DNA from: Schmidtea polychroa
Taxonomy: Eukaryota
Assembly: GCA_044892525.1 (NCBI GenBank)
Contig: CM097885.1
Location: forward strand, 8,310,001 to 8,374,000
Length of the DNA: 64,000 bases
Direction: 5' to 3'
Part shown: piece by piece, positions 1 through 64,000 of the stretch
Layout of the letters: each line of letters opens with the position of its first letter
How positions within the stretch are numbered: position 1 is the stretch's first letter
Notes under the pieces: generated by a model
The model's database searches: none
What the model saw: the letters and a program-made list of their open reading frames with translations, nothing else
What the model was told of the DNA's origin: nothing
Translations under genes and position numbers: made by a program

Positions 1-1736
1 AGTGAAAAAATAATCTGGACTGAGGAATGTGAGAAAGCTTTCGAAGAAATGAAAATGGCGTTGACTACAGCGCCAATTCTCGTATTTCCAGATTTCAAGA
101 AAGAATTCATATTAGATACAGACGCAAGCTTTGATACAATTGGAGCTGTATTATCACAAAGAGATGAAATGGGGCATGAACACGTTATTGCATATGGATC
201 CCATGCAATGAGTAGCCATGAAAGAGGATATTGTATAACACGAAAAGAGCTTTTGGCTATATATTATTTCTGTCGCCATTTCAACCATTATTTATACGGT
301 AAACGGTTTGTTTTGCGCACTGATCATAAAGCAATAACTTTTATGTTAACGACAAAGAAGCCGATAACAGCACAGTTCCAAACGTGGATAAATTACTTGA
401 GCAGTTTAGACATAAAAATGGAGTTCAGAAAAGGTACGGCGCATACGAATGCAGATATGCTGTCTAGAAATACATGCGGCAAATGTGTACAATGTTTGAT
501 GGACCATGATAACCCCAAATCAGGGCGATTAAAAACTAGATTGTTAACATTGATGACCGAAAATAATGGAAATGAATGGCAAAGAGATAATGCAGAAATA
601 CAAGATATAAAAGATCAAATAAATGAAAGGAAAAATAATAAATATATATATTAAAAGGAAATATTATCTATACCAATCAAAACAAAATATGGATACCAGA
701 AACAAAAAGACGAGAAATGATTAAGGAAACACATTTATTATTATGCCACGCAGGAATAGAAAAAGTTATGAAATATATTAGGAACAATTTTGATATGGAA
801 GATTTGCTAAATGAAGTAAAAGAGACTATTTCAATATGTGAAGCATGCCAGAAAAACAAAGTTTTAACTACAAAGTCAAAAGAAAAAACCCAAGTAATTC
901 AAGCTTCAGAACCTATGTAGAAAATATACATGGATATTTGCGGTCCATTAAGAGAAAGCTTCAGAGGAGAAAAATATATTTGTGCAATAATCGATCATTA
1001 CAGTAAATACATATCTCTAACTCCTATTAGAAAGCAAGATGATAATACAATAAAGGCAGTTTTGTTAAATAATTGGATATTGAAATTTGGAGCCCCTAAG
1101 GAACTACATGTTGATTGTGGAAAAAATTTCGAAGCAAGTAGCATTAAAGAACTAGCAAAGGCAGCAGGAATTGAGTTGATATTTTCGAGTCCGTATCATC
1201 ATAATACTAATGGTGTAATTGAAAGACAATTTCGTACTATAAGAGACTATATTAACGCGTCACTCAGAGAAGGAGTTAAAAAAAGCTGGGCAGAATTAAT
1301 ACCTGATATAGAATACGTTTTAAATGCGACAGCTCAAAAAGCTACTGGAGTGAGTCCAGCAGAAATTATTTTTGGAAGAAAGATTAATAGATCGCAATGG
1401 CATAGTAATAATGAAGTGGATAGAAATGAAATCATGCGGAAATTAGAGGCTAAAAGACAGCAAGCGAAAGAAATTGGCACAACTAGGAACTTAGAAGTGG
1501 GGGACAAAGTATTGGTGAAACAAGAAATTAGAAACAAAGATCACGAGAGATATGAAGGACCATACACAGTAATAAAACGAAATCATGAAAGAAGTTATTT
1601 ATTAACAGACGAAAACGGAAGAAAAATAACGAGGAATATAGAAAAGTTAAAGCATTTTAAAGAAGGGGGATGTAAGGAGTTAGTAAACCTCTATATAAAA
1701 TTATTATGGTTAAATGGTAGAAGTGAGATCAGTTAG
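1..1736 (+). pseudogene. pol: Ty3/Gypsy pol 3' part (RT connection/RNase H, H2C2 zinc finger, integrase, GPY/F), disrupted
   Basis: RNase H motifs ILDTDAS, ELLAI, LRTDH, NADMLSR (49-654). H-x4-H...CEAC finger (717-920). Integrase MDICGP/HVDCG/NGVIER and EGPY (930-1736). Frameshift near 650 and stop at 918-920. Confidence 0.95.
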
Positions 1737-1848
1737 TAGAAATAATTATTTCTGTTAAATTTGTATATTTAAATTCTATATTAAATTATATCATATTATA
1801 TTAAATTATATTAAATTAAATCAATTAAATGTATGACCAGTAATTACA
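1671..1848 (+). repeat. 3' LTR of the Gypsy element (178 bp)
   Basis: Polypurine tract AAGAAGGGGGA ends at 1670, directly followed by TGTAA; the matching TTACA ends at 1848. Confidence 0.75.
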
Positions 1849-1887
1849 TTAATATTAATAATTATCACGCCTCGGTGTTTAAATATT

Positions 1888-2133
1888 CTAGTAAACGGCA
1901 CAATTTTTGAAGTTGTTATAAAAATAAATGCTTGAAGAAGACTTGAATTTAATTGCGTCTAACACTCCCCTTCCAATTTGGTCTTGTATGCTTAAAGATT
2001 TAAATTTAGTTATTTTATTTAAAAGATCACGGTCTTTAATTCTTACAAGATAAAAGATGTAACACTTTTCACCTATTCTAAGTTTATCCTCTAATGATAA
2101 ACTTCTAAAATCATTCAATCTTGAATTCATCAT
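1888..2133 (-). CDS. small hypothetical viral protein
   Basis: 81-aa ORF, AAAATG start context like neighbouring viral genes, same strand and packing. Confidence 0.5.
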   Translation of the reverse strand: MMNSRLNDFRSLSLEDKLRIGEKCYIFYLVRIKDRDLLNKITKFKSLSIQDQIGRGVLDAIKFKSSSSIYFYNNFKNCAVY

Positions 2134-2159
2134 TTTTTAAATTAAAAATTATACAGGTC

Positions 2160-2789
2160 TTACGTCGAAGTCTTCTCCTTTAACCATTTCTCTCGGTATT
2201 CCTTGTTAGAATATTTATCCTTAGGGCTTCGCGTGGTTTTCAACTTTATAACTTCATTTTTAATATCTTGGATTATTTGATTTGATTTCATTATTTCCTC
2301 ATCTGTTAGGATTCCATCCTCCATGGCTTTCATCTGAAATAAAAATAATTTAGATATCCCCAAGTCGATTGCCAGACAAACTTCACTATATAAGCTTTTC
2401 TTTTTTGAAGTATAAGATAAAGAAACTATTTCAGTCAAGAAAGAATCAGCTACAGAAATACTTCCAAGGATTACGGGCGCAAGAGTAATAGCCGGTAGGG
2501 TTATAGGCAAAACAATTGTAAGTATTGCAGATGTAAATCCCAAGGAGTAACCTATAATCTTTAAAGCTGTATTCCCTCTATTCCATCTATTTTTTATTTT
2601 TTTATAATGACGAAGCAAGTCTTTTAAATGTAAAGTCTCTGATTTAAATTCTTTCACCCTCATGACTTCAAGTTCTGTAGGAGCTGATGGACGAAGGACC
2701 TCCGGACAAAGGACCTCCGGACGAAGTCCCTCTATCTTTGGATATTGTACTTCTGGACTTCGTACTACTGGACTTTGTACTGTTTCCAT
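2160..2789 (-). CDS. membrane protein of the Polinton/adintovirus 'GasderminX'-like type
   Basis: Basic YKKIKNRW, long hydrophobic segment, then KKK...KAMEDGILTDEE, a pattern I recall from this family. Confidence 0.6.
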   Translation of the reverse strand: METVQSPVVRSPEVQYPKIEGLRPEVLCPEVLRPSAPTELEVMRVKEFKSETLHLKDLLRHYKKIKNRWNRGNTALKIIGYSLGFTSAILTIVLPITLPAITLAPVILGSISVADSFLTEIVSLSYTSKKKSLYSEVCLAIDLGISKLFLFQMKAMEDGILTDEEIMKSNQIIQDIKNEVIKLKTTRSPKDKYSNKEYREKWLKEKTST

Positions 2790-2797
2790 TTTAATAC

Positions 2798-3085
2798 TTA
2801 AAAAATCAAGACTTTATTATCTGGTACCAACGCTCGAATATCATAAGAAACTCTTTTTGAGAGAATGTCTTTATACAATTCTACCAACGCTTTACGAACT
2901 TCATCAACATCAACCTTTTTTTCATAAAATATTAAATCTATATAACTTACAAGTGTGCTTTTAAAAATAATATTCTTACTTTTAACTTTATGTGTTTTAT
3001 GTGAATCAGTTTTATCATGCCAATGTCCATGTGGTAAATCATAACCAGTTATTATAACCCTTTTCAAACTTACTATTATAATCAC
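2798..3085 (-). CDS. hypothetical protein, probably the frameshifted C-terminus of the fibre-like ORF
   Basis: Only a GTG start; overlaps 3039..3707 by 47 nt. Confidence 0.45.
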   Translation of the reverse strand: MIIIVSLKRVIITGYDLPHGHWHDKTDSHKTHKVKSKNIIFKSTLVSYIDLIFYEKKVDVDEVRKALVELYKDILSKRVSYDIRALVPDNKVLIF

Positions 3086-3707
3086 ATTTTACAAACCATT
3101 TCATTGTTTCACCATCATCATTAAATAAAAAGAAATAAGGATCAATAATCTTTACAACCATAAAACAAGACCATTCTTTACTATTTGTTGTTATAAAAGT
3201 TGGTTCTATAAAATGTTTATATGTATGGGGTAATAATGTATTATTCTGTTCTAATTCAGCAGCTCTTTTTCTAATAGTGTGTGATTTATCAACATGTGTT
3301 GTATGAGACTCTAATTTAACAAGTCTTACATTAAATGATGCAATCATCTCATTTATTATATTATATATTGTATTAAATTTATTATCCATAAGTTGTAATA
3401 TGGTAGTATTTAACTTTACAACTTGTTCAGTTAACAAACTTTGTAACTTATCAAATTTATCATTAAATCGTTGTTCGATATTATTAAGCTTTGATTCAGT
3501 ATAATTTTTAACACCATCAACATATTTTTTATTAGTTGCATCAAAATCATCAATCGGAGGACCTAAATCTTTTATCTTGTGAGCATTTAAATTTAAATCA
3601 CCCTTCATTGAATCCCCTTTTTCATTAATAAATCTCTTTTCTGTAATGGTTATAACATCTTCATCTTTTAGTCCATCATTGTACAACCCCAATTTATTAT
3701 AATTCAT
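3039..3707 (-). CDS. fibre/tail-fibre-like protein with coiled coil
   Basis: GDSMKGDLNLNAHKIKDLGPPIDDFDATNKKYVD motif (phage/PLV fibre-type), then a heptad-rich helix; lies directly after the penton gene. Confidence 0.65.
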   Translation of the reverse strand: MNYNKLGLYNDGLKDEDVITITEKRFINEKGDSMKGDLNLNAHKIKDLGPPIDDFDATNKKYVDGVKNYTESKLNNIEQRFNDKFDKLQSLLTEQVVKLNTTILQLMDNKFNTIYNIINEMIASFNVRLVKLESHTTHVDKSHTIRKRAAELEQNNTLLPHTYKHFIEPTFITTNSKEWSCFMVVKIIDPYFFLFNDDGETMKWFVKCDYNSKFEKGYNNWL

Positions 3708-3745
3708 TTTTATAGGATAAACATAGACTTCTTTCAGAATGACTT

Positions 3746-4492
3746 TCAGACTTGTTTCAAATGTAAATACATTGTAATCCTTTCTCCGTTAAAGTCAATT
3801 AGCTTTCCATCTTCATCAACAATTCTAAAACTAATATCCATTAGGTTTTTTCGACATAAAGGTAAATAATTTGGAGGATTCATTCTTTCAACCATTTTAT
3901 ACCCAACTCGAACAGTATTAGATGGAAAGGAATATAAAATATTTGCATGTTTACCGTTATTATATGAACCTGTTATACAATCACATTCTATATTTATAGA
4001 ATTTGTATTTGTTATTTGTATAATATTTTTAGATTTAATAGTTCTTGTTGTTACTTGTAGATGTTCTCTGGCTTCAAAACCTAAAATAGTATGAAGGAAA
4101 CTAGAAGCAGTAACCTGAAGTCTAATATCTTTTAAAGTTGCAATACATTTTGAAGTTTGAACATCTACTTTTATTTCTATAGCTCCATCTGTTTCTTTTT
4201 TAATTGCTTTACCTAAATCTGTTATTTCATATGATCCTGGTTCGATTGTTATAATTTTGGGAATCGGATCAATCCTCGTTATTATTTCAAATTTATTATT
4301 ATCAGTATTTATATTAAAAATAGTATTAAAACATGAAAACCACAAGAGTCCTAGTTCATAATTTAAATCTTGATCTAAATTTATAGAATCTTCAAAGTTT
4401 ATAGTAAAATCTGATTCTTTTGAATTTATTAATAAACTTCTTGAATATTTACTCGACATTATGTTTACCATTTTTTTTAGATTGTCTTCCAT
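3746..4492 (-). CDS. minor capsid protein (penton, single jelly-roll)
   Basis: 248 aa with FNIN..NNKF, IEPGSYEI, LGF, SINIECDCITGSYNNG, DEDGKLIDFNGE motifs. Confidence 0.85.
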   Translation of the reverse strand: MEDNLKKMVNIMSSKYSRSLLINSKESDFTINFEDSINLDQDLNYELGLLWFSCFNTIFNINTDNNKFEIITRIDPIPKIITIEPGSYEITDLGKAIKKETDGAIEIKVDVQTSKCIATLKDIRLQVTASSFLHTILGFEAREHLQVTTRTIKSKNIIQITNTNSINIECDCITGSYNNGKHANILYSFPSNTVRVGYKMVERMNPPNYLPLCRKNLMDISFRIVDEDGKLIDFNGERITMYLHLKQV

Positions 4493-4493
4493 T

Positions 4494-4964
4494 TTATAGT
4501 AGAGGTTTTAAATCTTTATAAATTTCACGGATTATCCCCTTGAACTCGGTCCCATTGTTTAATCTATACAAAACATATAAACTTAAAACCCCACATATTT
4601 CAGTATTATCAGGTTGAACTTGTAAGGAATTAAAGGTGTAGCCTTTCGGGGAACTCTTCGAGAGATAATCTTCTACTTCTTTAGTAGGTTTAATCCCAAA
4701 AGAATCAAAGTATATTGGGACTTCATCCATATATATACAAACCCAATGAGATCCTTTTTCATTTGAATTTTGATAATTTATTATTATATTATCCTTTGGA
4801 GCTTTGACTTTCAGACATTTGACCTTCAGACTTGACAATTCATCATTCATTAATATTTTAATTTTTAAATTTAAATAATCCGCATAATCTTTTAAATCAA
4901 AATTTGTTTTTGCATTTATTCCATATGTTTTTAAAAAATCTAATACCCCCGGGACAGCCTTCAT
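4494..4964 (-). CDS. adenain-like cysteine maturation protease
   Basis: Catalytic motifs GSHWVC, YFDSFG and Q...ICG. Confidence 0.92.
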   Translation of the reverse strand: MKAVPGVLDFLKTYGINAKTNFDLKDYADYLNLKIKILMNDELSSLKVKCLKVKAPKDNIIINYQNSNEKGSHWVCIYMDEVPIYFDSFGIKPTKEVEDYLSKSSPKGYTFNSLQVQPDNTEICGVLSLYVLYRLNNGTEFKGIIREIYKDLKPLL

Positions 4965-5790
4965 TTTATATATTTTTTAAATTTACTTTTTGAAAGCATT
5001 CCTTGAGAGAATAAATATTTTGAAATCTTTAAAATATCAGGATCTAAATTATTATGTCCTGCTTTTTTAGCAGCTAATAGTTTTCTCAATTCTATGAACT
5101 TAGAGATCGGATCTAGGCCATTGCCTTCTTTAACAACATAACCCTTTGGAATTTTATTTAAATAATTCTTTAAATCTTGAATGTGTTTAGCTTTTGGACT
5201 ACCATTTATTAATTTTATAAAATTTAAATATTTTTCAATTTCTTCAACATCATCTGAAGAATATCCACAAATTAATCTATAAAAATCATCTGTAAATTCA
5301 AAGTCTAAATATTCATTATTATAAACATTTTGAGAATGAATACGATTTTTACCTTCAGAGTTTATATATAAAGTAAAGTTTTGTTTATTAATTGTTATAA
5401 TTTGATATCCTTCAGGAGTAATATTAAATATAGGTTTAATTGAATCAGATAAACCCTCTGGGATTTTAGGATCAACTTTAAGAGGTTTTGTATTTAAAAA
5501 CATTTCTTCTTCCACACCTGAGAGTTTTCTACGTTTTCTTTGATTTCTTCCTTCGGTAGAATCTTCGATAGGACCTTCGGTGATAGCTTTACGTCCTATA
5601 GGACCTTCGGTGATGGCTTTAGTCCTTGGACTCTCTATAGCTTCTATCGCTTTAATTATTGGTTGTTGTTGTTGAGTCATTGCAGTATTTAATGCTAAAG
5701 ATTGAGAGCGTTGAGTCGTATCTTTTATATTATACTTGTCTTGTTCTGATTGTATTTTTTTTAAAGTGCTAATCTTTCTTCGAATACCAT
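4961..5790 (-). CDS. conserved Polinton hypothetical protein; true start probably ATG ~5790 with a 1-nt frameshift near 5763
   Basis: C-terminal ELRKLLAAKKAGHNN motif. Upstream MVFEERLAL joins KKIQSEQ... if one T is added. Confidence 0.65.
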
Positions 5791-5804
5791 TTTATACCCT
5801 CAAT

Positions 5805-6452
5805 TTACCATATTTGACCTTCGGACATTTGACCTTCAGACTCTATTTGACCTTCGGACTCTTCTTCTTCTTCTTCAGACCCAACAGCTTGTAAATATAA
5901 ACCTTTACCTTTTTTCTGGGGAGTTCCTCCAAGTTTACAAAGGCATCCTTTCTTTAAAGATTTACACATTTTTTTTAAATCATCTTTATCTTTTAATGAT
6001 AAAGATTTATCTTTTAAAATTTGATTTTTTAAAAAATCATTTAAGCCTCGACCTTTATAAGGATTGAGATATAAACCCTTTCCCTCATATGGGTTAAGAT
6101 AAAGCCCCTTACCCTTGGACTCAGTCCCCTTCTTCAATGAATTGATTTCAGTTTGAAGTTTTTCTTTTTCCAAGTCTGTCTTTTGAGATTCTTTAGCTTT
6201 TTGAACTGTAGTTGCAATTCCTCCAGCTATTCCAGCTGCACCTGATAGGCCGGCAATGATTGCAGGTATTAAAGCAGCTAATGGAAGAATACCACCCTTG
6301 GACGAAGTCCCCTTCTTAGTTGAAGACTCCTTCATTCTCTTCTTAACTTGTTCTTTTACATGTTTTCCAATAAAATATTTTTTTCCATTAATTACTACAG
6401 ATTTACTCTTGTTTGAATTTATTAATTCCTTTAAAGATTCTTCAGTTGTCAT
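5805..6452 (-). CDS. basic virion core / membrane-lytic precursor protein
   Basis: KGG followed by amphipathic ILPLAALIPAIIAGLSGAAGIAGG; repeated GKGLYL motifs; lysine-rich with acidic tail. Confidence 0.7.
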   Translation of the reverse strand: MTTEESLKELINSNKSKSVVINGKKYFIGKHVKEQVKKRMKESSTKKGTSSKGGILPLAALIPAIIAGLSGAAGIAGGIATTVQKAKESQKTDLEKEKLQTEINSLKKGTESKGKGLYLNPYEGKGLYLNPYKGRGLNDFLKNQILKDKSLSLKDKDDLKKMCKSLKKGCLCKLGGTPQKKGKGLYLQAVGSEEEEEESEGQIESEGQMSEGQIW

Positions 6453-6467
6453 TTTTTAATAAATAAA

Positions 6468-7247
6468 ATGGATACTTGGAAACCGATTTTAACTCGACAC
6501 AAGAGTAAATTTAATAATAAATTATTTCCTGATAATTTTAGATTATTAATCGTTGGGTCTTCGGGATGTGGAAAGAATGTACTTCTTTTGAGAATATTAC
6601 TAGAAGAAGGGTTTTTAGATTATAATAATTTAATCTTTTATTCTACAACCATAAATCAACCAGAATTACAACTTTTGAAATGTGGATTTGAAAATAAATT
6701 AACTAAAAAAGCTATAATTGATATTTTTAAAAACCAACATAGATGTCCTGATGAGGTTTTTCACCCTTGTGATATGATTGATTGGTACAAGGAAAAGATT
6801 TTAGAATCAGATATTGATAATAAAAATGATTACGTCTCCGAAGGGATCCAAGTTTTATTCTCTAATAAATCTGAAGATGTTTTGCATTGCGATTTACTTC
6901 CTAAAGATAAAAAGAATCTAGTTATATTTGATGATGTCGTCAACATGAAAAACCAAGAGATTCAAAAGAGTTACTTTACACGAGGTCGACATAATAATTG
7001 TAATGTTATTTATATATCTCAAACATATTATGCTTTAGATAAAAATTCAATAAGAAATAATTCCAATTGTTTTATATTTTTTGAATTAGAAAAGCGTGAT
7101 AAGAATATAATTTATAGTGATTTATTTTCAAATGTTGAACCTGATAAGCAAATGTTTGATATGTTTGTAGATAATCATTGGAAAGAAAAATATAATTATA
7201 TTTATTTGGATAGAGAAGAAGGAGAAATATGGAAATGTTTATTTTAA
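6468..7247 (+). CDS. A32/FtsK-like DNA packaging ATPase
   Basis: Walker A GSSGCGKN, Walker B LVIFDD, arginine finger RGRHNN, ISQ, IRNN. Confidence 0.93.
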   Translation: MDTWKPILTRHKSKFNNKLFPDNFRLLIVGSSGCGKNVLLLRILLEEGFLDYNNLIFYSTTINQPELQLLKCGFENKLTKKAIIDIFKNQHRCPDEVFHPCDMIDWYKEKILESDIDNKNDYVSEGIQVLFSNKSEDVLHCDLLPKDKKNLVIFDDVVNMKNQEIQKSYFTRGRHNNCNVIYISQTYYALDKNSIRNNSNCFIFFELEKRDKNIIYSDLFSNVEPDKQMFDMFVDNHWKEKYNYIYLDREEGEIWKCLF

Positions 7248-7251
7248 GTGG

Positions 7252-8567
7252 TTAGAAATCTGTTTTCTGTAGTTCATTATTATAAAATCTACCTAATATT
7301 TTTTCATTATTTAAATCAATGATGCCATATGTTATTGGAATTGTATAATGTATTTTATTTATAATAAAAATTTCATTTGTCCATTTTGCTGTGAATCCTT
7401 TTTCAAATTTATTTTTATATTTAAATATTCTTACTCGGTCACCAATTTTAAACTTTGGTTTTTCATTTACCTCTTTAACAGTTTCAGGATTATTATATTC
7501 ATTTACAATCTTTTGTAACAATTCATTGTTCCATTTTTGTTTTCCAATAGCCGTAAAATATTTCCACATTTTATTTTTTAATGTTCTATTTAATCTTTCA
7601 ACTACGACTGCTTTTCCTTCGTTTTCTGTTGAATATAATTTAATATCATTTTCATTTAAAAACTTTGTAAAAACTTTGTTATAAAATTCTGTTCCTTTAT
7701 CACACCATAAATATTTTGGGATTCTTTGATTTTCTTCAAATATATTTTCAAATGCTTCTGTAATTGAATATCCTGTTTTGCTTTCTAAACATCTTGCAAA
7801 AGCAAATCTTGTATATAAATCTATTACAGTTAAAATTATTTTATATTTTTCGGGGTCTGATGATTTGGTTGGCATAAAGACTAAATCGGCAGACCATGTT
7901 TGATCTTTTTCATGTACTTGAACTTTTAAATATTTTTTATTTTTTCTAAATTCATGGTGTAATTTATTGGCATATTTTATTTGTGATTCTGTTGGGGTTT
8001 GTAAATTTGTAGAATTAGTCTTGGATCTTTCAGTGTCTGCTTGTTGAATAATCTTTTTATTAGCAATATCTTTTGCTATTCTAGGGTGTCCAGCTCCAAA
8101 AAAGATCTTACCTTTCATTGCTAATTTCACTAGTCCTGCTTGAATCTTTTCTTGGATTGATGGATTTTCTATATTATTTAAATCATGTATTAAATTAACA
8201 TCTGCAAGGTGTCTATCCCTAAGGTCTTCAGAATTGTAAGCAATATCATGTTTTAAAGCTGCTTGATCAATTCTATTCACTGGTTCTTCTCCAGGTTTGG
8301 GATTATTATTTTCATCTAATCTAAGGTCTAGACGTGTTCCAGGTCCAGTAAAATTGTGATGGAATAAATGTCTTTCACCTGGAAATTTTCAGTAGTAAAG
8401 GGTTTCAATATTGAAGATGTTGTTTTTGAAGATTGAAGATCTCCTCCAATTCGAGATGGCTCTAGCCGAGATGTATGTTTTTTAGTTTTAACATGACTTG
8501 CTTTATGATGTTTTCTAACTTGACAATTACAAATTTCACATTTCCAATATGGTTTATTTAGAGACAT
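7252..8567 (-). CDS. C2H2 finger + parvovirus-type PLA2 + retroviral-like (rve) integrase fusion, with one -1 frameshift at ~8385
   Basis: CEIC...H...H finger (8328..8567 ORF). The -1 frame gives KFPGERHLFHHNFTGPGT...PVNRIDQAALKHDIAY and runs open into integrase ADLV / WCDKGTEF / VVERLNRT. Confidence 0.88.
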
Positions 8568-9837
8568 TTTTTATAGAGATATTATCACCTCGTACATTTT
8601 CAATAATTGAAATCTTTCCACCATATAATTTCATTTCTATTTTCTTTTCTTCTAATATTAACGTATATACTTTAGCTTTAAAATTAGAATCCTTTGTTAT
8701 ATGAAGTGTAACATCAACATTATTTATAGCTAGACGATCATCTTGATCTGATACATTTATACAAAATATAGAATATAAATTTTTGAAATCTTCTAAACTT
8801 AATTGCGGTTCAACTTTAAAATCATAACATGTTTCAATATAATTTAGATATGGGAATATGTTTTCATTATTTTCAATATTAAATTCCATTCTATTTATTG
8901 GATAATAAGAACTATTTAATTGAATTTGGATTGATTTTAAATTATCATCTCCAATCTTTTGAATAAACAAGTTGTTATTTTTTTGGAAAGATGAATCTGT
9001 TTCTTTGAATCCAATCAAGATATATCTCGGTCGGTATGCTAAATTTGCTACCTTTATAGAATATGTTGATTCACTACAGATTCTATTTAAATAATTTACA
9101 TTTATAGATTTGTTGGAATTTAATCTTTCAAGGAGTTTGATTTCAGATTGAGGATTTAATGTCCATTCAGGTATATGTAATTCAAGTGTTGATATTTTTA
9201 ATTTAGCTTTTGTATCTGCAGCTCCATAGAATATTGTTTTATCATCTTCTTTTCTATTACATATTAATTCTATAAAAACATTATGAAGTACTCGGTTATA
9301 GTTTTGAAGGAATCCAAATAAGTGTTTTAATTCAAAATAACCCTCAAATTTTTTAGATTTATAAAGTTCTACTCTTTTATAATATCCATAATTTATATCT
9401 AAACCATCTTTATCTAAATCACCTTTATTAGTATCAGGAATCCAACCTGTTAATTCTCCACTTTCATTTTTATAATCACAACCAGTTAAAATAAAATATA
9501 TTCCTGGATATAAAATACTTTCAATTTCTGATGATCCTAGTTTTAATCTCATGTTATTAAATAAGTTTGGAAAGAAATTGTTTTCTAGAGTTATATTTTT
9601 GTTTGCTTCAATTTCTAATTCAATTTTGTAATATAATTTTGTATTACAAATATCTATAGGGTTTGAGGTTTGAAGGGATTGAAAAACTATATCTCCTCCA
9701 CGATTTAAATTTGCAATCGATCCTGACGTAGGGGATATTTTTAAAATATCATTTTTTTTTATTTCATGCATAAACTCTTTATTATAGTCAAGATTTAATT
9801 TATTTTTTTCTGAAATCTCAAGATTTATATTATTCAT
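8554..9837 (-). CDS. major capsid protein (double jelly-roll)
   Basis: 427 aa with NNFFPNLF, LKHLFGF, RPRYILIGF, QLNSSYYP, FKNLYSIFCIN, typical of Polinton/PLV MCPs; context agrees. Confidence 0.85.
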   Translation of the reverse strand: MNNINLEISEKNKLNLDYNKEFMHEIKKNDILKISPTSGSIANLNRGGDIVFQSLQTSNPIDICNTKLYYKIELEIEANKNITLENNFFPNLFNNMRLKLGSSEIESILYPGIYFILTGCDYKNESGELTGWIPDTNKGDLDKDGLDINYGYYKRVELYKSKKFEGYFELKHLFGFLQNYNRVLHNVFIELICNRKEDDKTIFYGAADTKAKLKISTLELHIPEWTLNPQSEIKLLERLNSNKSINVNYLNRICSESTYSIKVANLAYRPRYILIGFKETDSSFQKNNNLFIQKIGDDNLKSIQIQLNSSYYPINRMEFNIENNENIFPYLNYIETCYDFKVEPQLSLEDFKNLYSIFCINVSDQDDRLAINNVDVTLHITKDSNFKAKVYTLILEEKKIEMKLYGGKISIIENVRGDNISIKNVSK

Positions 9838-9877
9838 TTTTTTATTTATAAATTAGCAAACTGCGCCAACTGCTATA

Positions 9878-10110
9878 TAGTAGTATATAAACCTTACACC
9901 CGATCCACAACTCCCTTTTTAAGAGCTTCCCTTCCATAATTCAACACAAGAGGGTGGTTGTTTTTGAAAATATAGGGTGAAAAGGATGAAAAGACTTGAA
10001 AAACCTGTTAGATTTTTATATAAAAGTGTAATTTTTAAAGGATGGAAAGGTATGCATTTGGTGATCTTTAAGGGGTGGGGGTGGTCGGGTGTAAGGTTTA
10101 TATACTACTA
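9878..10110. repeat. terminal inverted-repeat (fold-back) segment, 26-bp perfect arms
   Basis: TAGTAGTATATAAACCTTACACCCGA (9878-9903) is the exact reverse complement of 10085-10110; imperfect pairing continues ~20 bp inward. Confidence 0.9.
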
Positions 10111-10200
10111 GTTAAATTAAATATTTAATTTAATTAACTTATTTTAATTAATTTATTAAATAATAAAATATAAATTAAATAGGTTCACTATCATCGCTAG

Positions 10201-10328
10201 CAGGGCCGTCTTAAGAAATTCGGCCCCCGTGGGCTACTGGAAATAATTAACAGAATTAAATTTGCCGCCCTAACAGGCTTGCACCCTATCGCTATAGCCC
10301 ATTTAGCCCTGTGATTAGAGCGGCCCTG
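10201..10328. mobile_element. hAT-type MITE
   Basis: TIR CAGGGCCG.../...CGGCCCTG; 8-bp TSD ATCGCTAG/ATCGATAG. Confidence 0.85.
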
Positions 10329-11558
10329 ATCGATAGATAAGAAAAGCAAAAACTTCGTAGATTTTAAATCGATTATTTTAAAAAATTATAAAAATTTATG
10401 AAGCAAATAATTGTTTTTAAAATATTTTTAAAAAATGCAAAATAAATTTTAAAATTTTAAAATTTTTATAAAATTTAAGAATTTTTGTAATTTATAATTT
10501 TATTCATTTAACACAAAACACCACATGCACTCGTTTTAACATTATAATTATTTGAACACATTTAAAACACAAGTATTCACATCAGATTATACATTGATGA
10601 TGATTATTTTTCTAAGAGTTTCGGAAAGCATTAGGAGAGAGGATAGCCAGACGTTTTGCCCTTCATCCTTCCCATCAAGGATATTGTGAAGAAGCTACAG
10701 CATTTATTCTGAACACAAACGTAACTGTTAGTTCAAACAATATCGAAAGTGAGCCAGGCATATGAGCAACGTCTTCATATGAAAGACCTTCAAAACATCA
10801 TTAAATTCTGAAAGTCCAAAGTTCTAATGTAGATTATTTAATATCAAAGCGACTATTCCAGCAGATTTTTGACAAGATGGAAATTTCGCTGGATAATAAA
10901 GCGAAACTGATTCGTTGAATAAAGAATAGTAATATTGTCTGCAATATTCAGAAGGCAATTGGTATACCTGATGGATGTACATGGCACTAGATGACAATGA
11001 CCTTGACAATGACCTTGACAGAGAACCCTGCCCAAGAATAGAAATTACAGCCGAGTACTCTGATTTCTTGTATTCTCTGATAAACAAATAAATAAATAAC
11101 AAAACAAATCCTACCAATCAAAGTTTCAAGCGCAACAAATAATAATTAATTCCAGCAGCTGGCGAGTGTCTAGCGGAATTTGAATGAATTCAACTAAGCT
11201 CCAGCGAACGGCAGGAGTATTCTTTGTATTTTCAATCTCATCACCTTTCTGTTTCGGTATTCATTAGACTTTGCACAATGAAGTAGTAACCACCTTTATT
11301 AATTTTCCCGATTCTTTCCTTCTTCTTTTTGAACCCTTCTTAAATACATCTCTTTCAATCCGTTTAATATTTATCTGTTTTTCTTAAACTTAAGTTTTTC
11401 GTCTCTATCTGAAGCAAAGTGCCAATTTTTGACCAATTTAATTTCATTTATTTAGTAAAATAATTTATTTAATTAATGACTGTTTGACAATCACTTAACA
11501 ATTTTTTCTTTCGGCTTTCTTACATGTTTATATCATAAAAAAATGAGCTTTCCTTACA

Positions 11559-11756
<198 letters not shown>

Positions 11757-13157
11757 TACTGTTTACTGTTGTAAGTAGATTAATAAAGTTTAATAAACTA
11801 AATAAGTTTAAACAAAATTAATAAATAAATGAAATTATAAAATGTTTGCAAATATCAAAAAGAAAGAATTTCAGTAAAAATGTTCCTACCAAAATTATTC
11901 TATAAAGGCTTTAGAATTCGAAATTTGATGTTTTGATTTGTCAACTGGATTATTATAATGGGAAAATGTGATTTTTGTATGAAATATTCCTTTCCTATTT
12001 GAACAATGGGATCTTGTCACCCCTTGTAAGATGCGCAGTTTCAAGTATTAGTTTGTCTCCATACAATTTTCACATCATTCGCTAATGTATACGTCGGTGG
12101 TTAAAATATTATTTCAAAGTTTTAATTTAATTGTAATGTTTAAAGCTTTCCTCATCAGATTTAGGAATATATATAGAGCCCCATCAAACCCCTTCTCCTT
12201 GGAGACAATTTGGAATATCTGAATTAATAGAGGATCTTTATTCATTTAAACAAAAATAATAAAGTGAAAAATAGTTATATTTTATTTCTTATTAACTTTG
12301 CTCAATTATGTGAAAAGGGCGGCGTCAGTTACTGGCGCAGATGCAAATATGTATATTATAAACACGAGCTATTTAATAAAAATACTGATGGCAATTCAGT
12401 GAGATTGAGTTGATACCGTAAAGTTCACCACCATGCTTCCCAATTGAGCTCAGATTCTTGTGAGGAGTGGTTAATCCACTTTGGTTGTAAGTTTTAGTCG
12501 GTCCCACCCATTTTTATTAGTGTCTGTTATTATAACATTTCCGAGGGCATTATTTTCTCGTACTCTATCTTTCTCTCTCGCGAGAATAATTATGAAATAT
12601 ACTCATAAACTAACTGGATCCGCCCTATTGAGCATTTGCTTGATGCCTGATGCGAAACGAGAAAACGTATAGAAAATTACGGTGAAACAAAAGGCAAATC
12701 ATAACTATATCAAATTTTCCCAATGAGATTTTGTTGATTTATTCACTCGCGATTTCAACGATATTCTTGTTATCTTTGAAGAGTGGAGAAAAGATAGCGA
12801 AAAATAAATCCCGTCAAATGTTTATTGAAAACGAAACGGATTTTTTACTGTTGCAAAAGTGAATTTAACAGAAAATTAATTAAATAAATATTTATTAGAG
12901 GGCTCGGTTCATTAGGAATTGAGCGTATCATCTTTATGGATGCTCTGGAATGCTATGAAGGAGAGCGGGAATTCTGTATATCAGCATTGCCCATGATATT
13001 GCCCTCTTGGTGTATTTTCATTCTCACTACCTTCTGCCTTTATTCCCTTTTCTCTTTTCATTATAGAATATCCCGATATTATCAATTATCTCTATTTAAT
13101 ATGAATTACAATTTAATTACTATATAAACATGGAAAACAATATTATTAATAATAGTC

Positions 13158-13524
<367 letters not shown>

Positions 13525-15226
13525 ACATAAAATAAAACATTTTCTAAACTAAATTGAATGAATTATATGTTTTATATTTTAATAATAATAAATAAAATAT
13601 ATTAAGTACCCTCTTTTTTTTCAATGTCATCAGTAAGCCAAACTTCAGCTCCCCAAGGCTGTTATAAACTACCAAACGCTAAGTCTGTTCTCAGTTTATA
13701 CAGGGTGATTTCAACAGGCTTGGCCATCGATTGGTCTATGTCATAGGAAATAGGATAATAACATAAATTTCAATTCATTAATTTAAGTTTGAACAAGTAT
13801 TTTAACATTTCCGGGCCCCAGTGCAGCATATCATCTGTTTCCTCTCTCATCTGCCTTGAATATTCTTTGCATTCTTTTAATAACGATCAGAAATAGTGTA
13901 AGTAACTAATACCAAAATTAAACTGATTTTACAAGATTGACCATGAGATTCATGTTAATGTTTTCTTTATGAATGTCTTGCCATAGGATGGCACTCACAT
14001 TTATTGTTACCGCACATTTTATTAATTGGCACTATGAAACATTGTTTATAAAAAGACATCTGTATGAGATAGTGAAGAGAGATGATTTATGCACTGAAAC
14101 TATGTACAATAAAAGACAAACAATTTATTTAATAAATATCATGTCTACTTTCTTATATAATTTATTATTTCAATTATTTATTTTTATTTGTGAAAATAAT
14201 TTACGTTGTATGATTACTCAATTATAATTGGCCAGAAACAATAGCACTCACGCATTAACAACCAATTAAAAATGATGCATTCAAAGTACTCATCTGAACT
14301 TTAAAATACAATTAAATATAATCCAGGGTTTTCCAGTAGACGGTTTGTTGGGTTTATGGGTCCACAGAACTACTCAGAGCAATTATAGAGGTAAATACCA
14401 TGATAGTGAGAATAATGTGGCTTAAATCTAATAAGGAGTTCAAGTTGGTGTAAAGCAATGAAACGCATTACAGAATATGATCCTTCCTTGTGTTAGATTC
14501 CTTGAGCAGCAGGATGCTACAGAGACACAGAACTTTATTCTTGGTCCGCGCTATCAGAGAAAAGAATTTGAAACCTTCAACTTTTAAAACTATCCAAATT
14601 ATTACTAAGTTCTGATCATCAACGATAACATTACGTATAGGATTCTCAGAAACCCATATAAATATAATAACACCTATAATATATATATATATATCAAAAT
14701 TTATGAGAGTTAATTAAATTGATAGTAAAAATAAAATAAAATAAAATATTTCTATTCTCAAATCAGCATGAAACTCCATGACAACTCCTAAAATTCATTA
14801 TTTAGGGCAGCAACCCGCTGCTGTAATGCTGTTATGGAGGTTATGCAATGAACCATTCACCTCTATATTCACCTCTTCAGTTCATCTAGACCCCTACAAA
14901 TTTCCTTCATTGACTTAAAAATCTCAAAAATTTCCCTAGAAACAACATCAAATTTATTACCAATTCATTTTATACTTAATAGAACTCCTATTTCTATTTT
15001 CAATATTATTCAATTCTCGTATTCCATTAAGCGTTGTCATGGAGATTATGACCCTTATTCTTGGACCCTTTACTTGGAATCAGACTAAATTGGTCATATT
15101 TCCTTAGCAAATAAATTTCTTAAAAAATGTATATTTTATTTATTTGAATAATAAGGACGGTAATCGTTCTGAAACGAGGCCTGTCCATGACAACACTCTA
15201 AAGGCCTACCGAAATTATCACATTTC

Positions 15227-16439
<1,213 letters not shown>

Positions 16440-17067
16440 AAAAAAAGTCATAAAAAACAGATGTGCACATTTTTTTATTTTAAATGAATTAAATAATAAT
16501 CGTGATAAATAGATAATTGCACTATTGAGATTCTCCATCATTTAATCAAATGTCTTTTCTTTGTTAATGGCAAATGAATTCATGACTCGGTTGCTTTTTA
16601 TCTCTGCGTACGTCAATGACTCACGTTGACTCGCAATGCGAGTCAGTAATGACATGTTTAATCGCTCGGTTTCAAGTTCTTATCAAACTCACGATTCCTT
16701 CAACAAAGCTTCGATGTTGAGACTCCCAGGTGAAGCAGGCTAGATAATCGATAATATATATCAACGAGAGATAGTTATAAATATAATCTATTATTACATG
16801 GTATTACTAATTATAACGAGCACACCACATTTGCTTTGCACATCAACCCAACTAAACATCATCGCGAGTCAGACTGTTAGCGATTGCCATCTTTAGTGCT
16901 GGATATTGACGAAAACGAAGCGATTGAACATCGAGCAATGCATATTGTGAGACTTATCATATTATATTCGATGAGTAATTGACGCGAGATTTCAGCGAGA
17001 GGAAGTGAATACAGCAGATTTGCGTTCGCAAATGCACAAGCACTCTGCATACAGCCCGAGATATGCG

Positions 17068-17072
<5 letters not shown>

Positions 17073-17132
<60 letters not shown>
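17073..17132. repeat. (TA)n microsatellite
   Basis: Direct reading. Confidence 0.95.
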
Positions 17133-17135
<3 letters not shown>

Positions 17136-17460
17136 CACACACATACACATATAATTGACGAGATACATTTATGTTTAATTATAAACATGAAGTTCAAATA
17201 CCACAGCATCATTTATTACATGTTTCCAGTTCGGCAATACTTGTGACGAGTTCTAACTTATGTTCGCTCAACATGCATGAGGAAGCAGTGACCAAAATTG
17301 TTCATTAGGCGAGCATAACGCTGCAAATGATTTGTTTCGCTATTAAAATGTTTACATTGTTTGTAAACATTTTCATAGTTTCTAGAGAAATTTATTGTAT
17401 TATATGCTATACAGTTCGTTGCTCTTAGTTCTGTTGTTATTATTTATCGATCCGTATAGA

Positions 17461-17572
<112 letters not shown>

Positions 17573-18069
17573 TATTATTTATTAGAGTCAGTTGATTTGT
17601 TTGAATATAATTAAAAAAATTTTATTTTTAATTAAATTTAGAAATAAGTATTATAAAATAATTCATTTTATTCAGAGTTTTTAGGGAAAATATTTTAGTA
17701 ACTTGAAGCTGCTAATGCCACACTGAGGAACTTATATTTGATTATGTCTTAGTTGGGACAAGACTTCGATCCCTTCAAGAGCATCCTTTATTTGGGTTTC
17801 ATCCTAGAAGTATGAGGTCAAAGTGATGTCCTGCTATAGAAGATGTATACATTTTCTACAGTTATTTACAGTAAATGTCTTGCGTTGATGACTTGATCAA
17901 CTCATCATATTGTCTGATTAGTGAAATAAATCAACCCCCCCCATAACTTTAAATGTTTCAATAACCGTAGATAGAATACATTTTTTGAAGAGTTTCGTAA
18001 ATTTTCACTCGGGGGCCGACTTCATTATGTAAAAAATATAAACAAGTTATTTATATATATATATATATA

Positions 18070-18600
18070 TACCCAATTCCGAAATTTAATAACTGCTATA
18101 ATCAAAAAAAATCAATAAATTTATAGTATAGGAACACACAAACTTACCTGTGTGTAGAAATTTATTGTTCCGAAATTTAATAACTTTATTATGGGATTTG
18201 TGAAGGTGAGAGAAAAATAATTGAACACACCAACACAAAATCCATAATGTAAAATGCATGCAAATTTCTTATATAGTTTTTTGTTCCGAAATAAATAACC
18301 GTTAACATATTTTTAACATATTGTTAAAATATAATTATTTTTAAATTATTAAGAAACGCAAGAAAGAAAGCAATATCTTTTGATTTACAGAAAGAAATTC
18401 GCACATCGTAAATTTAAATAAATTATTTTAATAGATTAATATTTTCATAGATATACAGAAAATGACAAAATTCGGCTTATTAATGACTTTCAGAATGGGG
18501 ACAATTACCAAGAATTTGGAAGATTATTAGGAATGACCAAATCTTTAAAGCAATCATTTATAAATATTAAAAATATGGGTCCATCGAAAATGAGCTGGAG
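18070..18600 (+). mobile_element. Tc1/mariner-like element, left-end remnant
   Basis: Follows a TA run; repeated TTCCGAAATTTAATAACT; homologous in inverted orientation to ~58900-59147; HTH-like YTENDKIRLINDFQNG...GRLLGM. Confidence 0.55.
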
Positions 18601-18719
18601 AAAGATTATAAAAATTTAAAAAACTATTTCATCCTAATTGCATTAAAAAAATTAATGTCTTCGGTAATTAGTTTATTTATTTAGTTAAAAATATATCTAA
18701 CTTACATTTTATTGAAATA

Positions 18720-19780
18720 ATTCCAAATAACTGGAATTGTTACAAGAATCCGCAAAGCCGCCTAAGGATTTGGCACTGTGCTTTTCAATTTATTGTCATT
18801 TATATAGTTCAAAGATTTGAAAGGGTCATTTGCATCATTTGGATTTAACTGTGACAATGTTTCGATTTCCTCACACAATTCAATCCCATGCATATATCCA
18901 GGGGCGCTCCAAAACCATTTGCAAAAAAAAATTCATTTTGTAAAATAAAAAAAATTACGACTATTTTGTCATTGAATGCTCATTAAGCTTAATTTGTATA
19001 TACCTGTTATTATCTTGTCAAAGTCATTTAGTGTTTTAATTTTTGAACCAAATCAACATTTCAAGTTTTAAAATTTATAAAAAACAATAAAAAGATTTTT
19101 ATTTAAAAAATTAGAGATATACATTACGATTTTTTAGATTAGAAAGCAGGATTAAATTATAGAATTTGGTAAATATAATGCGATGTTTGCTATATTTTTG
19201 TTAACAAATATTGTTATGATGTACGTTAGATATGCTCCAGGAACGTTTTGCAATTGAACATGAAATCCTAGATAATTTAGATATGCATGACTTAATTTCA
19301 CAATTTGCTTTGAACAAAGCAAGAAAGGTCTCTTTTTGTGAGTAGGAAACTATTAATTTCATAAACTTTCTATTTTTTGTGTGTACTAAACTATAACATT
19401 CCTAAACCTCTCTGTTTTGTGATAAATAAACTATAATTTTCATGAACTATTGCATGTGATATGAATGTTATTCCGTAGTTAGTTTAATTTTTACTTTAAT
19501 TAAAATGCTATTTTTATTTTGGATTATTGAAATTTTTTTTAAGAAAGGACGGGGAACGACAGGAAATTATTTTGCACGCAGGCGGCCTAATAGCTCGGTG
19601 CGCCTCTCCATATCTCTGCTTGTCTCGTCAGCTAATCTTACATGTAAGCCTTTGCAATTCTTCATCAGCTCATTACGATTTGTATTATTTTTAATATTGA
19701 ACAGAAAGACTCTTTGAAATCTTCCGTTTGTTGAAACCTTTTGGATATAGACACCAACGACTGCAGCATACCATTAAAAA
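18720..19780 (-). pseudogene. old hAT transposase C-terminal fragment, split by the MITE at 18899-19608
   Basis: Flanks join to ...DETSRDMHGIELCEEIETLSQL...ALRILVTIPV. Confidence 0.6.
18899..19608 (+). mobile_element. non-autonomous deletion derivative of the adjacent hAT element
   Basis: Both ends match the 19884-23713 element in opposite orientation; retains DMHDLISQFALNKARK coding; TSD CATATATC/CATATCTC. Confidence 0.85.
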
Positions 19781-19883
19781 CGTGATTTTTGTAGTATTTG
19801 TAATATTAATACTGTATAAAAAAATAGATATACAGTGAGCAAATATTTCATTATATTGGTGAGCACAATAAGGGCTGTGAGAG

Positions 19884-22800
19884 CAGGGGCGCGCCGAGCT
19901 GTTAGGCCGCTTGAGTGCAAAATAATTTCCCGCCGCTCTTCATCCTTGCTGCAAAAATGTTTCTATAATCCAAAATAAAAATAACATTTAATTAAAGTAA
20001 AAATTAAACTAACTATGGAAGAACACACATATCACATGCAATAGTTTATGAAAATTATAGTTTATTAATCACAAAACAGATAAGTTTAGGAAAGTTATAG
20101 TTTAGTACACACAAACAATAGAAAGTTTATGAAATTAATAGTTTACTACTCATACAAAAGTGACTTTTCTTGCCTTGTTCAAAGCAAATTGTGAAATTAA
20201 GTCATGCATATCTAAATTACCTAGGATTTCATGTTCTATTGAAATTATTGATATATTACTTAAACGTTCCTGGAGCATAGTTGATCGTAAATAATTTTTA
20301 ATTATCTTCAATTTTGAAAACGATCTTTCACCTGTTGCAACTGAGATTGGTAATGGTAATAGAATTCTGGTCACAATAAATATATTTGGGAATGTTGCCT
20401 GAAGATCATTTTGTAAAATATATAATAATATAGATTGAGGTTTAATATCTTTTTCTTTTAAAAATACCTTTATAGTTTTTATCTCTTCGAATAAATCAAT
20501 TCCATTAATATCGGACTCATTTCTTTGTTCGTCAGTTAATTTTAAATGTAAATCTTTGCAGCTTTTCAAAAGTATTTCTTCTGTTATATCTTTAATATTA
20601 TACATAAATCCAAATACATCTCCTTGACTAACTCTAAAGCCTTCAATCTAACTTCTACAGTGGATATTGAGGAACCTGAAAATCGCCTTTCATGAACATA
20701 TTCAACTAATTTTTTCTCCACGTCAGGAAAAAATAATTTCCTCCCTCTGCCAGGGGCCTTTGTAGAGGATCTGCACTCTTTTAAAGTATTTTTATTATTT
20801 CTCCAATGCCTTACATTAGCTTCACTGAGTCCATATTCTCTAGATGCTCCTCTATTTCCGATACGTTCGGCTGCTTCAATTACCTTCAATTTGAAACCTG
20901 TCGTATAACTGCAGCGTTTAGAAGACATTATAGGGAAATAAAAATTTAAATTTAAGTAACTGAAATTTTAATTTTAAACAAAAAATAAATTTAATGTAAT
21001 ATAAATTTAATGTAATATAAATTTAATGTAATAATTATACATGCGTCTTATATTTGGGTTACTTATATTTTCTTGAATTCAGTCAATTTTTAATGATGCG
21101 TCTTATATTGGATGCGTCTTATATTCGGATAATTACGGTATATCATTATACGATTTTAACGCTTCGAATCTTGTTGTAATTGATACTAATGCTTGGTCGA
21201 TAATGCAGATATAAAAGTTAATTTTAAAATTTGTTTTTGGATCTAATATTCGTTCATCCTTGCCTTCATAATCAAAATTTGTTGTTTTTCTTCTTATTCT
21301 TAAACTTGAAACTTCTGGAAATTTAGGTTCTACGTGTAATTTTTCGGCTAATTCACTAGCTGATGTAAGCATTTTTTCAAATCCATTATCATTACGACAA
21401 TATTTAAAAAACTCTATTAAATCATCTAACGCGGTAACGCTTCTATTGATATGGGTGTTTGGGTTCTGTAATATTTGACTAACAACATTAATTTTCATCA
21501 AAATTTCATGCCAAATAACAATGGAACATAAATATCGATAACTTGATATTTTTAGTGAAAGAGAATTTGCCACATGTCTGGTTTTAAAGTCAATCAATTG
21601 ATCATTTGATATTTCAAGAAGAGATTTATAAATTTGTTCAGTATGATACCTTAGTGGTTGTATGGCATCAATTCTACTTGACCACCTTGTATCGCTCAGG
21701 AGTTTTAATTTTAAATTCGGTAAATATTTTACTATTATCGCCCATCTTTTAATTGACGCCGAAAAAACTACATATATTTCTTGTACTAAATCAAAAAATG
21801 TTACTGTTTTCATGTGAAATATGTGCCGCATCATTAACAACTAAATTTAAGCTATGAGCAGAACATGGTACAAAAATTGCTCGCGGGTTGATATTTAAAA
21901 TTCTTTTTTGTAAGCCATTATGCTTTCCTCGCATATTGGCACCATTGTCATATCCCTGTCCACGCATATTATGAATATTTAAATTTAGATTTGAAAGTCT
22001 TTTGAAACAAATTCGGTTAACCCCTCGCCGGTAGTATTTGTTATTTGATAGAAACCCAAAAAATGTTCACGTATTTCAATTTTTTTTGATTCCAAATTCA
22101 CAATTCTTATTACAATAGTTAATTGCTCAGTATGACTAACATCTGGTGTGCAATCTAATATAATTGAAAAATATTTTGCTTTTCTAATTAAATCTAATAT
22201 AGCGTTTTTAATACTTGTGCTAATAATATTGATAATTTCGTTTTGTATTTTATCCCCCAAATAATGAGGCATATATTTCAAATTGTTTCGAGACTTTTCA
22301 ATCCGTTGTACATGCTCTTGCATAATAGGGTCAAATCTGGCAACCATTTCTACTGCTTTCAAAAAGTTTCCATTGTTATTTGCATATAATTGATTTGACT
22401 TTCCTCTTATGGCAAGGCATTACCTAGAAAGATATTGAATAATAGATATTATTCGTTGAATTACTTCATACCAATACTTTCGTTCGGCTTTAAATAGTCT
22501 TTGGTTCGCACTATCAACTGTAGTATTATTTTTTAATGATTTATTTAACAATATCCATTTTTTTATATTTTCATTATGAAACTGACTTTTTTCGTGTCGA
22601 GACAAAGTTAACGATAAATGTTGCCAATCAGAAAAACCAGATGAATCGGATAGACTGCTTTTATCACTGAAATCAAATATCCTACAGCAAAAACAATACA
22701 CAGAATTTTTAGTAATTGAATACACAAGCCATTCGCGTTGTGTTTCTTCTCCGTTCGGCAATTGTCTTAAATAATACTTTTTTGAAAATTTACGCCCACT

Positions 22801-23713
22801 TGACAATGGAAATTCGAAATTTTTTATTTGAATCGGTCCTCTTTCAACAAGGTTACGTGCGGTAATACTTGATATATTATTTGCCCACATACCTGGATCG
22901 TCCAATATTATATTTGCTTCACAATTTTCGTCAGATGAATTTCCAACAGATGAATTTTCAGACCGAATTTCTGTAAAAATTTCATATTCATTCTCATCGC
23001 TATCGCTAGAACTTTTATTATCGTCAACAGATATGGTAACATTATTTTCTATTTCTATAGGTGTGCTTGACGACGCTGTTGGTGTATTTTCAAAATATTT
23101 TGAAAGCGAATTCTTCAAACTCTGCATTGATTTCAGTTTATTTAAACGCTGCTTTTTGTATTGTGCGCCAGATAAACGTTTTGTTTTTCTTCGGTCATAT
23201 CTAATGGTGCAAATAATACAAATAATAAATATCTAACGTACATCATAACACTTATGTTTAACAAAAATATAGAAAAAGTTGCATTATACTTACCAAATTC
23301 TATAATACAATCCTGCTTTCTAATCTAATATTATATATCTCTATTTTTTTTTAAAATAAAAATCTTATTGATTTTTATAAATTTAAAAACTGGAAATATT
23401 AATGTTGTTTTGAATCCAAAATTAAAACACTAAATGACTTTGACAACTTGTCAAAGTTATTTAGTGTAATAGTATTTGTCAATGACAAGCCAAGACAGAT
23501 ATATAAAAATTAATGGAGTGCGTTCAATGATACTACACAAACTGTGTGCGTTCAGTAACAAAATAGTCGAAACTTTTTTTTATTTTACAAAATGAAAAAA
23601 TGAATTTTACAAAATGAAATTGTTGTTTTTGCAAATGCATTTTTTAATTTGCCGCCTTTCAAACGCCGCCTGCGTGCCACGCACGCGTTGCACGCCCGCT
23701 TGGAGCGCCCCTG
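19884..23713 (-). mobile_element. full-length decayed hAT transposon (ZMYM1-like: TTF finger, DUF4371, dimerisation domain)
   Basis: TIR CAGGGGCGC/GCGCCCCTG; TSD TGTGAGAG/TGTAAGAG; motifs VYCFCC, LDCTPDVSHTEQ, DTRWSSR, ATGERSFSKL; frameshifts. Confidence 0.95.
20617..21138 (-). mobile_element. pogo-family (Brinker DBD + CENP-B HTH) 5' fragment inserted in the hAT transposase
   Basis: TA|CCGTAATTATCCGAATATAAGACGCA end; ORF SYTTGFKLKVIEAAE...NVRHWR; TA on both sides. Confidence 0.85.
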
Positions 23714-24555
23714 TGTAAGAGTATAATAGATATGTCTGATTTTAATTTTTTATTAAAAAATTTTATATAATTAATAATTAATCCAATTAATAAATCTATA
23801 ATTTCTTTAGTTATTATATCCTGCCTAATGATGAGAGGAAAACTGTCGAAATATATCGTGAAACGAATGTTTGATTGGCGCTTTCTTATAATTTGATGTT
23901 TCTTTACAGCTTTCAATTTAGTCATAAAAAAGGAAAACTCTCGTTATGATGTGTGGATATTTTACAATTGGGTTAACTTTGAAATAAAAAGCACAAAGGT
24001 CAGCCTGGGGCATTTGCCCCTTCTTTCACCTTTGAAATGTCTCATATCAGCTCCAGATTACCAGGTAATAGACAAGACATTTTTTGATATTTGTTTTCTA
24101 ACCTCGTCATACATATAATTAACAATGTCATGAATTGTTCCATTGAAATTAATTCCAAACAATGTACTGGACTTGTCTTTTCCAAACCTTCCAAATACAA
24201 CAATACTTGTAATAAATCCTCTAAATGCATCGGCTAATGTTATATTGATTGATTCGAAAATATTTTCATTGTCACTGTTGGCGTGGAAAATGCTAAATGC
24301 AAACATCAGTAAAATATTTTATTTTATTGGTCACCTTTGATCTATTTTCTTTCTTTTTATGATATTTCTTTTATTTTCATTTTTGTTTTTTTGGTCAGAA
24401 TGAAAATAAATGAAATATCTAAATTAATTAATTCTTCATTCTTAATGGAATTTTTCTTTGCTTTCCTTCAAATTCCCTTGCCAACGACTTGGATTTAATT
24501 TTACTCAAAATGTTAAGTTTAGTCAAACTTTTGCTTCATTAACATTGCTTAAATA

Positions 24556-24678
24556 TAGGGTTGACACATGTTGAGAGACTCAAAGTAGGACAGATCAATA
24601 ACCTACTACAGCAGTACGTAGGACAAATATCCAAATTGTAGGACTCTCCTACTGAAAGTAAGACGTGTGGCAACTCTA
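24556..24678. mobile_element. hAT MITE with TAG-type ends
   Basis: TAGGGTTGACACA/TGTGGCAACTCTA; perfect 8-bp TSD CTTAAATA. Confidence 0.85.
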
Positions 24679-25706
24679 CTTAAATATTATCAATTTTTAT
24701 GAATAATTAACCCAAAAATTAGATTTATTTGATGCATTAACAACAGGAAGAAACTTAAAATCATATTTTAGAAATGGCCAGTATGAGTGACTAGACCCAT
24801 TTTACATTTCTAACAAACTGATTAGTTTGCATTTATTATTCATACCGGTTGATGACTTGATAAAATATTTCAAGCGATTTAGATTTATTTATCATTCTTT
24901 ATTTATATTTGTCAACTCATTGTTATTTATGGGTTAGCAGCATCCGCTCCACCCTTGCAACTGAATGTATACAGAGGCAGACTGATTCTCTCACCGAAAG
25001 TGATTCTTTTTTTAGCTTTTCGAATTTGAAGACCATCGAGAACTTTTACCAATGAATATGTTGAAATTGAAAAAATTGTTTGAATATTTTCAATGATATT
25101 TTTATTAATTTCATTTATCTTTTAGGTTTGGTTAAGGGTCTTGAATGAAAGAAAATTGAGTACGACAAACTCGGAGCTGCATGGAAAACATGGAAGCACC
25201 GTGAGATTACAAAACTGCAAATAGATTTGGCTTGGTCATGCAAGCATTATAAATCATGTGTCTTTTCAGTATTGTAGACTTTCCAATTTAATAATATCGT
25301 GAATAATTGCGTAGAGAGACGTCCTTACTAGGAGGTCACTGTCCCCTTAAAATATTGAAAAAATGTTATCAAACCCATTACAAATAAAAACCATATTACA
25401 TCTATTGCAATGACATTATTTACAGATTTTGTAATTCTTATTTGTTGTTGTTTTGGTTCTTTAAAAGATTATAAAACAATGAAAATAAGTGTTTTCCTTA
25501 GAATCCTTATGTAGCGAAAACACACCGTTTTATGTAATTTGTCTTGAGTTTAAAATTGTGATAGAACCAACCAAATAATACGAAAATTAAATTAAAATAA
25601 AAATATATCTTTGCAGTTTATTTCGACAAATCGACTGTCATCATCAGGCACACTAAACAAAATTAAAATAGAAAATGATTAAATTTTATTGGTCAATTAT
25701 TAAATA

Positions 25707-27907
25707 CAGTGGAACTCCAATATTTGCCCCCTTCAGTATTCGTCTTTTTCGATATTCGCCCTGTTTTTCGTCAAATTTTTTTTAGATATAAGAAAATAAT
25801 TAGAGCGAAGTTTGAAGTTAGACCACGTGTCACCGATTTAGTAAAGGAATTTGATATGTCGATAACTACCATTGCTAGCATAATAAAAATAAGGGATGCT
25901 ATTAAATCAGATGATGTCGCACAAAGTGTAACAATTCTTCCTTCCAAAAGAACACCGCTGATTGAGAACATGGAAAAGTTGTTATTAGTTTGGACAACTC
26001 AAAAACAAATGTCTTGTGAAAGTATTTCAGAAGCTATAATTTGCGAGAAAGAAAGTTACACTATCAAGATTTACAGAAAGATGGGCCTAGGCCAATAACT
26101 AGTGCTGATGATGCCGATTTCAAGACAAGTAGTGGCTGGCTCCACAATTTTAAATTGCACACATGCATTCATAATGTAGTTAGAGATGGCGAGGCTGCAA
26201 GTTCGAATGCGGGAGGAGCTAAACAGTTTGTGGTATGATTGTGGATAATTGTGCCCGCATCCATAAAATGGCACACAAGTGGATTCAACACTCCATACAG
26301 TAGCTTGCCTACTGTATTTGGCCTGCATATTTATTATGGTGTTGTTATATTTTTATTAATAAATTTTTGACCCTTTAAAAACTTCGTAGATGCCGATGAA
26401 TATCTCCCTCAGCAAGTTTTTAATTGTGATGAAACAGGGTTATTTTGGAAGAAGATGCCAAGACGCACCTACATTATAAAAGAGGATAGTTCACTACCGG
26501 GCTATAAAGTCTATGAAACACAGGTTAACCCTTATGCTCTGTGACAATGCTAGTGGTGATTGCAAAATAAAGTCATTGCTCATTTACAATTCTGAAAATC
26601 CGAGAGTCTTTAAGCAAACTAATATCATTATAAGTAAATTGAATGTTATGTTGCGATCTGGGTGATTAGGAAATTTTTAGAGTGGATTCATGAAGTCGTT
26701 GTCCCAAGTACTAAAGCTAACTAGAAAGTATTAATTAACCTGTAGAAGTTTTATTAATTTTGGATAATGCTCCTACTCATCCCCCTGGCTTAGAAGACGT
26801 TTTAACTGGTGATTACGATTATATTCGCATTACATATCTACCCCCAAATACAACTCCACTGATTCAACCCATGGATCAACAAGTAACTTATAACTTTAAG
26901 AAACTGTATACAAAAGCACTGTTTCGAAGATGTTTTGAGGTCACGTTAGAGACCAAGCTTACATTGCGTGATTTTTGGAAAAATCACTTTAATATCCTCC
27001 ATTGTTTAAGGCTAATTGATAAGGCATGGAACAAAGTCACCACCCGAACAATGAATTCTGCATGGAAAAATGTATTGCCAGAGAGTGTCAGAAAGTGACT
27101 TTGGTGGTTTTCAGGAACAGCATGTTGTTGATGAAATTGTTGCTTTGGGTGTAGTCATGGGATTTGAAATTGACAACGCAGATTTTGAAGAATTGGTTGA
27201 GGAACAAAGAATGGAACTCGAACTTTATAAAGAAAAGGAAGCTGAAACGATAAGATAAATTTGATCTAACGAGGAAAAGGATGATGGTCCAGTTTCAAGA
27301 GTTGAAATAAAGGAATGGTTGTCTACGTGGAGAAAATGCAGAAATGGCATCCAAACATCGCTATAATAAACCAACGTATCAATTCATTTGATGATGATGT
27401 GTTTGGACACTTTAGAATAATTTTAAAGAACAGAATAAAACAACCTTTGATAAGTTCTTTATAAAAACGAGTGCTGGTGAATCTTCTGGAAATGCTGGTG
27501 CTGCAACAGGAAATCAATCACTTGAAGTGACATCGCTTGATGATGTAATGGAAGGCGGCTCCACTTCCAACCAATAATAACCTACTGTAACCTTAAAAAT
27601 AAAAATTCTTAATAACAATCATTGTTTTTCTCATCCAAAAGGTAAATTTCTTTTTAAAATTTTATTTGTGTTTAGTATTTATTTAGGCCTATACAGTGTG
27701 TATTACTCATTATTTATGGCCGTACGCTGTGTTAATATGTACTGCAGTTAAGTTGTACATGGTTTGAAATGATTTCGAAGAGCGATTCTAGAGAAAAAAA
27801 AATTTTGTTAAAGAATATACAGGTAAAATTCGCGGCTGAGAACGGATTAATCCATTTTTCATCATTGCCTCGGGAACGGATTAATGACGAATATTGGAGT
27901 TCCACCG
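25707..27907 (+). mobile_element. Tigger/pogo DNA transposon, decayed
   Basis: TA|CAGTGGAACTCCAATATT ... AATATTGGAGTTCCACCG|TA; MEKLLLVW, SSGWLHNFK, FNCDETG, DNAPTHP, QPMDQ. Confidence 0.93.
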
Positions 27908-28719
27908 TATATAAATATGTGTGCAATCTAATAAAATCTTTTTTTATTTATAATTAATAATAAAATCAAATAAAAATTGTAAATTTATACAAAACACATT
28001 TATTCCAACAAAATTTATCTACCAAATTAAGTGTAATATTATTACTTACTGGAACCCTACAAATCTCTCTGAATCCTGTTCAATTGAGAGTCCATATGCT
28101 GAAATAACGCGCCAAGTTTTCAGAAACTAGTTTTGTCATATTGGCAGTAGAGCTTCAATTCCATCTCTATGAAGTGATGGAAAACCTAGGGGAAAGAAAT
28201 ACTTTCTGTGCATTAATGTCTCTTGGGTTTTGGAATAGAAGTTGGCAAAAATATACAAATAAACTTTATAAATATTAGCAAAAACAACTGAAAAATCACC
28301 GACGACATAACAGCTACTCTGCTAAACTTTCTTCACTTTTATGAGACCTTCAAAGCTTAAAATCGAGACTCGCTGATGAAAAACTAGCAGTTTCGAAGGC
28401 TAGCTAGACATATGTTTGCTTCTCCGAGACTGGAAAGGCTAAAGAAAAGAAAGTGTTAACAAAAATCTATTTTTAAGTTATAATTTATTTCTGAGTGGTC
28501 CATGGAAAATTTTGAGCCGTCAACAGGATTCGTATTTTTAGTTAAGTCCTCAAATCCAAGACATTACAACTATGCTCGCGCTAGCTATTCCCGTAGTTTG
28601 TCGGTCTTTTTGGCACAACAAAGTACATAGACGAGTGTAGGTTTAACCGGCCCGGTTACATGTATCGTTGTGGTCAGTTACGCGCGCAACCACCCCTACT
28701 TCTCTGTATTTCACACATT

Positions 28720-29019
28720 TACTTGTGTTAGAAATAACATGGATATAAAAAGGTTAAACGGTTTGGCTTTGTTATATATTCATCAAGACATTAAAATCAG
28801 TACAGATGAAATACTTTCTGAATTAATGAAGGGACAAAGGGGAATTTATATTATATTGTAATATATTCTATGCAATATACATTGTTAATTAATTGATAAT
28901 AAATTTGTTAATTATCTTAAAATATATGTTTCGATTTTTCCGTTTCAACTTTTAACATTGCTCGATGAATTGGAATAATTAATAATTCACGCTAAGTTTA
29001 AATCCTGGCTATGTCCCTG
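28720..29019 (+). mobile_element. hAT 3'-end fragment
   Basis: RLNGLALLYIHQDI dimerisation tail; ends CCTGGCTATGTCCCTG. Confidence 0.6.
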
Positions 29020-30063
29020 ATGTTTGTAATATTTATTTTCCAGATAATATTAAACGTTCAGTATTTTAATTAAAATGTTCAGTAATTTATGTTTCAGTAA
29101 ATAAGATAATTTTGTTCAGTAAAAAAAATCTAATTCAAAAAAAACATTTTTTGGTCAATATATTATCAAAAATAGACAGTAAAACAAGGGTTAAGGTTAG
29201 GGTAATTTATTTAAAAATTAATGAGCATTTAATGAACACTGAACATTTATTCCAATTACTGAACATTTATTCCTTTCTACTGAGTATAAAAATACTGAAC
29301 ATTTTAATCAAATTACTGAAAGGCTTCTTCAAAATACTGAACATTTAAATCGCACTCTTTATTTTCCTTTATTTTATTAAAAAGAGAGCTTGAAGACTAT
29401 AAATCAGTAATATATCGATGGTTGTTGATACTCACGAATTTTCGGCACTGCCTTTTTCAAGTGAATTTGAAATATAGTTCAAATTATTTTATTAGTAAAT
29501 TGAAATGACAATGATAATATTTTAATATTTTGATCTGGACCAGTTTTAATTTTAACTTTAAAAAATTTAATAACTCCATTTCCGATCCACCCACGTGAGA
29601 TTTTCATTTTTACCAAATTTACTCCGAATCGTTTATTAATAATCTTAGGAATGTATTTTGACATTTACATTCGATTTTGCACTGGCTTGAAAATTAGAAA
29701 AATTAATTTTATAATTAATTAGTTAATATAATGTAATTAATTTTTAATTAATTATAAATTAATTAATTTTTAATTAATTATAAATTAATTAATAATTAAT
29801 AAAATAGAATTGTAAAAATTTATTAGAATAGTTATAATAATTATAATTAAATTTCCTTATTCCAAAATATAATGATCGAAATCAGAATTATTCATTTGTA
29901 TGTTTGTGTTTTATGTTTGTCTCTCATAAAACAAATTAAAGCATTTTCCACCTTGAAACATTCACTGCTGGTTAAAAATAATTTTTACTTTTGTTGAATT
30001 AAGGCACGATTGTACTTTTTTTAGTATTTACATTTTAATTAATCTTTATAAGTTTCTGTCTAA

Positions 30064-32900
30064 GTGCCCATCCAAAATGACGTCATGCTCCTAGGGAGGG
30101 AGTTTTGAGAAATGTGACATTACAAAAAATTATTTCATTTGACAATTTTATCACTATTATTTAGTCATTCAAATAAATTTAATTTTTTATTCACTAGATC
30201 CGCCATGGCCAACCGGTGGCCCGCGAAGCGTTTTGATGTGGCCCGGACACAATTTTACACATCAAATCAATAATTGTCTTTTTTAGAATTCGTATTCGAA
30301 TTAAGCATGTTTTTAATCTAAAAAATTGATTCTAAGTTTACTTGAATCGTAAAAACGAGTTATATTTATTTAAATGAATTTATTGTGGTCCGTGATAGTA
30401 TTTTTCCGCAAATTTGGCCCTTCGATTGATTTGAGTTGACCACCACTGCCCTAGATGTTAAATTTTAATTAAATTTCACTAACTTACTTCATCAGGTAGA
30501 GAATTTGAGAACAAATATTTTTTATTTCTAAAAAAAATTTAATGCAGACAGTTTTAGTTGAATTTTAATAAACTGAACTTTGATCATTATACTAAAATCA
30601 AACCGATTAATTAAAATTTATATTACAAATTCGTAAATAATTTAATTATAAGTCATTAATTATAAATAATATTTGCAGGGAATTCACTTGTGATGATGGA
30701 TAAAAATAAAATGTACTAGTGCCTTTTTGACGCGTACGTTTCAGCATATCCTTCAAAGAGCAGAAAGGCTTGCCAAGAAGAACTAGTTCAAAAGTGGAAT
30801 AAAATAAAAACTCGTAAAGATTTCCAATTTAAAGCTGATCGTTGGTTCCAAGAACTAAAGACCCTTTCCACAACAAAATAGGATCACTCCTTACATTTTG
30901 CCCCAAACAAACATCATCGGCAAGCAAACTCTCACCCACAAATGTGCCTGTCAAAATACTTTTGAATTCAAATTCGCAGTCTGATAAACAAGTTTCTGAT
31001 ACTCATACTGATTTTTTTTAGTACTAGCAATTCAACAACATTAAGAATTGCTACAGTCCAGCTGCAATTGCAGTCGTAGATTGATATTCTGAATTCTGAT
31101 CTGGTCAGCGTGTACGAACGACAAAAATGTGGAATACTTTCACATGAATAAGATATATAATTGAAAGAAAACTAAATTGGAAGGCCAGTTGAAGAAAAAG
31201 AAAGATGATCAGAAAGAGCACAGAAAGCGAGAAGTGAGAAGAAAAGAAAATTGAACGCTCTATTTGAATATAATCCAGAATTACGCACATCTCTGAATGT
31301 CAAAGACAAGATTGGTAGACGAAGGATTGAGGAAGATCAGCCTTTATTACTGGAAACTATTGTGAATATTGCTATGCATGCATCAGCATCTCATAAAAGA
31401 AGACAGAGTGATGTATACAGAAGCATAAAAACATTATATCAGCTGACTGAACAGTTGAAAATGGATGGCTTTACAATCAGTAGAAGTGGTCTATACCTTC
31501 ATCTTTTGCTGAAGCCCAGTTCATCTCTTGAAGGCCAACGTCATGTGTCAACAATTCCAGTGAAACTCATCAAAGCACAGAACAATCACCATGCTAAACA
31601 TATCGATGGTTTTTTCTGTATTACAACACTAAGGCACACGGAAAAATTAGCATCCATGCTAGGACCGAATGATCAGATGACAAGGCTCGTATTCCAATTG
31701 GGACGACAGCTGCAAATAAGCAAATTCCACTACTGATGCATGTCGACCTACCTGACCATGATTGGGTTGTGGCCGCACGACACAAATTAATTCCTTCTGT
31801 GTATGCAGGAATCCAGATTCAGCCTAATGGTTTAGGAAACCCAGAAGCTGTTAGTTATTTGGAACCGACATATATAGAAATCAGATGTCATCAACAGCAT
31901 TCAGTACGGACTTGATTTTGAGAAAGTATTTACACTCAAGGAGTTTGACATCATTAGAAGAAGGGGTATTGATCGATGGGTTAAACCAATTTTAGTGTTG
32001 ACAGTTGATGGTGGCCCTGGCGAGAACCCTCGATACCAAAAAGTGATTAAGATTGTAGTACACCACTTTTTCCAGCATGATTTTGATGCTTTATTTCTTG
32101 CTATGAACGCTCCTGGAAGAAGTGCGTTTAATAGGGTTGAGAGAAAAATGGCACCACCTAGTAAGGAACTTGCTAAATTGATATTACCATATGACTACTA
32201 TGGTAGCCATCTGAATGAAAGAGGTGTCACAATCGACGTTTATTTAGAGAAGACAAATTTTGAGTTTGCAGGGAATACTCTAGCTGAAATGTGGTCACAT
32301 TTGATTGTCGATAATGTTCCGAGTCTGAGCTACACGAAAAAAATCTCGTGTCCAAGGACCAAAAATGGTATGATATGCACGTGCAAAAAAAATGCCATGA
32401 CAATAATTGCTGTTCGAAACCAGGAAGTTCCTATTTCAGTGTGGTAACAGACAGATTTCTTCCTAGTCCATTGCCAGTTGTTCAAACAAGCGAACAGCAG
32501 TTGCAGCCTCTAATAAATTTACATCTCTGTTTGCAGCACAAAGTTTGAAAGTAGCTGACATCGTTCCTCGCTCTTCAAATTCCTATCGGTCAATTCCATA
32601 CGACTCCATACAATCCTTCCTTAGTGATAGGATCTGCAAGAAATGTTACAAATACTTTGCGTCGTTAGTCATACTGCGAAGTCACTCTGTAATACACAGG
32701 CAAGAAACAACTAATCCGACCCAACGTCTCAAGCCTCAGAAAATGTCTGCACGTCGGCAACGTGAACATATGATTGTATTCGAAAATGTGAAAATAAGAA
32801 AGTACAGATTGGGTGAATGAAGAAGAGCTTGATCTGAATGAAATATTCATTCCACAGGATGATGGTGTCCATCTTCTCTCTAATTATTCCATGAAGGGAC
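30064..32900 (+). mobile_element. Zator-like DNA transposon, decayed transposase (~30690-32880)
   Basis: DDKARIPIG, LTVDGGPGENPRY and NAPGRSAFNRVERKM motifs (ISAzo13/TP36-related DDE); left end after TAA resembles a Zator terminus. Confidence 0.65.
30200..30448. mobile_element. hAT/Charlie-type MITE nested in the Zator-like element
   Basis: TSD CACTAGAT/CCCTAGAT; end GTTGACCACCACTG; internal GTGGCCC repeats. Confidence 0.75.
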
Positions 32901-33917
32901 ATTTTTAGAAATTAAGCTTCAATAAATTCAAATCATTTTGTGGAAATAACAGTGCTTCAGGATATGTTTGATATATAATCTTAGCAGATAAATACAATTT
33001 TTTTATTAGAAAGCTTGACTATGAATCAGTAAATATATCGATGTTTTTGATATTCACCAATTTTCGGCACTGCCTTTTTCAAATGATTTTCAAGATTTTT
33101 AATAAATACAATGTCAATTGAAAAGAAATCAGTGTTGAAAATTGAAAAAAGTTCTTATAATAGTTACAATATTTTAGTTTCAAAGTTCAAATATTCATTT
33201 TGCAAACATGTTTATATACTACTCGTAAATGGTTAATCCAATTACTCTACTTTAAATGAATTCAATTTACAATACGTAATTCAAATGTTGTGCTTATAAT
33301 AAACAATACCATCCTCTAATATTGGATAACCCGGTGAGTAATGTGTAATTGAAAGTTTAAACATCTGAAAAATGTTACCCGTGAAACTCTTGGATATTTG
33401 TCAAGCTAAGAACGATTATTCTCCCATATTCCTTTCATGTTCCCCATATTTATATATTTTATGTCCTTTTAGACTTTTTAATGATAAAATAAAGGAGTAT
33501 CCATTAAAATCACAAAAGTGTTTTATTGTTGAATTTATCATAACAGTGAGTTTCACAAGGGTCAATGTACAATTTCAATAAAAGAAATCTCATTTATATA
33601 CATACGAAGCACCATCGAATCGAATAAAATAATAAAATTGCATGCTGAAGGAGGAGGAAATTTGCAGAATGTAATCCGTCCGAAATAGAAATGAGAATTT
33701 ACAGTAAAAAAAAGGTCACATCTGAAATAGTCTATCGAAGAGAGCCTTTACATAAGAAGGCACAAGAGTGAATGGATTTGACAGCACAGAAATAGATTTC
33801 CAACAAAAAAAGAACAAATCTCCATGCAAAAAATAGATCCAAAATGAAAAGACTTTGTCTAAGTTATTTAGAACAGTTGCAGAAATAAGATTTAATAAGA
33901 AAAATCTATGAAGGCTT

Positions 33918-43049
<9,132 letters not shown>

Positions 43050-43456
43050 TGTCACTATAAATTAAATCAGAATAATTTTTGCTCTTTTTTTTAATTGAAA
43101 AAGATATTATTAAAGATAATTAAGTTAAATTGTACAAAATAACCTTGATTAATGTAATTAATAACTTAAAACAAACACAATCGAAATTTATAATCTTAAA
43201 CTTACATTATGAAAAACAATTTCCAATTAATCGGGAATGAAATTTATATGAATAAAAAATGTGTGTTTGGAATTTGATGTTGCTTTTTAAATAAAACTTT
43301 GAGTTATCTTATATTAAAACTTAAAAATTATGTCATAAAAATTGTGTAATTGCACTTGATAGAAGAAATTCTGTAAAAACCAATTAATACAAATTATAAT
43401 TACTCACTGAAAATTTTTAATAAACTCAATTATGAAAATTAATAATTTATTTATTT

Positions 43457-45694
43457 TTAAAAAATTGTATAAATCATGATCAATATATAAAAACATAAAA
43501 TCTCCAAAAGTCCACCGACTAAAATAGTGCAAATCGACGTCGTTACAACAGAATAACTAGAAAGATCTTTGACAAAATTCACAAACAATTTGCAATTTGC
43601 TAAATTTTTTAATATTTTTATCTGATAAAAGTCTTTCAAGGAGTTGAACAGTTTGTCGAATGTTGAACTGATTTCTTGGTCGAAAATTCTGTGGAAATGT
43701 ATGATAATTAAACTTTTGTTTTTTATGTTCAACTGAGATTGATAAATATCGGGGAAAAGTGTTTTAAATTTTTCGGGTAAAAATAAATTTTTTTCTATCG
43801 CTTGAAAATCCTTGAACAGGGTTTGAATTATTTTGTGGTTGGTAAAAATTACATTGTCAATTCCAGAAAATAAGTTTTCCATGGGAATAGCTGTTAATTT
43901 TGAACATTTAGAAAGCCGGATTTCGTGCATCAGTTGTTTTATGTGATTGATATATTGTAAAATTCCAAGAACCGATTTCAGGTTCATTTCATTATCTTTT
44001 TTATTGAGAATCTTTCGAAGAAAGTCGTAAATTACGTTTCCGTATTCTTTTTTTATGTCAGGAAACGATATTTTCTTTAATAAATCAATAATTTTCTTGT
44101 CAGAACTCATTTTTGATGTCATAATGAGCTTTTGGAAAAAATTAGATTTTTTAAGTGCTTCAAAATTGATAATTGAATCGAATTTTAAAATTGTGAAAAT
44201 TGATTGAGAATGAGTGCAATTATCTTTTATATACCCCAAACTTTGATTTGGAAGAGTTGTTGGTAAGTTAATAAAGGCTTGATATTCTCCTAATCTTGTA
44301 TTGATGTTCGTTTTGATATCGGTCCATATGTTGTTAATATGTTTTGACAAGATTATGTCGACTTTTGAAAAGTTTTCATTTTCTCTCTCAAAATATCGGA
44401 GACTTTCATTATATATAGCTGTCAGCATGACTAAAGAGAGCACCAGCAAAACTGATGTAATTGTTAAAAATAAAATTATCAAAATTATCAAAATTATCAA
44501 AATATTCGATGTTTTTGGAATCCTTTTGTTGAAAGTGAATATTATAATGAAAAGATATTCAAAGTAGTTTATTAAGGCGTAGACTGTAATAGTGAAAACC
44601 TCTAACGCTCTCAAATGAGTGTCAATATATTTTGAATCCTTGAAAGACTTTTCTGTTATCTTGTGGATTTTAACAGCATAGTCGGACATAATAATGAAAA
44701 TCTGGTTTTTCTTTACCTCAATCAAATCTAAAGGAATATTTCTTTTGAAATCAGCCAGTGCTTCTGGCGCTACCTTATTCATGTCTCTGTTTATTTCATC
44801 AAATTCCTTTTTGATTTTGAGGATATTCACATCCATTGGGACAAATTCGTGAATTTTTGTGATAAAAATCGAACTATCAAATTTCAAATTTGTGTTCGGC
44901 TTGTTATTGGCAATAATTTGTAATAAATTATCGATTTCAGCACAGTTTTTGTACCGAGATAAATTTAAACTCTTATCGGAGAAAAGATCTGAGATCGATT
45001 CAAGTTTACCGATTGATTTTAGCACTTGGGAATGGTGCCATTTGCTATAGAAAGAAATTCTATGAAACGAACTGTTGACTAACATGAGATTTTCTATGAA
45101 ATTTGGCATTTCTTTAAATAGGGTCTTCACTTGAAGGTCCACCATCAACCGGGACATTATTGCAAAGATCGTCGAATTGATTATTGTCGTAGAATTTTCT
45201 ATAATAGAATTGAAATCAACTTTTTTCTGAAAATCAATCAAAGAATGATTTACGAATGATTGGAATTGGAATAAAGATTGATTCCCAGAACGATAGAAAG
45301 TGGAATTCGTAGAAAATGTCGATGATAAAAATGCAACTTTTAATGAAAAACTTATTATTAAAAAACCTAAAACAAAATATATTATTCCACTCCTAAATGC
45401 GAATGGACGAAGATCTTTCGGATTTGCGAACAATGTTCGCATATATCTTCTCATTAAAACAAAGGCGATTATTGCTAACGAAATAAAGAATAGAGATAAG
45501 AGTATTGCTAGTGTTAAATAAGTTTTATTTGAAGATTTCGTAATAAAAATAGATTTCACATAATTGATCCAAGTGGAAGATTCGGATAGACGTCCGTAGG
45601 ATGATCCGTTAATCACTTTTGAAAGGTAATTGAATATCCCACCATTCTTTTCGCTTTGAAAGCCATTCATTAGATGTTTAATTAAATGATCCAT
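43457..45694 (-). CDS. intronless prominin-like 5-TM glycoprotein, paralogue A (745 aa)
   Basis: TM-TM-large loop-TM-TM-large loop-TM; many N-x-S/T sites; C-x3-QSIF-x2-L motif; aligns along its length with 60442..62727. Confidence 0.72.
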   Translation of the reverse strand: MDHLIKHLMNGFQSEKNGGIFNYLSKVINGSSYGRLSESSTWINYVKSIFITKSSNKTYLTLAILLSLFFISLAIIAFVLMRRYMRTLFANPKDLRPFAFRSGIIYFVLGFLIISFSLKVAFLSSTFSTNSTFYRSGNQSLFQFQSFVNHSLIDFQKKVDFNSIIENSTTIINSTIFAIMSRLMVDLQVKTLFKEMPNFIENLMLVNSSFHRISFYSKWHHSQVLKSIGKLESISDLFSDKSLNLSRYKNCAEIDNLLQIIANNKPNTNLKFDSSIFITKIHEFVPMDVNILKIKKEFDEINRDMNKVAPEALADFKRNIPLDLIEVKKNQIFIIMSDYAVKIHKITEKSFKDSKYIDTHLRALEVFTITVYALINYFEYLFIIIFTFNKRIPKTSNILIILIILIILFLTITSVLLVLSLVMLTAIYNESLRYFERENENFSKVDIILSKHINNIWTDIKTNINTRLGEYQAFINLPTTLPNQSLGYIKDNCTHSQSIFTILKFDSIINFEALKKSNFFQKLIMTSKMSSDKKIIDLLKKISFPDIKKEYGNVIYDFLRKILNKKDNEMNLKSVLGILQYINHIKQLMHEIRLSKCSKLTAIPMENLFSGIDNVIFTNHKIIQTLFKDFQAIEKNLFLPEKFKTLFPDIYQSQLNIKNKSLIIIHFHRIFDQEISSTFDKLFNSLKDFYQIKILKNLANCKLFVNFVKDLSSYSVVTTSICTILVGGLLEILCFYILIMIYTIF

Positions 45695-46206
45695 CTGATT
45701 TCTAATGACGTAGATTAGATTGCTGCTAAACTACTGCAACACCGATCCGAAATCATAATGACTAATAACAGTAATAGTAAATACTACTCATTAAATATAT
45801 CAAATAGCACTGTGCTCTTAAATTTGATTCGTCCATTCAATATCAGATCAAACATTGTGATGATAATTACTTAATCAATAATAAAAACTAGATTTTGCAA
45901 TCAGATTTCATCGCCCACTGATTTGTTCAAATTTAATCTGAAGTACCTTTTATCAATCATTCCAAACTCAAAGTTCAAATTTTTGATACATTATGAAGGG
46001 TTTTCAAGTTTCAAGAATCAACTTACTACACGCTTCAAAGATCACTAATAAATGATTGGAATAGATGAGTATATTTCGGATTCAGTAAATGGACATGAGA
46101 ATTGACCCAAATAAGATAATATTATTCCTAGGTGATGTCGGTTGGGAGCGCTTATTGCACTGTGCAAAATAGTTTTTTATTTGTAAGAACATTTGAACTA
46201 ATTTAG

Positions 46207-46256
46207 GAATCTGTTTACTATTTTTTAAATCGTGCAACGCCGGGTAACCCAGCTAG
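46207..46256 (+). mobile_element. Helitron 3'-end fragment
   Basis: Near-identical to 48820-48868; GC-rich hairpin region then CTAG|T. Confidence 0.75.
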
Positions 46257-47486
46257 TATTTTATAATAATAGATGTCTTTAAAAATATTTTTCGTTTTAC
46301 ATATTGAAGGGGAGGGTTCGTGCCTTTGAGAAAATTGTAAAAACAGGTAAAAGAACGTAAAGGAACGCCTAGTGGTTGTGTTAAAGCATGATGCAAAAGA
46401 AGACTGGCAGTTCTCAGTTTAGAAAAATCACAAGTACAAACGATTTATTATGGCATCAAAGAAACATTGAATTATTTTTAATTGTGTTCAACAATATAAA
46501 AATGATGATTAACGACACAAATGCAGTTGAGACTATTACAACGTCAGTTTATGCCATTAAATTGACCAGTTTCACCGTATGTTGGCTACCGCCATCATGT
46601 TCTCAATAGTATTTTGAAGCACGTCACGGATGCATGAAGTCAAACTAATTCGACACATATAGACTAGTGTAAGCCACTATTTAATGTCATGGATTTAATT
46701 AAATGTCACTTGGCTATGACACATACACACACATTTATTAAAAGCAGGTTTTATTTATATTATTAATCTATTAAGCCATCTTCAATTGCTCTCTGGTGTA
46801 TGATTTTGTGGTTGATATTATGCACAATAATGAAAGGACAATTTACTCAATCTTACAATGGTAATATGTAATTCTTAGTCGGTAGTCAGATATCACAAAT
46901 AATCTAAAAACTTCATTTGTGTGTGTGTGTGTGACAGATCTTCAAACGGTTTCAATAACATCAGTCAACTTTATTGCTGAACTTGTTTATATTATCAATG
47001 AGTAATTTTTGTCTATCCGATTGAAATGATTTATGTTCAAAACAATTTTTACTCTCTATTAACTTCGCTGATGTATGTTTGTATGTGGCACGCAAATTTT
47101 GTGAGGCAATATTAACCTACTTTCCGTAGATTTGCTGTCGAGAACACTGCATGCTATCATAATTTCAGATCGATCCGATCACGGAAAGTGGGTTAATTTA
47201 AAAAATATTGATATGTTAATATTGATATCGTAAAGAGATAATGTAATTTTATCTAAAATATATTGAAATTAAGAGAGTGAAATATAGAGTTTCAAAAACC
47301 ATGTTTTATGGTTAATTTCTTAATTTTATTAATTAATTAAATTTTTTCTTCTAACATTCTAAAATACCCAGTGTTTATCATTCATATATTTTGCCAGTAA
47401 CTATAAAGTTATTAAGCTACTATTAAGTTATTCAGATAAACTTTAGTATGATTTTGCTATTTTCTATCAAAATAACTAAATAATTT

Positions 47487-48868
47487 TCTAATATATAAAG
47501 ATGAAAGTTTGTTTGTTTGTTACCCATAGAATTCCCCACCGTTGAACCTAGGGTGCTGAAATTTTGCATGTGACCCTCATTTGACTCGGGACAGGTCATA
47601 GGCTATGTTTCAACTCCAGGTGACCACCCTAGGGTACCCTAACCCTACTCAGGGCCACCTTGATTTACTACAGTAGATACCCCAAGGAGGTGAAATTGGC
47701 AACAATGTTACAAATAAAAGTTTTAGGTCATGTTAGGTTTATGAAATAGGATTAGTGTACAGCTGCTTCAACTCTTCAGGATTTAGAAGGAAACACAAAA
47801 CTAATTGGAGGAACAGTTGTGGTATTAGCTGGAGATTTTCGACAAACTTTGCCTGTCATTCCAAGGTCAACACCAAACGATGTGTTGAATGCTTTCCTCG
47901 AAGCTTCAACTCTGTGGAAACAAATCAAGAAAATGACTCTGACAACCAATATGAGAGTCCATTTACAAGGAGATAATGCAGCAGGCTACTTCTCACATCA
48001 ATTGCTTCAACTTGGCGATGGAAAGTGACAGGTAGACCCAGCACCAGGAACTGTTTCTTTCCCATCAAATTTTTACACAGTAGCAAAGTCACTTGAAGAG
48101 TTGAAACTTGCAGTTTTTCCAAACATCCAAGACCAGTTCAAAAATCCTGAGTGGTTGTGCGAAAGGGCCATTCTTGTTCCAAAGAATTTAACTGTTAACA
48201 GCATTAATTCTCAAATTCACAATTTTCTACCAGGCATTTCAAAAACCTACAAATCAATTGATACGGTTACAGATCCGGCTCAAGCTATTTACTATCCAAC
48301 AGAGTTTTTGAATTCTTTGGAGCCTCCTGGCATGCCTTCACACAACTTGGAACTTAAAATTGAAGCTCCTATCATACTTCTGAGAAATTTGGATCCCCTA
48401 AACTATGCAATGGAACACGATTGAGCATCAAGAATCTCTTACCTCATGTAATAGAAGCCACAATTTTGACAGGCTGCGCCAAAGGAGAAGATGTCTTCAT
48501 CCCAAAAATTCCACTCATACCAACAGATATGCCTTTTGATTTCAAGCGCCTCCAATTTCCAATCAGGCTTGCATTTGCCATTTCTATCAACAAGGCACAG
48601 GGACAGTCTTTAAAAGTGGCAGGCATTGTACTTGAGGAAGCATGCTTTACCCATAGACAGCTATATGTGGCATTTTCTTGAGTTGGAAAGGAATATAGTC
48701 TATCGACAAGCTTTATCGTAAGTGATATATAAATTACATGTACTTTTTTTAATTAAATTTTTATGTGTTTTTTAAATTATTTTTTTAAATGAATGAATTG
48801 AAATAAATTTCTTTATTTTGAATCTGTTTACTATTTTTAAATCGTCCAACGCCGGGTACCCCAGCTAG
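47487..48868 (+). mobile_element. internally deleted Helitron with a PIF1 helicase C-terminal remnant
   Basis: 5' TCTAATATATAAAG; GDFRQTLPV, LTTNMR, QFPIRLAFAISINKAQGQSL; 3' GCCGGGTACCCCAGCTAG|T. Confidence 0.92.
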
Positions 48869-48999
48869 TAAAGTTTATTTAATAAATTCTTTCAATTTTG
48901 AAATCTCCACGTTTTGTTAAACTGCTTATTTAAAAAAAATTATTCTTTAAACAATTGCACCTCTGCTCGATCTCAAGATCGAACGTAATGCTACAACCT

Positions 49000-51900
49000 G
49001 TTTGCAGATTTCCTAATTCGATCAGACCTTCTCAATTTGTGCCTCTCAAGATCATGGCTTCTTGGATCTGAAGGTGAGAACTCACTCTCACTCTGGTTTC
49101 AACTTTCCTTAAAAGAACTACTGTCTATACTATTTTCATTCACATTCTCCGAGGTCAATTTGATGTCCAATACATATCAATTCATCCCATCTACGATTAT
49201 TGACGTTTCAGAGTTCACAATGGTCACAATTCCAAATTGCCATGGTGTAAAACATTGAGCTCCTCCAGGCTTTACATAAGCTCTATCGACTGCCTTAAAT
49301 TTGGTTTGTGTAGTAGATTGGCTTGGAAACTCAAGTGGATATCCCCAAACATGTTGTGATCGGAGATTTTCTGGGACAGAATTGATACTAATATCACTCA
49401 TTGTAAGAGAATTATACAAAAGTACTGCCTTCTCCGCGCCACACCCGACCCGTTCCATCGTCCTTTTAACTGTTCGTTGGACTCTCTCCACAATACCGTT
49501 TCCCGATGGGTTGTAGGCATTTCGATAAATCATCTTTACAAAGAATAGTTGGCACGGCTTTCTAATTTCGTTGGGGTGAAATTCTCTATTGTACCAAGAG
49601 TATTTAGAACGGAACTCTAGAGGAAACATCGATCAAAGATGATCACAAACTTCTATTTCATTTTCCAGATTCACCAGATTGAGAATCTTCTTGGTCCACA
49701 ATCGATTATGCTCAAGAACACTGAGTTGCCAAAGTATGTTGTATCCACACCCAGTCTCTACCAGACGTCTTAAACTCCCAAACGCCCCTTTGACCATTTT
49801 ATAGGTGATGGATCGACCAGTTTACAAGTTTGGCCCTGTACCATAATTTCCTTTAATGATGATTTTGAGACGGATGGATCTATTTTCCTGCCTGAATCAA
49901 TATCATATTTACTTCAAAATGATGATTCGTGTGGCACTTCTGTATTAGATCCATGTTTCCATCAACCGTGCTTGCACTTAACGCAGTCTACGTTAGGCTC
50001 AAAACCATTGCATCTGCTTTTCAGTTTTGATAACCACATGTTCGCTGTAATTTCGTCTGCTCTTTCAGCACTAACTCCACCGTTATCTTTAGGTCGTAGT
50101 AGTTTATTATCGACTTGAACATCTCATGGCGATGTCGAACCAATAATTTTGAGAACCCCTTAACATTTTGTCTGGAATCAGATTTACACCGAAGCCGAAT
50201 CTATCTTGATTACAACCACTTGCAAGTTTCAACCTATAGCTATTTCTATTCCTTTTAATACGGCGTACATTTCAGCGCAATTTGCATCGTCTAGAATGCG
50301 CACCCAGGTGACATCGTCAACGCGTACTGTTCCAATTTTCACAACTACTCCAATCGCGAGACTGCTTGCAATTCCTGAATCAGTATTTTCCATTCTCCTC
50401 CCACCGAATCTTGTTTCTGTACTTTATCTGCGATTTCTCTCATTACGCTGCTGTCATTATATCCACTTCTTGATTCTATCCTCTGTCAATAGAAAGTCGT
50501 TGTACAATCAAACAAGCCGGTCTCAACCAACGTACGACAGGAAAATATTAAACCGTTTGCCTAGCCCATGAAAACAGGTTGCATGAAAACACGGTTCCCG
50601 ATCAATTTTTCATATTTTCTGACACATCCTTTAATCCAAGGACTCGAGTACCGTTTATAAACTCTGAACTCTTCACCTCCAATCCAAACTTTCGCAGTCG
50701 TTTGACCACGGATTCAGCTGGAACCAAACTCGTGCTTAAAAATATATCGTCAACATATGCATATGTTGCTTTGCTTATCTGCATCAATTCAAAATCCATG
50801 TTTCAAAACAGTTGTCATGATTTTTGGTGTGACGTTAAGACCGAATCCAAGTCTTGTGAGGGCAAACGTCTTCCCATTGAAACTGACTACTTGAAAGGCT
50901 CACAACGATTCATCAACTCGTATTTGTAAATAATCTACTACATCAACATCCTCAACCCATTGACGCCGTTTTCTCAATTTTTTCTCATAAGCATCCGCTT
51001 ACGCATTGTGACTTGAGGTATATTTGTTGATTTTTCGATAATGCAAAACTAGTCTCACTTTTCCATTATTGTGTTGGATCACCGCCATCAGTAGAGTACC
51101 GCTTTGATCTCTCGGCTATAAAGCTGCAACCTTCCGTTCTTGATCGAAGCTTTACCATCCAACCATGCCAAAAAATCTCTGTTCTTAATGTGATTGACGA
51201 GATTCGGCATTCTCCTTGAATCCATGCTTATTTGTTTATATGTTGACACTTGAACAGCAGATTTCTTGTGGCATGTGTTTATTCGCCAACTCCATCCTAG
51301 TCCTCAAACAATTACACCTTTTAAAATGAATATCACTTTCGTTCCTAACAGAACCTCACGTCCCGGAACGACCTTTAGCGTAACTAAAGTATTCAAATCA
51401 ATCTCCTTACTCATGACGTTCATCAGCACAAATCTCTCACAGCAAATCGATTTACCACCTCCAAACCAGCAATATCTTTCTTTTAACCCCGGAAGTGCAA
51501 AAGTCTTTAATCATAGTTTGCGAGCATCCTGTATCTAAAAGCGCTCACTTACTCATTTCATCTACTTGAATTGGCATTATTTGCGAGCGAATATTCCCTT
51601 GGCCAAATTCAGTCACTCTGACTTATCGACCATATCGTTTCCTGAATTGACTTTACAACTTTTTGCATAATGACCAGAATTAGCACACCTATGGCATTTC
51701 AATTTCGTATATTGAGACCTTACATGCCCATATTTTCCAGACTCGTAACATTTGACGCGACTCCTAGAAATGGCACAAGAATGATTCGCAAATCCAATCC
51801 TAAAGATGTTGAAAGAAATTATACTTTGTTCTTTATACCAATTGTGTCATGGGGATTGAAAAGGCATCAGGGCTGTTAGGTTCTGTGGTAGACTATTCAC

Positions 51901-52300
51901 GAAAAATAGCCTCAGCAAGTCACCTGGTTCTTTCCCAGTGAGTTCCATCGTTGCTCTAAGATTTCCAGATTTTCATTAGCCTTCCACTGCATTTTCTTTA
52001 ATTCAGCCATCCAAGGATTTGCCAAAAACCTTTTTCATAATGTTGTTGGTACATCTTCTAACGATATCTTGTTTCCTGAATTTTCCTGAATTTTCCTCTG
52101 AATTTTCCCAGCCAGAACTAATGGTAAAATTTCCAAGACTTCTGCTTCTCCAAATAGCCTAGCATCTCTTCTGCTTTTCTTTATAAATTCACTGACACTT
52201 GCTTCATCAACTCCATAATAATTACAGTTTTAAATCTTTCAGGATGTTTGTTTTAATTTTGGGACTCATCTTGGTGCCTTACTTGGCCAATCACAATAAA
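49000..52300 (-). mobile_element. heavily decayed Ty3/Gypsy gag-pol
   Basis: CCHC knuckle CHRCANSGHYAKSC (~51680), protease LLDTGCS (~51530), RT YAYVDDI (~50750), RNase H remnant, integrase AYNPSGNGIVER (~49500), in Gypsy order. Confidence 0.85.
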
Positions 52301-53024
52301 TCTAGAGTCAACGTTTCTTAAAAGTCTTTTACTTTTTAAAATCGTTTCACATAGTTTGCTTAATGGCCAAAAATTCCTAGTTAACCCACTGATCAAGGTT
52401 CAAATATTTCGATACTAATCGACTGTCAAAATTAAATTAAATTAATAAATTATAAACCATACAACTAAATTAACCAATCCGGAAGTAACAAATCAAACAG
52501 TTTTCTTCCGGATCCTCATAGGACACCGCCTCTAACTGAACGCTGATTCGTCAGTGAAATTTCAACTAATAGAAAACAAGCAATATTGATATTGATAAAG
52601 ATTATTGATATTAGCTTACATTTCTGTAACAGAATGCTCAATTGGCCATCATCAATGCCAGAAACATCAAACAATTAATAATAAATAAATCAATAAATAA
52701 TTTGCAATGAAATAATTGACAATTGTTATTTAATTTAGTGAATTTATTTACAAGAAATTAATAATTTATTAATAGATTTTATTGGGTTTGTTTATGGAGA
52801 TCAATAAATTTTTATAATGAGATTCTCTTGTAATAAAGTGGTCTTAAAATCATTTAGGCCATTAAGCCTTCATCATTTCAAGGGACATATACACCAGTTT
52901 TATGGGAGGGGCGAGATTAGATGACCTCATAGGTATCCAATCCAGGATCGAGACCACAGGGAAAACCTATCTGTTGAATTTCGGAAAAGTAAAATTAAGG
53001 TGTATAGATAAACATTTTAATTAC

Positions 53025-53303
53025 TTAACCCTAGAAAGATAATCATATTGTGTAGTACGGAAAAGATACTCATGCTTAAAATTGACGCATGTGTTTTAAT
53101 TAACTGCAGGTCGAGGTTTATTAAATTATTTCAATAAATTTTGTGATTATTTATTTACACATATATAAGAATAATAATATTAAAGATAATTTACTTATAC
53201 TCCCTTACTTATTAAACAAAACAAAAACTTTAAACTTCTATGAATCAACGAAATTCTCTAACACTGACTGTTTCATACGAAAACTTATTTTTTACTGCAA
53301 TAA
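53025..53303 (-). mobile_element. piggyBac 3' (right) end, IFP2-like
   Basis: TTAA + 13-bp CCCTAGAAAGATA + 31-bp spacer + 19-bp TGCTTAAAATTGACGCATG. Confidence 0.9.
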
Positions 53304-53873
53304 CAGTGGCGTAGCTACCATATAGCAAGAGTAAGCAATGCATAGGGGCCCACAAGACAGGGGGCCTTTTTTCCAAGTTTCCTTAATTTTCTTCAGAAAA
53401 CAATGTCAAACAACGGCACGGTCGGCACCAGTCAACAGGGACCTCCAAATGATCGATTTGTGGTTTTATGTAATAAAGCTCCGCTGTTTTGTTTACTTAT
53501 TGAATTAATTACATTATTTACCTGCATTTTACCTATTTATGCAATCCCTTATGCCTCTCCCTCGCTAATAATATACCGTATAAGCAAGCAACTTTAGTTA
53601 TCTAAGTAAATCCCCCATTCATATAGGGGTCGAAAAAATTGTTTCGCTTGTTGGCTATACACATTTGTCCCTGATACATAACTATCATTTTATAACGATT
53701 TATACTGTTATATTGTATATTGAGCTCTAATTATTTAACTAAATCGTCTTTCCAAAGAGGACCCAAAAAATGTTTTGCCTGCAGCGCAAAACTCCTCTGT
53801 AACTATAAACCCTTCTTTCAATTAATACTCTCCCCTAACCCCTTAAAAAATCTTGGGTAGGCCTACGCCACTG
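53304..53873. mobile_element. hAT-like segment bounded by CAGTGGCGTAG/CTACGCCACTG (possibly composite)
   Basis: 11-bp inverted ends; no matching 8-bp TSD. Confidence 0.5.
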
Positions 53874-54710
53874 GTCTCATACCGTACAAAATAAACAAGG
53901 TGTTCCATCAAAATTTCGAGAGTTACAAAGTGTTCCGTCGCAGGAAAGGTTTTTTTTGTTCAGTTTTCTAACAATATACGTAGGGTTTCTCGGGGCCGAA
54001 ATCTATACTGTATTTCTGCAAGTTGTAACTTGTAACAGTTAGCTGATGCATTCCGTGAAAGAAAGTGTTTTTTATGCGAAATTGATTTTTACTGCGATCA
54101 TTAGTAAATGCAGATTAGTATTCCTTTATTACAATTATTCCTTTTTCATATTGAAGGTGACTACCATTTTAAAGATTCGTAGTTAATTTTAAACATTATA
54201 TATTCAATTACGTAATAGGTGATTGGCCTAGTTTGAAAGATCAAGATAAAGGATACGAGAACGTTTTGTCGGTTTTGAGATACTGTATTAGAATTGCTCA
54301 TTATTTTAATAGACGTATTAGATTTAGAATGCTTTTCAGGTGACAAATTTGATGTGCAAATGTTAGCTAAAATTTCATGCAAATCGAAAATTATTTAAAG
54401 GTTAAAAAAATTTGTCTGCACGAGATAGGCCTATTTCTCTTTTTTTGCGTCAGTCCGGAAATGGTCTTTAATGAATCATTACATAAAGTCAGCCAATTAA
54501 TCAAATTCACTCCAGAAAATTCATTCACAAATAATGACGCATCTATAATATGGGTTCTACACACCAACCCATATTATAGATGCGTTTATTGACTGCAAAC
54601 GGGTGTATTAGTCGTTGTAACGTGCATTTTGAGAACATGTGAAGATTCTTTTATATCAGTATCACTGCTGATTAAATAATATTTTATTTCTACTTTTTGT
54701 GAAATTAATA

Positions 54711-57259
54711 ATGGGTAAGACTAAGCGATATGAAAGTGGTGCTTGTAAGCGGAAGAGACAAAAAGAACAGAAGGAAATAGTAAAGCGTTTAAAGCCAATC
54801 ACGTCATATGGCTTTGTACAACAGGATGAAAGAGCCTTCAGTCTTAAAGACTTGGAAAACAAAGCAAATGAGGCTAATGAGCTCATCAAAAACTCTAATA
54901 TTGAAGACACAATAATACCAACTGTTCGTGATACTAGTGATTTCAGAGGCAATAACGATGTAGGCTTATGGTCCACTTTGAATACAGAGGAAATATCATT
55001 CTGGATTGAAAAAGGTCCATCTGAATGTCAGCACTGGGATGGACCTTTCGTCAATTCGAAGCGAACCTACAAAAAACAAGTACGATTCTGCTCAAGGAAT
55101 GTATTCCATTCCACCAAAGACAATGGAGAAACCTACCCTCTAGAATGGTTAACATATTCTCCCACGAAAGGAAAAGTCTACTGTTTTGTGTGCAAGCTTT
55201 TTTGTAATCAAACTACCTCAACTACAGCATTAGCTACTACTGGATTCGATGATTGGCATCACACTTATCTAGTTCAAACTCATGAAAACTCTAAAAGTCA
55301 TATGAGCTGTATGCTAACATATCTAACAAGAAAACAGGGTCAAACACACATCAAAACTTGAAGAGCAAATAAAAACAGAAGATTACTGGAAACACGTACT
55401 TCAGCGAGTAGTTGCAGTGATTTCCCTTTTTGCTGAACGTGGCTTGGCATTTCGGGGAAATGATGAAACATTTTGTTTACCAAACAATGGTAACTTTCTT
55501 GGTTTGATTAAATTAATTGCCAAATTTGACCCCTTCATGAGTGCTCACATAAATCAATATGAGAGTAAAGGCTCTGGTAATCTATCATATTTATTTAAAA
55601 CCATATGTGAAGAACTCATCCAGTTGATGGCTAATGAAGTTCGAGAAGCAATAGTGAGTGACATCGAACAGGCAGATTATTTTAGTGTATCGGTTGATTC
55701 AACCCCTGATGTATCCCATGTTGATCAACTTACTATCATTGTTAGATAGGTATCTCCTAGTGATGGATTACCAGTTGAACGCTTCCTGACATTTTGTGAA
55801 CTGAAGGATCACATTGGTAAAAGTATGGCTGAGCTGATACTGAACTACTTCAGTGAACTTAAAATTAATTTTGATAATTACAGAGGACAATCATGTGACA
55901 ATGCAGCCAATTTGACTGGAAAGTTTAACGGAGTTCAACAAAAAATATTGGAAAGGAACAAGTTTGCAAAGTTTATTCCTTGTGCTGGACATTCCTTAAA
56001 TCTAGTTGGACGAGCTGCAGTTGACTCATGCCTGGATGCAGTGAATTTTTTTGGTACAATAAATGAACTTTATTGACTTTTCTCAGCTTGCACAAAAAGA
56101 TGGGCGGTGCTTAAATATTTCTTGCCTCCAGGGTCAAAAGTTCCTAAACATTTGTCAGGCACAAGATGGGAGGCTCATGCCAAAGCTACAGCAGCTATTA
56201 CCGAAAGCTATGCTAACATTATTGAAGCCCTCAGTCATATTTACAGTGATGAAACTGAAAAAGGAGATAATAGCCGACAAGCTGGAAATCTTCTGCAGAA
56301 AATGGAAGAATTCGAATTCATTTTTATGCTTCACCTTTGGACACATTTACTAGACCAATTTCATAAAGTTAACAAAACCCTCAAAAGCTCGCAAATTTCT
56401 TTGAGCACATGTGCAAACATTTACAGCTCATTATTGCAGTTTGTATCAAATACTCGGGCTAATTTTGATGAAATTGAACATCAAGCAGAAATTACTCTAC
56501 CGGATGTTGAGTACAAAATTTCCAATAGAAGGCAGAGATTACGTAAGAAACTAAACAATGATGGGACAGCACCAGAAGCCTTAGACGAACTTTCTTCACG
56601 AGATTGGTTCAGAATAAGTTCATATATACCTGTTATGGATGCTCTTGAAGCCAACTCAGACAGAAGAGCAACAGTGTATAGGACTGTAGCTGAAAATTTT
56701 TGTTTTTGGTGAACTTAAAAGCAACCAGGGAACAGATTCATAATGGCATTGAGATTTTGATGCAAGAGTATCCAAAGGATGTTAACCTTTGTCTAGTCGA
56801 TGAACTCATTCACTTCCACCCGTACGTCAAACAAGCTTACTCTGAAAAAGAAACTTTCAGCCACCAAGAAATGTATCAAATAATATTCCTTGAGAAAATT
56901 CAGACAGCTTTTCCTAATGTGGAAACAATATTCAGATTGTTTCTGTGTTTAATTGGTTACAAACTGTACAGGTGAAAGATCATTTTCTAGATTGAAAAGA
57001 ATTAAGAATTATCTGCGGTCAACGATGTCCCGGGATAGGTTGTCAGATCTAAGCATTCTCTGTATAGAAAGTGATAAACTGAAAGCTATTGCTGTCAATG
57101 ATATTATTGTTAAGTTTGCATTAAAAAAAGCTCGAAAGAAACTGTTATGACTTTTTATCTTTTTATCAGTTCTATTATGTAAAAAGAGTTCACAATTTCG
57201 TTCCTCGTGATGAGATTCTATTAAGTAAGGGCCTCCCAAGTTGTCCTAATCCGGCACTG
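54711..57259 (+). mobile_element. decayed hAT transposase with 3' end
   Basis: VYCFVCKLF, RGLAFRG, VDSTPDVSHVDQL, PCAGHSLNL, TRWEA, TGERSFSRL; ends TAATCCGGCACTG at 57259; several frameshifts and stops. Confidence 0.92.
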
Positions 57260-57324
57260 ATTGTATGATAATTCTGATATTGTGACCAGTAGAAAGACCT
57301 TTAAATTTGAGTTGATATGTGTTT

Positions 57325-58044
57325 CAGTGGCGCAATCAGGGGGTACGCTGGTACGCTACCGCGCACCCCTTTGACCAACAAAAAAACAAAATAAAAAATC
57401 CGAAAAAGCTCGATCATAAAGTCTGTTATAAACTGAAGAAGTGAGAAGTGGTATGATGCAAACCGGCAACCCGAGCGTGTGCTTTGTGCTATTTGGCCTT
57501 GACTTTTGGCAAGCACAGACACCTCAGGCGCAGGTCTGAGCAGGCCAGCAGGCTCAACAGATTGAGATTGAGAGACTGAGCACAGTTGCGACAAGCAACC
57601 TGCGATCGGAAACGGCACACGGCCCCTAGGAACCTAGCAGTCGGCCGTTCGCCATGTGGATACGGGTTGTTCGTCCGTTTGTATAATAACACATAAGACG
57701 CATCAAGGTATAAGGTACAGAGACATGCCTATAACGGAAGAAGAAATATTTAATATATTGCAGGAAAAAAGAGGAAATTAGATATTGTTCTGTAAGGGTC
57801 GATTTATAAGTAATATTACTCCTTTGTTGTTTTTGCATTTTGCACAAATTTATCGATTTGTTTTGTAAGTTTTTATGCTCTGCTATATAATTTATCAAAT
57901 TTTTATAATAAATCAAATATTAAATATTAAAAAAGCCCTGGCCAGTGTAGCATATATGGGTTCTTTAGTGCAAGGCCCGCACTTGACCCTCCTTGGTCCG
58001 ATACTGACAGCGTACCCCATTCAAAATTCCTGGTTGCGCCACTG
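57325..58044. mobile_element. non-autonomous hAT element
   Basis: TIR CAGTGGCGCAATCAGG/CCTGGTTGCGCCACTG; perfect TSD ATGTGTTT. Confidence 0.92.
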
Positions 58045-58699
58045 ATGTGTTTCTTAGTTTGTTATATCGGTTTTGCAATCTCTTTATATACTTAATTTTA
58101 CCTTAGCATCAGTTTGTCTTTTTAGTTCCGGTTTTTTCTTCTAGTCCTTAACTGGTAAGTCACTTATTTTTATGTAATTTGACATCATTTCAGCACCGAC
58201 ATGACAATAAGTCCATTTCTAACTTCGAAATTCAATTGTTTTCCTTTGAATTACATTTTCTGAACTTACTTTGATTGGAATGACTGGAACAACATCGGTG
58301 AAATAAAGTCGGTTCAAGAAAAAGATCAAAAATAGCACCATATCGCAAGGTAAACAATTTCCCTGCATTTCCAATGAACTTAATGGGGTACCTCTCAAAG
58401 ATTGGAAAAATCGTTTCAAGTTTAAATTTTAATACTTTTTCAACCACCTTCCGAGTCTAAATTATTATAATGTTTGACGGTGATAAGGTCACATAAGCCC
58501 ATTTCAGTAACAATTTGATAATGTTTTCATGTAACTATTCAGTAACGACCACACAACTGAAAAATTGATAAGACAAAAAATTTGTTATAATTAAAAAAAT
58601 AATTAATTGGTAAATAAATTTAATGTCATTTTATTCCTCACACATTTTCTCGTTTTTTTAAACATTTAATTTTTTAAATTTCCTTCTTTATAAATATGA

Positions 58700-59147
58700 A
58701 ATTAGTTTTTAAATAAATTTACTCTTTAATTTGATAACAATTTCGATTTAAATGTTGTTTTTGTCAATTGTCCTCGTCACAATGTGACAGCAATTCAAAT
58801 TTTAGCTATTGAAATGTTTTTACGATGTATTTTCGTCTTTTGCTCAAGGTAGACTTCTAAATTAAAAGTTTTTTCCTATATAATTTTTTAATAATTTGAA
58901 AATAATTATATGTTAACAATATGTTAATGGTTATTAATTTCTGCACAAAAAAACACTATAATAAATTTGCATGCATTTTTCATTGTGTGTTTTGTGTTAG
59001 TGTGTTCAATTATTTTTCTGCCACTTTCTCAATTCCTATAATAAAGTTATTAAATTTCGGAACATTAAATTTCTACACACACTATACTATGAATTTATTG
59101 ATTCTTTTTTAGATTATAGAAGTTATTAAATTTCGGAACTAGGTGTA
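58700..59147 (-). mobile_element. Tc1/mariner-like end, same family as 18070-18600
   Basis: ~240-bp inverted homology to 18070-18320; flanked by TA. Confidence 0.55.
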
Positions 59148-60441
59148 TAAGCTTTTGTCTTATTTTTTTAATAAATAATTTTCTCTGAAATATGGTCATA
59201 TGCTCATAATCTTGGAAACAGTAGAAAAATGGTATAATTAAAAAACGAATGACGAAGAATGCGAAATTACGGAAAATCAATAAACTATCAAATTTGAATT
59301 TTAAAAAACACCCAGGTATAGATTAGACAGAGGGAAAGATCATGGTGATAATGAATTTATTAGAATACGTTTAGAAAGGATCAAAAAGCAAGGAAATGAA
59401 AAAAAACAGGAAATCGTTAATTAATCAAAGGAAATTCGAGTTGGGTAAAGAACAAGAAAAGCAAACAAAAAGGAAATTGAAACACCATTATCAGTGCAGC
59501 AGAATAATGGGAATATGTGGGAAAGGATTATCATAAGTAAGGTACATGATATGGTAATTAATTATATTATTACATTACGAAACCATCAGAGAACACCGCA
59601 GATGGAGGGTTTACTTTATTTTGGATTCATACTAACCTAAATCCATTCCAAACGGTTAATGGATTTCTGATTCCGTTCAATTGAAGGTAATTCCCTGCAC
59701 TTATCTGATTTCCAACCGAAATTTAGTTAATGCAGTTGTTAGACTTGCAACTTATTTTAAACAAAAGCCATTTTTGTGCATTTAATTGACTTCGAAGTCA
59801 TGTCAACCAAATTCAGTTTATGCGTTTATTGGAGTCCTATTGGACTCCTATTGGACAAGCAGCGCGCGATAATGTTGAAACTAGAGTCCTTAAATACTGA
59901 ATCCGACAGCTGAAACATGTGACCCTAATGTTGGAGTCAGCATTGTCCGAGTCACCACTCAGATACAACCTTTGGCCTCTAGTCGATATAAACCAAGACG
60001 TAAAAAGGGAGCTCAAAGAAGAGTGCAGGGGAGCACAGCCGAGCCGATCTGGACCATATGAAAATTCCTCTTTGATTGATGTAAAGTTGATGTAATATAT
60101 GTGGTTGTTGATAGTCGTTCGAGTTTAATTAAACATTTGCGTTGATATAGATCAGTAAATTTAGAGGGACCGAAGACGGACACGAAACATTCAAACGGCA
60201 GCCGCGAACTCGATTGAATGTCTTATGATTACGGTACACTGGAATGTGCTCACTTTTTGTAGGCATTCACCCATTTAACACAGTACCAATGTTGTTCACT
60301 CAACGGGTGTCACTTGGTAAAATCACCTTGCATTCTGGGTTACGCTGGTAGCAGCCCCAAAAGGTATAATTTGAGTTACATGCAACTCACCATTAGATCA
60401 AATAGACAAAATTAAAGATGTTATTAATAAAAAATATATAT

Positions 60442-62727
60442 TTAGTAGAAGAAGATATACAGAATCCAAGTGAGTAAATAATAAAATAAAACTTCAATAA
60501 AAACGACAAACAGCATGATATTCAATGAAATAATAATTCTTGGATAACCAGAAAAACTGTTATAAAATCTCAAAAAGATCGAACAATCTCCGACATTGCC
60601 GAATATCAAGTTCCGATAAAAAGAATCGAATAAAATCAATATTTTCTCAGAAGTCTTCGAAATTTTCGATTTGAAATTCTCTTGAAAAGTTTCATTGATA
60701 AAATTGGTATTTCTTAAATCATTCAAAATGGACAAAACTCTGGGAAAGCTTTTCCTAAATCTCTCTGGAAAATTGAGATTTCTCTTAATGTTTTGGAAAT
60801 CCCGATAAATCAAATTGACAATTTCCATAATATTTTTCATTTCATTTTTGTTGGTGATGAAAAATTTATTAAAAATCTTGTTAATTTGATAGTCGAATTC
60901 TGTGCAATTCGAATCGAGAATCTCATTGGTCAGAATTTTAAACGTTTGGAAATAATTCGAAATTGATTGGATGGTTTTTAAGTTGTTTTCGGTGTCGTTT
61001 CGATTGAGAATTTTTTCAAGACAATTGGAAATTATCGATCCATATTTTTGATCGATTATTGGCACGTTCAAATTTTTGATAAAGTAATCAAATTTCCGAT
61101 TGGCTCGGGATTTTATTTGAAATTGAATTTTCCGATAGATTTCCGATTGTTTGATCGAATCAATGTCAACAATTGATTGGAAATTGAGAATTGACAAAAT
61201 TGATTGGTTCATCACGCAGTCGGTTTTGATTTTATTAATTACTTTTTCGGGTAATCTTTTTGGGATTTTAAATATCGTCCGATAATTTCCGAGAAAATTT
61301 TCCGAATTAATCACAAACTTTTCCCAGTTGCTGTTTATCGTTTGAGAAAGTATTCCATCTATGATTTTTGAATTGTTGTTATGGGTTTCGAAATATCGAA
61401 ACGCTTCGTTGTATAAAATGGTCAGAACGATAAAACAAGCGACAATAACAACCGAAACCAAAGTGGAGAATATCATTGTGAAAATTTGATACGAATGATA
61501 CCACAAATAATTTCTTTTGAATTTCAAGTCGAACGTGAATGCAAAAATGAGAACGAGCTGGAAAATATTTATCATTAAATAAAAAACCGAAGCCGCAATT
61601 TTTACGGAAGTCAAAATCAAATTCATGACACCAGAAAAAATCAAAATCCCTTTCGAGGCTTTGTTGATTTTCTTAGAAATTTCGAACATTTTTGAACTGA
61701 TTTCGGTTGATTTTGAATTAATAACTCCAATCGGAAGAGTTTCCCAAAATTCATTTAGCGTTTTGTTTGGAAATTCTTTCAATGTCTTTGATAAATCTTG
61801 CAAAGTTTTTTGAATTTCATTTAAATCAATATTAACATCAATAGTTTCTTGTAATTTTTTAATAAAAATCAAACTATCGATTTTCAGTTCTACAATTGGT
61901 TTGTTGTGCGTTAAGCGGAAAAGAGTTTGATTGGTCTTTGAACATTCTTCGAATCGATTAAAATTCTGCTCTTCTGCCATCAAAGAATTGGAGATAAATT
62001 CAATTTTTCCAAGAAATTTCCATATTCCAGTTCGATTTTGTTGATTGAAATTGGAAATACGATAACAGGATTTATTAATCGATATCATTTGATCAATAAA
62101 TCTTGGAATCAATTTAAACAATAAATCAATATTCAAATCAGTTTCCAATTGAGATGCAAATTCATATATTGTAGAATTTATTGATTTTTTAGACAGCTCA
62201 ATTACTGGCATCAAATCGATTTTATTTTGAGAATCAATTAAAGAATTGTTTGTCAATTCTTCAAAATAATAAATCGAACGATTTGTCATTTCATAGACAT
62301 TGGTTTTTTCCAGAAAAATAGGGAAAATTGTCACGGTTCGTGACACCAAGCCAATGATTATGATGCTTACTAAGAAGTATGTAAATCGCCGATTGAATTT
62401 GGAAGTTTCAAATTTTAAAGACTTTCTGAATCGGACGCATCGTTTGTGGAATCTCGATTTAAAATACTTGTTGATAAAGGAGTGGATCAGAATTATCGTA
62501 ATAATTAGAAAGGTTGTCAAAATAATCGTGATCAGGATAGCGATGGCTAAGTAGAATTTATTTGATGATGTCAAATCCAAATATGAGTTCAAATAATTTG
62601 ATATCACTGTCCTATTATACAGGCAACTGTAACACGATTGTCTTACGTAATCCGACATGAATAATAAGATTCCTCCGTTTCGAGTAGGCTGAAAATTATC
62701 CATAACTGATCGTAATAGGCTGTTCAT
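60442..62727 (-). CDS. intronless prominin-like 5-TM glycoprotein, paralogue B (761 aa)
   Basis: Same topology and shared motifs with paralogue A (NGGI, NK.YL.AIL, YNE..RYFE, C...QSI..IL.F.SI). Confidence 0.72.
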   Translation of the reverse strand: MNSLLRSVMDNFQPTRNGGILLFMSDYVRQSCYSCLYNRTVISNYLNSYLDLTSSNKFYLAIAILITIILTTFLIITIILIHSFINKYFKSRFHKRCVRFRKSLKFETSKFNRRFTYFLVSIIIIGLVSRTVTIFPIFLEKTNVYEMTNRSIYYFEELTNNSLIDSQNKIDLMPVIELSKKSINSTIYEFASQLETDLNIDLLFKLIPRFIDQMISINKSCYRISNFNQQNRTGIWKFLGKIEFISNSLMAEEQNFNRFEECSKTNQTLFRLTHNKPIVELKIDSLIFIKKLQETIDVNIDLNEIQKTLQDLSKTLKEFPNKTLNEFWETLPIGVINSKSTEISSKMFEISKKINKASKGILIFSGVMNLILTSVKIAASVFYLMINIFQLVLIFAFTFDLKFKRNYLWYHSYQIFTMIFSTLVSVVIVACFIVLTILYNEAFRYFETHNNNSKIIDGILSQTINSNWEKFVINSENFLGNYRTIFKIPKRLPEKVINKIKTDCVMNQSILSILNFQSIVDIDSIKQSEIYRKIQFQIKSRANRKFDYFIKNLNVPIIDQKYGSIISNCLEKILNRNDTENNLKTIQSISNYFQTFKILTNEILDSNCTEFDYQINKIFNKFFITNKNEMKNIMEIVNLIYRDFQNIKRNLNFPERFRKSFPRVLSILNDLRNTNFINETFQENFKSKISKTSEKILILFDSFYRNLIFGNVGDCSIFLRFYNSFSGYPRIIISLNIMLFVVFIEVLFYYLLTWILYIFFY

Positions 62728-62821
62728 TGTGATTGACGTGATGAAACTAATGAAATATTTTATGAATAATGATAACTCTTCATTTTATCTCATGTTTCAA
62801 TTACTCAATCAATATTGATTA

Positions 62822-62867
<46 letters not shown>

Positions 62868-62924
62868 GTGATGATTTCTTGGTAGCAGCGTTTATTATTT
62901 AAAACAATAAAATGATAATTTATT

Positions 62925-63262
62925 TAATGTATTTAATGAAAAAATTTTCGGCTATAAGATAGTCCTTGTCAATCTCCTGGAATTTAGCAATCTTCTTCCC
63001 GAAAATATATTTCTGTCTTTCTTTTATTTCTCTTTTCTTAATATTTATTTTATTTTTAATTTTAATTTTCAAAAAAAATTTTAAATATTTTTAATAAAAA
63101 AATTCATAAAAAGAAAGTATATGTTATATTTAGAACCAATGAGAATTAAGAAAAAGGAAATAAAAGAAAGATGGAAATGTATTTTCGGGAAAAAGATTGC
63201 TAAATTCCAAGAGATTGACAAGGACTATCGTATAGTCGAAAATTTTTTCATTAAATACATTA
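62925..63262. repeat. ~118-bp inverted repeat pair, Penelope-like termini
   Basis: 62925-63042 is the reverse complement of 63144-63262; contains a GACTAT-CGT-ATAGTC-GAAA hairpin. Confidence 0.65.
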
Positions 63263-63419
63263 TTTGCGGCAAAAGGCTTAAATTATCACTTTATTGTATT
63301 ATTATTATTATTATTATAAGAATTTTTTTTTCCAATTTCCCCACTGATTATTTTTTCCATTGAATTTATTATTATTATTATTAAAATAATTAGTAAAATA
63401 TATGAATAAACTTTGCAGC

Positions 63420-63600
63420 AAATTTCAAGTTTATTCAAAATAAAAACTTTTAGAATTTTGGTATTTTACTGCATCATCATTCGAAATGGAGTTAAACCAG
63501 ATCCAGTAAATGTCGATAAAGCAAAAATATTTCCTGAACTAAAAACATTTAAACACATCAAAGGCTTTTAAGACTTAGCAGGATATTACAGGAAGTGCGG
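63420..63600 (+). pseudogene. Gypsy RT fragment
   Basis: NGVKPDPVNVDK...KHIKGF*DLAGYYRK. Confidence 0.7.
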
Positions 63601-64000
63601 ACATGTTGTCGAGAATAGATCAGTATGGGGAGGATGAAAATGTAAAAGAAGGAAGACTCGGAGGAACGATCTTTATGTTGACTAGAGAAACGGAGAGACT
63701 CACCAATTTAATTTAAGTAGAATAAGTTTTTCCATACCACCCCAAACGGACAAGTGGATGAAAGGACTCAGAGGGACGTTTGCAAATATAAAAGCATCGC
63801 ACGTCAAATCAGGACAAACCAACTCGGATATAAACATCCCATCCTGTTTATTCGTGTATCAAAATGCGGTGCACAAAAGAACCGGTCAAAACCATTCCAT
63901 TCGGCAAATTGAAATGCCAGTTGATTTGTTAATTTTTCCAAATGCAAACAAGAATTATCTCATGGAAAGAAAGAATGCAGAAGGCATTGACTAAAACCGG

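Follow-up and report, generated by a model that had tools for sequence, protein, structure and literature searches.

We analyzed a 64,000-nucleotide (nt) stretch of the Schmidtea polychroa genome, here referred to as the window, whose left part carries a Polinton/adintovirus. Its major capsid protein (MCP), a double jelly-roll protein of 427 amino acids (aa), is encoded on the minus strand at 8554..9837 (Pfam PF21738, E value of 7.7e-23). A second minus-strand open frame at 7252..8388 combines a PLA2-like domain (PF08398, E value of 1.1e-8) with an rve integrase (PF00665, E value of 5.5e-12), and a packaging ATPase lies on the plus strand at 6468..7247 (PF04665, Pox_A32, E value of 2.9e-10). 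Further viral open reading frames (ORFs), partly unnamed, were found by ORF calls and Pfam on the minus strand at 2160..6452. They include a pX-like ORF at 5805-6452 (weak PF05829 match) and two ORFs at 4494-4964 and 3746-4492, which match ORFs of the metagenome contig L002 at 46% and 36%, respectively, and which, going by motifs and size, we take to encode a putative protease and a putative minor capsid protein. The L002 contig (1-9190) is a more complete relative of the lineage; it carries protease-like, minor capsid and major capsid genes as well as pPolB (1403 aa, cut), and its capsid protein is 50% identical to that of the window. The first 1848 nt of the window (1..1848, plus strand) hold the 3′ part of a Gypsy-type retrotransposon with RNase H, integrase, a purine tract and a putative 3′ long terminal repeat (LTR) at 1671-1848, the limits of which were set by eye from its TG...CA ends. 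The left side of the viral element is thus cut by the Gypsy insertion and by the window start. Just right of the Gypsy LTR, an 81-aa ORF at 1888-2133 on the minus strand gave no Pfam or usable ESM Atlas hit. To the right of the capsid gene (9837), the window contains no viral protein match.

The rve integrase, the double jelly-roll MCP, the packaging ATPase and an (AGT)2//(ACT)2 motif at the right end are among the features by which Polintons, or Mavericks, are recognized, and all four are present here. The element also has a PLA2-like gene (PF08398) in its virion module; PLA2-like genes are described as a mark of Alpha adintoviruses (PMC8502044), a Mayetiola-class group with which it further shares integrase, capsid and ATPase. 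In that account the adintovirus gene is PLA2X, with a pX domain, whereas here the PLA2-like domain lies in frame with the integrase. In the metagenome locus L001 the two domains likewise share a frame, with a single stop separating them. Relative to all seven of the seven aligned relatives, the MCP carries two short in-frame deletions, and three-frame translation showed the PLA2 part to be preceded by no start codon; because of these two defects, we regard this copy, judged by its reading frames, as decayed. A sequence-only reading of this DNA had taken pPolB to be missing. The L002 pPolB indeed found no match in the window at E ≤ 1, but absence from the element does not follow, since the element loses its left side to the Gypsy insertion and the window start. 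Likewise, a Rep/HUH nicking enzyme gave no Pfam hit among the 10 viral ORFs scanned, which cover the element up to this cut on its left side.

Next to the capsid gene lies a short, non-coding unit with terminal inverted repeats. A perfect 26-bp inverted repeat at 9878-9903 and 10085-10110 bounds 233 bases and carries AGTAGT/ACTACT on its arms, just as the sequence-only reading had described. Counted from motif to motif, the unit measures 231 bp (9879-10109) and has 25-bp arms, or 26 bp including the flanking T/A. The inner arm (9879..9903, plus strand) opens with the Polinton end motif (AGT)2, and at the outer arm (10085..10109, minus strand) the element ends in (ACT)2, with ACTACT at 10104-10109. 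The distance of 40 bp to the MCP start codon is also as previously read: the ATG lies at 9837 on the minus strand, and these 40 bp form the leader of the capsid gene (9838..9878 with one base added, minus strand), with a putative insertion point at 9878/9879. The motif TATAAAC is present within both arms (9886-9892 and 10096-10102), its outer copy being directed towards the capsid gene. Allowing up to 3 mismatches, we found exactly two occurrences of the arm in the 64-kb window, compared with 0 expected from 100 shuffles, and the chance expectation for a 25-bp pair within 300 bp is 7e-7. Perfect short inverted pairs are themselves no rarity in this window: others of 20-45 bp lie at 34917, 35262, 54537, 62925 and 19273. 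Two lesser candidates were dropped: ACTGCT just left of the unit, considered as a decayed viral right end, lacks the adjoining arm sequence, and a 14-bp arm match at 33210-33223 is a chance match (E value of 0.14, no extension).

Several other repeats and genes lie in the same window. A 128-bp MITE (miniature inverted-repeat transposable element) at 10201-10328, 91 bp right of the unit, has short GC-rich inverted ends and a flanking duplication matching at 7 of 8 positions; we take it to be hAT-like. The pair at 19273 belongs to a fold-back of about 950 bp (19273-20219) with arms of 45 and 158 perfect bp, adjoined by hAT and Tc5/pogo-type transposase fragments at 20150-22347. Two ORFs of 745 and 761 aa (43457-45694 and, on the minus strand, 60442-62727) gave no Pfam hit and share a 62-bp stretch at 71%; they are possibly related. 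A TALE-type homeobox exon of a host gene (PF05920) lies on the minus strand at 33918-34388.

Beyond the perfect arms, the likeness between the two sides of the unit soon fades. The roughly 20 bp of additional imperfect pairing claimed by the sequence-only reading can be recovered as 30 of 31 matching positions with one gap, but it is weak: ungapped, only 8 of the 16 positions beyond the arm agree, and the anchored extension was equaled by 9 of 400 same-composition shuffles (0 of 400 with the composition of the unit). Over positions 26-75 the alignment is at chance level, since 51% of the shuffles reach the same likeness, and the inner 66 bp resemble the outer ~75 bp in a loose gapped alignment. 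The whole unit folds at −40.3 kcal/mol (z = −7.1), which none of 200 shuffles equaled. With the perfect arms removed, folding was no better than in shuffles (159 of 200 as good; z = +0.87), and the inner 139 nt showed no structure beyond them (119 of 200 as good; z = +0.30). A search of Rfam over 9700-10400 gave 0 matches at E ≤ 1.

The stem energy and the geometry of the unit bear on the proposal of the sequence-only reading that this is a parvovirus-like, self-priming hairpin. Paired with 9879, the 3′ end of the plus strand at 10109 is directed into the virus, so that it could fold on the inner arm and let host polymerase copy the genome, rendering pPolB dispensable; the integrase or an unseen nuclease would then cut the inner motif to resolve the end. 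The inverted terminal repeat of adeno-associated virus (AAV) shares the terminal stem and a 3′ end that would point into the genome, but AAV ends are described as needing Rep nicking and inner palindromes and as showing flip/flop (PMC1131931), whereas here we saw no inner palindromes, no Rep gene and no flip/flop, and 140-180 nt of unstructured loop separate the arms. That pPolB has no match in the window speaks for such a hairpin only as far as the cut element allows, and L002 encodes this polymerase. The geometry of this option fits, but its pPolB premise is lost and AAV-like inner palindromes are lacking, and we consider it very improbable. We give equally low credence to its extended form, in which the ends of a whole subfamily would be fold-backs with two attachment sites: the 3′ tip on the inner AGTAGT would prime copying and the integrase, cutting the inner motif, would double as a terminal resolvase, so that ends could be replicated or repaired without terminal-protein priming.

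No target duplication of 4, 5, 6, 7 or 8 bp flanks the unit, in agreement with the sequence-only reading, and the 64 kb contain no second copy of it. Both results weigh against a free 231-bp mini-Polinton, a MITE-like element moved by Polinton integrase and leaving solo copies elsewhere, to which the correct end motif at both edges and the short, non-coding sequence would otherwise lend themselves. Its right-hand duplication might have been lost by adjacent deletion or by use of the unit as the end of something larger. Still, the arms are far shorter than a deletion derivative of a parent with long terminal inverted repeats (TIRs) would keep, and we consider a free mini-element improbable. A short unit with an attachment-type motif at each of its edges could also suggest an LTR-like arrangement, with the 231 bp standing in direct orientation at both ends of the element and solo copies arising by recombination. 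Polinton ends are described as inverted repeats (10.1101/2023.08.22.554363, PMC8097293, PMC3014272), the window holds no second copy and no observation suggests direct repeats; this is the least credible of the readings considered.

The base composition of the unit revealed that it has two halves of opposite polarity. An inner piece of 71 bp (9879..9949) is C rich on the plus strand (22 C, 5 G), resembling an element end that faces away from the virus. The outer piece of 160 bp (9950..10109) is C rich on the minus strand (48 G and 8 C on the plus strand), like the element's right terminal repeat. Both pieces begin at an end motif and are C rich when read inward. The strand bias switches at 9947-9949, and the switch, scored without the arms, was reached by 0 of 20,000 shuffles. 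In composition, the unit thus resembles two ends, of 71 bp and 160 bp, placed back to back.

The locus was then compared over 9219-10208 with contigs from public sequencing runs, four of 15 (X1, X12, X13 and X14) from two studies; the results rest on contigs only, and on the 40 (of 94) variant rows, the 24 (of 452) loose ends and the 32 (of 6461) pieces listed. Contigs of X12, X13 and X14 join the outer arm to the host flank of the window, and hence the locus is real. Together with an X13 contig that joins leader and arm, they rule out an assembly artefact. This contig (record 22) covers 9839-9973, differs from the window by 7 letters and 1 gap, and bridges the junction between the leader and the inner arm; a diverged sister or allele thus has the same junction, which exists in more than one version. 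Other sisters differ at this point. Among the contigs listed, 10 in X12 and 2 in X13 carry the capsid gene but leave the reference at 9841/9842 and enter another leader. The sequence-only reading was staked on sister proviruses keeping the inner arm, and the contigs are divided on this: these 12 take another leader, whereas the one diverged sister keeps the junction. No sister was found to read uninterrupted through 9878 among the 24 of 452 loose ends listed. The bridged junction also touches the free mini-element, as the only inner junction bridged leads to the viral leader; on its favorable side, three full-length inner contigs in X13 represent several sequence versions.

The arms themselves vary among sisters. 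In 5, 3 and 3 contigs of X12, X13 and X14, respectively, positions 9885 and 9896 of the inner arm have other bases than in the window; these variants make up 84%, 100% and 80% of the local depth, and the outer arm of the window locus is unchanged in all three runs. As two changes inside the stem, these variants count against a self-priming hairpin. So does the lack of strand-changing joints, although the contigs would drop rare forms: none of the 2 joints listed in the four runs changes strand, both being skips inside the capsid gene. The two positions that are changed in most sister inner arms are matched between the arms of the window, which suggests arm-to-arm correction, a feature of a maintained fold-back.

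Such correction would favor another account, in which the tip of each terminal repeat in the subfamily recurs further in as an inverted copy, created once by template switching of the protein-primed polymerase. The arms of this snap-back end would be kept alike by repeated arm-to-arm copying and would aid repair or regeneration of the ends, while replication would remain driven by pPolB. The loose alignment of the inner 66 bp with the outer 75 bp and, as a hint only, the presence of both halves together in several versions in X12 and X13 are in its favor. Against it stand the disappearance of likeness after 25-31 bp, with positions 26-75 at chance, and the absence of any complementary change in the outer arm of sisters among the 40 of 94 variant rows listed. 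We regard this account as the main rival of the reading preferred below: less likely than that reading, but more likely than a self-priming hairpin or a free mini-element.

Depth along the unit was also inspected, but summed contig depth is no copy number and the values that follow are hints only. Summed in this way, capsid depth exceeds inner-arm depth 179- to 515-fold, and the unit has about 4-10 times the depth of a single-locus contig. The two halves are alike: in units of a single-locus contig, depth at 9885 is 10.2 in X12 and 6.9 in X13, and at 10004 it is 8.1 and 6.3. The values at 10004 contradict the idea that the inner half is twice as common as the outer one. At least 1034 depth units in X13 cover the leader at 9869 and end by 9878, compared with 385.8 over the arm, a weak hint by which leader without arm is in excess by 5-14 single-locus units. 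This book-keeping weakly disfavors the snap-back end, and one of the two X13 depth balances would need unit copies without leader, a weak point for the free mini-element. The bin at 9945-9977 has high summed depth in all four runs, again as a hint, and 9945..9983 appears to be a block common to other repeats, which diverge after 9983 (a loose end in one contig each of X14 and X1). The X1 contigs cover the capsid gene and have gaps at 9879-9944 and 10044-10076, but a hole in contigs proves nothing, and the single outer-half contig of X14 was given no weight.

Relatives were sought in metagenomes and other databases. Of 591 candidates in a metagenome scan, at least 7 loci were confirmed. A fold-back bearing these motifs was seen in 0 of the 7, which speaks against an inherited snap-back end, although none of them reaches a terminus and they are silent on end structure. 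Only two of the 7, L002 and L003, both about 50% identical, contain the start of the capsid gene together with a long enough stretch upstream of it; in both the capsid gene is internal and adjoins a divergent gene. Searches with the exact arm pattern and with the interior 26-mer gave 0 matches in viral contigs, and the degenerate arm pattern gave 0 in prokaryote genomes. Capsid alignment confirmed 0 of 75 candidates in viral contigs and 0 of 68 in prokaryote genomes, and integrase alignment 0 of 19 in viral contigs. A generic fold-back pattern with 10-bp arms hit 11 viral loci, which we attribute to chance, their arms being only 6-11 bp long and accompanied by no Polinton protein match.

Compared with known systems, the end looks unusual. 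For Mavericks, 5′-(AGT)2//(ACT)2-3′ is given as the commonest end motif, with TIRs of 46-1447 bp and 6-bp duplications, and most genomic copies are described as decayed (PMC8097293). Our element shares with them the motif, rve integrase, A32-type ATPase and double jelly-roll capsid, but differs as follows: a single end holds both motifs, separated by 231 bp and not flanked by a duplication; only 25 bp of the arms match; and 40 bp separate the capsid gene from the unit. Hairpin ends are not described for adintoviruses in the excerpted text of PMC8502044. Our full-text literature search found no description of a Polinton end in which one short unit carries both motifs, although the supplements of PMC8097293 or Repbase could hold such units. 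In Pieris, polB-less polintons with LINE or Gypsy cargo are reported to have stayed mobile (10.1101/2025.02.07.637071); a Gypsy insertion is shared, polB is likewise not visible in the cut element, and mobilization in trans is plausible here, but the Pieris elements have ordinary TIRs at both ends, whereas here the near end is double and the far end lies outside the window. Further related literature includes PMC11296320, PMC6431247, PMC2836005 and PMC8504770.

We propose, with a probability of roughly 45%, that nested insertion and deletion joined two Polinton ends, which a low-copy, non-autonomous element then took over as its right end. The first step would have been the insertion of a Polinton into this element, at a point 40 bp upstream of the element's capsid gene; the second, a deletion of all DNA between the new left end and a right end, either the intruder's own or that of the host element. 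One left end would then have contributed about 71 of the 231 bp and one right end about 160, joined back to back. From then on the outer end would have served as the right end of the element; paired with the far-left end by integrase supplied in trans, it may have allowed the shortened composite to be moved a few times. The inner AGTAGT would be a stranded attachment site and not a working primer hairpin. In work on reversed Ac ends, transposase reportedly pairs the ends of two elements and moves the DNA between them, the inner ends staying without duplication. The same end-pairing principle of composite, or alternative-end, transposition would apply here; for Polintons it is our suggestion, and the literature found gave no instance of it.

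A fusion of two ends would account for an inner arm that starts exactly at the motif, for the loss of likeness after 25-31 bp, for host DNA directly outside the 231 bp without target duplication, and for a capsid gene unusually close to a terminus with a junction common to a sister. We favor it because the unit consists of two opposed, end-like pieces with a sharp switch of polarity, because the arms are identical over 25 bp and then only loosely alike, as expected of related but different termini, and because the interior lacks structure. It is further supported by the sister capsid contigs that enter another leader at 9841/9842, by the X13 contig that bridges leader and inner arm with 7 differences, and by the internal capsid gene of L002 and L003 together with the 0 of 7 loci having the fold-back, although L002 and L003, at only ~50% identity, weaken that support. 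The X13 leader depth, suggestive of leader copies without arm, adds a weak hint. The decay of this copy and the reports of mobile polB-less polintons (10.1101/2025.02.07.637071) are also in its favor. Three observations count against the fusion: the similar depth of the two halves in X12 and X13 fits a unit inherited whole equally well, no sister read through 9878 among the 24 of 452 loose ends listed, and possible arm-to-arm correction would favor the snap-back end. The non-autonomous derivative also offered by the sequence-only reading comes near to the fusion; it differs in that, since there is no target duplication, we prefer joined ends adopted as a terminus over the insertion of a clean mini-element.

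Taken as a whole, this is a real, unusual-looking end on a decayed and apparently low-copy Polinton. It is most likely a rearrangement product among the many Polintons of this genome; an inherited fold-back module has a fair chance and a new replication mode a small one. To our knowledge, no experiment has revealed the way in which Polintons copy and repair their termini. This is a question on which the fold-back would have a bearing if both ends carried it as a regular feature. On the fusion of two ends that we favor, the finding carries modest weight: a Polinton integrase could adopt an end donated by a nested sister, the ~25 terminal bases would be what related ends share, and such adoption would provide a simple route to shortened, helper-dependent Polintons.
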